Source of the DNA: a virus
Lineage: Duplodnaviria; Caudoviricetes
Length of the DNA stretch: 64,000 bases
Reading direction: 5' to 3' (one strand)
IMG/VR virus record: IMGVR_UViG_3300028805_000048
The notes beneath the pieces are model-generated. The model searched no databases. It saw only the letters and a list, made by a program, of their open reading frames with translations, and was not told the origin of the DNA. Positions 1 to 64,000 of the stretch are shown in pieces. Each line of letters opens with the position of its first letter. Positions within the stretch are counted from its first letter, which is position 1. The translations under genes and the position numbers were made by a program.

Positions 1-9
1 ATTAATGAA

Positions 10-1407
10 ATGCTTAGATTCTGTCGCGAAGGAATTCATCCAAACATTAAAGAAGCACATGTTCCTTTTAGATATACTGACAATAATGGTAATGTAAAAG
101 GTATAACTTTGTTAGGTATTGAAAAAGGTGATGATCCACAAAATGTTTGTGTTCAAGAAATAGGTAATGTTCGTGATCCAAATAATAGTTATAGACGTCT
201 CAGAACATATGGTGAAAAGCAATGGATGCCAATTTCTAAGTTTTTAGAAATAATAAATAGCGAAGAAAATAAAAAAATGTATGATTCAATTATACACAGT
301 AGTAAATATCCTGACATGTCATTAGATCAATGGGTTGATTATTTAACTAATAAAAAAGAAGCAATAATCAATAGGTATAATAACTGGTTTAAAGCTCATG
401 AAGATGAATACGATTTAAACAAATACACATGGAAAGCACGTCATGATATTTACGATAAAATCATAAATAAAAAATGGAGACCAGATTTAGCTTTGGCACA
501 ACATAAGAAAATTGATGATTGGAGAAACAAATTGCCTAAAAAAGAAGAATCTACATTAGATGAAGCTGGGGCTCAAGATTATTGGAAAGTAACAGATGGT
601 CAAAAAGGTAGATATATAGTTAATCTTCTTGAAAGCATGGGTATTTCTCCGGAATTCATATCTGTTCCATTTGGTATATCTGTAGCTAAAAATACAGATC
701 AATCTAAAAAAACATCATGGGCAAAACATAAACAAGCGCAAAATCCAAATACACCTGAAGATCAAAGTTATAAATATGATTTCTTTATTATTAAAGGAAT
801 AGATAAACCCGAAAAAGAAAAAGATATAGAAGAATATAAAGAACCAGAAAATATCTGGGTTCAAAGATTAACTGAAGAAGGTGAAGCTATTAAAACAGCT
901 TTAAAACCTTTTGCTATGAGTACGCATAAAGTAAAATTAGCAATGCTGAATCCAATAAATGATCCTACCGCTGTTGACGAAAGAGCATTTAATCAAATGT
1001 TTAATCCACAAGGTGCAAAAAGACAAACAGGACGTACTTGGAAAGAAGGTGAATATCAAAGTATTGTTTTGACAGATGAAGAAATAAGAGCTGTTTTAAA
1101 ACAAGTTGAAGAAAGATATAGAAAAGAAGAAAGAATGTTTAAAGCGATTAGAGGACAAACAATCGATGATCATAAATTAGATAAAGATTTGATAAGCATA
1201 TATGAGTCTAATCCAGATGATCCTAGAATCATTAATGCTTTAAAAGCTTTTGATGAAGATACTCTACATTGTGTAAGAAAAGTACAAACCAGTTCTGGTC
1301 CTACATATAGATTATGGCTACCTTATCCAAACGGTTCTGTAAATCCACCAATGCATTATGCGAAGAATAATTTCTTAAAAATGGTTAACGCTGATACAAG
1401 TTATTAA
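10..1407 (+). CDS. Hypothetical phage protein (may be truncated by the window edge; possibly virion-internal)
   Basis: 465-aa ORF followed by a hairpin terminator; no recognisable family motif. Confidence 0.5.
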   Translation: MLRFCREGIHPNIKEAHVPFRYTDNNGNVKGITLLGIEKGDDPQNVCVQEIGNVRDPNNSYRRLRTYGEKQWMPISKFLEIINSEENKKMYDSIIHSSKYPDMSLDQWVDYLTNKKEAIINRYNNWFKAHEDEYDLNKYTWKARHDIYDKIINKKWRPDLALAQHKKIDDWRNKLPKKEESTLDEAGAQDYWKVTDGQKGRYIVNLLESMGISPEFISVPFGISVAKNTDQSKKTSWAKHKQAQNPNTPEDQSYKYDFFIIKGIDKPEKEKDIEEYKEPENIWVQRLTEEGEAIKTALKPFAMSTHKVKLAMLNPINDPTAVDERAFNQMFNPQGAKRQTGRTWKEGEYQSIVLTDEEIRAVLKQVEERYRKEERMFKAIRGQTIDDHKLDKDLISIYESNPDDPRIINALKAFDEDTLHCVRKVQTSSGPTYRLWLPYPNGSVNPPMHYAKNNFLKMVNADTSY

Positions 1408-1414
1408 GAAAATT

Positions 1415-1448
1415 AGAGTGAGGTTATTTAAATCTCACTCTTTATTTT
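1415..1448 (+). terminator. Intrinsic terminator
   Basis: AGAGTGAG/CTCACTCT stem followed by a T-rich run. Confidence 0.75.
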
Positions 1449-1465
1449 ATATTTTATCAAATAAA

Positions 1466-1471
1466 GTTCTA
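1466..1471 (+). promoter_or_regulatory. Putative phage late promoter core (GTTCTA)
   Basis: Same hexamer recurs on the coding strand just upstream of many structural genes. Confidence 0.65.
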
Positions 1472-1513
1472 TATTTATAAGATTTATTTCCCTTTATAAA
1501 AGTTTATAAATAT

Positions 1514-2125
1514 ATGTTACGTACGTTAAATGAAGTAAGATCTTTAAAAGATCCAATTAAACAATCCCAGTGTGAATTTATCATACAGGATACACCTGGT
1601 TTATTACTTGCTAAATTAACACAAAAGATAGCCGGCCAAATTTCAGGCAATACAGCACTTGCAACAGCAAAACAGCTTAGGCTACGCTGTACATCTTTTT
1701 CTTATCCAGGAGCAAAATTAGCACAAACAGATCTTAATATAATGGGTCATAAAAGAAAACTTGGAACATTCCAAAACAAATCTGGTGTTTGGAAATGTAC
1801 TGTTGTAGAAGATTTTGAAGGTTCTGTGCTTAATATCATTGCTGCTTGGCAAGATCTTATCCATTCTAATATGTTAGGAACAAGATTACCATCTACAGCA
1901 TATGCTGCAACATGTACAATTCTTATGGGTGGTAATAATTCTGGTGGTCATGTAAGAAACGCTAGTTTAAAAAGGCGTCAAATTGTATTGCATGGTTTTT
2001 ATCCGATAGAATATCAAGTTGCAGACATAGATCCCAGTAGCTCTAATCCAATAAGTGTTAATATTTCTTGGAATTATGATTACTGGGCTGAACGTGGTTA
2101 TAGTTTGTTTTCATTAATTTCATAG
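1514..2125 (+). CDS. Tail tube protein (T4 gp19-like)
   Basis: Size; LRCTSFSYPG, W-x-C-T-V-x-E-D and G-x-Y-P...W-x-Y-D-Y-W patterns typical of tube proteins; tail-module context. Confidence 0.7.
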   Translation: MLRTLNEVRSLKDPIKQSQCEFIIQDTPGLLLAKLTQKIAGQISGNTALATAKQLRLRCTSFSYPGAKLAQTDLNIMGHKRKLGTFQNKSGVWKCTVVEDFEGSVLNIIAAWQDLIHSNMLGTRLPSTAYAATCTILMGGNNSGGHVRNASLKRRQIVLHGFYPIEYQVADIDPSSSNPISVNISWNYDYWAERGYSLFSLIS

Positions 2126-2136
2126 GAGTAGATAAG

Positions 2137-2919
2137 TTGTCGCTACGATTCCAATCACAAATGGAGGTATCAGGTTTACCAGACGAAGCAATTAATTCTA
2201 CTTGGGAAGTATTGATGCCTAAAATAGATATATCTGATCCATACAGTTCAATTGCTGGAAATGGTGGAATCGGTGCTGTTATGTCTTTATTTACTTCTTC
2301 ATTAACAACATATCAACCTGTTGTTGAACAAATAAGTTTTGGTGTTACAAATTTTAAACCACAAACAAGACGTGTAAGAACAATGTGGTGTAACGTTCCA
2401 GAAGATATAGAGAATTATCATGATGTTAACATAACCATGTTTTGTTCTGCTGGAATGTTAACACAGTATTATATGGCTGCTTGGAGAAGTCTTGTATATA
2501 ATGCTGAAGGTGAATATTATAATCCTATGTCTGTATATAAAAAGAATATAGAAGTTTTTATATATGGACCAGGTAATGTTGGAATAACTGGATTAGCAAT
2601 GGCTCATTTTACATTACAAGGTTGTTGGCCGGTATCACAAGATGATTATAAATTAGAATATAGTGACAATCCTAAGCGTTTAACTATAACAGCTAAGTTT
2701 AAAGTAGATAAAGTTGTATATGCTGGTTCTGAAGCAAATAAAGCAATGGTAACAGAATTAATAACGTCACCTACTTCTATTGTAGATAAAGCTATAACGA
2801 CATTATTTAATGAGAGTTCTAACTATAATGTATATGATACATATGGTTATGAGGGTATTGAAAAAGATGAACCTAATTTAACCAAACAATATGAAAATGT
2901 AGGTGGAATTAAAATTTAA
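2137..2919 (+). CDS. Tail tube-like / tube initiator protein (gp54/gp19 fold)
   Basis: LQGCWPVS...L-x-Y tube-fold signature; adjacent to tube gene. Confidence 0.6.
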   Translation: MSLRFQSQMEVSGLPDEAINSTWEVLMPKIDISDPYSSIAGNGGIGAVMSLFTSSLTTYQPVVEQISFGVTNFKPQTRRVRTMWCNVPEDIENYHDVNITMFCSAGMLTQYYMAAWRSLVYNAEGEYYNPMSVYKKNIEVFIYGPGNVGITGLAMAHFTLQGCWPVSQDDYKLEYSDNPKRLTITAKFKVDKVVYAGSEANKAMVTELITSPTSIVDKAITTLFNESSNYNVYDTYGYEGIEKDEPNLTKQYENVGGIKI

Positions 2920-2934
2920 AAAAGGAGAATTTAA

Positions 2935-3678
2935 ATGGCTTTTGAGTATTATGCAGTTGATTTACCTGGTAAAATTCTTTATCCTAAGGAATTTAGTGTT
3001 AGTATAAGACGCATTACACCAATTGAACAAAAATATATTTTATCATTGTCGCAAAAACAACAAAAAACTAACAGAGATTATATTGAATTTCTTAAAAAAC
3101 TTGTCGCCTTTGATAATCCAGAAATGACATTTGAGCAATTGTATTGGTTTGATGTACAATTTTTATTATATAAAATTCGCTTTACAACTTATGAAAAGCA
3201 TCCAATTAGATTAATATTCAAATGTGATAACGATAATCCAGAATGTAATGAAGAAATTACAACAGATTTAAACATTGGAAGTATCGAAATCACAGAAGCT
3301 TCTGATATTGAAGGATTAACAACTGGTATTCTTTTAGATAATCTTGGAAATACGCCAATTCGTCAAAAAGTTATGGGCGACGATTTAGCGATTGAAGAAT
3401 TTATAAAAAATCATAAAGATATTTCAGAAAATGATATGAATATGAGATTACTTCTTCTTGATCTTTGTTTGATTTCAAATGGTAAAACATTAGATGAAAT
3501 GTGGCAATTAGCATCAGATGGAACAATTACGGCTAATGATATCACTAATATTGAAGAATGGTTTGGAAAAACTATTTGGGGCGTTAAAGAAGAAGTAAAA
3601 GTTATATGTCCAAAATGTGGAAAGGAGAGCTCTCGTGCTTATGTTCTAGCATTAGAGGACTTTTTTTCCGCGTTTTGA
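2935..3678 (+). CDS. Baseplate hub assembly / tail assembly chaperone (T4 gp26-like)
   Basis: DLPG...IRRITPIEQK, DVQFLLYKIR, two Cys pairs, C-terminal LEDFF; directly upstream of tape measure. Confidence 0.7.
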   Translation: MAFEYYAVDLPGKILYPKEFSVSIRRITPIEQKYILSLSQKQQKTNRDYIEFLKKLVAFDNPEMTFEQLYWFDVQFLLYKIRFTTYEKHPIRLIFKCDNDNPECNEEITTDLNIGSIEITEASDIEGLTTGILLDNLGNTPIRQKVMGDDLAIEEFIKNHKDISENDMNMRLLLLDLCLISNGKTLDEMWQLASDGTITANDITNIEEWFGKTIWGVKEEVKVICPKCGKESSRAYVLALEDFFSAF

Positions 3679-3856
3679 TTTAAATGACATTTTAGAAAGG
3701 GAATGGTGGTTAATGCACCACCTTCACCTTGGCTATCGAGATATTTGTGAGATGCCTTGGGAATATTTTGAATGGTTTTATAAAAGACACGTTCAACATC
3801 TAGTTGATTTAGAAGAAGCTCAAAAAGGACAAGAACAAGTAACTTTTGGAAGATAG
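3656..3856 (+). CDS. Unannotated small ORF in the +1 frame (gp51-like hub assembly peptide / GT-type extension)
   Basis: Open frame reading FDLNDILEREWWLMHHLHLGYRDICEMPWEYFEWFYKRH...; reachable by frameshift at the T7 run 3661-3667 or from ATG 3713. Confidence 0.65.
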   Translation, partial: RTFFPRFDLNDILEREWWLMHHLHLGYRDICEMPWEYFEWFYKRHVQHLVDLEEAQKGQEQVTFGR

Positions 3857-3861
3857 TTAAA

Positions 3862-6612
3862 ATGGCTAGCATAAAAAAAGGTAAAGAACCTAAAATAGAA
3901 AAAGAAATAGATAGAGATAAAGCATTATTGAATGCTATATCTGGTTTATCTAAAGATTTTAAATCTATCAATAATCTTTTAAAAGATATTAACGATAATC
4001 AGTTGAAAGGAACTAAAGCTTATGAAAAGATTCATGAAAAATTAGTTAAAGATACTTTTCAAACAATTAATAAAATTAAAGCTACTGGTACAAAAGAAAT
4101 TTTAAATGATTTAAAAGTTCAAGAACAAAAAATAAAAAATGAAATGAAACAGCTCGATCTTGAAAAAAAGAAAGAAGATAAAATAGATCGTGAACTGAGA
4201 AAAAAACAAAATGCGGAATTGTTTAAAAAAAGATTAGAAAGATATAATGAAGAAATAAAAAGTATACAAGAAGAACGTGAAAAACTTAAAAAAGAAAAAA
4301 GTAAAAATCGTTATAAAGAAAATACATTATATAAAGTTGGATCAAACATAAAAGGTCAACCAAGTAGTGTTGTTTCTTCTATAGGCTTATCTGTTGCTAC
4401 AGGTGGTCTTATAAATCCAGTGATTGCTAAAACATTAGGTCTTGATAAAATAGTAACAGCTAGTGTTAAATTAGCTGGAAGAACAATTGGCAATGTAAGT
4501 AGTAAAATTTATGATGCTACTGTTGGTTCAATATTTAAAAATATAATGGATCCTTTCAAAAATAAAAAATCTTATGTTAGGAAAAACATAGATAAAGGAT
4601 CAGATGTAGTAAAAAACGCTTTTGGAGGTAGTTGGTTTGGAGCATTTAATAAAAAAGAAGGTGCTATTGCTAAAAATGAAGAAGAAAATAATCCAATTGT
4701 AAAAGAACAAAAAAAGACTAACAATATTCTTGAACTTTTAAAAAAACATGTCCTCGGAAAAGAAGAGAAAGAAAAGAAAAAAGAAGGTGGAAGTATATTA
4801 GGTAAACTTCTTCAAGCCATTGGTGGATTTGGAACAATATTAAAAGGTGCAGCTATTGCAGCCATTCCATATGTCATTAAAACATTTTTTCCAAAAATTG
4901 CAAAATGGTTAGATGATAAATTTAAAGCATATTTAACTGGTACAATTGGATTATCTGAAGGTGGAGCTGAAGTAGTGAGTCAATTAGTCAAAGATGCTCT
5001 ACCTGGTGCTTTGTTTGGTTTTAAGGTCAAAGGTATAAGAGGTGCTATCATTGGTGGTTTATTAAGTTTAGCCGCTATAAATCTTTATAGACTTAGCGAA
5101 AAGATAGGTGAATGGACTGCAACAGCAGTAAATTGGTTAAAAGAACATCCAGCAACAGCAATTGGTGGAAGTTTATTAGGTATAGCAAATTTAGGTAATA
5201 TAAAAAAAGCTGCGTCTGCTTTATCTACGTATATGCACAAAGCTGTTGATTCTTCAAAAAATCTTGGTTCTGCTCTTTCAAATTTTGCAAAAAAATTAGG
5301 TACAGTAACTTTTGGGTTTTTAAAAACAAATATTTCAAAATTAGCATCAGCTATGTCAGCTGGAGCGGCTAAAATAACTAGTGGAATATCAAAATATATA
5401 ATTTCATACTTACCTGCTATAAGAACAGCAATGTCAGGATTAGTAAAAGCAATAGGTTGGTTAGGTGCAGCTTTTATGGCCTATGACATAGGAAAAATGA
5501 TAGGTGAATGGGTTGGTAAAAAAATGAATGAAAAGGAAGAAAAAGAAAGAAAAAAGACAAATAAAAAAGTCAAAAGTATAAAAGATATGTCCAAAGAAGA
5601 ATTAAGTGCATATAATCAATGGTTACATGATACTGGTCAATGGGAAGGTTATGCACAAGGATATACTATAGAAAAAGGTTTGATTTTGGATTCTAAAAAA
5701 GATTTTGACTATGATAGAAGTCTTGAACAATTTCACAACTATCAAGAAAAAATTTTAAACAATGGTCCAGAATATGATGTACCTGATTTTAAACAGCTTG
5801 GATTTGAAAATTTAAAACAATATTCAGATGTACCTTGGAATTCTTCTATTAAAAGAAATAGAGGTATTCCTAAAAGAATAGCTGATAATTTGAATTCAAT
5901 ACATGATAATGTAATATCTCCTTTACAAATGGCATTAGGTACGCATAAAATAACCATAACAAGTTCATATCGTGATTCAAAATATAATGAAGACATAGGA
6001 GGAGCTAAAGGATCAAAACATTTAACTGGTAATGCTGTTGATTTACAAGTTTCTGGTATGACTCCAGAACAAGTTAGTAATGTTTTAAGAAAAGCAAATA
6101 TACCTTTCGCAAGAGCAATTAGAGAAAAAAGTGGTAATACGCAATGGCTTCATTTGGAATATAATCCAAATGGTAATAATCCAGGAATATTAGCAAATTT
6201 AAATGCCACCACTGGAAAATATGTTCAGGTTAGTCCAGGAAAAATCGGTAATGCTAACGATATAAAATTAAGCACAAGTGATATGCCAACAACAGCAGAA
6301 AACCAATATGTTGCCATGAATACCATGAATGAAATGACACAAGCTACAGCAGAAGCACAAGAAACTTCTAATGGTGGAATTATGGATTTATTAGGTAATA
6401 TTAGTAATGGTGTAGCAACAACTGCAGAAAATACAACAAGTAGCATAAACAATATGTTTTCTGGATTAAGTATTTCTAATGCTGGATCTCAAAATCAAGG
6501 ACAAAGTTTATCATTTTCCATACCAAATACGAATGGAGGAGCTGGTTCTTCTACAGGTTCTGTTTATCAGTTTGGTGATGTTGCTAAAACACCTATTTTA
6601 TATACTTTATAA
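3862..6612 (+). CDS. Tape measure protein with C-terminal peptidase M15-type peptidoglycan hydrolase domain
   Basis: Long coiled-coil then Ala/Gly-rich helical region; SSYR...N...GGAKGSKHLTGNAVD and WLH motifs of peptidase M15. Confidence 0.8.
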   Translation: MASIKKGKEPKIEKEIDRDKALLNAISGLSKDFKSINNLLKDINDNQLKGTKAYEKIHEKLVKDTFQTINKIKATGTKEILNDLKVQEQKIKNEMKQLDLEKKKEDKIDRELRKKQNAELFKKRLERYNEEIKSIQEEREKLKKEKSKNRYKENTLYKVGSNIKGQPSSVVSSIGLSVATGGLINPVIAKTLGLDKIVTASVKLAGRTIGNVSSKIYDATVGSIFKNIMDPFKNKKSYVRKNIDKGSDVVKNAFGGSWFGAFNKKEGAIAKNEEENNPIVKEQKKTNNILELLKKHVLGKEEKEKKKEGGSILGKLLQAIGGFGTILKGAAIAAIPYVIKTFFPKIAKWLDDKFKAYLTGTIGLSEGGAEVVSQLVKDALPGALFGFKVKGIRGAIIGGLLSLAAINLYRLSEKIGEWTATAVNWLKEHPATAIGGSLLGIANLGNIKKAASALSTYMHKAVDSSKNLGSALSNFAKKLGTVTFGFLKTNISKLASAMSAGAAKITSGISKYIISYLPAIRTAMSGLVKAIGWLGAAFMAYDIGKMIGEWVGKKMNEKEEKERKKTNKKVKSIKDMSKEELSAYNQWLHDTGQWEGYAQGYTIEKGLILDSKKDFDYDRSLEQFHNYQEKILNNGPEYDVPDFKQLGFENLKQYSDVPWNSSIKRNRGIPKRIADNLNSIHDNVISPLQMALGTHKITITSSYRDSKYNEDIGGAKGSKHLTGNAVDLQVSGMTPEQVSNVLRKANIPFARAIREKSGNTQWLHLEYNPNGNNPGILANLNATTGKYVQVSPGKIGNANDIKLSTSDMPTTAENQYVAMNTMNEMTQATAEAQETSNGGIMDLLGNISNGVATTAENTTSSINNMFSGLSISNAGSQNQGQSLSFSIPNTNGGAGSSTGSVYQFGDVAKTPILYTL

Positions 6613-6650
6613 AGTTCTAAATTATTATAAAAAACTTTGGAAATTTAAAG

Positions 6651-7859
6651 ATGCCTATTAATAAAGCTGAAGATTTGAGTAAATATGCTAATAGTAATGG
6701 AGCGAACATTGTTACTATTGGTAATTATACATATAAAGATGAAAATGGTAATGATAAAACTTTATCATTTGATCAAATTTATACTAACTTAACGGCTGAT
6801 GCACGAGGTATTCATAATCATAAATCTTTAGATTTTTCTAATGTTGGTATGCCGACGCAAAAATCAGATGGAAATAAAGTTAAACAATTGCGTCAATTTC
6901 ATCAAACACGTCTTTATATCATGGATTATGATGGTGTAATGGCACATAATGTTGAACAGAAGAAACACAACGCTACATATCTCATATCTGCTAATCTTCC
7001 TGAACAATTCAGTTATACAGTAGGTTCTACTTGGACACAGCCTTTTCAACAATTTAGTTCAGCTACAATGAATGGACTTATTCAATTAGGTGGTAAAGAA
7101 GCAATAAATAGAATAACAGGCGATCAAGATGCCGGTAATGAAATTCAATCGCTAACAAATAGAGTTATGACTATTCAGACTTGGAATGGTTCAATGCCTT
7201 TAAATTTAAGTTTACGTATTCCAGTAATTGATGATGGCCATCCAGCAGAATCTTCAGTTGGTGTTGGAATAAGAACAAATCTCGTTGAAGCATTAGAATT
7301 TCTTGGAAGTTTATGTTTACCAAAATCTTCTGGTCATTTAGGATTTTATGAACCGCCACCATCTCCATATGATTTTACTTATACATCATATGCAAAAGAT
7401 AAAAATGGTAAATATACCAATACTGTAGATAATAGTAAATTTAATTTTTATGGACAAGCTAATAATCATGCTAGAATTATGCTTCAATTAGGAGGTATGC
7501 TTCTTGTTGATAATGTTATTGTTAAAGATATAAAAGTAGAATATCCGAATACAAAAACAATGATTAGACACTGGTATGCTCCAGGTGGAACACAAGTTGG
7601 AACAGCTGGTCAGTCTTATTTAACTCCATTGTTAGCTAATGTTACCATTGATATAACTACTTCTGAGGCAATTACTGCACAAACTTATAGTAAGATGCTT
7701 TGGTTAAGACAGCAAACAGATCAAGGTTCATTTAAATTAAATAATGCTGAAGTAGAAAAAGTACAAGGATATGGTATAGAAACATTTGACAGAATTAAAA
7801 AAGGTGTTGATAGATTATTTGATGGAAAAGGATTTAGTGAACAAAAATCACCATCATAA
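6651..7859 (+). CDS. Baseplate / tail tube cap protein (gp48-like)
   Basis: Position after tape measure; LPEQFSY...W, IKVEY...PLLANVTI pattern; GTTCTA motif at 6614. Confidence 0.5.
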   Translation: MPINKAEDLSKYANSNGANIVTIGNYTYKDENGNDKTLSFDQIYTNLTADARGIHNHKSLDFSNVGMPTQKSDGNKVKQLRQFHQTRLYIMDYDGVMAHNVEQKKHNATYLISANLPEQFSYTVGSTWTQPFQQFSSATMNGLIQLGGKEAINRITGDQDAGNEIQSLTNRVMTIQTWNGSMPLNLSLRIPVIDDGHPAESSVGVGIRTNLVEALEFLGSLCLPKSSGHLGFYEPPPSPYDFTYTSYAKDKNGKYTNTVDNSKFNFYGQANNHARIMLQLGGMLLVDNVIVKDIKVEYPNTKTMIRHWYAPGGTQVGTAGQSYLTPLLANVTIDITTSEAITAQTYSKMLWLRQQTDQGSFKLNNAEVEKVQGYGIETFDRIKKGVDRLFDGKGFSEQKSPS

Positions 7860-7875
7860 TAAAAGGAAATAAGAC

Positions 7876-8271
7876 ATGGCTAATAATATATCGTATGATT
7901 CATTTTTTGAAGATAGAATATTAGATCCAAATGGAATATCTGTATGTGATATAAACAAAGGATTAGATAATCTTTATAAATACTTTGTAGATACTAAAGA
8001 TCAATTTTATACATCTCAAAGATATTTAGTTCCAGAACAAGAAGAAGGTTATCCTGATATGGTTGCATATAAATCTATATTAGGTTCACAATCTTTTTGG
8101 TGGTGGGTATTATTAATCAATGAATTGGATGATGCATTTGAAGGAATTAAACAGAATTGGGCTTATTCCGTTGTAAATGGTAATCAAATATCTACCTTTA
8201 TTCAAAATTCAACTTCTGCTGAAGAAGCTTCAAGTGATGATAGAATAGGAACAGTAGTAGAGTTAAACTAA
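7876..8271 (+). CDS. Baseplate wedge protein (gp53-like, LysM-like)
   Basis: EGYPDMVAY...FWWWVLLINEL motif. Confidence 0.75.
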   Translation: MANNISYDSFFEDRILDPNGISVCDINKGLDNLYKYFVDTKDQFYTSQRYLVPEQEEGYPDMVAYKSILGSQSFWWWVLLINELDDAFEGIKQNWAYSVVNGNQISTFIQNSTSAEEASSDDRIGTVVELN

Positions 8272-8272
8272 T

Positions 8273-9421
8273 ATGATTGTACAAGGAATTTATAATTTAG
8301 ATATACTTATTGATAACCTTAGTTTATTTAAGGCTCCTGATACTGTGTTTATAAAAGGCGATATATATGAAGCAATTATGAATCCTGTACCAACGTGTTC
8401 ATTAGAATTGATTATTCCTTTGTCATGGTTTGATAACAGAACGATAGCTGACGGTACGTTGATAACTTTTGAATTTAAATCAGAAATACTCAACTTGAAT
8501 GAAAGATGTTATTTTCGTGTCTTTAATATAGAAGAAGTTCAATTATCTCAAAAAAATGCAACAGTCAAATTGAATGGTGTTTTAGATTTTTATAAAGGAT
8601 ATACACCTGGCAACGATATAAATATGTATGGTAATTCATCAGATATTTTTCAAAGAATAGCTAGTATTGGACAATTAACACCGAATATAGATCCGACTAA
8701 CGATAAACAACTTTGGATAGCTGGTGAAAAGAATATTTATCAATTTATGTCAATGATCGCTTCTAGAGGTTGGATAGACGAAACGTCTGCTATGATATGG
8801 TGTATAGATCGTAAAAAGAATTTGTTATATAAGAATCTGACATCTTTATTTAGAAATAGACAAGATAAAGTTTATAATTTTGTTCAAAAATCTATAAGTG
8901 CTTGTAAAGAAAAAGAATATGAATATTCTGGTGTTACTGGATCTATTCAAGCTGGATCTAATAATTTAAAAAACGAAGGATATGGTGGAGAAGATTATTA
9001 TTTTGATCTTCTTTCATATTCGTTAAAACCTGTTGCCGCTAGAAAAGCAGTTGCAGAAAGCAAATTTATAAACATTTCTAAAGAATTATCACAAGGTTTA
9101 TCAGATTGTCAATATCCATTTGATGTTGGTAATTTTCATCCAAATCATTTTTTAGCACGTAAACAAAATAAGCGTATTTTATCTACGTATTCAACATATA
9201 TGATCTTACAGACGCAACATCTTCAATCGTTTAGACTTGGACAAATTGTAACTTTTGAATTCATGGATTCTCAAACTAAAGCCAATAAATCTAAAGCTAT
9301 GTCTGGAGTAAATATGATAGATGCCATTCATACAGAAATAACTAAAGAATATATAAGATCTACAGTCGAAATCGTATCTCAAGGCATGAATGGTACAGTG
9401 ACTACACAGGAGGTATATTAA
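8273..9421 (+). CDS. Baseplate hub protein (gp27/gpD-like)
   Basis: Synteny between gp53-like and spike; GQIV..F...SG..MIDAIH C-terminal pattern. Confidence 0.6.
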   Translation: MIVQGIYNLDILIDNLSLFKAPDTVFIKGDIYEAIMNPVPTCSLELIIPLSWFDNRTIADGTLITFEFKSEILNLNERCYFRVFNIEEVQLSQKNATVKLNGVLDFYKGYTPGNDINMYGNSSDIFQRIASIGQLTPNIDPTNDKQLWIAGEKNIYQFMSMIASRGWIDETSAMIWCIDRKKNLLYKNLTSLFRNRQDKVYNFVQKSISACKEKEYEYSGVTGSIQAGSNNLKNEGYGGEDYYFDLLSYSLKPVAARKAVAESKFINISKELSQGLSDCQYPFDVGNFHPNHFLARKQNKRILSTYSTYMILQTQHLQSFRLGQIVTFEFMDSQTKANKSKAMSGVNMIDAIHTEITKEYIRSTVEIVSQGMNGTVTTQEVY

Positions 9422-10071
9422 TGCGAGATTTTTTTCAGCAAGATGATACCTTAACAAATCCATTCTTTGTTGCTACAGTAGAAGATAATAATGATCCTAC
9501 AGGTAATTATCGTGTAAAAGTTCGTATTCCACAAGTTCATCACAGTAACATAACAACAGCTAATTTACCTTGGGCAGCAAAATTAGGACAATCTTTTTTA
9601 GGTTCTGGTAGTTCAGGTTCAAATCATTGCGTTCCTGAAGTAGGTTCACAGGTTTTAGTAATAGCAGTAGGAAACAATTTAAATTCTTTAATATATATAG
9701 GCATTCTTTGTCACAATGAATCTGTAACACCCTCTGGTAATAGTTATACAGGTTCATATGGTATTTATATGGCTAATGGTCAATTTTTAGGTGTTGATAA
9801 AATAACTCAAACTTTAAAAATGATTTATCAAGGTCATATAGACGTCGATAAAATAATAGATGGTAAAATAACCATTTCAGATAAACTAGATGTAACATGT
9901 CCAAAATTGAATATTACTGGTGATGTTGATATACTTGGAAAACTTCATATTTCAGGCGAGGCTGTTTCAGATACAGAATTTAAAGCAAAAAATGTAACAT
10001 TGACAGGACATAGACATGTTGTTCCACAAACACCATCAGGAAAACAGACTTCTGATACAGGTAAAGGATAA
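9421..10071 (+). CDS. Baseplate central spike (gp5/gpV OB-fold)
   Basis: VEDNNDP...RVKVRIP...LPWA...VPEVGSQV; C-terminal H-x-H metal-binding tip motif. Confidence 0.85.
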   Translation: MRDFFQQDDTLTNPFFVATVEDNNDPTGNYRVKVRIPQVHHSNITTANLPWAAKLGQSFLGSGSSGSNHCVPEVGSQVLVIAVGNNLNSLIYIGILCHNESVTPSGNSYTGSYGIYMANGQFLGVDKITQTLKMIYQGHIDVDKIIDGKITISDKLDVTCPKLNITGDVDILGKLHISGEAVSDTEFKAKNVTLTGHRHVVPQTPSGKQTSDTGKG

Positions 10072-10152
10072 TCTATTTTTTCATTATAGTTTCTTATATA
10101 TAAAGTTCTAATAAACAATAGATAATTTATACTTTATATATCGTTTTAAATA

Positions 10153-10527
10153 ATGGATACTTATATTGATTTAAATCAAGATTACTTGACATCTGCTAAT
10201 GAAACAAGTGTTATTGTAACCGATACTAAAAACGTTATAGAATCTTTAACGCGTCTTTTTATGACAGGAAAAGGCGAAGTTCCGTTTAATCGTGAATATG
10301 GAACATCTTTAAAATCTTTATTGTTTGAAACAAATTTAGATCCAGCAGATATTGCTAATTATTTATATATGGATATTACGACATGGGAACCAAGAGTAAC
10401 ATTAAATCCAGCAGATATAAATATAGTACAAAGAGATAATAATAGTTATGAAGTGTTTTGTACATTTACTGTGATTGGTGTGAATGGTAATCCACAAACC
10501 ATATCAACTATCGTTTCAGGTGGGTAA
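10153..10527 (+). CDS. Baseplate wedge subunit (gp25-like)
   Basis: GEVPFNREYGTSLKSLLFE...WEPRV. Confidence 0.9.
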   Translation: MDTYIDLNQDYLTSANETSVIVTDTKNVIESLTRLFMTGKGEVPFNREYGTSLKSLLFETNLDPADIANYLYMDITTWEPRVTLNPADINIVQRDNNSYEVFCTFTVIGVNGNPQTISTIVSGG

Positions 10528-10532
10528 AAAGA

Positions 10533-13500
10533 ATGAAATTAGATAATATAATTTATGACGTAGATTCACTTAAAGTTGCAATCGCTGAGCAGTGGAGTGC
10601 TGATTCAGAAGTATTTGCTTCTATATATCCATCTGATACAGCTACAGCTTTGATAAACGGTATGGCTGCATATGGTTCTATGCTGCAATATACCATTGTT
10701 TCATGTCTTGCTAACTGCTATACATCAACAGCTTTTTCTGATGCTGCTGTTTATCAGTTGGCAGATACATTGGGAAATGATTTACATGGTAACGTGTCTA
10801 GTCAAGTAATTGTTAACATTATAAAAAACAATTTAAAAGAAGAAAACTTGACGATTCCACAATATAGTACGTTCGTTATAGGTGGTAAAAAATTCTTTAA
10901 TCCATATGAAATAATTCTTCCTGCTAATGTTCCGTTTGTACATACAATTACTCTTGTTCAAGGTGAAATAATTGAAGTAAATAAAACTACATCTGGTATA
11001 GCAAATGAAAAGTTTTATTTTTCTTCAGAATTTAAAGCATCTCCACACTATATTCGTGTTTTCATAAATGATGAAGAATGGAATGTTGTCGAATCATTTT
11101 TGCAATATGATAAATCTTATGTATTATCTCCAGAAGATATGAATTCTGTCATTTTAAAAACAGATCCTGATGGTAGAGCTTATATAAAAGTCGGTAATGG
11201 TCAATTAGGTACATTACCTATGAGTGGAAGCGTTATTCAAATAAAATATTGCTCAAATGATGGTAAAGATGGTAATATTGATGAAAAAGGCGCAGAAGGT
11301 GTTTTAGAATCACAGTTAGTATATACTGATAGATATGGTAATCAACAAACGTTGGATGTTACTGTTGTTACAACGACTACTGCTTATGGTGGTTTTTCTA
11401 AACAATCTGTAGAAACATTACGTCTTACATCACCTTGGGTATTTGCTTCCGGTCATAGAGCGATTAGACGTCAAGATTATAATGCTCTTTTACAAAATCA
11501 ATGTGGTTATATAACTTCACAAGTTTGGGGTGAATATGAAGAAGCTAATAGAATAGGTGCATATGATCATTTGATGATGAATATGGTTTATTATACTGGT
11601 ATAAAGAACTTTAGAGATTATCCATATTTTAAATTAGATACAATAACTAATCCTACAGCATATACAGGTGCTTTATACAGTAATTCTGGATTTTATGGGT
11701 CTTATAATTTAAGATTATCTAATTTGGTTGGTTCAAGAAATGACATATATGTACAAGATACAGGTGCTCAAGGTTGGTTATTTATAAACGATAATGATCA
11801 AGATCCACGCGATAGTCTTTTACCAGATTGGATAGCTAGTGAAAATAGGTATTATAGAAACATCATAACGTTTGATCCAAGTGATTCACAATCAGGAACA
11901 AGTGGCGGTTTAAATTATAAAGTAAACGATGAATTATGGATAAATGTTACTGTACCAGCTTCTGGAGGAACAATACCAACAACAACAATACAAACTAATT
12001 GTTTGGTACGTGTAAAAGAAATAGATTCAAATGGTAAGGTATTAAAGATAGAATTATTAACTAAAGCTAGTTCAGAAAGATATAACATTGTTGAAACTTC
12101 TACATTTTCAACAACTTATTATAAAGGTATATCTCAACAAGGTGTAGGATTAGTTGTAAAATTATCACAAGAACAATATGATGATTCTAATTTGATTACT
12201 ACTAATGATTTTGAATATACTGAAGAAGAATTAGAAAATCCTTTAATAAATGCTCGTTCTGATAAACCTAATGGAGAAGATACATTTTATAGAAGCATTT
12301 TTCATCCGACATTACAATATCCAGTTCAAATTAGAATAAATTATAATGAATCAAAGACAATAACCGGTATAAAATTTAAAGCAACAAATCCAAGAAATGG
12401 TACATTTATTGGTACAATTGCTATGTTTGGAAGTAACGGTATTGATAATGGTCAAGGTGGTACAAATCCTCCTTCTTATGTAAATGTTAGAAATAATTCA
12501 GAAGATTGGACTTGCATCATTAATAGAAAAGAATTAAGTACACCTTATAATTCGGAAAACGATAATGATTGCTGGAGCAATTGGATTGCAACATCATGTT
12601 TCTTGAACGATCAAGGAGAAACTGAAAAAGATGCAAATGGTGATCCAAAATTAAAAGAATATAAATATTACGTTATTGAATTTTATTCAACAGAAAACAA
12701 CAGTGAAGAAGATTCTAAAATAACATTTGATTCAATGAAAGTTTTATATTCAGATAATACGTCATTGATTTTTTATACAGAAAATGGTGAAATAAGGCTT
12801 AATTTACCTACAGCTGGTGATCCTGGTCCAGGTACAGAAGATGGTTATATTGAAAACAGTTTAATAACTAGTAAAAATTATCCTTTATATAATTATGGAA
12901 TTACATTAGCTGGTATTACAAAAGCCAATGGATATGAAGATAATGATATACTTGTATATAAATCAACAAATGGATCAATATTTAGAATAAAAGTTGTATC
13001 TATTGCCAATGAAGAATACTTAATGAGTGTAAACGGCAGTGAAGTATTAGTTGGTAACGATAATGTTCAAATGGCTTCTAATCAACCAGTTTCATTTGGT
13101 GATAATAAAATATATACATATACTCTTGATCCAATCACAAATCAACCAATTGTTGGTAACGGTGGTTCTGGGTATAAAGTCAACGATGTAGTATATATCG
13201 CAAGAACAGATCCAGATCAAATAGCTAGATTAGGTGAAAAAACTGATTTGAGTTTAAGAGTTGCTGCAGTTGATAGTTCTGGTGCTGTTTTAGCTTTAAC
13301 TTGGTTAAACAATGAATTATTAGATGAAGAATTAGATAAAGTAATTAACTATAGTGTATCGCCAACAATAACCGATGGTGAAGGAGTAAACTTAAAATTA
13401 GTTGTTGTTTCTAAACCTGGAACACTTGGTACACAAGGAACAATATTGATAAAGTCATCATATAATATAGAAGTTAATGCTAATTTCAAAGGTGATAGAA

Positions 13501-13880
13501 TAAATACAGCTGATGTAAATTATTATGATGAACCGATAATTAAAAAATTCAATCATTTCACAACATATCTTGAATTTATACAACCAGAAATGCATAATGT
13601 TAATATTCATGCACAAGTAGCAATTAAGAAAAATTCACAAATAGCTTCTGGAATAGTTCTTCAAAATGTTCGTACAAACATTCAAAAATTATTTGAAATA
13701 ACTCCAGATTATATGGGTAAAGATCTTAAATTGTCTGATATTTATAAAGCTATTACAGGTACAGAATATGTATCTTGGTGTAAAGTTTTAAAACCATTAG
13801 ATAATCAAAATATAAACGCAAATGAAATTATGATTTGTCAAGATATTATTTTAGATGAAGTACAGGATATATATGAGTAA
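10533..13880 (+). CDS. Baseplate wedge protein (gp6/J-like) with inserted domains
   Basis: LADTLG, GNGQLGTLP, RAIRRQDY, VWGE gp6 motifs; central insertion with discoidin-like segment and GGxxYKVND repeats. Confidence 0.85.
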   Translation: MKLDNIIYDVDSLKVAIAEQWSADSEVFASIYPSDTATALINGMAAYGSMLQYTIVSCLANCYTSTAFSDAAVYQLADTLGNDLHGNVSSQVIVNIIKNNLKEENLTIPQYSTFVIGGKKFFNPYEIILPANVPFVHTITLVQGEIIEVNKTTSGIANEKFYFSSEFKASPHYIRVFINDEEWNVVESFLQYDKSYVLSPEDMNSVILKTDPDGRAYIKVGNGQLGTLPMSGSVIQIKYCSNDGKDGNIDEKGAEGVLESQLVYTDRYGNQQTLDVTVVTTTTAYGGFSKQSVETLRLTSPWVFASGHRAIRRQDYNALLQNQCGYITSQVWGEYEEANRIGAYDHLMMNMVYYTGIKNFRDYPYFKLDTITNPTAYTGALYSNSGFYGSYNLRLSNLVGSRNDIYVQDTGAQGWLFINDNDQDPRDSLLPDWIASENRYYRNIITFDPSDSQSGTSGGLNYKVNDELWINVTVPASGGTIPTTTIQTNCLVRVKEIDSNGKVLKIELLTKASSERYNIVETSTFSTTYYKGISQQGVGLVVKLSQEQYDDSNLITTNDFEYTEEELENPLINARSDKPNGEDTFYRSIFHPTLQYPVQIRINYNESKTITGIKFKATNPRNGTFIGTIAMFGSNGIDNGQGGTNPPSYVNVRNNSEDWTCIINRKELSTPYNSENDNDCWSNWIATSCFLNDQGETEKDANGDPKLKEYKYYVIEFYSTENNSEEDSKITFDSMKVLYSDNTSLIFYTENGEIRLNLPTAGDPGPGTEDGYIENSLITSKNYPLYNYGITLAGITKANGYEDNDILVYKSTNGSIFRIKVVSIANEEYLMSVNGSEVLVGNDNVQMASNQPVSFGDNKIYTYTLDPITNQPIVGNGGSGYKVNDVVYIARTDPDQIARLGEKTDLSLRVAAVDSSGAVLALTWLNNELLDEELDKVINYSVSPTITDGEGVNLKLVVVSKPGTLGTQGTILIKSSYNIEVNANFKGDRINTADVNYYDEPIIKKFNHFTTYLEFIQPEMHNVNIHAQVAIKKNSQIASGIVLQNVRTNIQKLFEITPDYMGKDLKLSDIYKAITGTEYVSWCKVLKPLDNQNINANEIMICQDIILDEVQDIYE

Positions 13881-16701
13881 TACTGTTAATGATATAAATA
13901 AAATATATTGTGATAGTCCTATTTCTGTTAGACACATTAATATGACATCTTTGCTATTTGTCGATGATAAAGTTGTATCAAAATCTAGATATTCTGTTAT
14001 AGATAGTTATATAAATTTATTAGATGTTGCAGAAAAAGATATATGTCTTTATCAACATCGAGGATCTTCTAATTATTATGAATATCGCATGAATTTAAAA
14101 GAATTATCTACTATATCAGGTAGAGATATTTATGGAAATACTTTACAAAATATTACAAAAACAAATCATATATTGTTTATAAATGGATTAAAAATACAAC
14201 AATCTGCTTATACGATTGATACAGAAAATAACACAATAACATTAAATGTAATATTTCCTAATGAAGAAATATCAACAATCATAATTTATACTTCAGATAG
14301 TATGCAATATATGGGGAAAGTTAATGCTATCGATGAAGAAACTGGTGGATATAAAAGAGATTGGAATTTAGAAAAACATTCATTTAAATTAGATGATTAT
14401 ACATATCTTCGTTATATATTTTTTAAAAATGGTGAAGTTTTAACACGTGATTACATTCACAAAATAAGAGATGTCGTAACACTTAATACAGAATTAAATA
14501 TTCGCATAAATCCAGAAACTGGTGAAAAATATATGGTTGATGACATTGATTATTATATGTTACCAATTGATACAGAAAATGTAATATTCAATGCTGATCC
14601 TGGATATTTTTCATATGGTCCAAAGGATAATCTTGATTTACCTGTTCCAGAAGTTCATGATGCTGAAGTAACATTTCAATCAATTGTAAGATTAGCAATA
14701 GATGATGTTAGAAAAGGTTTCTTCATAAGAGAAGCCGATGGTGATGGTTGTGTTATGATTTCTGGTGAGAATTTTGAAACAAAAACAGCTTATTGTACAA
14801 CAATAAAGAAATTTTCTAAAGAATCATATTCTAAAAATGAATATTTTGTTCAAGTTCCTAATGCTAAATCTATTTTGAAATATATATCAGAATATGATTT
14901 GAATAAAATGCTTATGCCTGAAATATTAGGCAGTTTTCAAAAATTATTACTTGATGAAACATATGATAGTGTTCAACGTTTAAAAAATTCAAGAAGTATA
15001 AATTATGTTGATTCTACTGAAATAAACAAGTTAATTAGATTTATGGGATTAGATATAAATCTTACAAATATAGATTTAGAAAAAAAGCACGCTTTATTAG
15101 AAGAATTAACAAACTTCTATAACATTGTTGGTACACGTGAATCATATAATTTTTATAATATCACAAACAATACTGGTAAAATAGTAAATATCGATCAATT
15201 ATTTACTCCAATTAAAGATTACACTGATACTGAAACATTGGATAGTGCTAGAAGGTATGTTGATTTTAGAACAGCAGAAGAATTAGGCGCAGTAACAAAA
15301 ACACGTTATGAATATCCTTTTTATGATTTAGGTCAAGTAGATATTTTAGCAAATCCAGATGATTCATTTACAAATCAACCAAGAGATGAAGGAATATTAA
15401 ATTACACTGGATACAAAATAATAGGCGAACCATTAATCGATTCTAGAGATAGAATAAGTGGTTTTACAAAAAATGATTATATAGAATTAAATGATATTTT
15501 TGATCCTAGTGAAAAAAACTTTAAAGTTATGATTAAGTTTAAAACTCCAAATAATGTTGCTACTGGATCAGATCAAGCTTTGTTTGAAGCTAATGGAAAT
15601 ATAAATTATTGTGGATTAATCGTTTATATAAGAAGTAATGGACACTTAGCATTTAATTTTCCAAAAGAAGACATGTCAGGTTGGTATGGTGGAGTAACTT
15701 CAAGTTTCATTCTGAAACCAAATACTTGGTATTGGGTAATTGTAGAAAGAATAGATAAAAAAATAACAAGTTATTATTCTATTAACGGAAGAGATTATAT
15801 AATTATAGGTTCAAAAACTTTAACAGACAACTTTGTTATGCCTACGTTCAATTATACACGTATAGGCGTTAGAAAAAATACAATAACAGATAAAATTTCT
15901 AATATTTATAATGGTATAATAGATTTAAACGAATATTATATTTACATCGATGATTCTTTGTATTGGACAGCGATACCAACAGGATTACCTGCTACATTAT
16001 CTCATACAAGTAATGTTGTTGTTAACTTGATTAAGAAAAAACTTATTGTTTATAAATTAAGTAGTAGTAATGAACAATACGTTGGATATGTATGTGAAAA
16101 TGATAAAATATACAATGATAATAAAATAGAAATAGGTTATGTTACTGGTGAAAATCATGATATTCCACACATAGAAAACATGACTGAATATGAATTAATA
16201 GATATTGATCCTGGTGAAGAATTAAATGTAAATGAACTTTTATTAAATGTAAATGTCGAAAAATATACACCTGTAAACAGATATATAATTGAGCCAGTAG
16301 CTGGTCCTAATAAACCAACAATGGATTTTGGTTATATAAATGAAGAAGCAACAAGCTTTTATGATTTTGGTTATGTATCAGATACGATAAAAGGACAATG
16401 GATTTCATGGACAGAATGGGATAGACCTAAAAATTGGTATCCAACAAATCATGTTGATGTAGCCGTTCAAATTCCACCAACGATAGACTATAAGACATTT
16501 ATGACAGAGTTTAAAAATACTTTTTATGATATAGCTAGCGCAGTTCTATATATACATAGTATCATTGAAGTTTATACATTTGGTGATGAAAATCCATCTG
16601 GAGTAGGCGCTAATTTTGGTATATTAACTACACCAACTTACTATACGTATGAATGGGCATTCACAAATGATCCAAGAAGACAAGATTATCGATATGATTA
16701 A
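13873..16701 (+). CDS. Baseplate wedge protein (gp7/I-like) with LamG-like insert
   Basis: Follows gp6; FYNIVGTRESY motif; LKPNTWYWV...RIG...YNGIID LamG-like block; ATG 13873 preferred over the track start 13855. Confidence 0.6.
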   Translation: MSNTVNDINKIYCDSPISVRHINMTSLLFVDDKVVSKSRYSVIDSYINLLDVAEKDICLYQHRGSSNYYEYRMNLKELSTISGRDIYGNTLQNITKTNHILFINGLKIQQSAYTIDTENNTITLNVIFPNEEISTIIIYTSDSMQYMGKVNAIDEETGGYKRDWNLEKHSFKLDDYTYLRYIFFKNGEVLTRDYIHKIRDVVTLNTELNIRINPETGEKYMVDDIDYYMLPIDTENVIFNADPGYFSYGPKDNLDLPVPEVHDAEVTFQSIVRLAIDDVRKGFFIREADGDGCVMISGENFETKTAYCTTIKKFSKESYSKNEYFVQVPNAKSILKYISEYDLNKMLMPEILGSFQKLLLDETYDSVQRLKNSRSINYVDSTEINKLIRFMGLDINLTNIDLEKKHALLEELTNFYNIVGTRESYNFYNITNNTGKIVNIDQLFTPIKDYTDTETLDSARRYVDFRTAEELGAVTKTRYEYPFYDLGQVDILANPDDSFTNQPRDEGILNYTGYKIIGEPLIDSRDRISGFTKNDYIELNDIFDPSEKNFKVMIKFKTPNNVATGSDQALFEANGNINYCGLIVYIRSNGHLAFNFPKEDMSGWYGGVTSSFILKPNTWYWVIVERIDKKITSYYSINGRDYIIIGSKTLTDNFVMPTFNYTRIGVRKNTITDKISNIYNGIIDLNEYYIYIDDSLYWTAIPTGLPATLSHTSNVVVNLIKKKLIVYKLSSSNEQYVGYVCENDKIYNDNKIEIGYVTGENHDIPHIENMTEYELIDIDPGEELNVNELLLNVNVEKYTPVNRYIIEPVAGPNKPTMDFGYINEEATSFYDFGYVSDTIKGQWISWTEWDRPKNWYPTNHVDVAVQIPPTIDYKTFMTEFKNTFYDIASAVLYIHSIIEVYTFGDENPSGVGANFGILTTPTYYTYEWAFTNDPRRQDYRYD

Positions 16702-16715
16702 TAGGATTTATATAA

Positions 16716-18992
16716 ATGATTGTAAGTAGAGATAAATTAATACAATATTCAATTCCAGAACAATTTTATTTTGCAAGACGTGTTGGTGAAGGTTCTCCAA
16801 TCAGTCGTGATGAATATTTTAATAACAATCCTATTCAATTAGTAAAATCGGCTTATTGTGCTATAGGTAATGATACTGATGGTTGGGAACTAGAAATGTA
16901 TAATGGTGTTAACTGGGTAGTAGTTACACCTGAAGAATCATATTCGTTAACAATAACAAATGATGGACTTGCCGCTTTAACTAATGTTAAACAAGGTACA
17001 ACTCAATTAAAATTCAGTGGTTTAAAAATAATTGATCAAACAATTCTTAATCCAGCAACACCTCTCATTCAATGGACAGATACAACATTTTTAGCTGCTG
17101 GTAATGTTGTGTTTTCTGTAGGAACAAGAGGAGCAGCTCATAGCAATCCTGAAGAATTAAAACATCTTTTAAGATGGCGTTTTAATTCTTCTTCTGGTGG
17201 TTTACAATATATATTAACGTTACCAGCTGATGGTCTAGGATCTACAGCTGATGATAGAAGTAGTACATGGAATATTGGTGCAATTGGTTTATATGTAAAA
17301 GATCCAGATGATCAAACTACCGATGTATTATTTGCTGTTGCAACATTACCAGAATTGGTAACAAAGCATGCATCTACTATAGAAATGATTGGTAATACAA
17401 TTAAATTGTATTTTAATACGATATTAACTAACTTAGGCGTTGTATCAAATTTAAATGTGTTAGCAGATAATGATGTTAGTTTACCTGAAGTACAAAATGA
17501 AACTTTATTAACTTATCCAATAGATGCTGAACAAGATCCAAACAACTGTTATTTAGTAAATAATTTATATGGAACAAATATTCCAGCTTTAGCAATTAAA
17601 AAAACAATTGATGCTTCTAGTGATTCTGAATGGATATACATTCAACCTAGTGATAATTTTACAATTTTACCAGCTGAAGCTTTTGATCAATCAGTAAACA
17701 ATTATGATTTTGTATATTGGGATGCAACTGCAGAAAAATATAAATTAGCTGAAGGTAAAACTAATTCTACAGAAAACAATGAAAAAATGCCTATAGGTAT
17801 ACGTGTTGGTAATTCAATTGTTTATACAGGTGTTGTCACAAACACGTCTACTTCATACGAATATTCAATTGATTTAATTTCAAGCGGTACAAATTATAGA
17901 GATAGTGATGAATTATTAATAGCTGTTAACGGTGCACTTACTTTTAAGGTAATAGTAAATAGTATTCAACCTGACGGTGGTATTAATGGATTTACATTAA
18001 TTGGTCCTACTGTAGGTGATTTAGAAATACCTGGTGGAGAAATCACTTTACCTGCTATATATGATCCAAGATCTCAATTGCCTAGAGATGGATATAACGC
18101 TAGATTTAAAGTAACTAGTACAAGAATTCCTAGTTCTCAATGGAATTTTCCAGCGTCGTGGTTAAATAAACCTTTATATTGTAGTTGGAATAATGATCCT
18201 GTGCATACAAGTAATCCACAGTTAGGTGGTGAAGGTAAACCAACAATTACTGAAACAGATAGTATGGTTGGATGGTGTATATCTTCAAATGCTATAAAAC
18301 TTGGCTTTGATGTAAGAAATGAAGCAACAACTACTAAATATGGTACAGTAAGGTATGCTACTAATGCTGAAGTTAAAGAAGTTTTAACTAATTCTCAAGC
18401 AAATTATACAACAGCAATTTGTCCTAAGACATTAAACGATAACTATCTTCAAATAAGTAAACCTTCTAATACGAATCAAAAAGGTAGTTCAATCAATAAA
18501 CCAATAGAAGTAAACAGCTTTGTTAAATTCAAACAAACTGTTCTTGGAAAAAATACTGCTAGTTATGGCACAACATATATGAATGATGCGAACATAGATT
18601 TCTACGGTTGTTCATATCGTGCTTGGTATGCTGACTTAGCTGAATTTTATGAAGCTGATAAATATTATGAAGCAGGTACACTAATTAGTATCGGTGGTGT
18701 TAAAGAAATAACCGTTGCTAAAAATGAATGTAATGGTATAATTTCTACAAATCCTGGCTTTGAATTAGGTAATAAACTTTCTGATATGCATCTTCCAGTT
18801 GCTTTGGTAGGACGTGTTCCAGTTTTATTTGATGGTAATTGTATGCCTAAATTTGGAGATAAGATATATTTGTCTAAAATTATTCCTGGACGTGCTTCAA
18901 CTGTTCCAAATGGTAATTGTTTAGGTAAAATTGTGGCTAAAAGTTTTGGTACTAATAAATTAATAGAATGTATTATAAGAATAGATTTTTAA
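16716..18992 (+). CDS. Baseplate / short tail fibre protein with C-terminal chaperone-like domain
   Basis: ITNDGLAAL...IGAIGLY...LFAVA fibre N-terminus; C-terminal ADLAEFYEAD...GIISTNPG...PVALVGRVPV domain. Confidence 0.65.
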   Translation: MIVSRDKLIQYSIPEQFYFARRVGEGSPISRDEYFNNNPIQLVKSAYCAIGNDTDGWELEMYNGVNWVVVTPEESYSLTITNDGLAALTNVKQGTTQLKFSGLKIIDQTILNPATPLIQWTDTTFLAAGNVVFSVGTRGAAHSNPEELKHLLRWRFNSSSGGLQYILTLPADGLGSTADDRSSTWNIGAIGLYVKDPDDQTTDVLFAVATLPELVTKHASTIEMIGNTIKLYFNTILTNLGVVSNLNVLADNDVSLPEVQNETLLTYPIDAEQDPNNCYLVNNLYGTNIPALAIKKTIDASSDSEWIYIQPSDNFTILPAEAFDQSVNNYDFVYWDATAEKYKLAEGKTNSTENNEKMPIGIRVGNSIVYTGVVTNTSTSYEYSIDLISSGTNYRDSDELLIAVNGALTFKVIVNSIQPDGGINGFTLIGPTVGDLEIPGGEITLPAIYDPRSQLPRDGYNARFKVTSTRIPSSQWNFPASWLNKPLYCSWNNDPVHTSNPQLGGEGKPTITETDSMVGWCISSNAIKLGFDVRNEATTTKYGTVRYATNAEVKEVLTNSQANYTTAICPKTLNDNYLQISKPSNTNQKGSSINKPIEVNSFVKFKQTVLGKNTASYGTTYMNDANIDFYGCSYRAWYADLAEFYEADKYYEAGTLISIGGVKEITVAKNECNGIISTNPGFELGNKLSDMHLPVALVGRVPVLFDGNCMPKFGDKIYLSKIIPGRASTVPNGNCLGKIVAKSFGTNKLIECIIRIDF

Positions 18993-19005
18993 AGGATAAA
19001 CTATA

Positions 19006-20769
19006 ATGGCAAGTTATTCAGAAACAACAGCGATAAGAATTCGTCATGGAAATAAAAGCGAAAATGATAATTTTACAGGATTATCTGCTGAAGTTGTCGC
19101 TGATTTAGGCGAAGATAACACTGGTACTGATCAAAATACTACATTACGATTACATAATAGTATAAATCAAGGTGGTATTAAATTAGCTCGTGCTGATATG
19201 GCTAATGTCACAACTGAAACTTTAGCTAAAAATCGTCGTTTATTAGGTGATAAAAATCTTGCTTATGCTGATATGACTAACGTTAACACTGTTGATCTTG
19301 CTACAAAAGCTGATGAATTAGATGGACATGAAGGTAAAAATCTTGCATACGCTGATCTTAGTAATCTTAAAGATAATAAATTAGATCCAAATACACAAGA
19401 AGAAATCATAGATGATGTAGTAGAAGTATTAAATGATTATGGTTTAGCTACAAAAGTCGATTTGAATACAGAAATAACAGCTTTAGACAATAAAAAAGCA
19501 GAAAAAGATTTATCAAATGTTGATACAGCAGATCTTGCTAGTGGAGAAGGTGAACAAGGAAAGCATGCTGGTAAAAATCTTGCATATGCTGATATGAGTA
19601 ATGTAAGTACAGTCGATTTAGCTACATCAACAGGTCATGCTGGTACAAATTTAATGTATGTTTCTGCTTCTAATATTAATACAGCTGGTTGGAATAAATT
19701 AAGTACAAAATTACAAAATATAGACGATAGACAAAATGATATTAGCTCATCAGCACAAATAACTGATAGAACAAAAGCGTATCCGACAGTAAAAGCTGTT
19801 ACTGATTACGTAGATACAGCCGTTACACAAGAAGGTTTATTAAAGATAGACTTTAAAAATGCTAAAACTTGGGATCCTTTGGTAGATAGATCAAACATCG
19901 AATTTAGATTTTCTACAGATGTTGAAAATATAATTGCTGCTGGTACAGGTTTTACAACTATGATGACTTCTATATCTGGAACAAGTTATCAAGTACCTAC
20001 ATTGGCTCCAACAAATCTTACTGTTGGGAATACACCAATCAAATTAGCTGTTTATGAAATAAACGATGAACATAAACCAATCAGTTGGAGATTATATCCA
20101 GAATATGGTAAAACAAATATTTCAACTCAAACTATCAAATTCAAAACAAGTTTAGGTAAGACATTAGAAGGTACAATTAAAAGCATAGCACATCCAAGTG
20201 CATCTGGTGTATATCGTTATATCTTTACAATATCAGATAGAACAAAGATTCAAGAAAGTCCTGAATGGATAGGAACAAGAGTAGCAAATGATTTCGAATA
20301 CGTACCTTTATACGATTGTACAACAGCAATCAATGTAAATCAAAGTGTTTGTATTCAGATTAATAATGTTGATAGTAATGGTGCTATAACATCTTATTCA
20401 ATTGTTCCAAGCACATCAACCACAGCAATAGCTTCTAATAATCGTCCAGTATATCATCCAATATTAATTACAGAAGCAGTTCAAAGTGGTAACAACGGAA
20501 CAATTGCTATCTTTTCTGAAAATTGTATGCCAAACATTGGTGGTGCTGGTCTTTTAAAAGATGATTTCAGCAATTTGAGTGGTAACAGTGCTGTAGATAA
20601 AGCATCAGCTAAAGATGCTATTTGGAATATAAACAGAGAAAAACCAATGCCAGATATTTCTTTAACAACAATTGATGAATCAGAATATTATAGAATTTGT
20701 ACAATTGGACAAGTTTGGGATGCTCTACACGATTATGGTTCAACAAAAGTAACGATTAGAGATTGGTAA
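19006..20769 (+). CDS. Virion structural / tail fibre protein with KNLAYAD repeats
   Basis: IRIRHG...FTGLSAEVVAD...LRLH..GG N-terminus; three KNLAYAD(M/L) repeats plus variants. Confidence 0.6.
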   Translation: MASYSETTAIRIRHGNKSENDNFTGLSAEVVADLGEDNTGTDQNTTLRLHNSINQGGIKLARADMANVTTETLAKNRRLLGDKNLAYADMTNVNTVDLATKADELDGHEGKNLAYADLSNLKDNKLDPNTQEEIIDDVVEVLNDYGLATKVDLNTEITALDNKKAEKDLSNVDTADLASGEGEQGKHAGKNLAYADMSNVSTVDLATSTGHAGTNLMYVSASNINTAGWNKLSTKLQNIDDRQNDISSSAQITDRTKAYPTVKAVTDYVDTAVTQEGLLKIDFKNAKTWDPLVDRSNIEFRFSTDVENIIAAGTGFTTMMTSISGTSYQVPTLAPTNLTVGNTPIKLAVYEINDEHKPISWRLYPEYGKTNISTQTIKFKTSLGKTLEGTIKSIAHPSASGVYRYIFTISDRTKIQESPEWIGTRVANDFEYVPLYDCTTAINVNQSVCIQINNVDSNGAITSYSIVPSTSTTAIASNNRPVYHPILITEAVQSGNNGTIAIFSENCMPNIGGAGLLKDDFSNLSGNSAVDKASAKDAIWNINREKPMPDISLTTIDESEYYRICTIGQVWDALHDYGSTKVTIRDW

Positions 20770-20828
20770 ATTTTTTTAGTCTAGAATAACTAATTTTAAA
20801 TTCATTGTTCTTCCTCATAAAAAAGTAA

Positions 20829-20860
20829 AGAGCTTATTCTATGGTCAAAAAATGAGCTCT
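20829..20860. terminator. Hairpin between convergent operons (likely bidirectional terminator)
   Basis: AGAGCTTATT/AATGAGCTCT inverted repeat. Confidence 0.55.
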
Positions 20861-20881
20861 AATTTTATTAATATGTTAGAT

Positions 20882-21130
20882 TTAATTAGATTGATTTATA
20901 AGATCGTTTGTGATATGATTTTGAGCTTTTTCAGCAGCATCTTGTTTTTGGTAGCATATAATTATTTGTGTAAATGTTTTGTCACCAGCTAAGCAATCGT
21001 AGTCATAGTCAGTTTGAATAAACTTATTTGTAGAGATAACATTTGTAGTTTGTGTTGTACAACCTGAAATTGGTCCTAATATGATCAAATAAAGAGTTAA
21101 TAAACCTATGATTTTGCAAAATGTTTTCAT
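20882..21130 (-). CDS. Outer-membrane spanin (Rz1-like lipoprotein)
   Basis: Signal peptide with lipobox ISG-C; follows i-spanin-like gene. Confidence 0.7.
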   Translation of the reverse strand: MKTFCKIIGLLTLYLIILGPISGCTTQTTNVISTNKFIQTDYDYDCLAGDKTFTQIIICYQKQDAAEKAQNHITNDLINQSN

Positions 21131-21131
21131 A

Positions 21132-21446
21132 TTATTTAACCTTTCTAAAGTAATTTAATAGCTGCTGAGATGGCTTTACATCACCACAAGAATCAGAAGG
21201 AATGTTATTTAATATTTCTTTATATCTTTCTTCTACTTCTTTTATTTCTTTATTTTTTTGATTGTTATATTCATTTAGTTTATCGTTATCGATTTGTAAA
21301 GCTGTAATAGTTGCATTAGCATGAATCAATTCTGCATTTTTATTATCCAATTTTGTACATGTATTACGCCACATGAATCCACAAAAGCATAATCCTAAAA
21401 ATAAAACCAATATGATAATATATGGAATATAAGATTTATTAAACAT
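21132..21446 (-). CDS. Inner-membrane spanin (Rz-like)
   Basis: N-terminal TM, coiled coil, late Cys-x-x-x-x-Pro. Confidence 0.75.
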   Translation of the reverse strand: MFNKSYIPYIIILVLFLGLCFCGFMWRNTCTKLDNKNAELIHANATITALQIDNDKLNEYNNQKNKEIKEVEERYKEILNNIPSDSCGDVKPSQQLLNYFRKVK

Positions 21447-21448
21447 TA

Positions 21449-21838
21449 TTATTTATCCTTCTTTTTATGAGTTTTCTTTTTATAAATTCTTTTTGCTCTT
21501 TCTTTGACTTCTATTTCATGTCCTATCGCAGAAGAAGCTATGTGTTTTAATATAGCTTTAAATATGTCGCTGAAATAATCTAATATCGATACACCAACTA
21601 CGCCAGATACGCCTGCGCATGCTAATACCCAATTTTTATGATCAAAATCTGGTAAAAAAAGTCCAATTATTATACCAGAAAATGAAGCTGTAACCATAGT
21701 AGATATAAATCTTTTTATATTAAAACAAGATTCAAAATTTGATAATTCACGAGCTATGCCACCTAAACAGCTTAAAATTGCACACATACAGATCGCTAAG
21801 TATTCTGGTTCATGTCCTGTGTTATTATTCTCTATCAT
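21449..21838 (-). CDS. Holin (three-TM, LydA-like)
   Basis: Three Gly-rich hydrophobic helices, basic C-tail; upstream of spanins; start at MIENN preferred. Confidence 0.7.
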   Translation of the reverse strand: MIENNNTGHEPEYLAICMCAILSCLGGIARELSNFESCFNIKRFISTMVTASFSGIIIGLFLPDFDHKNWVLACAGVSGVVGVSILDYFSDIFKAILKHIASSAIGHEIEVKERAKRIYKKKTHKKKDK

Positions 21839-21843
21839 TTTAT

Positions 21844-22467
21844 TTATTTTCCTTTCTTTTCGATCTTGCAAGATCCACAGCATTTATATTTCCAGAATCC
21901 TACTAATGCCCAGTTTAATAAAGCTGTAATGAGAAGCATAATACCAATTGCTATTTCCAATTCTTTATCTATTGGCTCTTTTGGATAATTTGTAACACCT
22001 GTAATAACTAATAATTTTTCATCATTTACTTTAAAATGTCTAAATTCCCAAATTATTTTATTACCGTTTTCTTTAGTTGCAAAAGATCCGCGTTTGTGTT
22101 TTGCGATAGTATTTCTTATTTCTTTTTCGTCATGTGGATGTTTCTTTAAAAGGAATGGGCAATTTGCTGAATGATATATTTCAGATTTTGTGTTTGGATT
22201 AAATGAATCTTCTGTTTCGTCACGCAACATATACGTGTATGTATTATCAAAAGTATCTAAAGTTAAAATTGAATTCTTTACATCTGTTATTGTAGAGAGA
22301 CTTTCTGTCAAAGTCATTAATTGATTCTTTTCACTTATTTGTCTATTTAAATCACGTGTATATAGTCTTTCAAATAGATTTATAAAATAAAATATACCGA
22401 TAGTAACAATGATTAAAGGAAAAAGCCATACAAACTTTTTCATAAAAGTTTTAAATTTAGATCTCAT
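21844..22467 (-). CDS. Two-TM membrane protein with periplasmic domain (possible lysis regulator)
   Basis: TM - ~140 aa soluble domain - TM - CCxxC tail; first gene after the GTTCTA motif at 22529-22534. Confidence 0.5.
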   Translation of the reverse strand: MRSKFKTFMKKFVWLFPLIIVTIGIFYFINLFERLYTRDLNRQISEKNQLMTLTESLSTITDVKNSILTLDTFDNTYTYMLRDETEDSFNPNTKSEIYHSANCPFLLKKHPHDEKEIRNTIAKHKRGSFATKENGNKIIWEFRHFKVNDEKLLVITGVTNYPKEPIDKELEIAIGIMLLITALLNWALVGFWKYKCCGSCKIEKKGK

Positions 22468-22568
22468 TTTTAATAATCCTAATAATTCCAATTAAATTTG
22501 TTTGCAAATTTTTATTTTTTATAATTATTAGAACTTTACTTATCAAATAGTTTTCGTAAAAAATAAAC

Positions 22569-23921
22569 TTACCATTTTCTTATTGTTACACTAGCACCAC
22601 CAGAACCACCTATCGATTTACCATTAACATGGGTCAATTTACCATTTGCATCTAACGTCATGAAAAATGATTGAGAAGTATCTATTGCGATAGCGGTTGC
22701 AGATTGAGCTACCCCAATATAATACCATGTATATCCAGCTGTCATTGATGTAGTCACATAATTATCAGATAAAATATTACTGCTTGAATCTATTGTACAT
22801 CTAAAATAACAAGGATTGCCTCTAACTAATGTTGCGTGTGGAATATTTGTTAAAGTTGTAATAGATAGTTTTTGTCTTATTTGGTCCCAACCAAGACCAT
22901 TACCAGAATTATAAGCAGAAGTAACCAACTGAATACCAAAACCAGGTTCAATAGCTTTAGTTTTATCACTGGCTGGATATATTTGATTACCGTTTTGATA
23001 TACAAAGGAGTTAGCGACTAAAGCGGCTCCGGCTGTATTAATCGTTGAATTAATAAATTTTGATAATCTATTATTAACTTGTGAAGCGTTATCAGATTGA
23101 AGAACAGTACCATACATATAGTTAAAATCATAACCATATCTTGTTTCAATATCAATTTGCCCTGAACTTTGATATGTAGAATTATATGTTGTAGCAGTTC
23201 CTTCTACCCATGTAAATTTGGAATTAGTTTTAAATACTTCAACTTTGTAATGACGTTCTGTAGTATTTCTATTATTAATTACTTCTAATGCCCATCCATG
23301 TCCATTATTTAACGCTTTAGGAAAAACATATCTTAAATATCTTGCTCCACCATATGTCGATGAAGTTGTTCCAGGAAACATATTAGCTATAACATATGGT
23401 TGGTTATTTTGTCTTCCTGGAAATATTACAGCAAAATTGCCAACCTGATGAATGCTTGTACCTGTGACAGTAATTCTAAAATATATTACATCATTTAAAT
23501 CTGCTTGGTCTGTTTCGGTATTAGTTCTTGTACAAATTTGATGATAAGCAGTATCAGTAGTATCAAATTCAATCGTTTGAATAGAAGTCATAGCATCAAA
23601 ATTAGGTAATAGATTTCCTTGATCTGCTTGTTTCAGATATGTTTCAGAAATTACATTACCATCAGCATCTTTTCCAGCTTGAATATTAGCAATAGATGTT
23701 TGTCCGGTACCACCATTAGCAACTCCTAAAGTACCTTGTATACCAGGAGTAATGTTGGCAGACCCATCAAAACCTACAGCAGTTGTTGACCCTAAATTTG
23801 TTCTTATTGTTCTTGCTGTTTCTAGTTTAGTTGCGGTATCAGCATTACCTTTTAAATTAGCATATAAATATCCTAATATTCTCGCTGAGCCATTTACAAT
23901 CAAATCTTTTAAATTTGCCAT
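22569..23921 (-). CDS. Tail fibre protein
   Basis: GNADTATKLETARTI...FDGSANIT...GTLGVANGGTG fibre repeats. Confidence 0.75.
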   Translation of the reverse strand: MANLKDLIVNGSARILGYLYANLKGNADTATKLETARTIRTNLGSTTAVGFDGSANITPGIQGTLGVANGGTGQTSIANIQAGKDADGNVISETYLKQADQGNLLPNFDAMTSIQTIEFDTTDTAYHQICTRTNTETDQADLNDVIYFRITVTGTSIHQVGNFAVIFPGRQNNQPYVIANMFPGTTSSTYGGARYLRYVFPKALNNGHGWALEVINNRNTTERHYKVEVFKTNSKFTWVEGTATTYNSTYQSSGQIDIETRYGYDFNYMYGTVLQSDNASQVNNRLSKFINSTINTAGAALVANSFVYQNGNQIYPASDKTKAIEPGFGIQLVTSAYNSGNGLGWDQIRQKLSITTLTNIPHATLVRGNPCYFRCTIDSSSNILSDNYVTTSMTAGYTWYYIGVAQSATAIAIDTSQSFFMTLDANGKLTHVNGKSIGGSGGASVTIRKW

Positions 23922-23935
23922 AGATATTTATCCTA

Positions 23936-24592
23936 TTAAATTTCATAAAAGTCATTTGCAACTATACAATTCTTAGTTATTTGGAACTTATTTTCTTCAG
24001 ATAAATTATCGATTCTTACCCATAATTGTACTTTGCCTGATATTACTCCAGTTGGTCCTGGCATACCATTTTGGTAATTGTTTCGTGGAGCAATTGCAAA
24101 AAACCAATTCGTATGTCCAACTGAACCACTTAAATAGCATGGATTTATTGGAGAAGCAGAAGTAAGAGAATTTTGTAGTGTTAATCCACCCCAATAATGT
24201 CCATTCCAATCAATGTGTATGGCTTCATATCCTTCTGCTGTTCCATCACCAGCAGATGTAGTAGGTACATACTCGTTACACGGATTATTGTTTTGAATCC
24301 ATCTATTATATTGATTAGGAACATTATCAGGATATTCTAAAAGAAATTCATATTTGTCATTAATATTTTTAAAATAATCTAGTAAATAAAGACGGCTATA
24401 TTTGTTTTCTACTTGAGTATTTAAAGCCTCATCAACTGAAGAAAATACAACAGTACCACTGTTACTATTATGCTCGAATATCTTAGCCCACTTAGCACCT
24501 TCAAAATACTTAGTCTCCATATCTTCAAGTATACCATTTGTAGAGAATCTATTAGATTTGACTACGGTATTCTTCTGTATTCCTGTTGTCAT
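23936..24592 (-). CDS. Fibrinogen-C-like domain virion / receptor-binding protein
   Basis: WAKIFEH...KYSRL...YEFLLEYP...NRWIQ...LWVR pattern. Confidence 0.55.
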   Translation of the reverse strand: MTTGIQKNTVVKSNRFSTNGILEDMETKYFEGAKWAKIFEHNSNSGTVVFSSVDEALNTQVENKYSRLYLLDYFKNINDKYEFLLEYPDNVPNQYNRWIQNNNPCNEYVPTTSAGDGTAEGYEAIHIDWNGHYWGGLTLQNSLTSASPINPCYLSGSVGHTNWFFAIAPRNNYQNGMPGPTGVISGKVQLWVRIDNLSEENKFQITKNCIVANDFYEI

Positions 24593-26379
24593 TCTTCAAC
24601 TAACTCCCCACAATATAATTTTCCCGTTTTATCAACTTGAGCACTGACTTTATATAATTCTGTAACCTCATCAGCTGTAAGTGTTTTAGCATATATTCTG
24701 AAATCTAAAAGTTTACCTACAAATTTTTCTTGATTATATGTAAAGTCACCTAAAGACCAACGACTGGTATCGTTGGCACATTTTATAGTGGTAGCAATAC
24801 TAGTTTTATCAATTGTTCCAACTAATTCACCGTTTAAATAACATTTAAATATTCCATTATCAAAAGTCATTACAATATTATACCATGTATTTAAAGCTAA
24901 TTCATTAGTTAAACTTATTCTTATATCTTGATAACCAGAATTCATATATACGATACTTTGTATTTGTGATGAAGTATTAGATCTTGTTCTCCAAAAACCA
25001 TTTTGATTGAGATTCCAAAGATTATTACTAGTCCCCAAATCAACCTTAAATTTAGCCCATATACTAAGGCTTAAATTGCTTACTTCATCGCCTTGATGAA
25101 ATATTCTATCTAATATTAAATCCTTATTAGCATCAAATTCTGTTGACATATAATATCTTGGAGAATCTGGTGTGAATGTTACTCCTTGTCTTGTTCCATT
25201 AAATCCATTGCCAGATAAATCATCTTCAATATCTGTATTTATTAGGCCATGTGGTATATATGGAGTAGCTTTAGAGCCTTTTTCTAATTTTGGACAACAA
25301 GCTTTTAATATAGCATGTTCTCCTTCTGTTTTACTTCCATTGTTGTCAATTCTTATATAACCAGTATAGTCATCTGTAGGAGTAGTAAATGTCCAAGTCA
25401 CATAATTCCATTGATTTACTATTAATCCAGAAACATTAGCTATTCTTGTAGCATTTACCCATCCTGTTCCAGTTTTTTGATTAGTTTCAATATCAGATAA
25501 CCAGAAAATATCAACACTTTTAACATTACTATCTAACCAAAGATAACAAGAAAATGTATATTGTGTAGATTGTTCAACTTGTCCAGTTCTACCCCATCCT
25601 AAATAAGATTCTGTTGTTGCCGTAGTATCTCTTATAAAAACAGTTTGACTTCTATATCCATTTTCTTCAATACTACTATGATATAATGAATTTAAAGGTA
25701 AAATATTTTCTCCAGCTCCATATCCTTTTAAGTCATAATGAAGAATAAGACCTTTTGATAATTCTTTTATTTCTTTTGTCGATAATGTATGATTATAAAT
25801 TCTAAAATCATGAAGTTCACCTAAAAGAATATTACCACTTCTATTATCACCACCAATATAAGTATTATTTGTAATACCTGAAAACGTGAGTTGCTTTGTA
25901 ACACTATCTACTAATTCTCCATTTTTATAGAATTTAACAGTTGTTCCATCATATGTAAAGCAAACGTGAGTCCATTTATTTGCGTCAACTATTAAATTTG
26001 ATTGATAATTATAATTAACACTTCCTGTGTACCAATATAATCTTAAACTATTATTTGTTACTCCTCCACTGGCATTTATTTCAAATGCTGCTACTTTTTC
26101 ACTTCCACCACTTTTATAATTTCCTAAAATGATTCCTCTTTTACCATCATTTTTAAAATTAATCCAAAATGATACCGACCAAGTAGTTTGTCCAAAAGCT
26201 TCTTCACCAGGAAAATTATCTAATAAAATTTTACTTCCAGAAACTCCATCAAAACTTGCACAAGTTCCAAATTGATTACTATTCACAAGAGTTACACCAG
26301 AATTAACTGTTTCAGTAATATCAGATAATCCTTTATTCTTAAAGTCTTTTGTAAATGGATACCAAACTATTAAACTCAT
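24589..26379 (-). CDS. Tandem LamG/concanavalin-like domain protein with central carbohydrate-binding-like domain
   Basis: WTHVCFTYDG...FYKNG, DFRIY twice, PKLEKGSKATPY. Confidence 0.8.
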   Translation of the reverse strand: MSLIVWYPFTKDFKNKGLSDITETVNSGVTLVNSNQFGTCASFDGVSGSKILLDNFPGEEAFGQTTWSVSFWINFKNDGKRGIILGNYKSGGSEKVAAFEINASGGVTNNSLRLYWYTGSVNYNYQSNLIVDANKWTHVCFTYDGTTVKFYKNGELVDSVTKQLTFSGITNNTYIGGDNRSGNILLGELHDFRIYNHTLSTKEIKELSKGLILHYDLKGYGAGENILPLNSLYHSSIEENGYRSQTVFIRDTTATTESYLGWGRTGQVEQSTQYTFSCYLWLDSNVKSVDIFWLSDIETNQKTGTGWVNATRIANVSGLIVNQWNYVTWTFTTPTDDYTGYIRIDNNGSKTEGEHAILKACCPKLEKGSKATPYIPHGLINTDIEDDLSGNGFNGTRQGVTFTPDSPRYYMSTEFDANKDLILDRIFHQGDEVSNLSLSIWAKFKVDLGTSNNLWNLNQNGFWRTRSNTSSQIQSIVYMNSGYQDIRISLTNELALNTWYNIVMTFDNGIFKCYLNGELVGTIDKTSIATTIKCANDTSRWSLGDFTYNQEKFVGKLLDFRIYAKTLTADEVTELYKVSAQVDKTGKLYCGELVEE

Positions 26380-26398
26380 ATGTCTTTATCCTTTCTTT

Positions 26399-29300
26399 TT
26401 ATATGAAGCTAAACTCTAAGGCTTCTGTTGTAGAATTATATGACATAACAGCATGCTGACCTACTGTCACTGATGTATTTGCATTAATGTTTGCTGTAAA
26501 TGTCTTAACATCGTTGATAGTTTCTGTACCAGATTTATGAACTACATTGGCATCGAGAGCATATGAAGCTAATTTAGTGTTACGTGCACCTACTGTATCA
26601 ATTTGAGTAGAAGTTGTATTATCTTCAGTCGGTGTCGGTACAGATGTATATACTGTTCCGTCCTTCTTTGCTGCCACTTTAATTCCAGCATCTACATTTG
26701 CTGTATCAGCCGTATTTCTTGCTCTTGCGTGTAGTTCATAAGAAGATTCACCGGATGTTTCGTATCTATATTGTAAATAAGCCATATGCTGATTATTTTT
26801 ATCTCTTACTGCAAAAGGACTTTCGGCTATATAATCAGATGGATTAACTTTATAATCAACATTAGTTAATCTTACTTCATATGGAGTTTGCCAATTAGCA
26901 GATGTTGTATAAACCGGTGAACTAGTAAATGTCTTAATTCCACCTATAGTTTCATTACCTGTTTTGTGAACTACGTTAGCATCTAAGGCATAAGAAGCTA
27001 ATTTAGTATTTCTAGCTCCAACCGTATCAATTTGAATCGATGATGTGGTATCTTCTGTTGGTGCAAACAATTCAGCTGCTTTTGAGCCATCCTCATTTTG
27101 TTTTAATCTTAAAATAGCACGACTGTTAGTTCCTAACCAAGAAGCAACCAATTCTGTTTTCGTTTGAGTAGCATTTACTAAATAGCTATTGACATAACCA
27201 GTTTCTTTATTATCACCAGTTAAAAAATGTAAATATCCTTGTCCATATTTTTCTTCACCATAATTTGCAGACGTTGTTTTTATCACAATATGAGCGTTAT
27301 TTTGTGTAAAGGTTTTAACACCACTAATACTTTCATCACCAGTTTTATGTACAACATTGTTATCTAAAGCATATGAAGCTAACTTGGTATTACGAGCACC
27401 GACAGTGTCAATTTGTTTAGAAGTTGTTGTATCTTCACTTGGTGCAGTGGTGTACATTCTACCATATTTTTGTTCTATTTGAGAATATCCATCAGGTAAT
27501 GATTCAACACCAGCAATATTGTCGTACCAAGTCCAACTATTCCTTCCGTACCCGTGATAATTCATCGGAACAATTTTACAACCATCCCAAGCATTTTTTA
27601 CATAAGACCATATTTCACAAGTAGCTTGATTACTTTCAGGTGTATTATTTTTATAAAGAACATAAAACTTTACATTTCCATTATTTATCCAATCAGGATA
27701 TTCACTTAAAACAACACCTGTAGTACTAGTTCCAATTACTCCAGCAGTGGCGTCAACTCTTAAACTAATTTTACCTTGATAACCAACTTCTGTTGTATTA
27801 ACAGCATCTTTATAATAGAAAAATGGAACAACAACAGATTGATATTGTCCTGTTAATATTATTTCACCAAGTTTTCTATAAAGATTTCCTGTTTCTCCGT
27901 TATGTGTTTGATATGCTACTAAACTTCCATCTAAAACAGGAGCAGTAAGCCTATTGGCAGAAACAGTTCCTGGAAATGAAGTATTACCACTACCATCTAA
28001 AAGGGTTGCTGTTCTTTTTAGTGTAGCAAAACCACCTTGATATTGTCTTACGTAGATAGGTTCATTATAATCATCTGCCGTAGCTAATTCTACATAACCA
28101 GCGTTTGAAGCACCACCAGTCATAAGTCTAAAATAATCATTATCTGCTATTTTAGCTCTCAACAATTCTTTTGTAGAACCAGCGGCAACAGTTGTATTTA
28201 TAGTTCCATCAATAGGACTTGAGAAAGTCTTAGTTCCAGCTATGGTTTCATTACCAGTTTTATGAACTACATCATTATCAGCAGCCTTAGCGTTTAACTG
28301 CGTTTGAATATTAGATGTTACACCATCTGTATAGTTAAGTTCAGCAGTTGTAGCTGTAATCCCATCAAGAACATTAACTTCAGTTGCGGTTGCAGTAACA
28401 TCTGTAATCTTGGATAATGATAAGTTTGGAATATCACTTGCATCTAAATTTGCTCCAGCCGTTACAAGTCCTTTACTATCATATGTAATTTTACATTTTG
28501 TCGCACCAGTAATCGCAGTATTTGAAGCAACTGCACCAACATCAGAAGCAGATAATGTAATATCAGCAGTTAATGCCTTATTATTAATTTTACGAGAAGT
28601 TGGAACAACACCAGACAAATCAATATTTTCACTTAATTTATCCCAAGCAGAACCATCCCAAGCATAGTTAGCACCTGTATCTGTAACATTCCACATATCA
28701 CCTTGAACATTACCAGTTGTAGGTAAGTTAGAAACGCTTGCTTTAGTTCCTTTAAAGTGCATAGCACCAGACAATTTACCATCAATTTCTGTCTTTGTAT
28801 AAGCATCTGTAATTCCATATCCACTTAAAGAAGTAGCTTTATCTGCTTTATTACTTATAGCAGAAGCAACGGCTTTACCAGACATACCATCTGATGAAGT
28901 AGCCGAATAGGTATCTGTAATTGTAGGAATTACCGTAGAACTTGGTAATGCACCAACATCAGAAGCAGATAATGTAATGTCAGCGGTTAATGCTTTATTG
29001 TTAATTTTACGAGAAGTTGGAACATAATTTTGAAGTTTAGTATTACGAGCGCCTACTGTATCAATCTGAGTAGAACTTGTTGTATCTTCTGTAGGAGTTG
29101 GTGTTAAAGCATATTGCGTATCAAACTTTGCATATCTATTTTCTGATTCATCAAGACCTATTTCTAAAGTTGGCCATATATTACCTGTATCAGCAGCATT
29201 TCTAAATCCAGCTCTATAAGCTACATATCTTTTATTATTTCCATTTGCATTATATTTTACAAATCTATTAATTGATGGGCCATCAACTTTACCATCAGTA

Positions 29301-32300
29301 TTTGTTGTAACTTGTAACAAAGGAATATCTGTATCTCTTGTAGTAGTTAAAGATGGTGTTATATTGTTTTTTAATCTAGCAGCGTCTTTAAAAATAACTT
29401 CGTTGTTAAATGTCTTTACACCAGCTACGGTTTGATTACCTGTTAATGCAACATATTTTCCGTCTGCTTCTGTTTTAGTATAAGCGTCAGTAATTCCATA
29501 TCCAGATATTGTTGTTGGTGTTCCAGTTATGTTATTCCAAGCTACAGAACTAGATGAAGTAATATATCCTTGACTTTTAACCCACGCTGTTGTAGCACCT
29601 TTTGTTGAATTATCTGATACTGCTGGTGTAGAATAACTAACAGTTGCAGGAAATATAACGTTCTTGTCTTTATCAAAAGAATAAATATATCCTGTTTTAG
29701 CAAAATCGTCTACTATCCAATTTGTAACACCTATCAAACGAATATCACTTATTCCGGCACAACAAGTATTACTCGTATTTACAAACGTAGACCATATTTC
29801 TATTCTTAAATCACCGTATTGATTGGTTTGATTATTATAACCGCCTAATTTTTCTACAAATGGGATAGAATTCCATCCAGACCAACCTGAAACATTATAT
29901 GTTCCTTTATCAACCCAAATATCATTTCCAGCAATATAATTAGCTATTGTTCTAACTGAAATATTTACTCTTGTTCCACCAGCACCGGCAGTTGACACAT
30001 TTAATAAAATCTTTTTTATTGCACTATAAAATCTTGATTCATTATTCGAGTCTTTTATATGAAGGGTTATTCTTGCTCTTACTTTATCAACATTTTCATT
30101 TGTAAGAGTACCACCATTTGCAGTTAATGTACCTTTACCAACAACTGCATTAAATCCAGTTCTTGTTACTAACTGCCATTTTTGAATATCAGTAGCTCCA
30201 TAATCTATCCAGGTAGTTCCATCAGTTGTATATTCAATATCAATAAGACCTCGCCAATATGAAGCCTTATTATGTCCGAAATCATCAATACAACCAGCAT
30301 CAGAAGGAGAAACGTTTTCAGTTAAGTTAGGTCCACCCCATTGAATATAATTATCACCGTTAAGATTACCTATAAATGAATTAGCAGTAATATCGTTTGT
30401 AAAAGTTTTATTTCCAGCTACGGTTTCATTACCAGTTTTGTGTACTACATCTGCATCTAAAGCGTAACCTTTATTATTTACCCAAGCCGTAGTAGCAAGA
30501 CTTTCATCATTTGTAGATGTTGTTAATTCAGCAATTTTAGCAATTAACGTGTTTGTTCCAGCCTGTGATTTGTAAAAATTCCATAAACCACCATATTCCC
30601 AGAAATTCATATAATCTTTACCACTATGACCTAATTCCATTGCGTGGTTAGTATAACTTATGGCTTGGCCTTTTAATATACCAGTAAAAGTTTTATTGCC
30701 ATCTATTGTTTCATCAGCAGTTCTATGAACAACGTTTGTTGATAGTGTTGGATTATTTACCCAACCAGTTGTTGCAATATTAGTAGTATTTGTAGCGTTG
30801 CTTGCAGAAGGAGAAGGAGCTGTTGCATATGCACCACTTGTTAAATTATATCCTATTACTATAGCGCTTCTGTTTGTCGATGCCGCTTCATTTTTATATA
30901 CACCGAGAGCAAGAGTTGTTTGTCCTGTAGTATCTAAAGCTGCTTCTGCAATACCTAATCTCGTATTTGCCCAAGTATTACTATTTGTTTTATCATTGAT
31001 CCTAAATAATCCCCAATATTGAGTAGATTCAGGATTAGTTCCTTTAGTTACACCACCGTTAACTAAATCTATTCCTTGATATAATATTTCTTTCTTTTGA
31101 AATGTTTTAATTCCATCGATAGTTTCATCACCAGTTTTATGTACTACGTTGTTATCAACAGCTTTTGTATCTAACTGATCTTGAATATTACTTGTTACAC
31201 CGTCAACGTAATTTAACTCCGTTGTAGAAGCTGTTATACCATCTAAAACATTAACTTCAGAAGCACTAGCAGTAACATCTGTAATTTTCGATAAACTCAA
31301 TGATGGAATATCTGAAGCTGTAAGATCTGCACCTTCTGTAACAAGACCTTTGGAATCATAAGTAATCTTACATTTCGTTGCGCCAGTGATTGAAGAATTT
31401 TTTTCTACTTTATTATTTAATTGAGTTTGAATTGCTGACGTAACACCATCTAAATATCCTAACTCTGTGCTTGTAACATCACTTACTACAACCTTACCTG
31501 AAGAATTAGAGATAAGAGCTCTTGAAGCTGTTAAGTTAGATGATACAATTGTTGTAGCTGCACCAGTTATTGTATCTTGTTTTGCATTCAATTGATTTTG
31601 GATATTGCTTGTAACACCGTCTGTATAATTTAATTCTGTCGTACTTGCTGTAATACCATCTAAAACGTTTAGTTCAGCAGCACTTGCTGTTATGTCAGAA
31701 ATTTTCGATAATGTCAAAGAAGGTATATCAGAAGCAGATAAATCAGTACCTGCAGTAACAAGCCCTTTAGAATCATAAGTGATTTTTGTATGTGTAGCAC
31801 CTGTTATTGAAGAATTAGCTACAACGGCATTATCGGCTTTATATTCTAGTTTACCTATGGCTGTATTTAAAGAATCACTTGTTTCTATAGCGTTCGAACC
31901 TGTAGCTTTAGAATATCCAGTCATAGCTGTTATTTTATTCGATGCTAAATTAGGAATATCTGAAGCAGCTAAATTAGCTCCAGCTGTAACAAGTCCTTTG
32001 CTATCATAAGTAATTTTACATTTTGTAGCACCTGTAATAGCTGTATTAGCATCTACTTTATCAGAATCTAATTCGTTTATTGCATCAACTAGATTGCTTT
32101 TTTCTGTCGTAGATAAACTTGATAATGTTCCAATAGCATTTTTATTGGTTGTAATTTGAGCAACACTAGACGATGTAATTCCTGAATTTAAAGCAGCTAA
32201 TTGTTCAGCTGTCATTGGTGTTTCATTTACTTCATATTCAACTTTCCAATTAGCTTTATCGTATGTTGTTGAAGATGAAGCATATTTATATCTCCAAGTT

Positions 32301-34774
32301 CCACCGTCTTGTGTTTCATCTTCTTTGACAACTAGATAATTATTGTTTGTTGGAGCTTCGAATCCAGCATCTATAAATCCTTGTGCGGTTGTTGGAATAT
32401 CAGCATATGTATTCCAAGAACCATCAAAAGTAGCAGTATTTGTTTGTATTGATGAGTTAACAAAGTTTTTATCTGCCAGTTGATTAGATGATGAAGCTTG
32501 AGCTGGAATTTTACTATTTATAGTTGAAATGTCATTTTTGTTTGTTGTAACTTGATTTACAACTGTTGATGTAACGCCAGAATTTAAAGCATTTTGTTGT
32601 GCGGTTGTAGTTAAATCGTTTATAGTTGTTGTATCTGGTAATGCATCTACGTCAGAATATGTAAGAGTGATATCTGTTGTTAAAGCTTTATTGTTTATTT
32701 TACGAGATGTAGGAACGTAATCGGCTAAATTATTTTTAACAAAAGCAGTAGATGCAGCTTTTGTTGAGCTATCTGTTTTTGTTTGTGTTGCTACAGTTAC
32801 TGTACCAGCTGTTCCAGTAAACGTAGAATTAGCAGGTATTGTTATACCATCTGTGAATGTCTTGATACCAGCAACATTTTCTACTCCAGTATTATGTACA
32901 ACTTTAGCATCTTCTGTTGCTATAGCCCTTGTTACATAAGCTGTTGAAGCAGCACTTGTTGAATTATTATTTTCCGCTAATGTTCCAACAACTGGTGTTG
33001 TAGAAAACGTTTTTGTACCAGCTATCGTTTCATTACCGGTCTTATGAACGACATTAGAATCATCTGATTTAGTATTTAACTGATCTTGAATAGATGATGT
33101 AACACCACTTACATAACTTAATTCTGTCGAAGTCACATTTGATACAGCTACTTTACCATCGTTATTTGATATTAAAGCTCTATTGTTTGTCAAATTGTCA
33201 TCTACAATTGTTGTAGCTGCACCAGTTATTGTATCTTGTTTAGTATTTAATCCAGTATCAACATATTTTTTAGAAGTAGCATGTCCACCATTCGTAGGAG
33301 TTTCTGGAACAAATAAATCACCTGTTGAAGTTCTTTGTGGGATTTTATTAGCGACAGCTTCTTTTTGATAAGGTAATGTGGTTTGATTGCCATTATTATC
33401 AGTTCCATAAAGTATATTAGAGGTTGTTACTTTATCTACTTTATTACCTATAGCTTGATTTCTAGCACCGACTGTATCAATTTGAATAGAATCAGATGTG
33501 TTTTCTGTAGGAGTAGGAGCAGTAGCATAACTAGTACCATCTTTTTCTATATATAAACCTAATGTAGAATTAATGATTGTATCATCGGATTTTTTATTAC
33601 TTACATTTAAGATATTTCCTACTGTACCTTGTGTGTTGACTGATGCGTTGTTGCTTGCAAATTCAATACCATTTTTGTCTACAGTTTTATAACCAGAAAA
33701 ATGTTCTGTTGAAGGTGTATCACCGATTCCATAATCTATTGTTTGGAAATTAATTCTATTTTCAGATACACCTGTAGAAAATGTCTTTGTACCTGTAATA
33801 ATTTCATTACCCGCTTTATGAACAACAAGATCATCTTCTGCTTTAGTAGCTATAGCCGCTGTGTTTGCTGCAATGTTTATAGTATTTGTTTCTACTTGTT
33901 CTCTTAAATCTTCAAAATCATCATCTGGTTTAAGTTTAACTGGATAAATAAATGTAAAATCTAAAACATGTTTATATGCATCTGTTGTAAAGTCTGCTAA
34001 TTTAATAATATATTCTTTAGTTGCAGATCCGTTTAGTGAATAATACCAAAAATTTTCACTTTTTACATATTGATGACAATAATCAGTTAAATAAAGATTA
34101 TCAAGATTATCAACATCTTCTAAAAACATTTGTTGCTCTACTTCTTGCATAGAAGTCATATAAAGAGCACGATTATCTGAAGGAAATTGAGGTAATTCTC
34201 TAATAGAAACAGTATTATTTAATGATACTTGGAAAATACTTTGTGGATTATCATTGTCTTCTCTTATACCATCTGGAATTAAAACTTCTATTCCAGGTAA
34301 TACAAAAGCATGATGGCCTACAAAACCTATACCATTAAATATTAAATCATTACCACGTCTAGATTTTGTAAAATATGCAACATCACCAATAATATCTATT
34401 GAACAAAGAGGATATGTAACATGTATATCAGTAGTACCATTTTCATAATATAAAATTTCTTTTGTAGAAGTATTAAACCAAGCATGCTTGGTAATTCCTT
34501 CCATATCATCTGACATTCCAGATACTACATTTTCTTTTAAAACAGGAATAAGCGTTCCATTTGTTCTAGCGAATACAATCCATTGCGTATCTTCACCTGA
34601 AACATCGATTGTAACATGTTTGTCAGCATCAATTGTTATAGTATGATATGTATTTCCACTATCTGTTAAAACGCTTCCACTAACTAAAGTCAAAACGTTA
34701 CTTTCTAATGTCATATTAAGATTTTCTTGAATTTTTATAATAACGTTAGAAATTGTTACATTTTGAGTATCCAA
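26399..34774 (-). CDS. Very long modular tail fibre (2791 aa)
   Basis: About 10 VVHKTGxETIxGxKTF repeats, 5 QIDTVGARN, 4 KITYDSKGLVT, 3 VPTSRKINNKAL; TTG start. Confidence 0.85.
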   Translation of the reverse strand: MDTQNVTISNVIIKIQENLNMTLESNVLTLVSGSVLTDSGNTYHTITIDADKHVTIDVSGEDTQWIVFARTNGTLIPVLKENVVSGMSDDMEGITKHAWFNTSTKEILYYENGTTDIHVTYPLCSIDIIGDVAYFTKSRRGNDLIFNGIGFVGHHAFVLPGIEVLIPDGIREDNDNPQSIFQVSLNNTVSIRELPQFPSDNRALYMTSMQEVEQQMFLEDVDNLDNLYLTDYCHQYVKSENFWYYSLNGSATKEYIIKLADFTTDAYKHVLDFTFIYPVKLKPDDDFEDLREQVETNTINIAANTAAIATKAEDDLVVHKAGNEIITGTKTFSTGVSENRINFQTIDYGIGDTPSTEHFSGYKTVDKNGIEFASNNASVNTQGTVGNILNVSNKKSDDTIINSTLGLYIEKDGTSYATAPTPTENTSDSIQIDTVGARNQAIGNKVDKVTTSNILYGTDNNGNQTTLPYQKEAVANKIPQRTSTGDLFVPETPTNGGHATSKKYVDTGLNTKQDTITGAATTIVDDNLTNNRALISNNDGKVAVSNVTSTELSYVSGVTSSIQDQLNTKSDDSNVVHKTGNETIAGTKTFSTTPVVGTLAENNNSTSAASTAYVTRAIATEDAKVVHNTGVENVAGIKTFTDGITIPANSTFTGTAGTVTVATQTKTDSSTKAASTAFVKNNLADYVPTSRKINNKALTTDITLTYSDVDALPDTTTINDLTTTAQQNALNSGVTSTVVNQVTTNKNDISTINSKIPAQASSSNQLADKNFVNSSIQTNTATFDGSWNTYADIPTTAQGFIDAGFEAPTNNNYLVVKEDETQDGGTWRYKYASSSTTYDKANWKVEYEVNETPMTAEQLAALNSGITSSSVAQITTNKNAIGTLSSLSTTEKSNLVDAINELDSDKVDANTAITGATKCKITYDSKGLVTAGANLAASDIPNLASNKITAMTGYSKATGSNAIETSDSLNTAIGKLEYKADNAVVANSSITGATHTKITYDSKGLVTAGTDLSASDIPSLTLSKISDITASAAELNVLDGITASTTELNYTDGVTSNIQNQLNAKQDTITGAATTIVSSNLTASRALISNSSGKVVVSDVTSTELGYLDGVTSAIQTQLNNKVEKNSSITGATKCKITYDSKGLVTEGADLTASDIPSLSLSKITDVTASASEVNVLDGITASTTELNYVDGVTSNIQDQLDTKAVDNNVVHKTGDETIDGIKTFQKKEILYQGIDLVNGGVTKGTNPESTQYWGLFRINDKTNSNTWANTRLGIAEAALDTTGQTTLALGVYKNEAASTNRSAIVIGYNLTSGAYATAPSPSASNATNTTNIATTGWVNNPTLSTNVVHRTADETIDGNKTFTGILKGQAISYTNHAMELGHSGKDYMNFWEYGGLWNFYKSQAGTNTLIAKIAELTTSTNDESLATTAWVNNKGYALDADVVHKTGNETVAGNKTFTNDITANSFIGNLNGDNYIQWGGPNLTENVSPSDAGCIDDFGHNKASYWRGLIDIEYTTDGTTWIDYGATDIQKWQLVTRTGFNAVVGKGTLTANGGTLTNENVDKVRARITLHIKDSNNESRFYSAIKKILLNVSTAGAGGTRVNISVRTIANYIAGNDIWVDKGTYNVSGWSGWNSIPFVEKLGGYNNQTNQYGDLRIEIWSTFVNTSNTCCAGISDIRLIGVTNWIVDDFAKTGYIYSFDKDKNVIFPATVSYSTPAVSDNSTKGATTAWVKSQGYITSSSSVAWNNITGTPTTISGYGITDAYTKTEADGKYVALTGNQTVAGVKTFNNEVIFKDAARLKNNITPSLTTTRDTDIPLLQVTTNTDGKVDGPSINRFVKYNANGNNKRYVAYRAGFRNAADTGNIWPTLEIGLDESENRYAKFDTQYALTPTPTEDTTSSTQIDTVGARNTKLQNYVPTSRKINNKALTADITLSASDVGALPSSTVIPTITDTYSATSSDGMSGKAVASAISNKADKATSLSGYGITDAYTKTEIDGKLSGAMHFKGTKASVSNLPTTGNVQGDMWNVTDTGANYAWDGSAWDKLSENIDLSGVVPTSRKINNKALTADITLSASDVGAVASNTAITGATKCKITYDSKGLVTAGANLDASDIPNLSLSKITDVTATATEVNVLDGITATTAELNYTDGVTSNIQTQLNAKAADNDVVHKTGNETIAGTKTFSSPIDGTINTTVAAGSTKELLRAKIADNDYFRLMTGGASNAGYVELATADDYNEPIYVRQYQGGFATLKRTATLLDGSGNTSFPGTVSANRLTAPVLDGSLVAYQTHNGETGNLYRKLGEIILTGQYQSVVVPFFYYKDAVNTTEVGYQGKISLRVDATAGVIGTSTTGVVLSEYPDWINNGNVKFYVLYKNNTPESNQATCEIWSYVKNAWDGCKIVPMNYHGYGRNSWTWYDNIAGVESLPDGYSQIEQKYGRMYTTAPSEDTTTSKQIDTVGARNTKLASYALDNNVVHKTGDESISGVKTFTQNNAHIVIKTTSANYGEEKYGQGYLHFLTGDNKETGYVNSYLVNATQTKTELVASWLGTNSRAILRLKQNEDGSKAAELFAPTEDTTSSIQIDTVGARNTKLASYALDANVVHKTGNETIGGIKTFTSSPVYTTSANWQTPYEVRLTNVDYKVNPSDYIAESPFAVRDKNNQHMAYLQYRYETSGESSYELHARARNTADTANVDAGIKVAAKKDGTVYTSVPTPTEDNTTSTQIDTVGARNTKLASYALDANVVHKSGTETINDVKTFTANINANTSVTVGQHAVMSYNSTTEALEFSFI

Positions 34775-34883
34775 AGTTTTTATCCTGTAATTAAAAATAT
34801 TTAAAATTAATATAAATCAGATTCTTCTTCTGGTATTTTCTTTTCACCATAATTTTCTTGCACATCTTTCATAACATTGCTTA

Positions 34884-35501
34884 TTACCATTCTCCTATTT
34901 TTTTAATGTTTGTTATAGTCCAATTATCATGTTGTGGATCATCAAAACTATCACTTCCCCATGCAAAATCAAAAGAAATGAGAGAAGTCTCTCCTGTATC
35001 CAATTGATTGGTAACTTTTAATTCGTTATTACTATTCAGTACAATATAATTTTTACCTGGTTCCCCATAACCTGATTCATAAGTAAGACTTTGAGATGGT
35101 AGATAGAAAGCAGTTGTTATATATGGAAAACTAGAATTATCTGCACTAAACCATAAATTACCGTAATCATTGCCCATAATAAGAGCAATAGGAGTGTAAA
35201 CAACAATAGTATCTTGTGATACATTTTTAGCTTTTGCTATAATACCTCTAGTTGCTTCGGCAGAAAGAGTTAAACCTCCTAGTGTAGCTCCACTATCATA
35301 TCTTTCCATTCCTTCTCTATAAGTTGTTTCAACCCTCATTAAAGGCTCTTCAACTGATGTTCCATCTTGTATGCTTTCAATAGCTGCAGGAAGATTTGAT
35401 AAGTTTTGTGTAGCTGGTAATGTTCCACCTTTATTAGATATAGCTGTATAAGCTGCTGCTACTTTTGCTTGTGCATTTTGAATTGCGCTTGCTATAGACA
35501 T
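34884..35501 (-). CDS. Virion accessory / receptor-binding protein
   Basis: MSIASAI...AISNKGGTLP...LPAAIESI N-terminal adaptor seen in fibre-associated proteins. Confidence 0.5.
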   Translation of the reverse strand: MSIASAIQNAQAKVAAAYTAISNKGGTLPATQNLSNLPAAIESIQDGTSVEEPLMRVETTYREGMERYDSGATLGGLTLSAEATRGIIAKAKNVSQDTIVVYTPIALIMGNDYGNLWFSADNSSFPYITTAFYLPSQSLTYESGYGEPGKNYIVLNSNNELKVTNQLDTGETSLISFDFAWGSDSFDDPQHDNWTITNIKKIGEW

Positions 35502-35511
35502 TATTCACTCC

Positions 35512-36018
35512 TTATAACGCATTAATTAAGGTTTCAATATCGCCAATCAAATCATAAACGCATTTAGCACTAGGATACTGCGCATCAGTTGAAGAACTTG
35601 ACAAGCTAAATACTCTATTGCTCGTATTTTCTTTACCAAGCAATGCATCGTAAACTATTTTTGTATTTGGATATTTTGTTGTTGAAGCCAAATCAGCTAC
35701 CAAAGATGTTGACATATTTGATTTTAACTGCATTATGTTTCTAGCTTCTTCATCTTCGATTATATAAGTATTTGTACCGTTAGATAATTTACCAATATAT
35801 TCATAAGGTATCAATGTATAGGTTTCTCTATCAACAGTTGTTACTGTTTGTGACCAATAACCATCTGCAGAAATTGTAACTTGTCTACCAATACTAACAG
35901 CGGCTTCATATCGTTGATTTGATGCATCAGCTGTTATATACGCTGATGAAGTTCTTTCCATGACTTTAAGATTTGTTAAAGGATAAGGTTTTATATATAT
36001 ATTACCAGCTTGTGCCAT
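35512..36018 (-). CDS. Tail fibre-associated protein
   Basis: STTKYPNTK / STDAQYPSAKCVYD repeats. Confidence 0.5.
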   Translation of the reverse strand: MAQAGNIYIKPYPLTNLKVMERTSSAYITADASNQRYEAAVSIGRQVTISADGYWSQTVTTVDRETYTLIPYEYIGKLSNGTNTYIIEDEEARNIMQLKSNMSTSLVADLASTTKYPNTKIVYDALLGKENTSNRVFSLSSSSTDAQYPSAKCVYDLIGDIETLINAL

Positions 36019-36036
36019 TTTATTGCTCCTTTATAA

Positions 36037-38940
36037 TTATGATATCGTGAGTGTTTTTGTTGCAGAATCATAAGACCAAGTAGAACTACCACCTCCAGCA
36101 TCAAGTGCAATAGTATCTCCAGTTGCTTGATTGAGTGTAAATGATCCTTTAGTTACCCCGCCTTGTGTAATAGTGATTGTCGGATTGTTAACAGTTGGAA
36201 TAAGTGTACTAACGTTAACCGTACCAGTATTATTAGCTGTTACTGTTGTTGTACCGTTTGTAATATTGACTGGAATATAGTAAGTTCCATTAGATGGTTT
36301 AGGGGCTACAATATTTATATTTGCCCAATATCTAAAACCTAACCAAGTAGTACCTGATTGAGATGTGTTAATATTCATCAAAGCATTACCACTTATTGTA
36401 TTAGGTCTATATTCAAATGCTGCAAGTTCTCCATTTGAATTATCGAATAATGTAAATCCTAATTTATCAGCTGCTGCACTTTGTTTAAAATGAATTTTCT
36501 TTTCACCAATAAATGTTTTTATTCCAGTAATATCTTGATCAGTATTAGATACAATCGTAGGACTTGTTACACTTACAACATTATTTGTGATATCAATACC
36601 TGTACCGGCCGTATATGATGAACCACCACCTACATCAACATATACATCATCAGAATCATCTGCTTCAAATGTTGCAACAGCTGTTCCATTTCGTGACATT
36701 ATCAGTTTTCCATTATTAGGATTGCTTGCTATTTTATTACTACCTAATGTTATACCATAATCTAATATATTATATAAAGTATTATTATCAAGTGCATCAA
36801 CTGATGTAGAAACTGAAGTATAAACTGTTTCTTGTCCTTCTGAACCAGTTATGCTCATTGCTATAACTCTATTACCGCCTTGACTTAAATTATACCAACT
36901 CAATTCAGTAGATTGATTAATTTGAGTAGGTGTTGTCCAAGTTATTCCATCTATAGAAGTTGAAATATAACCATATTCACTTATGGCTACAAATTTAGTA
37001 CCGTCATAAGTTATATTTTCCCAAACATATGAACTATCATCTAATACTTTTGTAGCTGCTGTCCAGGTTTCACCATCGGTAGATGTTGAAATTTCACCAT
37101 AATAGTTTAAAGTAACAAACTTTCCATCACCGAATGTTATTGGTGATTCCTCAATTTGTAAATGACTACTAGACTCTGTCCAATGTATACCATCTGTTGA
37201 TGTTGCATAATATCCATTTAAATAAGTAGCAATGAACTTTCCATTACCATAAGTAAGACCGAGTACTGGATAACTTAGACCAGTTTCACTACTATCATAC
37301 ACTTCTGTCCAATTTATACCATCACTTGAAACAAAAAGATATTCTGTATATTCACTAGATACATCATATACACAGATAAATTTACCAGCTCCATAAGTCA
37401 TTTTGTCTGGAACAGAACCTAATACATTACTAGTTTGAGTAGGTATAGTCCAAGTTATACCATCTGTTGATATTGCTGCTACACCACCACTACCAATCAT
37501 AACAAACTTAGTTCCATTCCAAACAGGATAACACCATGTTTTATTAGCTAAAGTAGCAACACTAGTTGCATTTGACCAAGTTAAACTAAAGAAAGCATCA
37601 TATTGAGCTTTAGTACCAGTCCACAATTTTAAAGCTGTAGTATCATCTCTAGAATTGATCACACCAACTACTTGTAATTCATTTGAAGAATTTTCTGTAA
37701 TTGACTTGTCATCATAACTAACAGAACCACTACCGGATGAATATGATGCAATTTTATTTTGACCTAAATATAATCCATTTTCTACAACATTATATAATGT
37801 ATTTTGATCAATTGATACTTCAGAAGTAGAAACGTAGCCAACGCCTCCAATGATTACAAATTTGTTTTGGCCATAGGCCATATCTTTCCAAGGATCATCT
37901 CCAACAGAAAGTTTATCATCATAGGTAGCCGCTGTCCAAGTAATACCGTCTGTAGATGTAGATATATAACCATAATCCCAACCACCAAACGCTACACACT
38001 TGACTCCATCATATATCAGTTTACACCAACTATTACTTCCTAAATCATTATTTTGTGTTGCTACTATCCAATTTATACCATCTGTGGAGGTTGAAATATA
38101 ACCAGAATAACCAAGAGCTATATATTTGGTACCATCCCAAACTACACTTTTCCACTCATTATCTCCCAAATTACTAACTTGTATAGATTGTGACCAAGTA
38201 GTACCATTTATAGAAGTTGATACATAACCACTATAACTTATAGCGATGAACTTTCCATTGCCATAACATAAAGCATACAAATAATCTTGATTATTTAAAT
38301 TACTATCAATAGTAGCTACTGTCCATGTAGTACCGTCTGTTGAAGTTGAGATATAAGTATCTTCTTCACTCAATGCTCCTATAGCAACAAACTTTCCATC
38401 ACCATAGGTTATAGTACACCACTCTCTATTACCAAGATTACTAATTTTAATAGCAGTACTCCAAGTAGTACCATCGGTCGAAGTTGAAATATAACCATCA
38501 TAACTAAGAGCTACAAACTTAGTACCGTCATAAGCTAGACAATTCATGTTTGTTAAATTTTGATTTATTGTTGCAGTATCCCAATTAAAACCAAAAAGAT
38601 TAGCATATTGTGCTTGTGTACCAGTCCAAGTTTTAATAGCTTTTGTATTATCATTAGAATCTATAACACCGACAGTTTGGATCTCATCAGATATATTTTT
38701 TGTAATAGATTTATCATCGCAATCAACTGAACCACCACCTTGAATATCAATGTTACCGCTACCTAAGATAGATTCATCGTTGATAGTCTTGATATTAGTA
38801 CCACTAACAAGAGTATCTTGCTTTGTATTAGCAATAGTATCAATATAAGTTTTTGTAGCTTTTTGTGATGGAATATATAAATCTGAATTTTCAGATAAAG
38901 TTGTATCTGTGTCGAGATTATAAAATTTACTTTTTAGCAT
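36037..38940 (-). CDS. Tail fibre / adhesin with two tandem beta-propeller (Asp-box-like) modules
   Basis: Many YGxGKFVA...ISTSTDGxTW repeats; duplicated DDKSIT...WTGTxAQY linker. Confidence 0.75.
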   Translation of the reverse strand: MLKSKFYNLDTDTTLSENSDLYIPSQKATKTYIDTIANTKQDTLVSGTNIKTINDESILGSGNIDIQGGGSVDCDDKSITKNISDEIQTVGVIDSNDNTKAIKTWTGTQAQYANLFGFNWDTATINQNLTNMNCLAYDGTKFVALSYDGYISTSTDGTTWSTAIKISNLGNREWCTITYGDGKFVAIGALSEEDTYISTSTDGTTWTVATIDSNLNNQDYLYALCYGNGKFIAISYSGYVSTSINGTTWSQSIQVSNLGDNEWKSVVWDGTKYIALGYSGYISTSTDGINWIVATQNNDLGSNSWCKLIYDGVKCVAFGGWDYGYISTSTDGITWTAATYDDKLSVGDDPWKDMAYGQNKFVIIGGVGYVSTSEVSIDQNTLYNVVENGLYLGQNKIASYSSGSGSVSYDDKSITENSSNELQVVGVINSRDDTTALKLWTGTKAQYDAFFSLTWSNATSVATLANKTWCYPVWNGTKFVMIGSGGVAAISTDGITWTIPTQTSNVLGSVPDKMTYGAGKFICVYDVSSEYTEYLFVSSDGINWTEVYDSSETGLSYPVLGLTYGNGKFIATYLNGYYATSTDGIHWTESSSHLQIEESPITFGDGKFVTLNYYGEISTSTDGETWTAATKVLDDSSYVWENITYDGTKFVAISEYGYISTSIDGITWTTPTQINQSTELSWYNLSQGGNRVIAMSITGSEGQETVYTSVSTSVDALDNNTLYNILDYGITLGSNKIASNPNNGKLIMSRNGTAVATFEADDSDDVYVDVGGGSSYTAGTGIDITNNVVSVTSPTIVSNTDQDITGIKTFIGEKKIHFKQSAAADKLGFTLFDNSNGELAAFEYRPNTISGNALMNINTSQSGTTWLGFRYWANINIVAPKPSNGTYYIPVNITNGTTTVTANNTGTVNVSTLIPTVNNPTITITQGGVTKGSFTLNQATGDTIALDAGGGSSTWSYDSATKTLTIS

Positions 38941-39069
38941 GGTATAATTTATCCGTCAAAATTAAAAAATAATAAATAAAATGTACATACTCTATAGAAC
39001 TTTAATTTGTATTTACTAAAGTAAAGAATATGGTTTTACATATTATGAATTATATTTATGATAATCATT

Positions 39070-39228
39070 ATGACAAGAATAAATATGATATCAGTTAAAG
39101 AATTAAAAGACAAAAATCGAAATGGCTTTAAAGATTTATTTGTTCGTGAAAATATACTACTACACTATGCAATTTATGAAAAAATCCACTTTTATATGTC
39201 AAAAGAAATCCCACTATTGCCCCAATAG
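39070..39228 (+). pseudogene. Possible remnant of a denV-like pyrimidine-dimer glycosylase
   Basis: 52-aa ORF starting MTRINMISVKELKD, resembling T4 endonuclease V MTRINLTLVSELAD; resemblance stops after ~14 aa. Confidence 0.4.
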
Positions 39229-39289
39229 ATAAGATTATGTTAAGAATTGTATCTAGTATTTCTAAAAATTCTTTAGTTGAGTCTTTCAT
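39128..39289 (-). CDS. Unannotated 53-aa single-TM peptide
   Basis: MKDSTKEFLEILDTILNIILSIGAIVGFLLTYKSGFFHKL...; ATG lies 7 nt after a GTTCTA motif (39297-39302). Confidence 0.55.
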   Translation of the reverse strand: MKDSTKEFLEILDTILNIILSIGAIVGFLLTYKSGFFHKLHSVVVYFHEQINL

Positions 39290-39331
39290 GATTAATTAGA
39301 ACTAAGATAATACCATCTTTCTATAAAAATT

Positions 39332-39359
39332 GAGAGAGCTATAAAAATATAGCCCTCTC
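39332..39359 (-). terminator. Terminator after tail sheath gene
   Basis: GAGAGAGCTATA/TATAGCCCTCTC stem with T run on the - strand. Confidence 0.65.
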
Positions 39360-39390
39360 TAATATCAAATATTTATAAATTTGTATCTAT

Positions 39391-41373
39391 TTAACTTCCT
39401 GTTGAAACAGTAGTTGTTGCTATACCATTTTCTACAGTTGTTGTGAGAAGAATGAATTCTGCACAATATACTGGAGTTAAATAGATATCAATCTTCATCT
39501 GATTGTTTGCGATGACCTGCGCGGTATTATTTGTTTCATTACAAATAACACGATAAGATCCGATTCCATCGGCTGAAAGAACTTGATCCAAGAAAGCATT
39601 GAATTGCAAAGTAATCTGTTGACGCTCAGAAGCGGTATTATTTTCGAAAACATGATATCGCGCAGCGTCACGTAATACAGTCTCGATATAAATAACTGTT
39701 CTTGCAACATTGATTCTATCAAGTGCAGAAGGCTTCTGCTGTAATGTTCTTTGACCCCAGTTAACATAACCAGCACCTGGATTTCTTACAATGCAATTGA
39801 CTTGATTGTCTGTGTAAAGATTTCCACCTTGTGTTTCATTGTAGTACTGTGTCAATCCTGTAGGAGCAACAGCAGCTGCACTTAATACACCACGATTAAG
39901 ACCAGCTGGAGCTTTCCAAGGTTCATAAGCACCCATGATTTTTGCAACATATGCAGACGGACACATTACGAAGTTAGCACGTCCTTGAATTGAATCATAT
40001 GTCTTAATCCAAGGAGCACTCAAAGCACCACGATATGTGTTAAATCCTTGAATGTTACGTCTCCAATCAACTAAATCTTCATAATCTGTTTCAGTCATTG
40101 GGCAATCAAACAAACAGAAACAGTCACGTCTTGCTTCAGCTATTTCTAACATTTTAGCTTGATATGAAGTGTTTCCTTTTAATACATAACCGGAGTTAAG
40201 TAACAAAGAAACTGTTACTTGAGAACGATCACGGAATAATTCCCATGCTTCACAAAGTTTAGAATATTTTGTAGCAGCATCTGCGAATGTACCAGATTGT
40301 CCACCTGTTAATTGAACATTGGATACATAAGCAGGAACAACAATATTTTCTTCAATTAATTTTGTATTTGTGAAGACTTGAATATGCTCAGAAGAATCAT
40401 TGATTACATCTTCAATGAATGTAGAATTACCATATTGATCTTGTGCTTGATACAGTGTCAAGAATTCATAAGATTCAAGAGCTGTAATGACACGACCTAC
40501 TTTTTCATATAAAGTCAAAGAAAATGTAGTTTGATCATCTTCTGGATATAAACCAACACGTGCATTACCATCATTTATATCGTCTGTCGTTATTTCTGTT
40601 TCAGATTTTACAATATAAGTAATGATTGCTTGATCATTCGTATTTATTGTGATAGTTTTTATTTCAAAGATACCATTGATTGTTTCAGGTACCATTTTAG
40701 AAACAGCGATTTTATCACCTACTTGCGCATCTGAAAATTCACCACCCATATTATAACTACCGTCAGGATTTACTTGACAAGGTAATGTAACTGTTATGGT
40801 AGCTTCTTTTTTCGTGTTATTCCAAGTAGATGTCGTATCTGCAGAAACAGCATAAGCTTTATTTTCATTAATTGTACTATTTTCTATAGATACGTAGAAA
40901 TCACGATTGTTAGGATTTGTAGCAACTATTTTAAAAGCTGTATTTGTATCATTAGTAAATAAACCACTGTTATCACCAGCATCGCGTGAAACTTGTGCAG
41001 CTTTTACTTCTTCATAATACATTGGGGTAGCTGCAGAAGCTGTAGCACCATTCTTAGCAAAATTAGCTATAGCCCATTTAGCATCATTAGCTGTATGTTC
41101 ACCGGCTTCACCTGTTGGAACAACACGTACAAAATAATGCTGACTAATTGTTTCAGCAGCTACAGCGAGAGAATATCCAGCGTAACCATATCTTGAATTT
41201 AATTTACCAAATTTGTTTGTGTAATCTTGTAAGCCTGAAAGTAGAGTTGGTTTAAAAACAGGACCGTATTCACTTTCACCAACGTATGCAGCTGAAACAA
41301 TGGTATTATCAGCAACAACTTCACTGTTGTCTACGATAGTTGGAAATACGCCCGGGAATCTGTAGCCTGCCAT
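39391..41373 (-). CDS. Tail sheath protein (gp18-like)
   Basis: FPGV, GPVFKPTL, RRDCFCLFD, APAGLNRG, WGQRTL, LDRINVAR, FENN motifs. Confidence 0.95.
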   Translation of the reverse strand: MAGYRFPGVFPTIVDNSEVVADNTIVSAAYVGESEYGPVFKPTLLSGLQDYTNKFGKLNSRYGYAGYSLAVAAETISQHYFVRVVPTGEAGEHTANDAKWAIANFAKNGATASAATPMYYEEVKAAQVSRDAGDNSGLFTNDTNTAFKIVATNPNNRDFYVSIENSTINENKAYAVSADTTSTWNNTKKEATITVTLPCQVNPDGSYNMGGEFSDAQVGDKIAVSKMVPETINGIFEIKTITINTNDQAIITYIVKSETEITTDDINDGNARVGLYPEDDQTTFSLTLYEKVGRVITALESYEFLTLYQAQDQYGNSTFIEDVINDSSEHIQVFTNTKLIEENIVVPAYVSNVQLTGGQSGTFADAATKYSKLCEAWELFRDRSQVTVSLLLNSGYVLKGNTSYQAKMLEIAEARRDCFCLFDCPMTETDYEDLVDWRRNIQGFNTYRGALSAPWIKTYDSIQGRANFVMCPSAYVAKIMGAYEPWKAPAGLNRGVLSAAAVAPTGLTQYYNETQGGNLYTDNQVNCIVRNPGAGYVNWGQRTLQQKPSALDRINVARTVIYIETVLRDAARYHVFENNTASERQQITLQFNAFLDQVLSADGIGSYRVICNETNNTAQVIANNQMKIDIYLTPVYCAEFILLTTTVENGIATTTVSTGS

Positions 41374-41445
41374 TATTTGTTTTCCTTATAAAAGTTAAAT
41401 ATTAATATTTTAATAATTAGAACCTGTATTTTTGTATAACAAAAG

Positions 41446-41481
41446 AATAGTCTAATTTATACTTTGAACATTTAGACTATT
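41446..41481. terminator. Inverted repeat / probable terminator
   Basis: AATAGTCTAA/TTAGACTATT. Confidence 0.45.
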
Positions 41482-41511
41482 TATTTTATATAATTTATAA
41501 ATTTAACAACT

Positions 41512-42426
41512 TTATATTTCAAAATTAGATTTTTCTGGAAACATTGCATCCAGGAATTTATTTAATTTAGGAAATTTTAAATAGTTTCCAATAACATTAT
41601 CAAAAACACTTATCCAATTTTCTTTAAAATAAGCATCAGTTAAATCATATCCAGAAGATATTTTTACATCTTTTATTTTATGTGGTGCTGGTAAATTACT
41701 ATCCTTAAACATATTTTTATATAAAGTTCTTTTATGTAAAACACCAGATTGATTCATGAAATTTTTAATTGGACGCGTTTCTATAAATTTTAAATAATTT
41801 TCTTTATTAACCACAATAGGTAAATGTGATTCATAGTTATAATCTGTTTTAATCATACATTTTTCTAATAATTTTTCAGCATGTATAAAACCTTCTTGCC
41901 ATCTAGATCTTTTACTTTTTGCTTTCCATCTTCTTGCTTCATCCGAAATATAACCTAAGCAAACGTTTAAAGAATCTTCCCAATCATATATTGGACGTAT
42001 CGCTATAAAATCATCATTCATCAAAATAAAATTATCAGATATATCTTTACATTCACAAGCAGTTTTCCAATTCAAACAACTGTTTTTCCATTTGCTACCT
42101 ATTTTTTGACTTGTATGAATATATTCTACGTTTTTTAACCAAGAAGGTTTATATCCAACAATCCAAATTTTTCTAAAATAACAAAATTTTTCAATAGATC
42201 GTAATGACATTTTCAAATCTAAATTGTCTTCTGATTCTTTTACTATATAAACTAAATCATATTGACTATCAGATTCGATTACATTTTCATCGTCATCTTT
42301 ATCATAATTATAACAAAATTTTATTAATTCTAAAGCTCTATCTGAAAGTATTGTTCGCTTTTTTGTTAATTCTAGCTGTCTTGTTATCGCTTTTATACTT
42401 CCTGCAGCCGGTATTAATCCACCCAC
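41512..42426 (-). CDS. Stealth-family-like (hexose-1-phosphate transferase-like) protein
   Basis: DLVY, LKMSLRSIEK...KIWIVG.KPSWL, FILMNDD motifs resembling Stealth CR1/CR2. Confidence 0.65.
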   Translation of the reverse strand: MGGLIPAAGSIKAITRQLELTKKRTILSDRALELIKFCYNYDKDDDENVIESDSQYDLVYIVKESEDNLDLKMSLRSIEKFCYFRKIWIVGYKPSWLKNVEYIHTSQKIGSKWKNSCLNWKTACECKDISDNFILMNDDFIAIRPIYDWEDSLNVCLGYISDEARRWKAKSKRSRWQEGFIHAEKLLEKCMIKTDYNYESHLPIVVNKENYLKFIETRPIKNFMNQSGVLHKRTLYKNMFKDSNLPAPHKIKDVKISSGYDLTDAYFKENWISVFDNVIGNYLKFPKLNKFLDAMFPEKSNFEI

Positions 42427-42448
42427 TTCCTTTCTCCTTTTATATAGA

Positions 42449-43312
42449 TTAACCTATAAAACCTCTTTTTTGTTTATCTAAGCTATGATATTTTGGATTC
42501 CATCCAATATCACTAGATCCATCATATTCTATTTCTTCTAATTCTTTGATTAATCTTTTAACACGTTGTTGAGCAGCATATGTATTAAATTCATCTAATA
42601 AATCTTTAAGAGTATTAATATCATATTGTATATCATTTTTAAATTCTTTTATTCTATCACCTTTTGGATTATTTGCTTGATTTACTATCAATTGTTCTAT
42701 TTCTTCTTTTTCTTCTTGTGTAAATTCGTATTTGTTAGCCACATTGGCCAATCCCCTGTCAACATCCTCGGCAGAAAGTTCATTAGTAGAAAGAGGATCA
42801 AGTAAATTAATAATATCTTCATATTGTTCATCCGTCAGTGTGTATTTACTCGCAATTAATTGTGCTATATTTTCAGCATCATATGTTCTATCTTCTGGTA
42901 CATTTTCATCTAAATTAACACTTTCTGTCTGTAATTCTTTTTCTTCTGTTTTATCTTCTTCGTTGTCATTTTCTTTATCTTCGCCAGATTTAGCTTCTTC
43001 TACACCGTCTGCATATTTTTCTTTTAAATCAGGCGCTTGGCTTACCTTTTCATTTAATTGAGCAAGATGTTTGATTTCTTCATTTTTTATATCTATCAAT
43101 GTATCGTGAAATAAATTAACTAAATTTTTATTACTGATTTTAGATTCAATAGCAAGAATTTGTTCATATTCAACAATTGCACCGGTTTCACTAGCGATAG
43201 CTTTTAGTATTGCTTCAACATATTGTTTATCATGTGATAAATCTATTTGATTTACTTCTAACGGATTAGCATCTGTTTCAGTTAATAATTTTTTCTTTGG
43301 AATAAAACGCAT
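42449..43312 (-). CDS. Acidic protein with N-terminal ferritin-like domain, likely head-associated
   Basis: SETGAIVEYEQ and EEIKH (ExxH) helices; own GTTCTA motif at 43355. Confidence 0.55.
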   Translation of the reverse strand: MRFIPKKKLLTETDANPLEVNQIDLSHDKQYVEAILKAIASETGAIVEYEQILAIESKISNKNLVNLFHDTLIDIKNEEIKHLAQLNEKVSQAPDLKEKYADGVEEAKSGEDKENDNEEDKTEEKELQTESVNLDENVPEDRTYDAENIAQLIASKYTLTDEQYEDIINLLDPLSTNELSAEDVDRGLANVANKYEFTQEEKEEIEQLIVNQANNPKGDRIKEFKNDIQYDINTLKDLLDEFNTYAAQQRVKRLIKELEEIEYDGSSDIGWNPKYHSLDKQKRGFIG

Positions 43313-43391
43313 AATTTATTACTCTTATATAATGAAAGTTAAAACTTATTTATATAGAACTAAGATAAAAAATATGTTTGAGAATATAAAA

Positions 43392-43415
43392 AATCCCTAG
43401 ATTTATCTAGGGATT
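43392..43415 (-). terminator. Intrinsic terminator
   Basis: AATCCCTAGAT/ATCTAGGGATT perfect stem with T run on the - strand. Confidence 0.75.
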
Positions 43416-43450
43416 CATTCTTGCTATAATGGAGAAAAACAATAGCAAAA

Positions 43451-44365
43451 TTATTTAGCCAAAGGATTATACCAATTCAAAAATTGTTCCATATTAAAAA
43501 ATTCAATCCAATTAAGATTATTTTTCTTAGCAATTTCTCGTTTTAAAGGATCTTTGTAAACCCATGTATCTATTGCAGAATTATACTTTTTATATCCTAA
43601 GTGTAATTTATAATTCCATTCATTTAATATTTTTTGATGTCTCTTATTATTTTCATTATATGGACCAAGAATATCTTTTTCACTTATTTTACCATGTGTC
43701 CAATATCCTTGATATTCAATATAAAGATTTAATTCAGGAATGTAAAAATCACAGTGAAATGGATATAAATCAGATATATATTGTCGTTTAACTTCTTTAA
43801 ATACTTTTCTAAGTAAAAAATATATTTTTTCTTCATCTTTTGATGAATTGATTGTATTATTTATTTTTTCTGTTTCTATCTTTTTTCTTTTTATTTCTTC
43901 TAATTTACTTATATTATCTACACCATACTTTTCTATAATTTTAAGTTTTATTTTTTCATTTATTTCTTTACTAGCAAAACCTGTTCCACCATATTTCTTT
44001 AAATTTGTTTCTTTTACTTTTTCTTGTATCGATTTGAGTTTCGATGGTCTTTCAATTCCATAACGTTCTAGACAAGTTTGTTTAAGTTTTTTATCACATT
44101 CTAATATTTCTTCTTTTGTTCTATTTTTTCTTTTTTCTGAAAGATATCTTTTTCCTTCTTCTGTACAAGTATATGATTTGACACCATATTTCCTTAAACA
44201 AGTCTTTTTTATATTTTTTGCTACCAATTTTGGTGATTTCTTTATTTGCAATTCTTTCATTAATTTTTTAAATTTTTTTAAATTTATTCCAAGTATTTCT
44301 AGCATTTCATTTCTAGACTTGTTTTGTATGATATACAAATTATATATTTCTTCTTTCGTTAGCAT
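43451..44365 (-). mobile_element. Free-standing homing-endonuclease-like gene (KYG repeats plus Vsr/PD-(D/E)XK-like nuclease)
   Basis: Repeated KxTCLxKYGV motifs; CDFYIPELNLYIEYQGYWTH nuclease motif. Confidence 0.75.
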
Positions 44366-44431
44366 TAAAAAAAACCTCTATAATTAATAGAACTACTATA
44401 GAGGTTTTTTAATAATTATTTTAAAGAAAAT

Positions 44432-45316
44432 TTATTGCGGTAATGGATAATTATCGCTCATTTTATCTTTATAATAAACGTTGTTATCACCTAATTTCAA
44501 TACAATTGTTTCAACTTTTAATTCTTTAGGTAATAATTTTTCATCAATTTGAGATACTTTATAAGCATCATTGTGATTTTTGTCATAAACTTGATCAACA
44601 TGAAGAGCTTCAGAACCTTCACCTATTTCTTTCTTCAAAGTAGTAAGAACATTAGAAGCGTTAATTCTAGTATCTGGATTCCAATCACGAGGACCAGCAT
44701 AATCAGATTCTGCTAAAAATTCATTGTGTTCTTTAATCCACTCATCAGCTTCTTCTTCAGTATCACAAATAGAAGCTATTTTACCGTCTTCACCAATAAT
44801 TTCATAATCACCAGAAGCATTACGTCTTGTTGTGTATTTTTTCGGTTTTTCACCTGATTCATTGAAAGCAATGAGATATTCTTCACATGTTTTACCGCCA
44901 AGAATCTTATCTACATATCTTCCTAAATAAGATTCACCAAATTCAAGAATATGTAATGCTTTCTCTTCTTCGTGCGGATGATGACAATGATGTTCATGAT
45001 CTTCTTGATTTTCTACATCGACAGAAATATCAACCATATCATCAGCCAAATCGTTCATCGTGTTGATTATAGAAGATGCGTCAGTTTGTGTTTCTTCTTT
45101 ACCTTCAAAATCAGTATCATTTGACATTGCTGCTGTATTCACAAGATTATTTTTGTCTGTGATTTCTTCAGGAGAAAATTCTCCAGGATTAGCGTTAGCC
45201 ATACCCATATCATCAAAAGATGATACGATATTATTAGCAAGCATTTCTTTACTACTGTCAATACCCTCAGATAAAACAGAAACGCCAGCATTAATCAATC
45301 GTTCACGTAAACTCAT
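44432..45316 (-). CDS. Acidic hypothetical protein, possible prohead core / internal protein
   Basis: Very acidic; hydrophobic-x-E-S/G motifs; own GTTCTA motif at 45362. Confidence 0.45.
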   Translation of the reverse strand: MSLRERLINAGVSVLSEGIDSSKEMLANNIVSSFDDMGMANANPGEFSPEEITDKNNLVNTAAMSNDTDFEGKEETQTDASSIINTMNDLADDMVDISVDVENQEDHEHHCHHPHEEEKALHILEFGESYLGRYVDKILGGKTCEEYLIAFNESGEKPKKYTTRRNASGDYEIIGEDGKIASICDTEEEADEWIKEHNEFLAESDYAGPRDWNPDTRINASNVLTTLKKEIGEGSEALHVDQVYDKNHNDAYKVSQIDEKLLPKELKVETIVLKLGDNNVYYKDKMSDNYPLPQ

Positions 45317-45392
45317 TATATTATTTTCCTGTTAACATTTGAAATATATTTCTTTTATCATTAGAACTAACAATATTTATGTATAACTTTAT

Positions 45393-45671
45393 CTATTTAC
45401 TCGGAATAAATCCAGGACAAAGAGTTACTATTTTACCATCTTTAGATTTCGCATACATTGCGCATTGTGGTTTGCCATTCTTTATCCAATTTCTACAAAG
45501 ATTTATATGAAAATGACTATAACAATTATGTGATTCTGTAAAATATCTACAAGAGCATTTGTGTAAAGATTTATCTACAAAATGAGTTTCTATTAATACA
45601 CCAGATATTTTTTCATCAATTAAATATCCAACTAATTCTTCGTTTTCATATTTTTCACGTATCAAATACAT
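45393..45671 (-). CDS. Small SWIM-type zinc-finger protein
   Basis: CSC...HFH. Confidence 0.45.
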   Translation of the reverse strand: MYLIREKYENEELVGYLIDEKISGVLIETHFVDKSLHKCSCRYFTESHNCYSHFHINLCRNWIKNGKPQCAMYAKSKDGKIVTLCPGFIPSK

Positions 45672-45687
45672 TATTTTCCTTCAACAG

Positions 45688-46578
45688 TTATGATTTCTTA
45701 TTTATTGTATATATAAGATGTCCTTTGTTTACATACTTTTTATCAAGTAATATAAAATCAAAAACACGTCTTTTGAATTTTTTAAATACATTAATTCTTT
45801 GATTTATGTCTTTTAACTTATCTTGTGTTAAATTTTCTTTAGATAGCAAATTGTAAATTCCAAAATTCATCCAATATATTTTAAATTCAGTATATTTTAA
45901 TAAAGATTTATAATTTTTAAACATTTCTTTAATATCTTCAAATGTTTTACCTTCTAATAAAAGTGTATTTGCCAATTCTCTCGCTCTAGCATCTATTTCT
46001 TGATAACTAGCTAAATATTTTAAATTTTGATAACTAGTTTGTAATTCGTCAGGATTTATACCAGGTTGAATTTTTTCTTGTTTATTAAATTGATCAATGT
46101 GAGTTATTTCATGTGTATATATTTTATATAAATCTTCAATTAACTGATTAAATTGAATATCTGTTGATAAAATATTTAAATTTTTTACAATAAATATAAA
46201 TCTAGAATTTACGTATATACGAATTATTCCATCAGAATCAGCATCACTATTCAATATTCCAGAATTTGGATATCTAGGTTTACTATTATATGGTGAATTT
46301 GTTCCAAACTCAATATTAGCTTTTAAAAATTCAGAATTTAAATTATCTATTATATCTTCATCATCGATTTCGTTTAATTTTCTACAATTATATATAACTT
46401 TAATTATACTAGCTTTAATGTTTTCTGGGGTTAATTTTAATTCATTATAAGTTTCTTTCAAAATCATTGAATGAATAATCATATTTTCATATAAAGATTC
46501 TATTGTGTCTTCTATATATGATAGCACACTAATAGCTTCTCTATATTCAACTAATTTATTTTTTTCTTCTTCAATCAT
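45688..46578 (-). CDS. Putative HEXXH metalloprotease-like protein
   Basis: THEITHIDQ...Y...EIDARARE. Confidence 0.55.
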   Translation of the reverse strand: MIEEEKNKLVEYREAISVLSYIEDTIESLYENMIIHSMILKETYNELKLTPENIKASIIKVIYNCRKLNEIDDEDIIDNLNSEFLKANIEFGTNSPYNSKPRYPNSGILNSDADSDGIIRIYVNSRFIFIVKNLNILSTDIQFNQLIEDLYKIYTHEITHIDQFNKQEKIQPGINPDELQTSYQNLKYLASYQEIDARARELANTLLLEGKTFEDIKEMFKNYKSLLKYTEFKIYWMNFGIYNLLSKENLTQDKLKDINQRINVFKKFKRRVFDFILLDKKYVNKGHLIYTINKKS

Positions 46579-46620
46579 TTTTTAATCCAGATAAAAAGTT
46601 ATATATTAGAACCTATAAAA

Positions 46621-46654
46621 AAGAAGAGTTAAGTATATAAACTCAACTCTTCTT
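46621..46654 (-). terminator. Intrinsic terminator
   Basis: AAGAAGAGTT/AACTCTTCTT stem. Confidence 0.7.
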
Positions 46655-46683
46655 AATGTATTTGGAAATTTTTTAATTAAATA

Positions 46684-47745
46684 TTAACCGAAAAATCTCT
46701 TTGTGAAACGATTTTCACCAGCTTCAGCAATGAAATTGTTTGCATCAACTGATTCTTTAAATACGGCAACAAATTTACCATATTTACTATCGAAAACTTT
46801 AACACATTCGTTAAGTCTCTTATCACCAAAGGTAGAAACGATCTTAGCAGCTTTTTCTTCTTTAACGCCAGCTTTTTCTAATGATTCAACCAATGTCATA
46901 TAATCTTTACCAGATTTAGTTGATTCTTCGTATTTACCTAAGCAAGATTCAACTTGATCCATATCAACTTCATCATCAAAAGTTTCATCTTCCATAGCCG
47001 GAACTGGAGTATCGTCAAAAGCATCAAAAGATTCTTCATCATCCCATTCTTCTTCAGGATAAATTTCACCAAGATTATCATCTTCATTGAAAGCACCCAT
47101 ATAATGACCTGCTTCATTTAAAGCATATTCTAATTTACCTGGTTTAATTGAACCTTTAAGAGAAGATACACGAGCAGCAAAATCTTTGTAATTATCAAAG
47201 CTTTCTTTCTTAACACCCATCAATTTAACGTTTGCCATATTAATTGGAGTAGCTTCTTCAGCAATCACAACAGATTCACAAGCTAACATTTTGTGAGCTT
47301 TAATTGTATTTTCTGCAAACTTTTTATATTTATCTTCAACAGATTCTTTCTTTTCATCATCCACAGAAACTTCAGCAACTTCAATGTTATCATCTTCAGT
47401 GTCACCCAAAGCATCAACAACATCGTCTACTTCCTCACCATCGAGAACAGCATCTAAAGCAGGTTTTTCTACAAAATCTACATCAGATAATTCGTCAGCA
47501 GAAGCAACAACATCTGCAACTTTTTGAGCAATTTCAGGATCAGAAATTACAACTACTGCAGCAGAACCATCGAGAACAAGATTACCTTCTTCATCACCGC
47601 CGACATCAACTGTTTCACCAGCGTCAAATTCTACATCGCCTTCATCTGTTTCACAAATTAATTTACGAGTCACAATCCAGTTTTTGGATTCTTGTAATTT
47701 AGCACGAGCTACTCTCGCTGCTAAACGATTTAAATATTTAGCCAT
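46684..47745 (-). CDS. Acidic prohead core / scaffold-like protein
   Basis: Highly acidic; many x-x-E-S/A motifs (LQES, LNEA, LVES, FKES); two upstream GTTCTA motifs. Confidence 0.5.
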   Translation of the reverse strand: MAKYLNRLAARVARAKLQESKNWIVTRKLICETDEGDVEFDAGETVDVGGDEEGNLVLDGSAAVVVISDPEIAQKVADVVASADELSDVDFVEKPALDAVLDGEEVDDVVDALGDTEDDNIEVAEVSVDDEKKESVEDKYKKFAENTIKAHKMLACESVVIAEEATPINMANVKLMGVKKESFDNYKDFAARVSSLKGSIKPGKLEYALNEAGHYMGAFNEDDNLGEIYPEEEWDDEESFDAFDDTPVPAMEDETFDDEVDMDQVESCLGKYEESTKSGKDYMTLVESLEKAGVKEEKAAKIVSTFGDKRLNECVKVFDSKYGKFVAVFKESVDANNFIAEAGENRFTKRFFG

Positions 47746-47844
47746 TTAAACACTTCCTATTAATTAATAAAAATTTAAACACCAAAAACTAGAACTTTTT
47801 AAAACATTGTATAAACTAGAAAATTATTTAAAATTTAGAACTAT

Positions 47845-49104
47845 TTATTTTTCAGAATTATTTATTTTCTTATATAACCTACCAATTTTCCATTCATCTC
47901 CGTCTGGAATAGTATATTTAAGTACAGATATTTTACCATTATTAAACCAGTGTTTACCTTTAGCGGCTTTTGACAATTTATTTCTGTATTCAGCAGTACT
48001 TGTAGCCTCTGTTCTTTTTTTATTCCATTCTTTTTTATTTAGCTCATTTGAAAGAAATTTACGTAAACCATCTTTTAGTTTTTGTTTTTCCTCTTTTTTT
48101 GTCATTCTTTCTTTCATTGAATTACTTATTTTTTCTCTATGCTCAGGATTTTTCCATGTTTCTTTTCTACATTTAGATATTTTTTCTCTATATTCTTCGT
48201 TTTTCCATAACTCTTTGGCATTTTTAGATCTTTTTTGTTTTAATTCTTCAGATATTTCATGTGGAATATATGCATCTATTCCTTGTATTCTTAATGTTAA
48301 ATTGTATCCATTTGGTGATAAAGTATTATATTTTTGTATATAAAATATTTCTTTTTCACTTAATTCTTTTTGTGAGCTAGCGTAATCTAATATTTCTCTT
48401 TTTAATATTGAAGTTCCATATTTTTTAACAATGTTTAAAATTAATTTTCCAGAACCATAATAATTATCATTTAATTTATAGCCACGATGCTGCCCGACAT
48501 ATTGTTTATTATGTAATATATCTGTAATTAAATAAATGTATCCAAATTTTCCATTTCCATTCCATATATATGTTCCTTGTCCTTTTTCATCTATTTTATA
48601 ATTCCAACCTTCACGTAACATTATTTTTTCATTATCAGTTCCCTTACCGTCGGTAGTTCCTATTAATTTATCTGGACCAAATTGACGAAGAAGATTATCT
48701 GTTATAAATTTATTATTTTTATACCAGATTTTACTACCTTTTGATACACGTAATAATTTAAAATTTAATTTATCATAAACATCGCCAGTAAAATAATTAT
48801 AATCACAGTATGAAATTATTGAACATGGCTTATAGTTATTTACAAAATAATTAAACATTTTCATTGCTCCTCCGATTATCCTATAATCTGGATGAAAACA
48901 CAACCTCAATAATTCCCATTGATATGTTTTATTATAGCGTGGATATCCAAAAGTCATTACTGCAATTAAAATTGAATTATATATCAAGCCTATATGATAT
49001 ATAGCTGTTACATTTTTTTGCCTATGATATTTATTTAAAAATTCAGATGTATCTTTTTCTGTTAATTCATTAATGATGCACTTTCTAGCGCCTATCTTAA
49101 TCAT
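47845..49104 (-). mobile_element. GIY-YIG homing endonuclease with N-terminal Mom/GNAT-like domain
   Basis: GYIY...YVGQ...YYGSG nuclease; N-terminal FLNKYH...VMTFG.PR...WELLR...IISYCD...GDVY; basic helical tail ending GKHWFNNG. Confidence 0.8.
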
Positions 49105-49131
49105 TTCTTACTCCACAAGTTTCAGTTTATT

Positions 49132-49160
49132 ATATTATATTAAATGTGTTTATTTGTAAA
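49132..49160 (-). promoter_or_regulatory. Sigma70-type / early promoter
   Basis: TTTACA-N17-TAATAT; TTTACA-N17-TA also occurs at 59070, 61884 and about 62788 on the + strand. Confidence 0.5.
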
Positions 49161-49163
49161 GCT

Positions 49164-50144
49164 TTAATTTATTATAATTCTATTTCCTCTTTCATCATTC
49201 TCAACGACAAGATGCATACGAATGTTTTCAATGAGTTTATTTGGAATAGGTTCATCTGTTATCGTTGCCCATGTATCAATAACAAAAGATGTTCCATATA
49301 TATAACCTTCTCCTTTAAGTTTATCTTTAGAAACTGGATAACGCTCTATATTAGGAATACCAAATACTGTAAATATTTGATTTTCATGATTGTCTATCGT
49401 CGGCGATTTATAAGTCCACCATATTTTACTATCCCAAACACGTAACATTAACTTATCACGTATGTATTGTAATTCGTCTTTATTGTCACACAGAATTACA
49501 GCACTATATTTACAAGTTATTGCTTTACCTTTGAATATTTTAGCTGTTTTTTCACCAGCTATTCTGAGGTCTGAAACAGGAAACCATACACGTGTCTTTT
49601 CTGTAATTTGATCAAACGAATCTTTAGTAATAGGTCTTCCATTTACAGCGATCGAACAAAGCGTAACCCCATTTTCTTGACGTATATCATCTATCTCACC
49701 ACTTAATCCACGATATTTGTTATTCATCGAAGCTATAACAACATGATCACCGATTTCCCAATCTTTATCTTCGTGAGGAATTTCGAATAACCATTGCTTT
49801 ACTCTGTTACCACTTCCCCAGAAAACCGTATCTACATCTTCTTGTTTATATGCTAATAAAGGATAAGAAATATCAGTATTCTTTTCACCGTTTATATTTT
49901 TTCTTAAAAGATAAACGTCAAATATTTCTTCCGTAGTCATTTCATCAACTTGAAATATTCTCGTTTTATCCCAAAGATAATTTGAATTTCCTTCTTTTAC
50001 AATATTGTTTTGTTCTCTAGATTTATCTCTTGGATCAGCAACACGCATTTGATGCATTAAAATTGATTTAAATGCAATATCTATTTCATTTAAAGAACTA
50101 TGAAATTTACTATTTGAAGGTATATCTAATGTGATGTCTGGCAT
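49164..50144 (-). CDS. Possible tail terminator / completion protein (gp15-like) with KOW/SH3-like insert
   Basis: SYPLLAY motif, size, GTTCTA at 50177; IGDHVVIA...YRGLSGEI KOW-like segment. Confidence 0.4.
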   Translation of the reverse strand: MPDITLDIPSNSKFHSSLNEIDIAFKSILMHQMRVADPRDKSREQNNIVKEGNSNYLWDKTRIFQVDEMTTEEIFDVYLLRKNINGEKNTDISYPLLAYKQEDVDTVFWGSGNRVKQWLFEIPHEDKDWEIGDHVVIASMNNKYRGLSGEIDDIRQENGVTLCSIAVNGRPITKDSFDQITEKTRVWFPVSDLRIAGEKTAKIFKGKAITCKYSAVILCDNKDELQYIRDKLMLRVWDSKIWWTYKSPTIDNHENQIFTVFGIPNIERYPVSKDKLKGEGYIYGTSFVIDTWATITDEPIPNKLIENIRMHLVVENDERGNRIIIN

Positions 50145-50207
50145 ATCATATTCTCACTATTTATAAAATATAATATTAGAACTTTATGAGGATTATTTAT
50201 TTCAGCA

Positions 50208-51095
50208 CTATTGTTTTCCAAATAATTCATCTGTTGAACTACAAAAGCATAATTTATTTGTTAGTTTACTAATTTCTTTTGCTTGATTTCTATCGCTTTC
50301 TATAAACAATTGTATATCTTTTAATTTTTTATAATTTTCAGCTTTAAATTTTGCATGTAAATTTAAACGCTTACGCTGTTCTGCTGTATAACCAGAAAGC
50401 ATAATCAAATGATCATATTGAACATTATTGTTTCTTAACCATTCTTCTGTTTCTTTTCTATATTTTTCTAAGCGTGATGTGATTATATATGGAATTTTAT
50501 ATTGTGGAATGAATAACGGCTTAGCATTTAATAAGAATTGTTTATAATTTTCTCCATCATCATTTTCTTTATTAGTAGGATCAAAACATAACACTCCATC
50601 GATATCAAATGCGGCGTCTTGTAAAAAACAGTGATTTAAATAATTCCATTGAAATAATCTAGGTGAAGATACCTTTTCGAAAGCTATATTTACAAAATCT
50701 TTGTAATTGTCGTTTTTGTAATATATTGCAAGATATTTTATATTATATTTTTTATCTATTCCATTATCAATGAGCAACTTTTTTGTTTCAGAAATAGCTT
50801 TACCTGACAAAATGGAATCATCGACGATCAAAACATCACTTGTTTCATTGGAAAATTTTATCCTATGCGTTGTTTTAGATTTATAATCTTCATTTATCAA
50901 TTCACGTAATGTACATACTTGTTTAGATAGCATCATTCCTAACATATTGGCTGGTATCATACCACTTCTTGGAATTCCAACAATAAGATCTATTTTATTT
51001 GGTAATTTATATAAGTTTTTCTTTAAATCAAGTGATAGATCTTGATATGTTTTATAATTTAATGATTTTGTGTTTATGTTAAATGTGTTATACAT
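50208..51095 (-). CDS. Phosphoribosyltransferase fused to HAD-like phosphatase
   Basis: IVGIPRSG, VLIVDDSILSG PRPP-binding loop; FDIDGVL, ITSR, FIES HAD motifs. Confidence 0.85.
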   Translation of the reverse strand: MYNTFNINTKSLNYKTYQDLSLDLKKNLYKLPNKIDLIVGIPRSGMIPANMLGMMLSKQVCTLRELINEDYKSKTTHRIKFSNETSDVLIVDDSILSGKAISETKKLLIDNGIDKKYNIKYLAIYYKNDNYKDFVNIAFEKVSSPRLFQWNYLNHCFLQDAAFDIDGVLCFDPTNKENDDGENYKQFLLNAKPLFIPQYKIPYIITSRLEKYRKETEEWLRNNNVQYDHLIMLSGYTAEQRKRLNLHAKFKAENYKKLKDIQLFIESDRNQAKEISKLTNKLCFCSSTDELFGKQ

Positions 51096-51106
51096 TTTAT
51101 CCTTCT

Positions 51107-52045
51107 CTAAAAGAAATCTGTGTGTTTTCTTGTAGTATATGTTTTTTCAGTTTTGTGTTCGTTGTAGATATTATAATATAACTCATCAGATAGCATTTCT
51201 TTTGCTAAAACTTTTCTATGTTTTAAATCATTTAATGAGCATTCTTTTTTACCGCAGTTAAAAGATATTATTGCTTTTGAAATAAATGTTTTTTTAAAGG
51301 TGTCATAAATTTTTAATTTTTTTAATTTGTTTTCTAGTTGATTAAGCGCATGTAAAACGGCATCGAAATTAGCATTTCTATTTGATGTTAAATTATTCTT
51401 TTGACATATTCTATAATGTACAAATATTTTATTTAAAATGCTAATTTTGTTAGCTAAACACATAGCCAAGCACACACAAGTTAAATCATTACAACATATA
51501 CAATTTTCAAATGTTAAATTGTTTTCAATGAAAAATTTTCTATTAAATAGTTTTGTCCATGGATTTGGTTTACATATATCTAATAATCTATTACGTATTT
51601 TAAAAGGCTTAAATGGAGACATTTTTTCATATTTTTCTTTGATTTTAAATTCTTTTACTTTTTCATTTGTTAATGTGTTATAACTTTCCCAAGCACAAAT
51701 TACTATATCAGAATTATCAGATTTAGCTTTCTCATACATTTCTTCTAGCATATTCGGTTCAAAGAAGTCATCTGAATCCAAAAAGCTTAAATATTCCCCT
51801 TTTGCTTGCGACAAACCTGCATTACGAGCAACACCAGCATAGAGGTTTTTCTGTGTAATAACAGTTATCCTCTTATCTTTCTCAGCGTACTCCTTTAAGA
51901 TATCCAAAGAAGCATCTGTTGATCCGTCATCAACGCAGATGATTTCAATTTCTTTTAGTGTTTGATTGACTACAGAATCTAAGCACTGTCTTAAATATGG
52001 TTCAACATTATAAATTGGCATAATAACAGATACTTTTGGTAACAT
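51107..52045 (-). CDS. Family 2 glycosyltransferase
   Basis: VSVIMPIYN, VDDGSTD, ARNAGL, FLDSDD. Confidence 0.95.
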   Translation of the reverse strand: MLPKVSVIMPIYNVEPYLRQCLDSVVNQTLKEIEIICVDDGSTDASLDILKEYAEKDKRITVITQKNLYAGVARNAGLSQAKGEYLSFLDSDDFFEPNMLEEMYEKAKSDNSDIVICAWESYNTLTNEKVKEFKIKEKYEKMSPFKPFKIRNRLLDICKPNPWTKLFNRKFFIENNLTFENCICCNDLTCVCLAMCLANKISILNKIFVHYRICQKNNLTSNRNANFDAVLHALNQLENKLKKLKIYDTFKKTFISKAIISFNCGKKECSLNDLKHRKVLAKEMLSDELYYNIYNEHKTEKTYTTRKHTDFF

Positions 52046-52048
52046 TTT

Positions 52049-52795
52049 TTATTTCTCACTTAAAATAGGTAAACAAGATATATCTAAATTTCCATAATTT
52101 TCTTTTATTAAATATTTTTTCATATCATGATAATTTAAAGTAAATGTTTTTAATTTACTTTTAGATTTAAAAGAATTTGCAACGTTATAATTGTTGATCA
52201 CTTGCAATCCTCCATTCCCATTTAAAACTTTAATTTTAAATCTCTTAGGTATTAATTGATGCTGTCCTAAATTCATTATACTTTTATCATTGGTAGAAAG
52301 ATACGCTAAACCCATCGAATTAGAAACAATGTTAAATGATGCTATTTTATATTCATTTTCTGATATTCTACATATCTTATTTGCGTGTGATATACTAATT
52401 ACTACATCTTCTTCATAATTGTCTTGTAATTTTTGTATAAAATCTACAGCTATTCCATCATCGTTATCTATTCTAAACGTATAAAGTTTTTCAGTTTTTA
52501 ATTCTTCTGGAATATACATATTCATATCATCTATATAGATATTTTTTACAAAAGAATACGTTTTTTCAATATTATCAAAAAGTTTTTTCTTGTGTAGTGG
52601 AATTAAATTTGTATGATACACAAGTAGTTTAAAGTCTTTACATGTCTGTTGATTGAAGGATTCTAATGTTATGTTTTTAAAAATATTAAACCTTGTTGAA
52701 AAATATGGTTCTTCATATAATTGAATTAAATTTCTTGAATTTTCACTATTACCAAAAAAATTTGGAATACTATATCTAATCATACCAATTATCAT
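52049..52795 (-). CDS. Putative glycosyltransferase (GT-A, rhamnosyltransferase-like)
   Basis: RF.IF...TLES...QT..DF and RIDNDD motifs. Confidence 0.7.
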   Translation of the reverse strand: MIIGMIRYSIPNFFGNSENSRNLIQLYEEPYFSTRFNIFKNITLESFNQQTCKDFKLLVYHTNLIPLHKKKLFDNIEKTYSFVKNIYIDDMNMYIPEELKTEKLYTFRIDNDDGIAVDFIQKLQDNYEEDVVISISHANKICRISENEYKIASFNIVSNSMGLAYLSTNDKSIMNLGQHQLIPKRFKIKVLNGNGGLQVINNYNVANSFKSKSKLKTFTLNYHDMKKYLIKENYGNLDISCLPILSEK

Positions 52796-53268
52796 AATAC
52801 AAATCCATTTTCTTGAAGATAATTAACAAATTCTACTAAATGACTACAAAAACCCATGAGATCTTTTGGATTGTTTGGTTTACGATTTGTTTTACGCCTA
52901 TAATATCTAAATCTTGGACCAGCTCCAACTCCACGTATTCTATTTGCTTGATCAAATCTAAATTGATAGTTTGGACATGAGCATCTTCCCATTATTTCAT
53001 GTTCACCGAGAGTAGGTTTTGGTTTAAATCCATTCATGATTTCTTCTTCTGTTAAACCATCATTTGGTTCAACGTCTTTGAAAAATATCATTGCTGAATA
53101 ATGACCAATTCTCTTATTTGAAGCAACTGTTGCTGTAAATGTCAATATTTTTGATGATTCATCATAAGATAAATCCAAATTGTCTATTCTTGGATTAGAA
53201 GATACAGATGATAATGTTTTTGGACTCACTTTTGGAGTAGATCTCAACACGGCTCTATATAAAGGCAT
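52792..53268 (-). CDS. SWIM-type zinc-finger phage protein
   Basis: RCSCP...GFCSHL. Confidence 0.6.
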   Translation of the reverse strand: MPLYRAVLRSTPKVSPKTLSSVSSNPRIDNLDLSYDESSKILTFTATVASNKRIGHYSAMIFFKDVEPNDGLTEEEIMNGFKPKPTLGEHEIMGRCSCPNYQFRFDQANRIRGVGAGPRFRYYRRKTNRKPNNPKDLMGFCSHLVEFVNYLQENGFVL

Positions 53269-53271
53269 AAA

Positions 53272-53712
53272 TTATTCCTTAATTTGTTCAATAATCCATT
53301 TTTCACAATCTTCTAACATACGCCATTCAAGAACTTCATAACCTTGATCTATTAAATTTTTAGTCCATACTTCTTGTTCTGGTGATTTTTTACCTTTTTT
53401 CCATTTAAATTCAACAAAAGTACATTTACCTTTATTTATGATAATCAAATCAGGAAAACCTACACTACCTCCCATTTTTATCATATGTTGTTTATAGATT
53501 GCTTTACTTCTTATATCTCTCATAAAAGATATGGCATTGAAAACATCAGTACAACTACATATCATATTATGATTTCGTAATTTCATAACACAAGCTTTTT
53601 GTAAATCATGTTCTGAATCTATATTATCAAACAAATCACTTGTTATTTTACGTTTAACTTTTATTTGACTTTTTTGTTTTTTTGTTGCTAAACTTAATGT
53701 TCTTAAAGCCAT
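53272..53712 (-). CDS. VRR-NUC (PD-(D/E)XK) nuclease
   Basis: SEHDLQ, GFPDL, FVEFK..KG..SPEQ. Confidence 0.85.
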   Translation of the reverse strand: MALRTLSLATKKQKSQIKVKRKITSDLFDNIDSEHDLQKACVMKLRNHNMICSCTDVFNAISFMRDIRSKAIYKQHMIKMGGSVGFPDLIIINKGKCTFVEFKWKKGKKSPEQEVWTKNLIDQGYEVLEWRMLEDCEKWIIEQIKE

Positions 53713-54080
53713 TATTTGTTTTCCTCTTCTTCATATAAATCCATAACTTCACATGCTAATAATGCAATTGATATTTTAGCCTGTTGCCAAATTTGAATAG
53801 CTGAAGATAAATTTAATTTTTCTGCATTGGTTTTTGTAATTTGTAATTTTTTTATAATTTCACCGACTTCATTAAGCAATGTAACTAATGAACTATATTT
53901 TTCATATAACTTTTTTTCAACTAAATATTTATGTAATACAAAACCATCTTCAATGATTGTATTTAATGATTTTAGTGAAATTTCTGTTGTTACTATTTTA
54001 CCATCATTTGTTGTATAGTTTTTAGAATATTCTTCTATTTCTTTAAGTATTTTGTCAGATAATTGATATGCTTTTTCCAT
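53712..54080 (-). CDS. Hypothetical protein
   Basis: Tightly packed ORF in operon. Confidence 0.55.
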   Translation of the reverse strand: MEKAYQLSDKILKEIEEYSKNYTTNDGKIVTTEISLKSLNTIIEDGFVLHKYLVEKKLYEKYSSLVTLLNEVGEIIKKLQITKTNAEKLNLSSAIQIWQQAKISIALLACEVMDLYEEEENK

Positions 54081-54365
54081 TTACTTTTCCTCACTTTCAA
54101 ATAAATTAGCTAAATCATTTAAATTTTCATTTTTATAATATTGATTTAAAATTATACTAAGAATTAAAGCTTCTTCTTTATCACAAACAATTTTATAATC
54201 GTTTGTTAATTCTTTTAACATAATTGCTGTTTTATTACCATCTATAATTGTACTTATTTCTATATTTTGATTATATAAATCTTTGAAATATATACAGTTT
54301 TGTTCTATATTTTTATGATTAACATTTTTGTTTTTTGAAAAAAACCTTTTTAGCTTTTGGAACAT
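54081..54365 (-). CDS. Hypothetical protein
   Basis: Start at MFQK with AAGGAG SD; GTTCTA motif at 54395-54400. Confidence 0.55.
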   Translation of the reverse strand: MFQKLKRFFSKNKNVNHKNIEQNCIYFKDLYNQNIEISTIIDGNKTAIMLKELTNDYKIVCDKEEALILSIILNQYYKNENLNDLANLFESEEK

Positions 54366-54439
54366 TATTTTCTCCTTTTTTAACAATTATTTATTAGAAC
54401 TAAAGAGTATTTGGATTCTATTAAAATAAAATAAAGTTT

Positions 54440-56020
54440 TTGGAGATAAAGATGCCAATAATATCAACTAATCAATTTTGGAATTATGTTATAAATGAAC
54501 CATTATCTATAATTGCAAATATAAAAAAATTACTAACCAAACGTTATTATGATTATGATTTAAAAAAAGATATAAATACTATTTATTGGCAAACTGTTTC
54601 TAAATTTATAGATGAAAATGATATCTTATATGAAACGATACGCTTTCCAAGCGGTTTAACAAATTTTATTTTAAAAAATATCAGTGTTGTAATAGAATAT
54701 AAACCTTTTTCACAACACGAGTTTGATGATGAAGAAGTTTTAAATGTTTGTAAAGAAGTTGCAGCAATAAACAAAGACTTTGAAATTCGTGAATATCAAA
54801 TAGAAGGCGCGTTGGCATCACTTAATGATTTTAAAAGTTTAATTTATGCAAGTGTTGGTTCTGGTAAATCATCAATTATGTCTATTGTGTGCAAATGCTT
54901 AATGCAACAAAATGAAAAAATACTCATTTTGAATGGTAATAATATTATTTTAAGTCAGATAGCTGAAAGATTAGAATCCTTTGGAATAACTGATATTTCA
55001 TGGAATCCTAGTAAAGAACCAGATTATACAAAACAAATTGTCATATTAAATATAGCAGGATCAAATTCTAGATTAGACAAACAAGATAAAAAATATATAG
55101 ATTTTTTAAAAAATGATGTAAATACAATAATTTACGATGAAGCACATCACTTACAATCAATAACAGCAATTGAACCAATACTATATACATCACCTGACAA
55201 CTTACATCATTTGATTGGTTATTCAGGAAGTCCATTTAGAGATAAAGACAAGCCATATGATAACCCAGATGATTTTAGAACAATTGCGATTATAGGTGAA
55301 CCAGCATTTACATATGAAATGAAAACAGCAATAAAAGAAGGTAGTATAGCTCAACCTTATGGATATTTTATAAACTATAAGAATAAAGAAGCTTATGTAA
55401 TGCCACAATTTAAAGATAATTATTTTATGCAATACAGAGCAAATATAATATATAATAAAGAAAGAAATAAAGCTGGAATAGAAATGCTAAAGTTTTTAAA
55501 TAAATATAACATAAAAACGTTCGTGTCATTTAATAATACAAAACCAGCGCAAAATCGTATGAAGGAATTGAAACAACAAGGAATAAAATCTTTATTGATA
55601 TGCGGTAACGAAACTCTATATGAATGGGTATCTGGAAAAAGAGGTGGTTTGGTTTTAGAGAAAAGGAAGGGAAGTAAAAAAGAAGTATTAAAAGCGTTAA
55701 CTGAATATAATTATAATATAATTTTTGGTACTTCTGTATTAGATGAAGGTGTAAGTATTGATATTTTTCAAGCGGCTGTTTTATTTTCAGCTGGAAAAAC
55801 AAATATAGCAGGAATCCAAAGACTCGGACGAGCTAGTCGTAAAAGATTAAAAGGAAAAAACGTATCATTCATAATTGACTTTAAAGATGTTGGTGGTAAT
55901 TATATATTTGCATCTCAATATGAAAAACGTAAAAAAATGATGATAGATTCAGGAATTAAAATATTCAACAATGTGATAGATTTTATAAACTTCATAAAAG
56001 AAATAGCAGAAGAAAAATAA
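54440..56020 (+). CDS. uvsW: SF2 DNA helicase (UvsW-like)
   Basis: REYQ, GSGKS, DEAH, SGS, LDEGVSI, QRLGRASR. Confidence 0.85.
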   Translation: MEIKMPIISTNQFWNYVINEPLSIIANIKKLLTKRYYDYDLKKDINTIYWQTVSKFIDENDILYETIRFPSGLTNFILKNISVVIEYKPFSQHEFDDEEVLNVCKEVAAINKDFEIREYQIEGALASLNDFKSLIYASVGSGKSSIMSIVCKCLMQQNEKILILNGNNIILSQIAERLESFGITDISWNPSKEPDYTKQIVILNIAGSNSRLDKQDKKYIDFLKNDVNTIIYDEAHHLQSITAIEPILYTSPDNLHHLIGYSGSPFRDKDKPYDNPDDFRTIAIIGEPAFTYEMKTAIKEGSIAQPYGYFINYKNKEAYVMPQFKDNYFMQYRANIIYNKERNKAGIEMLKFLNKYNIKTFVSFNNTKPAQNRMKELKQQGIKSLLICGNETLYEWVSGKRGGLVLEKRKGSKKEVLKALTEYNYNIIFGTSVLDEGVSIDIFQAAVLFSAGKTNIAGIQRLGRASRKRLKGKNVSFIIDFKDVGGNYIFASQYEKRKKMMIDSGIKIFNNVIDFINFIKEIAEEK

Positions 56021-56100
56021 ACTATTTGGAAAAAGATATTATTAGAAAAGTGTAATTGTTAATATTCTATAGATGAGTAATTTTTTATAAAGAGGCAAAA

Positions 56101-57060
56101 ATGGAACAGCAAACACAATCTACTTTTGATGAAGATTTTAATTTGACAGAACAAAAAAAATTTCTTAGTCTATTAATTTATGATCCACAATGGGCATTAC
56201 TTAATGGATTAGAAGTAATACGTCCAGAGTATTTTGATAGTAATTATCTAAAAAATATATGTAAATGGATTAAACAATATGCGAAAAAATATAAAAATAT
56301 ACCAACAAAGTTAGTATTACAACAAAAAGCACAAACATTGATAAATGATAATCAATTATCTACAAAGGAATATTATAGATATCAAGAAATTTTAGATGAG
56401 ATTTTTACATTAGAACAATCTGATGAACTTGAATATTTTAAAGAAAAGGCTATAGAATTTGCAAGAACAGCAACTTGGAAAGCAGCTTTATTTGATGCTA
56501 CGAATACACTAAAAATACATAATTATGAAGAAGCTCTTGCTAAATTTAGAGAAGTTTTAGATCTAGGTTCAGAAAAAGATCTTGGAACAGATTTTAAAGA
56601 GCAAACACCTGATGAATTTTTAAAATTGTTAAATGAAAAATACGATAAAGCGAATATGATTCAGACAGGTATAGAAGGCTGGGATAAAGCTTTAGGAGGT
56701 GGATTTGCTAGAAATAATATACATATCATCGCAGCGTGTTTTTTAGGAAAAACAAAAATAAAAACAAATAAAGGAAAATTGAGTTTTGAAGAATTATCTA
56801 AATATACGAATTATGATGATTTAGAAATATATAGTTTTGATGGATCAAATAAAATTAAAACAAAAATAAAAAATGTTTTTGAAACAAAAAAAGTTAAAAA
56901 ATTAATGTATTTAAAATTTAATAATGGAAAATCTTTACAATGTACACCAGACCATTTATTTGTAATTAAAAATCCAACAAAAAACGATCCTTATATAATA
57001 TATGAAAATGGAATAGCTTATAAGCAGGCTCAATATTTAGGAGAAAATGATGAATTCTGA
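56101..57060 (+). CDS. Replicative helicase (gp41/DnaB) N-part fused to intein N-fragment
   Basis: IQTGIEGWDKALGGG...IHIIAA followed by intein block A CFLGKTKI and block B CTPDHLF. Confidence 0.9.
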   Translation: MEQQTQSTFDEDFNLTEQKKFLSLLIYDPQWALLNGLEVIRPEYFDSNYLKNICKWIKQYAKKYKNIPTKLVLQQKAQTLINDNQLSTKEYYRYQEILDEIFTLEQSDELEYFKEKAIEFARTATWKAALFDATNTLKIHNYEEALAKFREVLDLGSEKDLGTDFKEQTPDEFLKLLNEKYDKANMIQTGIEGWDKALGGGFARNNIHIIAACFLGKTKIKTNKGKLSFEELSKYTNYDDLEIYSFDGSNKIKTKIKNVFETKKVKKLMYLKFNNGKSLQCTPDHLFVIKNPTKNDPYIIYENGIAYKQAQYLGENDEF

Positions 57061-58123
57061 TACTTTTTGCGGTTATGTATACAAGATAACGAATATACTA
57101 AATAATAAGAGTTATGTCGGACAAAAATTCTCTCCTGTATTTATAGATAAATATTGGGGTAGTGGAGTTTATATTAGAAAAGCTATTAAAAAGTATGGTT
57201 TAGAAAATTTTAAACGTGAAATTTTATGTTGGTGCAAAACAAGAGATGAATTAGATGATCGAGAATTATATTATATAAAACAATATAATACCCTTTCACC
57301 AAATGGGTACAATTTAACATTAAATGTCTTTAAGTCTGGTAGAAAACAGAAACATTCTACTATAACAAAAATGAAAATGAGTCAAACACGATTAAACTAT
57401 TCAGACGAAAAGAAAAAAGAGATTTTAGATAAGTTTCATATGACATGTGAAAATAGAACTGAAGAAGAAAAATTAATTATACATAACAATAGAAGTAAAG
57501 CCATAAGATTTTCAGAAAAATTTCAAAATACTGTACATTCTGAAGAATATAAAGAAAAACAAAGACAAAAATCGATTGTTGTTATGCAGAATCCAGAAAT
57601 TAGAAATAAATTATCTATTACCTCAAAGGAAAATTGGAAAAATGAAGATTATAGAAATATGTGTATAAAAAATTTAAAACATAATGATTCAGAAATACAA
57701 AGTAAGAGGAGTATAAAAGGCAATATTATTAGAAAAACAAATGGATTTGATCAATATAATAAATCAGAAAGAGCTAAAGAGATAAGTAAAAGGAACGCCG
57801 AATATATGAGAGAATTGAAAAATAATATGTCTGAAGAAGAGAAGTATATATGTAGTTTAAAAAGTAAAATTAAAGTTTTATTAAGAAATGAAAAGCTTAA
57901 TAAAGAAGAAATAATGACTTTATTTGAAATCATAAAGAATCATGAACCAACTTATGATTTATATGATTCACCGAAAGACAGACTTTTAAACAAAAAATTT
58001 CCAAAAATAAAATTAGTTAAAAAAGAAATTATAGAACTCGATAAAGAAATACCTGTCTATGATTTAACTGTTGATGGAAATATACCTAATTTTCAATTAG
58101 ATGCTCAAGTTTTTGTACATAAC
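56737..58123 (+). mobile_element. Split intein (IntN 56737-57057; IntC ending 58123) carrying a GIY-YIG endonuclease
   Basis: Cys1 at 56737; block F/G VYDLTV...FVHN then Cys+1; splicing restores the Walker A AACPGGGKS. Confidence 0.88.
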
Positions 58124-58915
58124 TGTCCAGGAGGGGGCAAATCAAGAATTATGGCTTTTCTTACAAAACAAGCTGTTATGGCTGGAAAGCGTGTAATTTT
58201 TATATCGTGTGAACTTGATGAAACTGAGACCATGGCAAATATAAATTCTTCTATTACTGGTTTAAGTATGTATGATATATTAAAACCTGAAAATAGAGAA
58301 GAATTTATCAAAAGAATAACAAATTTTAAAAATACTTTCGGTGGTAATTTGAAAATCAAATTTTATGGACCAAAAACGGTTAATTGTGATACTATTCATA
58401 ATTACATACGAAAAGTCATGCAAGAAGAAAAAGAAAAATTGAATGGAATAGAATGGAAACCTGATTTTATTGTTGTTGATTATATGGATAATTTATTGCC
58501 GATACAGAAAATGAAAGGTAGTTTATATGAAGACGGTGGTGCTGTTGCTAACGATTTAAAAAATTTAGCAATAAGTTTTGATTGTCCGATTGTTACTGGT
58601 TCACAGCTTGGTAAATTTTCTTGGAATATAAAAGAAGGCGATGTGATAAGTATGGATTCTATTGCTGAATCTGCTGCAAAAGTACATCTTGCCCATTCAA
58701 TGACAACAGTAAATTCAAATCCTGGTGAAAAAGCGTTAGGAAGAGCTCGTTTATTTTTAGCTAAATCACGTTCAGGTAGTGCAAATTCTGTTGTTTGGGT
58801 AGAAAATGATTTACCAAGATGTCGTTTACGAGAAATAGATGAATGGAGTCCAAAAGATGTAGAAAATGAGTTTGGCGCGTTTAGTGTTAAATCAAGTAAC
58901 AATAATCGTAAATAA
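57047..58915 (+). CDS. GIY-YIG endonuclease - intein C-fragment - helicase C-part
   Basis: GYVY...YVGQ...YWGSG; HN|CPGGGKS; ISCEL, VVDYMD, TGSQ, LAKSR DnaB-family motifs; AGGAG SD at 57039. Confidence 0.9.
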   Translation: MMNSDTFCGYVYKITNILNNKSYVGQKFSPVFIDKYWGSGVYIRKAIKKYGLENFKREILCWCKTRDELDDRELYYIKQYNTLSPNGYNLTLNVFKSGRKQKHSTITKMKMSQTRLNYSDEKKKEILDKFHMTCENRTEEEKLIIHNNRSKAIRFSEKFQNTVHSEEYKEKQRQKSIVVMQNPEIRNKLSITSKENWKNEDYRNMCIKNLKHNDSEIQSKRSIKGNIIRKTNGFDQYNKSERAKEISKRNAEYMRELKNNMSEEEKYICSLKSKIKVLLRNEKLNKEEIMTLFEIIKNHEPTYDLYDSPKDRLLNKKFPKIKLVKKEIIELDKEIPVYDLTVDGNIPNFQLDAQVFVHNCPGGGKSRIMAFLTKQAVMAGKRVIFISCELDETETMANINSSITGLSMYDILKPENREEFIKRITNFKNTFGGNLKIKFYGPKTVNCDTIHNYIRKVMQEEKEKLNGIEWKPDFIVVDYMDNLLPIQKMKGSLYEDGGAVANDLKNLAISFDCPIVTGSQLGKFSWNIKEGDVISMDSIAESAAKVHLAHSMTTVNSNPGEKALGRARLFLAKSRSGSANSVVWVENDLPRCRLREIDEWSPKDVENEFGAFSVKSSNNNRK

Positions 58916-58940
58916 AAACGGGAGTAATAATTTTACTCCC
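58914..58940 (-). terminator. Intrinsic terminator oriented on the - strand
   Basis: GGGAGTAA/TTACTCCC stem; the U-tract exists only on the - strand. Confidence 0.7.
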
Positions 58941-59038
58941 CCTTAGTCATTAACCGCTCAGATCGCAAGATACTCTATAACTTTTCTTATAATTTCATTC
59001 AATCTTATTATAACGGAGGTTTAACACTAAATTCACCT
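58914..59038 (-). ncRNA. Candidate ~125-nt late small RNA
   Basis: GTTCTA motif at 59051-59046, no ORF, - strand terminator. Confidence 0.45.
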
Positions 59039-59107
59039 TATTAAATAGAACTTATAAAAAAAAAACGGTTTTACAATTTTTAATTTTCAAAATATGAAAG
59101 GAAATAA

Positions 59108-59299
59108 ATGATTAATTTATATGAAAAATCTTACAAAGACTTAGAAGATGATTATGAATCTCAGCAATTAAACGAATTCTATAATCAAGAAGACAATAAA
59201 GAGAAAAAAGAAAGATTAAAAAAGATGCGTGATGATTATTATTTAAAACAATCTGTTTTAAAAATGAAAATGAAGGAGAAAATTGTATGCAATTTGTAG
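59108..59299 (+). CDS. Hypothetical protein
   Basis: SD AAGG; coupled to guaC. Confidence 0.55.
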   Translation: MINLYEKSYKDLEDDYESQQLNEFYNQEDNKEKKERLKKMRDDYYLKQSVLKMKMKEKIVCNL

Positions 59300-60405
59300 G
59301 TGATACGCAACTAGATTATAGTGATGTTTTAATTTTACCTCAAACAACAACTATCAATCATAGAGGTGAAGTAGAAGTAGAAAGACATTTTAAGCAACTT
59401 GAACCAGATTTAGGTATGGGATATATTCGTGAATTCAAATGTTGCCCTGTCATGAATGCTAATATGACACAAACTGGTACTTTTGAAATGGCTAGTCAGT
59501 TGCGTTTACATCATATGATAGCTTGTATTCATAAGTTTTATACAGCGGAAGAAATTAACAATTATTTTGAAAATAATGGTTGGGAAGGAGTTACATTTTT
59601 CATTACAATTGGTTTACGCAATCAAGCAGAAGAAATTCAAAAATTAAGAGATTGTAAGAATCACATGTGGTCTATTTTAATCGATGTACCTAATGCTTAT
59701 ATTCCAGATGTAGAAGAGTTTGTTAAATTTGTTCGTTTAGAATTTCCAGATAGAATCATAGCGGTTGGTAACGTATGTACAGGTGATCGTACTCAAGAGC
59801 TTATTAAAGCTGGTGCAAACATTGTAAAAGTTGGAATTGGTCCATCTCAGGTTTGTCGCACGCGTCATACTACTGGTTGTGGTCGTCCTCAATTGTCTGC
59901 TGTTATTGAATGTGCTAATGCTGCTCATCAAGTAGGTGGATTAATCATTGCCGACGGTGGATTTAATAATACTGGTGATTTGTGTAAAGCGTTTGTTGCT
60001 GGAGCTGACATTTGTATGTCAGGTTGTATGTTTGCTGGATGTGATGAAGCAGCTGGTGAAATAATTAATAAAATGTATAGAACAAATGAATATACTTATG
60101 ATAATGAACCAGAAGATGAGTCTAATTATGTTAATCCAGATAGACCAATATATGAAATGAAAAAATTTAAAGAATATTATGGCATGTCATCTTTTCGTGC
60201 TCAAAAAGAAAATTATGGTAAAAAAACAACTACTGGAACTTCAGAAGGTGTTGAAAGCAAATTAATTCCATATACAGGACCTGTTATTGATACTATTAAT
60301 AATATAAAAGGTGGATTACGTAGTTGTGGAAGTTATATTGGTGCTAAAAACATAAAAAGTTTTAGTAGACAAGGTAGTTTTTATAGAGTAAATAGAGTGC
60401 AATAA
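59287..60405 (+). CDS. guaC: GMP reductase
   Basis: LDYSDVLILP, ANM, GNV, VKVGIGPSQVCRTR, IIADGG, YYGMSS, SEG, GGLRSCGSYIGA; no CBS domains. Confidence 0.88.
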   Translation: MQFVGDTQLDYSDVLILPQTTTINHRGEVEVERHFKQLEPDLGMGYIREFKCCPVMNANMTQTGTFEMASQLRLHHMIACIHKFYTAEEINNYFENNGWEGVTFFITIGLRNQAEEIQKLRDCKNHMWSILIDVPNAYIPDVEEFVKFVRLEFPDRIIAVGNVCTGDRTQELIKAGANIVKVGIGPSQVCRTRHTTGCGRPQLSAVIECANAAHQVGGLIIADGGFNNTGDLCKAFVAGADICMSGCMFAGCDEAAGEIINKMYRTNEYTYDNEPEDESNYVNPDRPIYEMKKFKEYYGMSSFRAQKENYGKKTTTGTSEGVESKLIPYTGPVIDTINNIKGGLRSCGSYIGAKNIKSFSRQGSFYRVNRVQ

Positions 60406-60409
60406 ATAA

Positions 60410-60736
60410 ATGATGGAGATGAAAATGCTAGTGTTAGTAAATGATACATTGTTAACTTCTGATCAATATGATTTTATTATTGGATTTGAAGGTAATGAAA
60501 ATGATTTAATACATAAAATAGATAAAGACGCCAATACATTTTCTATTTTCAATGAAAAGAAAAAAGATGCACAAGAAGTTCATAAAAAGCGTTTACAAAA
60601 CATAAAAAATTTGATAGATAAGAGAGAGAAGAATAAAAAATTATTAGCTTTAACAAAAGCTATTCAAAATGAAGAAAAATTAGATTTGATAAAATCTTAT
60701 GCTAAACAATTAGAAAAACTTTTGAAAGGAATGTAA
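60410..60736 (+). CDS. Hypothetical protein
   Basis: Operonic ORF. Confidence 0.55.
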   Translation: MMEMKMLVLVNDTLLTSDQYDFIIGFEGNENDLIHKIDKDANTFSIFNEKKKDAQEVHKKRLQNIKNLIDKREKNKKLLALTKAIQNEEKLDLIKSYAKQLEKLLKGM

Positions 60737-60737
60737 A

Positions 60738-61094
60738 ATGAGACCAGATCAGATGAAAACAATTCATAGAGTAATTAGCACTTTTGGTGAACGTAACCAA
60801 AAGATGCAAACCTTAGAAGAATTATTAGAATTACAATCAGCTTTATTTGAAAATGTACATCGTGGTACAGATAATCGTGCAAATATTGTTGAAGAAGTAG
60901 CAGATGTTGAAGTGATGTTAATTCAATTGAAACAAATGTTTGATATAACACCAGAAGAGATTCAAGAAGTACAGGATGCTAAATTGACAAGACTTAATCG
61001 TACAATTGAAAAGTATATAGCGAAACAAGCACAAGAAGAACAAACTGCTCAAAAATTAGTTCAAATAGATAGAACAACGTCAAATGGAAAATAA
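60738..61094 (+). CDS. MazG-like NTP pyrophosphohydrolase
   Basis: EELLEL...EEVADV. Confidence 0.75.
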   Translation: MRPDQMKTIHRVISTFGERNQKMQTLEELLELQSALFENVHRGTDNRANIVEEVADVEVMLIQLKQMFDITPEEIQEVQDAKLTRLNRTIEKYIAKQAQEEQTAQKLVQIDRTTSNGK

Positions 61095-61118
61095 TTTTGT
61101 TTAAATAGGAATTTTTAT

Positions 61119-61337
61119 ATGCTTAATTATTATGTAGACAATGATATTCAATGTGATATTTTAAATAACGAAAACAATTATTTATTTTTTGATATAGCTG
61201 AAAATACTATAGATAGATTAAATAAAAAATGTGAATTTATTCTTTCTAAACAATCACTTAAATGGTTGCCATACAAATTAGAATATAAAGAATCTGTTCA
61301 TATTTATATAAAGACATTTTATTTTAAAAAATTCTAG
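61119..61337 (+). CDS. Hypothetical protein
   Basis: 72-aa ORF with weak SD. Confidence 0.4.
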   Translation: MLNYYVDNDIQCDILNNENNYLFFDIAENTIDRLNKKCEFILSKQSLKWLPYKLEYKESVHIYIKTFYFKKF

Positions 61338-61361
61338 TTCAATATAATATCTTAATATTAT

Positions 61362-61865
61362 ATGAGGATTAGGATGCGAATATATACTGATGCTAGTACT
61401 AGATCTAAAATTTCTGGTTTAGGATATGTAGCTACAACTAGTAAACATCAAATAATCAAAAAAGATGGTATAGCTATAAATCAAAATGATAATAACACTG
61501 CTGAATTACAAGCTATAATTTATGCAATAGAAGAAACACAGTATAGTTTACAAGATAATGAAAAAATAATAATATTTACAGATTCTACTTATGCAATAAA
61601 TGCTATTAGAAATAATCATTATAGATCTGAAGAAGAACCATTGGTTAAAAAAATTCAAAATATGATAGAGTATAGTGATTATAAGCTTTTTCACGTTAAA
61701 GGTCATTGCCAAGATGGTACTATTTTATCACATTTCAATAAAAAAGCAGATAAAATGTCGAAGTTTGTTAGAAAAGAATATGAAAAAGAATTAGAAGAAA
61801 CTAAAAAACAAAAGAAATTATTAGCTATAGCGAAATCAAAACTGTTAAAAGATAATAATTTATAA
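61362..61865 (+). CDS. rnhA: Ribonuclease HI
   Basis: IYTDAS, NNTAELQAI, FTDSTYA, HVKGH, NKKADK. Confidence 0.9.
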   Translation: MRIRMRIYTDASTRSKISGLGYVATTSKHQIIKKDGIAINQNDNNTAELQAIIYAIEETQYSLQDNEKIIIFTDSTYAINAIRNNHYRSEEEPLVKKIQNMIEYSDYKLFHVKGHCQDGTILSHFNKKADKMSKFVRKEYEKELEETKKQKKLLAIAKSKLLKDNNL

Positions 61866-61938
61866 TTTTAAATAAAAAATGACTTTACAAAATTCATTTA
61901 ATATTTTATTTATATAATCAATTTGAAAGGTTAATTAC

Positions 61939-62169
61939 ATGAATAATTTATATTACATAAAATTAGAAAATGATACGATTGTTAACATGTATATCGCTAA
62001 AAATTTAAATGATGCTATTTTAAAATTTTTACATGATAATATATCTCATATTGGATTATTACAACTATTAGAAAATCATTTAACTTTAGATTTATGGATT
62101 AGAAAAGAGAATGAACAATCTAAAAAGATTAATGTTGATATAGACTATAACGTTAATATTAGGAGTTAA
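61939..62169 (+). CDS. Hypothetical protein
   Basis: SD AAGG; downstream of TTTACA promoter-like site. Confidence 0.5.
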   Translation: MNNLYYIKLENDTIVNMYIAKNLNDAILKFLHDNISHIGLLQLLENHLTLDLWIRKENEQSKKINVDIDYNVNIRS

Positions 62170-62171
62170 TT

Positions 62172-62639
62172 ATGTCTAATTTGAAAGAAAATTTGAAAAT
62201 CATAAAAGAATTAACAAAAATTATAAAAGATAATCCAGATTGGCGTTTTCAACAATTGTTATGGAATTGTGGAATAATTGGTAGAAATTATAATGATCAA
62301 GATAAATTAGAAATAGAAGATAAATTTTATGAAAATTCAGATACTACATTAAAAATAATTAAAAATTTTTTACAAAATAGTGAAGATAGGCGTTTAGAAT
62401 ATTTACATTCGCATTCTTTGATGAATCGTGAAGAATTAGAAAAAGGAATAAAATGTCATTGTTTTTGTTGTTGTACAGAATTTAATTTTTCAGAAATTAA
62501 AGAATGGACTGATAATAATAAGACAGCAATTTGTCCATATTGTAAAGTAGATGCCATTCTTTCAGCAAATTTAAATATAACAAAAAATGAAATAAATAAA
62601 TTAAATAAAAAATATTTTAAGAAATCAACAGTTCTATAG
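62172..62639 (+). CDS. Hypothetical protein with C-terminal Cys-rich zinc ribbon
   Basis: CHCFCC...TAICPYCKVD. Confidence 0.6.
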   Translation: MSNLKENLKIIKELTKIIKDNPDWRFQQLLWNCGIIGRNYNDQDKLEIEDKFYENSDTTLKIIKNFLQNSEDRRLEYLHSHSLMNREELEKGIKCHCFCCCTEFNFSEIKEWTDNNKTAICPYCKVDAILSANLNITKNEINKLNKKYFKKSTVL

Positions 62640-62736
62640 AATTATGATGAAAAACTTTGAAATTACATATTCAGATTCCTATAATCAACCTGAAAGTTTA
62701 GGTTGATAGGTTTTTGTATACAAAGTTTTTAATCAC

Positions 62737-62780
62737 AAAAGCCTGTCAAAAAAAAAATAAAAATGACAGGCTTTTTATTT
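62737..62780 (+). terminator. Intrinsic terminator before the tRNA array
   Basis: AAAAGCCTGTCA/TGACAGGCTTTT. Confidence 0.75.
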
Positions 62781-62868
62781 TAAGGCTTTACAAAAAAGAA
62801 ATTACATGTTAAAAATAATTTTGTTTGTAAAGAGTTATAAAGACATTGTAAATAGGAAACAATATTAT

Positions 62869-62960
62869 GGAGGATTGCTAGAGAGGCTTAATAGAGCGGT
62901 TTTGAAAACCGTCGTGGATGAAATATGCCACCGAGTGTTCGAATCACTCATCCTCCGCCA
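62869..62960 (+). tRNA. tRNA-Ser(TGA)
   Basis: Cloverleaf, long variable arm, TTCGAAT T-loop, encoded CCA. Confidence 0.92.
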
Positions 62961-62964
62961 ATAA

Positions 62965-63083
62965 GCTGCTGAGAGGGTTGTAGTAACTGTAGTTAAGAGA
63001 TTTAGAGCTCCTTAACAAAGCAGATTCCCATAACGGACAATGCTCAGTAGAATCTCTAAATGGATCGTTATAAAAACTACAAA
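62965..63083 (+). ncRNA. Unassigned structured (pseudoknotted) RNA
   Basis: Five complementary segment pairs, some crossing (see findings). Confidence 0.45.
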
Positions 63084-63087
63084 TTTT

Positions 63088-63183
63088 GGGGTGTCATATA
63101 TTGTAAGATACATGTCGGTCAGGCCTAGGGTACAAATAGAGGAAAGCTATATGCTGTGAATGTTTACCGTCACCTACCCCAAA
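63088..63183 (+). ncRNA. Unassigned rod-like RNA
   Basis: GGGGTG/TACCCC terminal stem with nested helices. Confidence 0.4.
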
Positions 63184-63194
63184 CATTTTTAAAA

Positions 63195-63268
63195 GCCGAA
63201 TTAGTATAATGGTATTACGACTGACTTGTAATCAGTTTATGGGAGTTCGATTCTCTCATTCGGCACCA
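63195..63268 (+). tRNA. tRNA-Thr(TGT)
   Basis: ACTGA-CTTGTAA-TCAGT anticodon arm; CCA. Confidence 0.93.
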
Positions 63269-63273
63269 TTTTT

Positions 63274-63350
63274 TGGAATGTAGCTCAGTTGGTTAGAGCG
63301 CTTGACTGTTAATCAAGATGTCGTGGGTTCGAATCCCACCTTTCCAGCCA
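63274..63350 (+). tRNA. tRNA-Asn(GTT)
   Basis: CTTGA-CTGTTAA-TCAAG; CCA. Confidence 0.93.
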
Positions 63351-63355
63351 ATCAC

Positions 63356-63433
63356 GGTGTTTTCGTTCAGTTGGTCTAGGACATCGCCCTGTCACGGCGA
63401 AGATCACGGGTTCAAATCCCGTAAACACCGCCA
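63356..63433 (+). tRNA. tRNA-Asp(GTC)
   Basis: TCGCC-CTGTCAC-GGCGA; CCA. Confidence 0.93.
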
Positions 63434-63441
63434 TTTAAGGT

Positions 63442-63538
63442 TGAAAAGTTTGGTTTATGGAACCTACTATCTAATAAACTATATACCTTTATTAGCATCA
63501 TGATTGTGTAGTAGGTATGCTAATATAAAACTTTTTCA
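63442..63538 (+). ncRNA. Unassigned kissing-loop RNA
   Basis: Two hairpins whose loops share an 8-nt complement, inside a closing stem. Confidence 0.5.
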
Positions 63539-63539
63539 T

Positions 63540-63614
63540 GCGACCATCGACTAATGGTTAGGTCATCACCCTTTCACGGTGGTAATAGGGGTTCAAATCC
63601 CCTTGGTCGTACCA
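63540..63614 (+). tRNA. tRNA-Glu(TTC)
   Basis: TCACC-CTTTCAC-GGTGG; CCA. Confidence 0.93.
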
Positions 63615-63618
63615 ATAT

Positions 63619-63694
63619 CCTCAGGTAGTTAAAGTGGTTATAACGGGGGTCTTATAAACCTCTATTCCTGGTTCGAGTCCAGGCCAGAGGACCA
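63619..63694 (+). tRNA. tRNA-Ile(TAT)
   Basis: GGGGT-CTTATAA-ACCTC; TTCGAGT T-loop; CCA. Confidence 0.88.
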
Positions 63695-63707
63695 ATTTAT
63701 TTTTAAT

Positions 63708-63784
63708 CGGGAGTTAGCTCAGCCTGGTAGAGCGCTTGCTTTGGGAGCAAGATGCCGTTGGTTCGAATCCAATACTCCCGACCA
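63708..63784 (+). tRNA. tRNA-Pro(TGG)
   Basis: CTTGC-TTTGGGA-GCAAG; CCA. Confidence 0.93.
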
Positions 63785-63790
63785 ATTTAT

Positions 63791-63876
63791 GCAAGGTTAT
63801 ACCGTAGGAGTAGCGGGACAGACTGTAAATCTGTTGTCTTTGGACTCGGGTAGTGCGACTCTATCACCTTGCACCA
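63791..63876 (+). tRNA. tRNA-Tyr(GTA)
   Basis: ACAGA-CTGTAAA-TCTGT; long variable arm; atypical T-loop TGCGACT; CCA. Confidence 0.88.
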
Positions 63877-63883
63877 GTTTTAT

Positions 63884-63963
63884 GGGGCGTTAAATCTGGT
63901 TCTAGAACAGATTGCTTAGGATGTAGATCCAAGATAACATGTGAAAATCATGTGGCCCCGCCA
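63884..63963 (+). ncRNA. tRNA-like RNA ending in GCCA, with no canonical anticodon loop
   Basis: GGGGC/GCCCC-G-CCA acceptor-like stem plus three hairpins. Confidence 0.55.
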
Positions 63964-64000
63964 AGTTAGGGAGTTTCTTGTAGTTCTTCTCCGTGGATAG

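Follow-up and report, generated by a model that had tools for sequence, protein, structure and literature searches.

[quoted passage not shown]

Why should a phage helicase gene be broken in two, with a nuclease reading straight into its second half? The 64,000-nt stretch of viral DNA analysed here (the window) poses this question in two overlapping open reading frames. ORF1 (56101..57060, plus strand, 319 aa) encodes the first 212 aa of a helicase followed by a 107-aa N-terminal intein half (IntN), and ends in ...YKQAQYLGENDEF before a TGA stop. ORF2 (57047..58915, plus strand, 622 aa) lies in the +1 frame relative to ORF1, overlaps it by 14 nt, and encodes in order a GIY-YIG nuclease, a helical region, a C-terminal intein half (IntC) of about 39 aa and the 263-aa C-terminal part of the helicase, such that on one strand the endonuclease coding region sits between those of IntN and IntC. 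The translation start region of ORF2 (57039..57052, plus strand), with AGGAG at 57039-57043 and ATG codons at 57047 and 57050, falls within the last IntN codons. The initial annotation, made from the letters alone, had described this overlap, frame and start region, and a GIY-YIG nuclease sharing one frame with IntC and the C-extein; the first are present as claimed, and the domain matches of ORF2 agree with the second. It had also read the nuclease as an N-terminal passenger of some 310 aa on IntC, of which the fusion stands, while the size is corrected to about 320 aa, with IntC at about aa 321-359.

An identical copy of the ORF2 protein occurs on 4 contigs, with the two-ORF layout also there in the one place shown, and the split is kept in diverged relatives. 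These two observations together confirm that the two-ORF split helicase with its nuclease-IntC fusion is real, and neither a chance feature nor an assembly error.

What kind of protein has been interrupted? The N-extein (56101..56736, plus strand; helicase residues 1-212) comprises an N-terminal domain and the beta-strand ...NNIHIIAA that precedes the P-loop, and in profile searches its aa 12-212 match phrog_19, a DnaB-like helicase family. The C-extein (58124..58915, plus strand; 263 aa plus stop) opens with Cys+1 and the PGGGKS of Walker A and continues into a RecA-like helicase motor, with DnaB_C covering ORF2 aa 348-582 and phrog_19 aa 361-607. The N-terminal helicase domain, the DnaB_C RecA-like domain and the Walker A GKS/T that define a DnaB/gp41-type SF4 helicase are all present. 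Walker A becomes complete only once the two halves are ligated, as had been claimed at the outset: an intein-less homologue, P0007, reads exactly the predicted ligated sequence across the splice junction (predicted peptide IHIIAACPGGGK), and many intein-less alleles read ...IIAA[C/A/P/S/K]PGGGKS there. The predicted spliced product of 212 + 263 = 475 aa compares with 469-479 aa in intein-less homologues. The helicase of another phage, L007, is 100% identical to the N-extein over aa 1-213 and 99% identical to the C-extein, and reads IIAACPGGGK. Removing the element restores a conserved, colinear host protein that matches the P0007 and L007 exteins around the P-loop. We also considered a co-conversion tract, nucleotide identity to L007 being 96-98% in the exteins and about 91-93% in the flanks, a gap too small to interpret.

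The element itself is best read, from its sequence, as a split intein of class 1 occupying the known P-loop insertion site of DnaB, and both the splicing residues and the insertion position agree with the initial proposal that a split intein interrupts Walker A. IntN (56737..57060, plus strand; stop at 57058-57060) begins with Cys213 of ORF1 (56737-56739), the block A nucleophile and intein Cys1, directly after ...NNIHIIAA, and ends in an acidic tail, GENDEF; 5 lineages all keep its C1, T70 and H73, CTPDH being the TxxH of block B. IntC (58007..58123, plus strand; ..IPVYDLTVDG..FVHN) carries PVYD (the block F VYD), NFQ and VHN, likewise invariant in 5 lineages, and leads at 58118-58126 through HN/C into PGGGKS (the slash marks the splice site); at +1 stands Cys, replaced by Ser in L003 (VHN/S). 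The Pfam Intein_splicing profile is matched over its positions 9-74 by IntN and 114-155 by the ORF2 frame immediately before the C-extein, both matches lying below the gathering score. The intein is conserved to the same degree as the exteins. This would make a candidate new split-intein pair of 107 aa and about 39 aa, with Cys1 and Cys or Ser at +1. Its IntC naturally bears a 320-aa N-terminal cargo, a feature of practical interest for tools that ligate proteins.

Nuclease and IntC are joined in frame by a connector (57944..58006, plus strand; ORF2 aa 300-320, ..PTYDLYDSPKDRLLNKKFP..) in which Y, D, D, S, D, R, L, N and K do not vary across 5 lineages. In a model of the complex, connector aa 304-318 contact IntN and residues of IntC form an interface with it. 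The predicted complex of IntN with the IntC-bearing piece scored an ipSAE of 0.94 against 0.00 for the best control, which may reflect likeness to solved split inteins; three runs agreed on at least 90% of contacts, with a partner pLDDT of 81-83. The ipSAE mark was reached by 58/80 solved complexes and 2/110 mismatched pairs, and because split inteins have solved structures, passing it here speaks for likeness and is no proof of binding.

The nuclease looks intact, judging from its conserved residues and predicted fold. Its catalytic domain (57071..57322, plus strand; ORF2 aa 9-92) gives a full-profile Pfam GIY-YIG match at aa 8-89 and also matches SegE_GIY-YIG; the homing endonuclease family phrog_314 covers aa 9-289, and aa 11-260 match Bacillus phage homing endonucleases by tblastn. 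Every residue invariant in 115 free-standing homologues is retained (Y12, Y23, G25, E73, Y88 and N89, and the seg-type Y36 and GSG38-40); the alignment does not allow the counterpart of I-TevI Arg27 to be assigned. An AF2 model has a pLDDT of 91-97 over aa 11-90, and Foldseek pairs it with the I-TevI catalytic domain (1mk0, E 5e-5, TM 0.71; 1ln0 also matched). The basic region that follows (57359..57943, plus strand; ORF2 aa 105-299), which lies largely within the phrog_314 match, is modelled as helices at aa 105-208 and 241-299. Searched alone against Pfam and PHROG it matched no family, no NUMOD or HTH and no known DNA-binding family, and we presume it to be the DNA-binding part of the nuclease.

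Is the arrangement peculiar to one phage? Relatives from other samples are 45-65% identical in ORF2, and three of them (L003, L005 and L006; 52-57% identical) are full-length fusions with an uninterrupted ORF2 of 617-618 aa. In this locus, L003, L005, L006, L008 and L016, ORF1 stops after (D/E/K)D(E/I/V)F at the same IntN residue, consistent with the canonical IntN end point that had been claimed; the split falls at the loop that receives the endonuclease in inteins. Across these 6 lineages the frame offset between the two ORFs is 0, +1 or +2 and the overlap at the IntN stop is 14, 11, 1, 1, 1 and 0 nt; all relatives have GGAG or GAGGA and an ATG at that stop. In L006 both ORFs share one frame and are separated by just a TAA. 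L016 has lost most of the nuclease by in-frame deletions, retaining the nuclease start and the frame, and is still fused. In L008 a frameshift splits the nuclease to give a classical three-ORF layout (seen on a single contig), whose IntC-bearing ORF has a new ATG with GGAGGA upstream, about 132 aa before the splice site. A stop between nuclease and IntC is absent from the other five, the three-ORF form being found only in L008; if that single contig is correct, its sequence would show the fusion to be dispensable. L007, the phage with 99% identical exteins, has a LAGLIDADG intein five codons downstream (GGGK/...HN/S) that looks class-3-like (W..C..T, without Cys1), an assignment made by eye only. 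The element looks mobile, since alleles with the split intein occur in scattered positions on the C-extein tree, where well-supported branches force at least 3 changes. At one site, then, the relatives cover the main stages of the homing cycle: they are empty, carry a full, an in-frame-deleted or a frameshifted nuclease, or have a competing intein five codons away, so that the gain, decay and competition of selfish elements can be tested within one gene.

Wider searches returned few comparable loci. The 157-kb record holds no further copies of the intein, Megablast matched the locus to none of the cultured phage records, and tblastn found helicase or nuclease matches only separately, none covering at least 80% of ORF2. 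An exhaustive comparison of ORF2 aa 1-359 with 1.84 billion representatives gave one 50%-identity cluster spanning nuclease and IntC; the remaining matches were free-standing nucleases, plus one terminase fusion (P0064). Pattern scans for linker plus IntC (IMG/VR and JGI metagenomes) and for IntN (IMG/VR) gave no further loci, which, with two short degenerate patterns each, is weak evidence of rarity. As for signals, no terminator was found between ORF1 and ORF2, and a sigma-70-type promoter scan gave fewer sites than in shuffled sequence. Upstream of ORF2 there is no T4-late TATAAATA, no GTTCTA motif and no conserved RBS-sequestering hairpin.

We consider it likely, on sequence and structure prediction, that a split intein interrupts the Walker A loop, with the nuclease translated as one chain with IntC and set free when the halves trans-splice. 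The host is a DnaB/gp41-type replicative helicase gene of an uncultured AT-rich phage, its Walker A loop broken by a naturally split class-1 intein. ORF2 is probably translationally coupled to ORF1, since its Shine-Dalgarno sequence and ATG lie inside the last IntN codons. IntN and IntC would associate as a Hint fold and trans-splice to give a 475-aa helicase with IIAA-CPGGGKS, leaving as by-product a two-chain complex of IntN bound to nuclease-IntC, in topology equivalent to an intein with an internal nuclease and a nick between IntN and that nuclease. The released nuclease presumably cuts empty alleles of co-infecting phages, leading to homing of the whole element. Such an element may have originated when a free-standing seg-like GIY-YIG gene entered a mini-intein and its 3' end came into frame with IntC. 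We infer that splicing occurs, that the fusion protein is the actual splicing species, that the nuclease is active and that ORF2 starts as annotated.

Homing endonucleases are normally held at low levels. A nuclease made 1:1 with a helicase subunit is unusual among them, a point against this reading, and it raises the regulatory question of how a phage tolerates a stoichiometric DNA nuclease alongside its replicative helicase.

The fusion could instead be incidental, if functional IntC-C-extein arises from an internal ORF2 start, such as a conserved Met about 99-106 aa before the splice site, and the full-length product is minor or non-functional, in the mode of classical fractured genes. Met codons at ORF2 aa 254 and 261 are indeed conserved in all four full-length lineages, L008 exists, and may work, with a separate IntC-bearing ORF beginning about 132 aa before its splice site, and IntC starts inside the 3' end of the nuclease gene in fractured genes (Dassa et al. 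2009, PMC2677866). However, no conserved Shine-Dalgarno sequence precedes the Met254 or Met261 codon, the L016 deletions took both codons and yet left the nuclease start and reading frame in place, and an uninterrupted frame of 617-622 aa persists in four lineages that are 52-57% identical. The initial annotation had named an internal start before IntC as a threat to its reading; the relatives show no such conserved, Shine-Dalgarno-bearing start, and we regard this alternative as unlikely.

It had named a continuous frame in relatives as another, and here a contiguous, cis-splicing GIY-YIG intein would result if the ORFs were joined by ribosomal frameshifting or stop read-through, or if the split were a sequencing error. 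The short, A/T-rich overlap at this locus and the lone TAA between same-frame ORFs in L006 lend themselves to such an account. None of the 6 lineages has one continuous frame, however, and no longer protein having this IntN was found in a helicase. Because frame offsets (0, +1, +2) and overlap sequences differ among six lineages that stop at the same residue, no single conserved recoding signal is possible; each ORF2 opens with an ATG of its own, preceded by an SD-like GGAG or GAGGA, and the identical ORF2 protein on 4 contigs, with the same two-ORF layout in the one place shown, speaks against sequencing error. We find recoding or error scarcely credible. Nearly as improbable, in our judgement, is a decaying relic, in which the nuclease is an inactive leader on IntC, or splicing has ceased and the intein halves hold the two helicase pieces together non-covalently as a working enzyme. 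Nuclease decay does occur in the family (in-frame deletion in L016, frameshift in L008), and the fragmented NrdA of phage Aeh1 functions without splicing (cited in Dassa et al. 2009, PMC2677866). But this locus keeps every family-invariant nuclease residue, with a confidently predicted GIY-YIG fold; the splicing residues are all invariant and the intein is conserved like the exteins; and without splicing, strand beta-1 and the P-loop would be kept apart by a large insert.

If co-translation and trans-splicing are the right reading, is the fusion a selected strategy or a frozen accident? Translation of the essential helicase C-half begins at the nuclease start codon, so nonsense and frameshift mutations in the nuclease would be counter-selected. 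In PI-SceI, the Hint domain helps DNA recognition. We tentatively speculate, while thinking it somewhat doubtful, that the fusion is selected: loss of the nuclease by frameshift or nonsense mutation would be lethal, one nuclease would be made per helicase subunit, IntN/nuclease-IntC would act as a composite homing enzyme with the reassembled Hint aiding DNA recognition, and both junctions would flip freely between fused and split. If so, this locus and the terminase forms described next, which are fused on the other side, would be living intermediates by which inteins gain new nuclease classes.

The split-intein family of this locus is also found in phage large terminases, where IntN carries the insert and IntC is free. 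The IntN of this locus is 47% identical to that of terminase P0209 (L010); L010 has a free-standing IntC that shares 41% identity with the one here and starts at the position equivalent to ORF2 aa 321. In terminase L009 a GIY-YIG domain, 47% identical to the one here, is fused to IntN. Like the helicase locus, terminases L009/P0064, L010/P0209 and L012/P0208 have the insert in frame with only one intein half; they differ in that it lies on the IntN side, that IntC-C-extein is a separate ORF overlapping the 3' end of the insert in the +1 frame, and that the break falls just before Walker B CDE rather than in a helicase P-loop. The L010 insert matched no Pfam or PHROGs family; we rejected its homology to the nuclease of this locus, the two having only a short YNKSEK motif in common, which is not significant.

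Among described systems, the closest are the fractured genes of Dassa, London, Stoddard, Schueler-Furman & Pietrokovski 2009 (PMC2677866), in which gp41, NrdA/J, IMPDH, DnaE, ligase and terminase genes are broken by a split intein with an intervening GIY-YIG or Vsr-like endonuclease gene. This locus has in common with them a gp41/DnaB-type helicase host, the order N-extein-IntN, nuclease, IntC-C-extein on one strand, a GIY-YIG nuclease related to free-standing phage nucleases, and the canonical split point. The differences lie at both junctions. In the fractured genes, 27-51 nt of non-coding DNA containing a hairpin and a T4-late-type promoter precede the nuclease gene; here the start of the nuclease overlaps or directly follows the IntN stop, which leaves no spacer, and there is no such motif or hairpin. 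At the other junction, their free-standing nuclease overlaps the IntC gene at its 3' end by 6-69 bp in another frame, whereas here it is in frame with IntC and no stop intervenes. The insertion site also differs, being the P-loop here and position 356 of P-SSM2 gp41 for gp41-1 to gp41-7. Dassa et al. noted that GIY-YIG was not known inside inteins and predicted in-frame capture as step IIIa of their model, and such capture is predicted as well in a later treatment of intein evolution (Gosselin et al. 2025 preprint). We found no published description of a nuclease-IntC fusion; in the searchable literature GIY-YIG appears only free-standing between intein halves, whereas here it is in frame with one half, in a natural and conserved arrangement.

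Two other known systems are comparable. The contiguous inteins of DnaB insertion point b (Novikova et al. 2016, PMC4760082) occupy the same P-loop hot spot of the replicative helicase, and in them, as here, the nuclease lies topologically between the N- and C-terminal splicing regions; they are single polypeptides with LAGLIDADG or HNH nucleases, while here the chain is broken between IntN and a GIY-YIG nuclease. The L007 allele is an instance of such a contiguous nuclease-containing intein at this hot spot. The AceL NrdHF split intein (PMC7891396) is, like this locus, a metagenomic phage-like fractured gene with GIY-YIG between the halves, and differs in having a free-standing nuclease, belonging to class 3 and sitting in an RNR beta subunit. 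Going by its gene layout, the locus is best read as a variant on the fractured-gene theme of Dassa et al. 2009, half-way between known layouts. The initial suggestion of an intermediate between contiguous and fractured inteins fits their step IIIa, the terminase fusions on the opposite intein half and the three-ORF form of L008.

The helicase gene of this phage is divided between two overlapping reading frames, with the C-terminal half of a split intein fused in frame behind a GIY-YIG homing endonuclease, and this arrangement is genuine, conserved across relatives and a new variation on the fractured-gene, split-intein layout. The source record is a 157-kb IMG/VR virus of ~29% GC with a completeness estimate of 66%. 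ORF1 (56101..57060; 319 aa) encodes the N part of a DnaB-like helicase, followed from Cys213 by a 107-aa N-intein (IntN) that closes with GENDEF before a TGA. ORF2 (57047..58915; 622 aa) lies in the +1 frame relative to ORF1 and starts 14 nt ahead of its stop, with AGGAG upstream. Pfam and PHROGs searches matched the N part of Intein_splicing in ORF1 and, in ORF2, GIY-YIG (aa 8-89), phrog_314 homing endonuclease (aa 9-289) and DnaB_C (aa 348-582); the C-terminal stretch of that intein profile (IntC) falls in the ORF2 frame immediately upstream of Cys360. All elements of the two-ORF locus described in the initial annotation are present in the window, including the nuclease passenger on IntC, whose size, given there as ~310 aa, is the sole correction, to ~320 aa. 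Directly downstream, a GC-rich hairpin (GGGAGTAA...TTACTCCC; 58920-58940) adjoins the ORF2 stop; because only the minus strand carries a T-run, it scores as a minus-strand terminator.

Could the split be an artefact? Reads or relatives with one continuous frame had been named as what would overturn it. The identical ORF2 protein occurs on four contigs; the one locus inspected among them stems from a separate run and repeats the layout (319 aa plus 621 aa). The element also recurs in five further lineages from other samples (L003/L004, L005, L006, L008 and L016), with 45-65% amino acid identity in ORF2. In every one of them IntN stops at the same position, (D/E/K)D(E/I/V)F plus a stop codon, which the nuclease ATG either overlaps or directly adjoins. 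What varies is the frame offset: the window and L005 have +1, L003 and L008 have +2, and L006 has 0, with a TAA alone between its ORFs. A common IntN end with frame offsets that differ among lineages rules out both an indel error and a conserved recoding signal joining the ORFs as explanations of the layout.

The splice junction can be read against close relatives. Homology to L007, a phage with flanks of 93% and 91% nucleotide identity, breaks at 56739 and resumes at 58139, and its exteins (IIAACPGGGK) are 99-100% identical to those of the window. Intein-less homologues read IIAA[C/A/P/S/K]PGGGKS, one of them (P0007) matching the predicted ligated sequence of the window exactly, and the predicted spliced helicase has 212 + 263 = 475 aa versus 469-479 aa in intein-less proteins. 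This position is equivalent to insertion point b of DnaB, a P-loop site already recognised as a hot spot for inteins (PMC4760082). Comparison of window 56737-58138 with L007:2991-5489 (protein P0005; phage ~92% identical in nucleotides) shows that L007 lacks the split intein. In its place, 5 codons further downstream, is a contiguous LAGLIDADG intein (GGGK|EVSINT...VTHN|S) with no Cys1 and a W..C..T pattern that, on visual inspection, looks class-3-like, so that one P-loop has two inteins competing for it.

In a C-extein tree, alleles with the split intein are interspersed with empty ones; well-supported branches force three or more changes, and the window pairs with L007, despite its different intein, and next with the empty P0007. 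This topology suggests that the split intein was gained and lost rather than singly inherited. The nuclease family also occurs elsewhere in the phage genome: a 419-aa ORF (window 47845-49104, minus strand) is a second, differently fused copy, its C-half a GIY-YIG paralogue 51% identical to ORF2 aa 4-94 and its N-half giving a weak Mom-like match (PF25680, E 0.0027, below cut-off). In L003 (6947-8756), a free-standing 219-aa GIY-YIG gene follows the IMPDH/GMP-reductase-like gene that lies downstream of the helicase, overlapping the 3' end of that IMPDH-like gene; the window homologue of the IMPDH-like gene (59287-60405) has no adjoining GIY-YIG gene.

Both the intein and the nuclease appear intact, and trans-splicing and nuclease activity are inferred. 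Invariant residues include Cys1, TxxH, block F VYD and the HN with its +1 Cys, replaced by Ser in L003; conservation of the intein parts equals that of the exteins. Complex prediction for IntN with ORF2 aa 230-367 gave an ipSAE of 0.94 versus 0.00 for the best control, which indicates likeness rather than binding because split inteins already have solved structures; of 80 solved complexes 58 attain the ipSAE mark, as do 2 of 110 mismatched pairs. Separate runs shared at least 90% of their contacts (partner pLDDT 81-83), and the predicted interface comprises ORF2 aa 320-358 and a conserved connector (aa 304-318). IntC by itself is disordered in the AF2 model, as would be expected of a split-intein half. 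The same method predicts a confident GIY-YIG domain matching I-TevI, followed by helices, and the intein-linked nuclease copies retain every residue that does not vary among 115 free-standing homologues.

Is the fusion polypeptide itself used? An internal start yielding a separate short IntC would make the fusion incidental. No such start bearing a ribosome-binding sequence is conserved upstream of IntC among the relatives; conserved Met residues do lie ~99 and ~106 aa before the splice site. In L016, deletions that preserve the frame have removed most of the nuclease, linking aa 9-33 to 204-228 and these in turn to ~316, whereas the nuclease's initiation codon, its TAATG overlap with the end of IntN and an open frame through to IntC all persist, as expected if the C-half is translated from the nuclease's start. 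The counter-example is L008, a single contig with the classical three-ORF fractured layout: a frameshift cuts the nuclease to 224 aa, and a new ATG after GGAGGA opens a 395-aa IntC-bearing ORF with a 19-nt overlap. Beyond the layout and its evolutionary series, both of which are read directly from the sequences, we infer that the fusion is used in the window, with translation of the two halves probably coupled.

Related split inteins occur in T4-like large terminases. IntN relatives with 47% identity belong to P0209 (L010:3001-6427, on a 229-kb contig, and also L011) and P0208 (L012:3001-6937, on a 37-kb contig), members of the window's split-intein family in which IntN continues without a frame change into a 325-aa insert of no assigned family. 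Their IntC, 41% identical to ORF2 aa 321-360 and with its Met aligned to residue 321, is a separate +1-frame ORF overlapping the insert's 3' end. In P0208 a deletion bounded by two SEK motifs has taken out most of the insert, and Walker A holds an additional HNH intein. A third terminase, P0064 (L009:3001-7318), has two inteins, a LAGLIDADG one in Walker A (GLGK|MNPL...VTHN|T) and a split one ahead of Walker B (|CDE), whose weakly similar IntN (25% identity) is in frame with a GIY-YIG/NUMOD3 nuclease, its GIY-YIG domain 47% identical to the window's, and whose IntC opens a separate overlapping ORF. Helicase (insert-IntC) and terminase (IntN-insert) cases together show that half-fusions of both kinds exist, with the insert joined to one intein half or to the other.

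Fractured genes were defined by Dassa et al. 2009 (PMC2677866), among them gp41 loci that combine free-standing GIY-YIG or Vsr-like genes, a 27-51-nt spacer bearing a hairpin and late promoter, and an overlap of 6-69 bp with an IntC gene in another frame. That study stated that GIY-YIG was not known inside inteins and proposed in-frame capture as a possible step. No account of a GIY-YIG nuclease joined to IntC emerged from full-text literature searches, and the list of non-canonical intein nucleases in the Gosselin et al. 2025 preprint is without this form. Whereas fractured genes have a free-standing nuclease and an out-of-frame IntC, and the AceL NrdHF intein likewise a free-standing GIY-YIG, in the window the GIY-YIG nuclease is fused in frame to IntC.

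Follow-up and report, generated by a model that had tools for sequence, protein, structure and literature searches.

Phage tRNA arrays are usually taken as codon-supply or tRNA-replacement kits. What, in such an array, is an RNA that has the arms and the CCA end of a tRNA and no 7-nt anticodon loop? The question is raised by an 80-nt element near the end of a 64,000-nt stretch of DNA (the window) taken from a 157-kb IMG/VR virus record (G000; 28% G+C, about 66% complete). An original prediction had described this element as a non-decoding tRNA mimic whose well-paired arms argue against decay.

Layout of the element and its tRNA array

The end of the window runs into a long tRNA array on the + strand, ordered Ser(TGA), Thr, Asn, Asp, Glu, Ile(TAT), Pro, a low-scoring Tyr(GTA), the element and Gln; the tRNA-Gln lies past the window end and is followed by about ten further tRNAs. 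The element shares the strand of the array, ahead of which lies a strong sigma-70-type site (TTGAAA-17-TATAAT). The upstream region holds genes of replication and nucleotide metabolism, among them helicases, an IMPDH/GMPR-like enzyme, a MazG-like protein and RNase H. The DnaB-type helicase at 56101-58915 (+) seems split: an ORF at 56101-57060 ends with a match to an intein-splicing domain, and the overlapping ORF at 57047-58915 begins with a GIY-YIG (SegE-like) domain that is followed by DnaB_C. Two long non-tRNA spacers, at 62961-63194 (234 nt, after tRNA-Ser) and 63434-63539 (106 nt, between tRNA-Asp and tRNA-Glu), are without an Rfam match, and the remaining spacers of the array measure 4-13 nt.

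The element occupies 63884-63963 (+) and forms a four-armed cloverleaf that starts 7 nt past the CCA of tRNA-Tyr(GTA), in agreement with the tRNA-like spacing originally noted. A check of the sequence likewise located the acceptor, the two hairpins and the T-like arm where they had been placed. The 5' strand of the acceptor-like stem, GGGGC (63884-63888), pairs with GCCCC (63955-63959) and is followed by G6, which stands opposite G71, and by an invariant linker U7-U8-A9; across versions of the element, this helix comprises five Watson-Crick pairs plus G-G, A-A or U-G at 6-71. The D-position hairpin (63893-63913) has a 6-bp stem, AATCTG/CAGATT, and a 9-nt loop, GTTCTAGAA, without G18G19; across versions, the loops at this position read GUUCUAGAA, GUCGCGAA or UGACGUC, and GG occurs in none. 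At the anticodon position (63915-63933), the hairpin runs CUU, a bulged A35 (63918), GGAU, the loop GUAG (63923-63926), AUCC and AAG. A variable region of 3 nt leads to the T-like arm (63937-63953), with a 5-bp stem, ACAUG/CAUGU, and a 7-nt loop, UGAAAAU, in which G53-C61, U54 and A58 are kept and G55 A56 replace Psi55 C56. The 3' end (63955-63963) consists of the GCCCC acceptor strand, the discriminator G and the predicted encoded CCA. That last feature needs one refinement, as the terminus is CCA in 12 of 14 versions and CCG in the other two.

The neighbouring tRNA-Tyr (63791-63876, +) is of class II and scores 28.5 bits with the Rfam tRNA model (RF00005), against a gathering cut-off of 29 bits. 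Its T loop, UGCGACU, contains a non-canonical G55, and the unusual U54-G55 is common to this tRNA and the element. At this place in relatives, tRNA-Tyr comes in no fewer than three strongly divergent types; the T loop is canonical in some and AGCGUUA in one.

Predicted fold and response of tRNA finders

RNAfold folds the window element into a cloverleaf at -26.3 kcal/mol (z = -2.9), and 3 of 200 shuffled sequences fold equally well. For the window's own sequence, the program favours a shifted register of the T arm, while the minimum-energy fold is the exact cloverleaf with the 7-nt T loop in 9 of 14 homologues. The alternative register, with 7 bp and a triloop, was rejected and the original one preferred, because the former creates five mismatches at 55-71 across the homologues. 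At the anticodon position, both the consensus and the minimum-energy fold give 3 bp, the bulged A, 4 bp and a 4-nt loop, which is predicted to be sealed, with apical pairs 36-47 to 39-44 reaching P ≥ 0.95 in all 14 versions. A 5-bp anticodon stem with a 7-nt loop was not obtained; an 8-nt loop requires two predicted pairs to open and would read A-U-GUAG-R-U, with U33 and R37 retained. The element is probably a non-decoding RNA.

tRNA finders gave a consistent answer. ARAGORN left the element uncalled both at default and at -ps80 with introns, a setting that recovers the neighbouring tRNA-Tyr missed by the default run, and Rfam returned no match on the element at E ≤ 10, to tRNA or to any other family; RF00005 was also without a match at the homologous positions in L139, L141 and L142, and its cut-off is attained by none of the homologues. 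The lack of an isotype call had been anticipated, and the examination for a canonical tRNA score under another fold yielded none. The canonical elbow pairs G18-Psi55 and G19-C56 are absent, given D loops without GG and the T loop UGAAAAU.

Other RNA classes were considered as well. The default tmRNA search of ARAGORN was empty at the element, where pair 3-74 is G-C or C-G in place of the tmRNA identity pair G3-U70 and a stable D-position hairpin is present. YrlA (RF02553) produced weak matches only, at 31 bits versus a 69-bit cut-off, on ordinary tRNAs of the array and never on the element, whose ends sit in the acceptor stem, unlike those of YrlA in a long Ro-binding stem. A D-armless reading, in which the first hairpin serves as the anticodon arm, was rejected because the loop of that hairpin is inconstant in length and sequence. 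An MS2/PP7-type bulged-A operator, a CsrA GGA site, a Cas12a repeat (GUAGAU) and a tmRNA-like mini-ORF were also set aside, the partner sequences or conserved frames that they need being absent.

A conserved RNA family in uncultured phages

True copies of the element were found on about 20 viral or metagenome contigs, which reduce to 14 distinct sequences. IMG/VR was scanned with a 20-mer of the tRNA-Tyr anticodon arm and then with the hairpin-2 sequence, and JGI metagenomes with a two-block pattern (GGATGTAGNTCC, 9-11 nt, GTGAAAATCA). Two further scans of IMG/VR, built on the two types of D arm, retrieved known copies only and no differing apex. The element occurs once per genome: a covariance model, R1, which gives family members 80-109 bits and ordinary tRNAs at most 14 bits, detected no second copy in G000, and its scan of 100 other phage tRNA loci revealed no divergent one. 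A search with an exact 27-mer from the 3' half was empty, and the pattern had no true match among one genome per species of 185,579 prokaryote species. Chance pattern matches, unrelated and mostly in coding sequence, were discarded (L107, L114, L124, L127, L131, L132, L135 and L137, and L143 and L144 from GTDB). Among 50,697 phage records searched for cultured relatives by blastn and tblastn, only generic tRNA or helicase matches appeared, and locus searches based on one protein at a time, the RNase H or the methyltransferase, gave no IMG/VR relatives. Across the collections searched, the family is so far confined to a clade of uncultured phages.

The original prediction had proposed a homologue search with covariation analysis, and the 14 versions recovered covary in all four helices. 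Among 322 pair cells, 99.7% of the proposed pairs are standard, and double-sided change has occurred at 11 of the 23 pairs, every helix containing one or more of these. None of 500 shuffles attained the observed pairing or covariation, and slid registers reached at most 46% pairing. In the acceptor, two classes differ by a flip of pairs 2-75, 3-74 and 4-73 from G-C to C-G, seen in 7 of 14 versions, and G1-C76 is invariant. The first hairpin shows double-sided change in five of its six pairs, with changes at both ends; its loop varies between 7 and 9 nt and in sequence too, and in L122 the hairpin is wholly different (7 bp, TAGTAAT/ATTACTA) and the rest of the element is kept. In hairpin 2, pair 34-48 passes from U-A to C-G in three versions and pair 39-44 is U-A or U-G; in the T stem, pair 55-69 is C-G, U-A or U-G. 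Covariation of this extent in 14 homologues means that the fold exceeds chance.

Conservation is concentrated in the centre and the T arm. Invariant or nearly so are G1-C76, U7-U8-A9, G31, the bulged A35, GGAU-GUAG-RUCC, A51/A53/A54 and the T loop UGAAAAU, with 21 of the invariant or near-invariant positions fixed by the metagenome pattern, including part of the apex. The apex UGUAG(A/G) is thus invariant in all 14 versions with part of it pattern-fixed, and the invariance of GGAUGUAG.UCC and GUGAAAAUCA is partly imposed in the same way; unfixed positions adjoining the pattern-fixed ones are likewise conserved. The discriminator is G or A, and every copy has T (U) at -1 and G at +1. Positions 31-70 are 82-100% identical between contigs (at least 88% in 26 of 27 contig pairs), whereas same-anticodon tRNAs of those contigs have median identities of 59-85%. 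By this measure, constraint on the anticodon-position hairpin and the T arm is much stronger than on ordinary tRNAs of the same phages. Identical copies in L117, L128 and L130 stand in unrelated flanks, and conservation ends at TAT|G and after the CCA; the element is therefore a discrete gene with tRNA-like ends.

We also compared the element with 750 phage tRNAs, among which no parent was identifiable. The best identity, 0.71 to a tRNA-Pro, is only slightly over the background of unrelated pairs (95th percentile, 0.66), so that a recent parent is absent and the element does not behave as a recently mutated ordinary tRNA. A decaying pseudogene or a chance fold would account for the silence of all tRNA detectors and for a best identity barely above that percentile. 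This explanation is effectively refuted by compensatory change in four helices and by a core that outconserves real tRNAs, and we regard its probability as negligible. The same two observations uphold the earlier argument against decay. Judged from covariation and constraint, the element is a selected, tRNA-shaped RNA family, neither chance nor decay.

Genomic neighbours across relatives

Of 17 contigs, 16 have Tyr(GUA) or Val(UAC) as the tRNA nearest to the element, an adjacency that amounts to only about 5-6 arrangements, which are not independent. In most relatives, tRNA-Tyr lies upstream, either directly or across a non-tRNA insert of 184-677 nt. tRNA-Val(TAC) appears in three arrangements: 4 nt before the element, 7 nt after it, or 140 nt before it. 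The copy 7 nt downstream is intact in L138 and, in the same phage type, interrupted after GAGCATAT in L113, where the insertion opens an ORF and is possibly an intron or a homing-endonuclease insertion. In one relative (G002), the tRNAs that accompany the element cover all 20 amino acids, and another (G004) carries Leu(TAA, TAG, CAA), Val and Arg tRNAs; the element thus fills no decoding gap. Searches of the phage for a CCA-adding enzyme, RtcB, TGT, Pth2 and Pth found none, and PF01981 and PF01195, representing Pth2 and Pth, had no match in G000, G001 (95% complete), G002 and G004. A methyltransferase beside tRNA-Gln is absent from the relatives' loci.

Four relatives contain a conserved, structured non-tRNA RNA of about 221 nt between tRNA-Tyr and the element (L141:4973-5200, L142:9901-10121, L139:18355-18575 on the - strand, and L118:1054-1275), which is absent from the window. 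RNAalifold predicts 65 pairs for it, three with compensatory change; it contains a T-loop-like motif, GTTCGAA, and has no Rfam match. On the 3' side of the element, a segment at L001:1766-1905 (window 63964 onward), beginning AGTTAGGGAGTTTCTT, is conserved in L118, L116 and L123 and ends in a GGGAAC...GTTCCC hairpin and a T-run right before tRNA-Gln; in L121, it is placed after a different tRNA-like RNA. Directly 3' of the element, L121 (G001) has a CCA-ended tRNA-like RNA (ACCTCGT...ACGAGGTGCCA) with the T loop GTTCGAATC and an oversized centre.

A second odd tRNA-like gene lies past the window end at L001:3143-3250 (G000:C1, about 95146-95253) and is missed by default ARAGORN. It combines an acceptor GGGAAG.../...CTTCCC, a canonical T arm GGTTCGATTCC and CCA with an enlarged centre, in which the complement of an 8-nt loop, ACTAGTAC, lies within a long variable region. 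The phage clade thus bears several non-canonical tRNA-shaped genes.

Possible functions

The best explanation overall, to which we give about an even chance, is a stable, non-decoding tRNA-shaped RNA whose conserved hairpin and T loop let it work as a competitor or decoy. Transcription from the upstream promoter would yield the element together with the tRNAs; cleavage by host RNase P would take place at U-1/G+1, and 3' trimming at RCCA would proceed as for a tRNA. U at -1, G at +1 and an RCCA end are favourable features for bacterial RNase P. The acceptor/T-arm half would supply processing and stability, and the rigid hairpin with its bulged A, the apex UGUAG(A/G) and the altered T loop would bind a tRNA-recognising protein, for which the RNA would then serve as competitor or decoy. 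Of the original prediction, the maintained tRNA-shaped RNA is borne out by covariation and constraint, and its non-decoding character is likely rather than proven; the decoy for a nuclease or a sensor and the aminoacyl carrier that it offered are candidate roles.

The leading candidate for the bound protein, a guess on our part, is one that targets tRNA-Tyr, for instance a defence nuclease; the apex would copy U33-G34-U35-A36 of that tRNA. tRNA-Tyr is a known target of phage-defence nucleases, to which phages respond with their own tRNA-Tyr (PMC11555353, PMC13096335; compare PARIS and tRNA-Lys, PMC11464382), and the documented phage counter-measures to tRNA nucleases are replacement tRNAs, not decoys (PMC11555353, PMC11464382). 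Against mimicry of tRNA-Tyr stands the fact that one GUA triplet in a 4-nt loop is shared, where any triplet would match some anticodon; such a triplet would be a weak mimic of a 7-nt anticodon loop. In a more specific form of the decoy, unlikely in our estimate, the element would be a non-cleavable or sacrificial tRNA-Tyr look-alike, maintained next to the diversified tRNA-Tyr gene of the phage itself and absorbing a host defence nuclease or another tRNA-Tyr-directed factor. If this were true, dedicated mimic RNAs would join replacement tRNAs among the phage answers to immunity that targets tRNAs.

The main rival, somewhat unlikely in our estimate, is a t-element-like role as processing punctuation or stabiliser: the element would be a signal for RNase P and 3' trimming, itself a by-product, that fixes the 3' terminus of a non-tRNA RNA lying upstream and the 5' terminus of the RNA downstream. 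This role stays in play because the element directly follows the approximately 221-nt structured RNA in L141, L142, L139 and L118; in L128, L116 and L134, it comes after another conserved non-tRNA stretch, and a conserved segment, AGTT(TT)AGGGAGTTTCT..., follows it in G000, L118, L116 and L123. Plant-mitochondrial t-elements provide a precedent (PMC1920247), and an acceptor stem whose sequence is free to vary is as expected where only shape counts. Flanking real tRNAs, however, would already do the same job, and in G000, L129, L123 and L115 the element stands directly after tRNA-Tyr with nothing to release. Nor does punctuation account for a hairpin 2, bulged A, apex and T loop that hardly vary and that surpass genuine tRNAs in conservation. 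An unusual decoding tRNA is quite improbable. It would require the two apical pairs to open into an 8-nt A32-U33-GUAG-R37-U38 or a 6-nt loop, and the charged RNA would read a 4-base codon (CUAC), CUA/CUN or UAY. U33 and a purine at 37 are kept in 14 of 14 versions and position 44 is only A or G; a UAG-anticodon tRNA with an 8-nt loop occurs naturally in yeast mitochondria (PMC7609411), and G000 has its second tRNA-like gene with an 8-nt loop just past the window. Yet the tetraloop is predicted to be closed (P ≥ 0.95) above a stem with a conserved bulged A, the acceptor has five pairs and a purine-purine mismatch, and G18G19 and Psi55C56 are missing; the wholesale flips at acceptor pairs 2-4 are not what a fixed synthetase identity would lead one to expect, and relatives already have Tyr(GTA) and Leu(TAG, TAA, CAA) tRNAs.

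Two further readings rest on the company and the ends of the element. As a codon mimic, the apex U-GUA-G would pair with U33-U34-A35-C36-A37 of tRNA-Val(UAC), sequestering or escorting it. GUA is a Val codon, five pairs including one G-U could form, and the element adjoins tRNA-Val(TAC) in three different arrangements; the independent arrangements are nevertheless too few, and a 4-nt loop shut by pairs predicted to be stable would present the triplet poorly. We know of no precedent for capture of a tRNA by a codon mimic, and hold this reading to be very doubtful. Even less credence goes to an aminoacyl carrier for a non-ribosomal transferase, which is highly improbable. It would fit the NCCA end encoded in 12 of 14 versions, and the U54-G55 of the T loop recalls staphylococcal cell-wall tRNA-Gly, which has GUGC T loops. 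On the other side, acceptor pairs 2-4 flip freely, and no anticodon-independent synthetase identity applies because G3-U70, a long variable arm and G-1 are all absent from the sequence.

Comparison with known RNAs

A literature search found no paper describing such a design in phage tRNA arrays, and the family is apparently undescribed so far. Standard tRNA finders and Rfam are blind to the element, so that similar elements stay unannotated; the alignment and the covariance model R1 define a testable family. The element points to a second phage use of the tRNA shape, in binding tRNA-recognising proteins, directing RNA processing, or both, and is a candidate for RNA-based interference with tRNA-directed host functions.

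With elongator tRNAs (RF00005), the element shares the order of arms, U8-A9, a D-position stem from position 10, a T arm with G53-C61, U54 and A58, a purine discriminator, a CCA encoded in 12 of 14 versions, and a place in a tRNA operon with tRNA-like spacing. It differs from them in the bulged-A hairpin of 7 bp, closed by a 4-nt loop, in place of the 7-nt anticodon loop, in lacking G18G19 and Psi55C56, in the 5-pair acceptor with its R-R mismatch and in the 3-nt variable region. The T4 species 1 and 2 RNAs (rnaC and rnaD; NC_000866, 70908-71171) are likewise non-tRNA small RNAs of a phage tRNA cluster; they lie at the cluster end and are co-transcribed with its tRNAs, and in rnaC the ends pair and the T arm is of tRNA type. 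At 139 and 119 nt, however, they are longer than the 80-nt element and form no four-arm cloverleaf; R1 scores 10.4 bits on rnaC, against at least 80 within the element family, and does not detect rnaD, which marks them as unrelated.

Also tRNA-shaped are mascRNA (RF01684) and the tRNA-like RNAs of murine gammaherpesvirus 68 (MHV68; PMC11092647, PMC12680231), which are matured by tRNA-processing enzymes, end in CCA and are not used in decoding. They belong to another domain of life and show no sequence relationship to the element, on which the Rfam mascRNA model has no match, and the MHV68 RNAs keep anticodon-type loops. Plant-mitochondrial t-elements, which are RNase P/Z cleavage signals beside other transcripts, and the tRNA-punctuation model share with the element a tRNA-like shape for which decoding is not needed (PMC1920247); t-elements are poorly conserved, whereas the centre of the element is more conserved than real tRNAs. 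By analogy, the element may be regarded as akin in concept to a set of non-charged tRNA look-alikes that includes mascRNA, the MHV68 RNAs, t-elements and T4 species 1 RNA.
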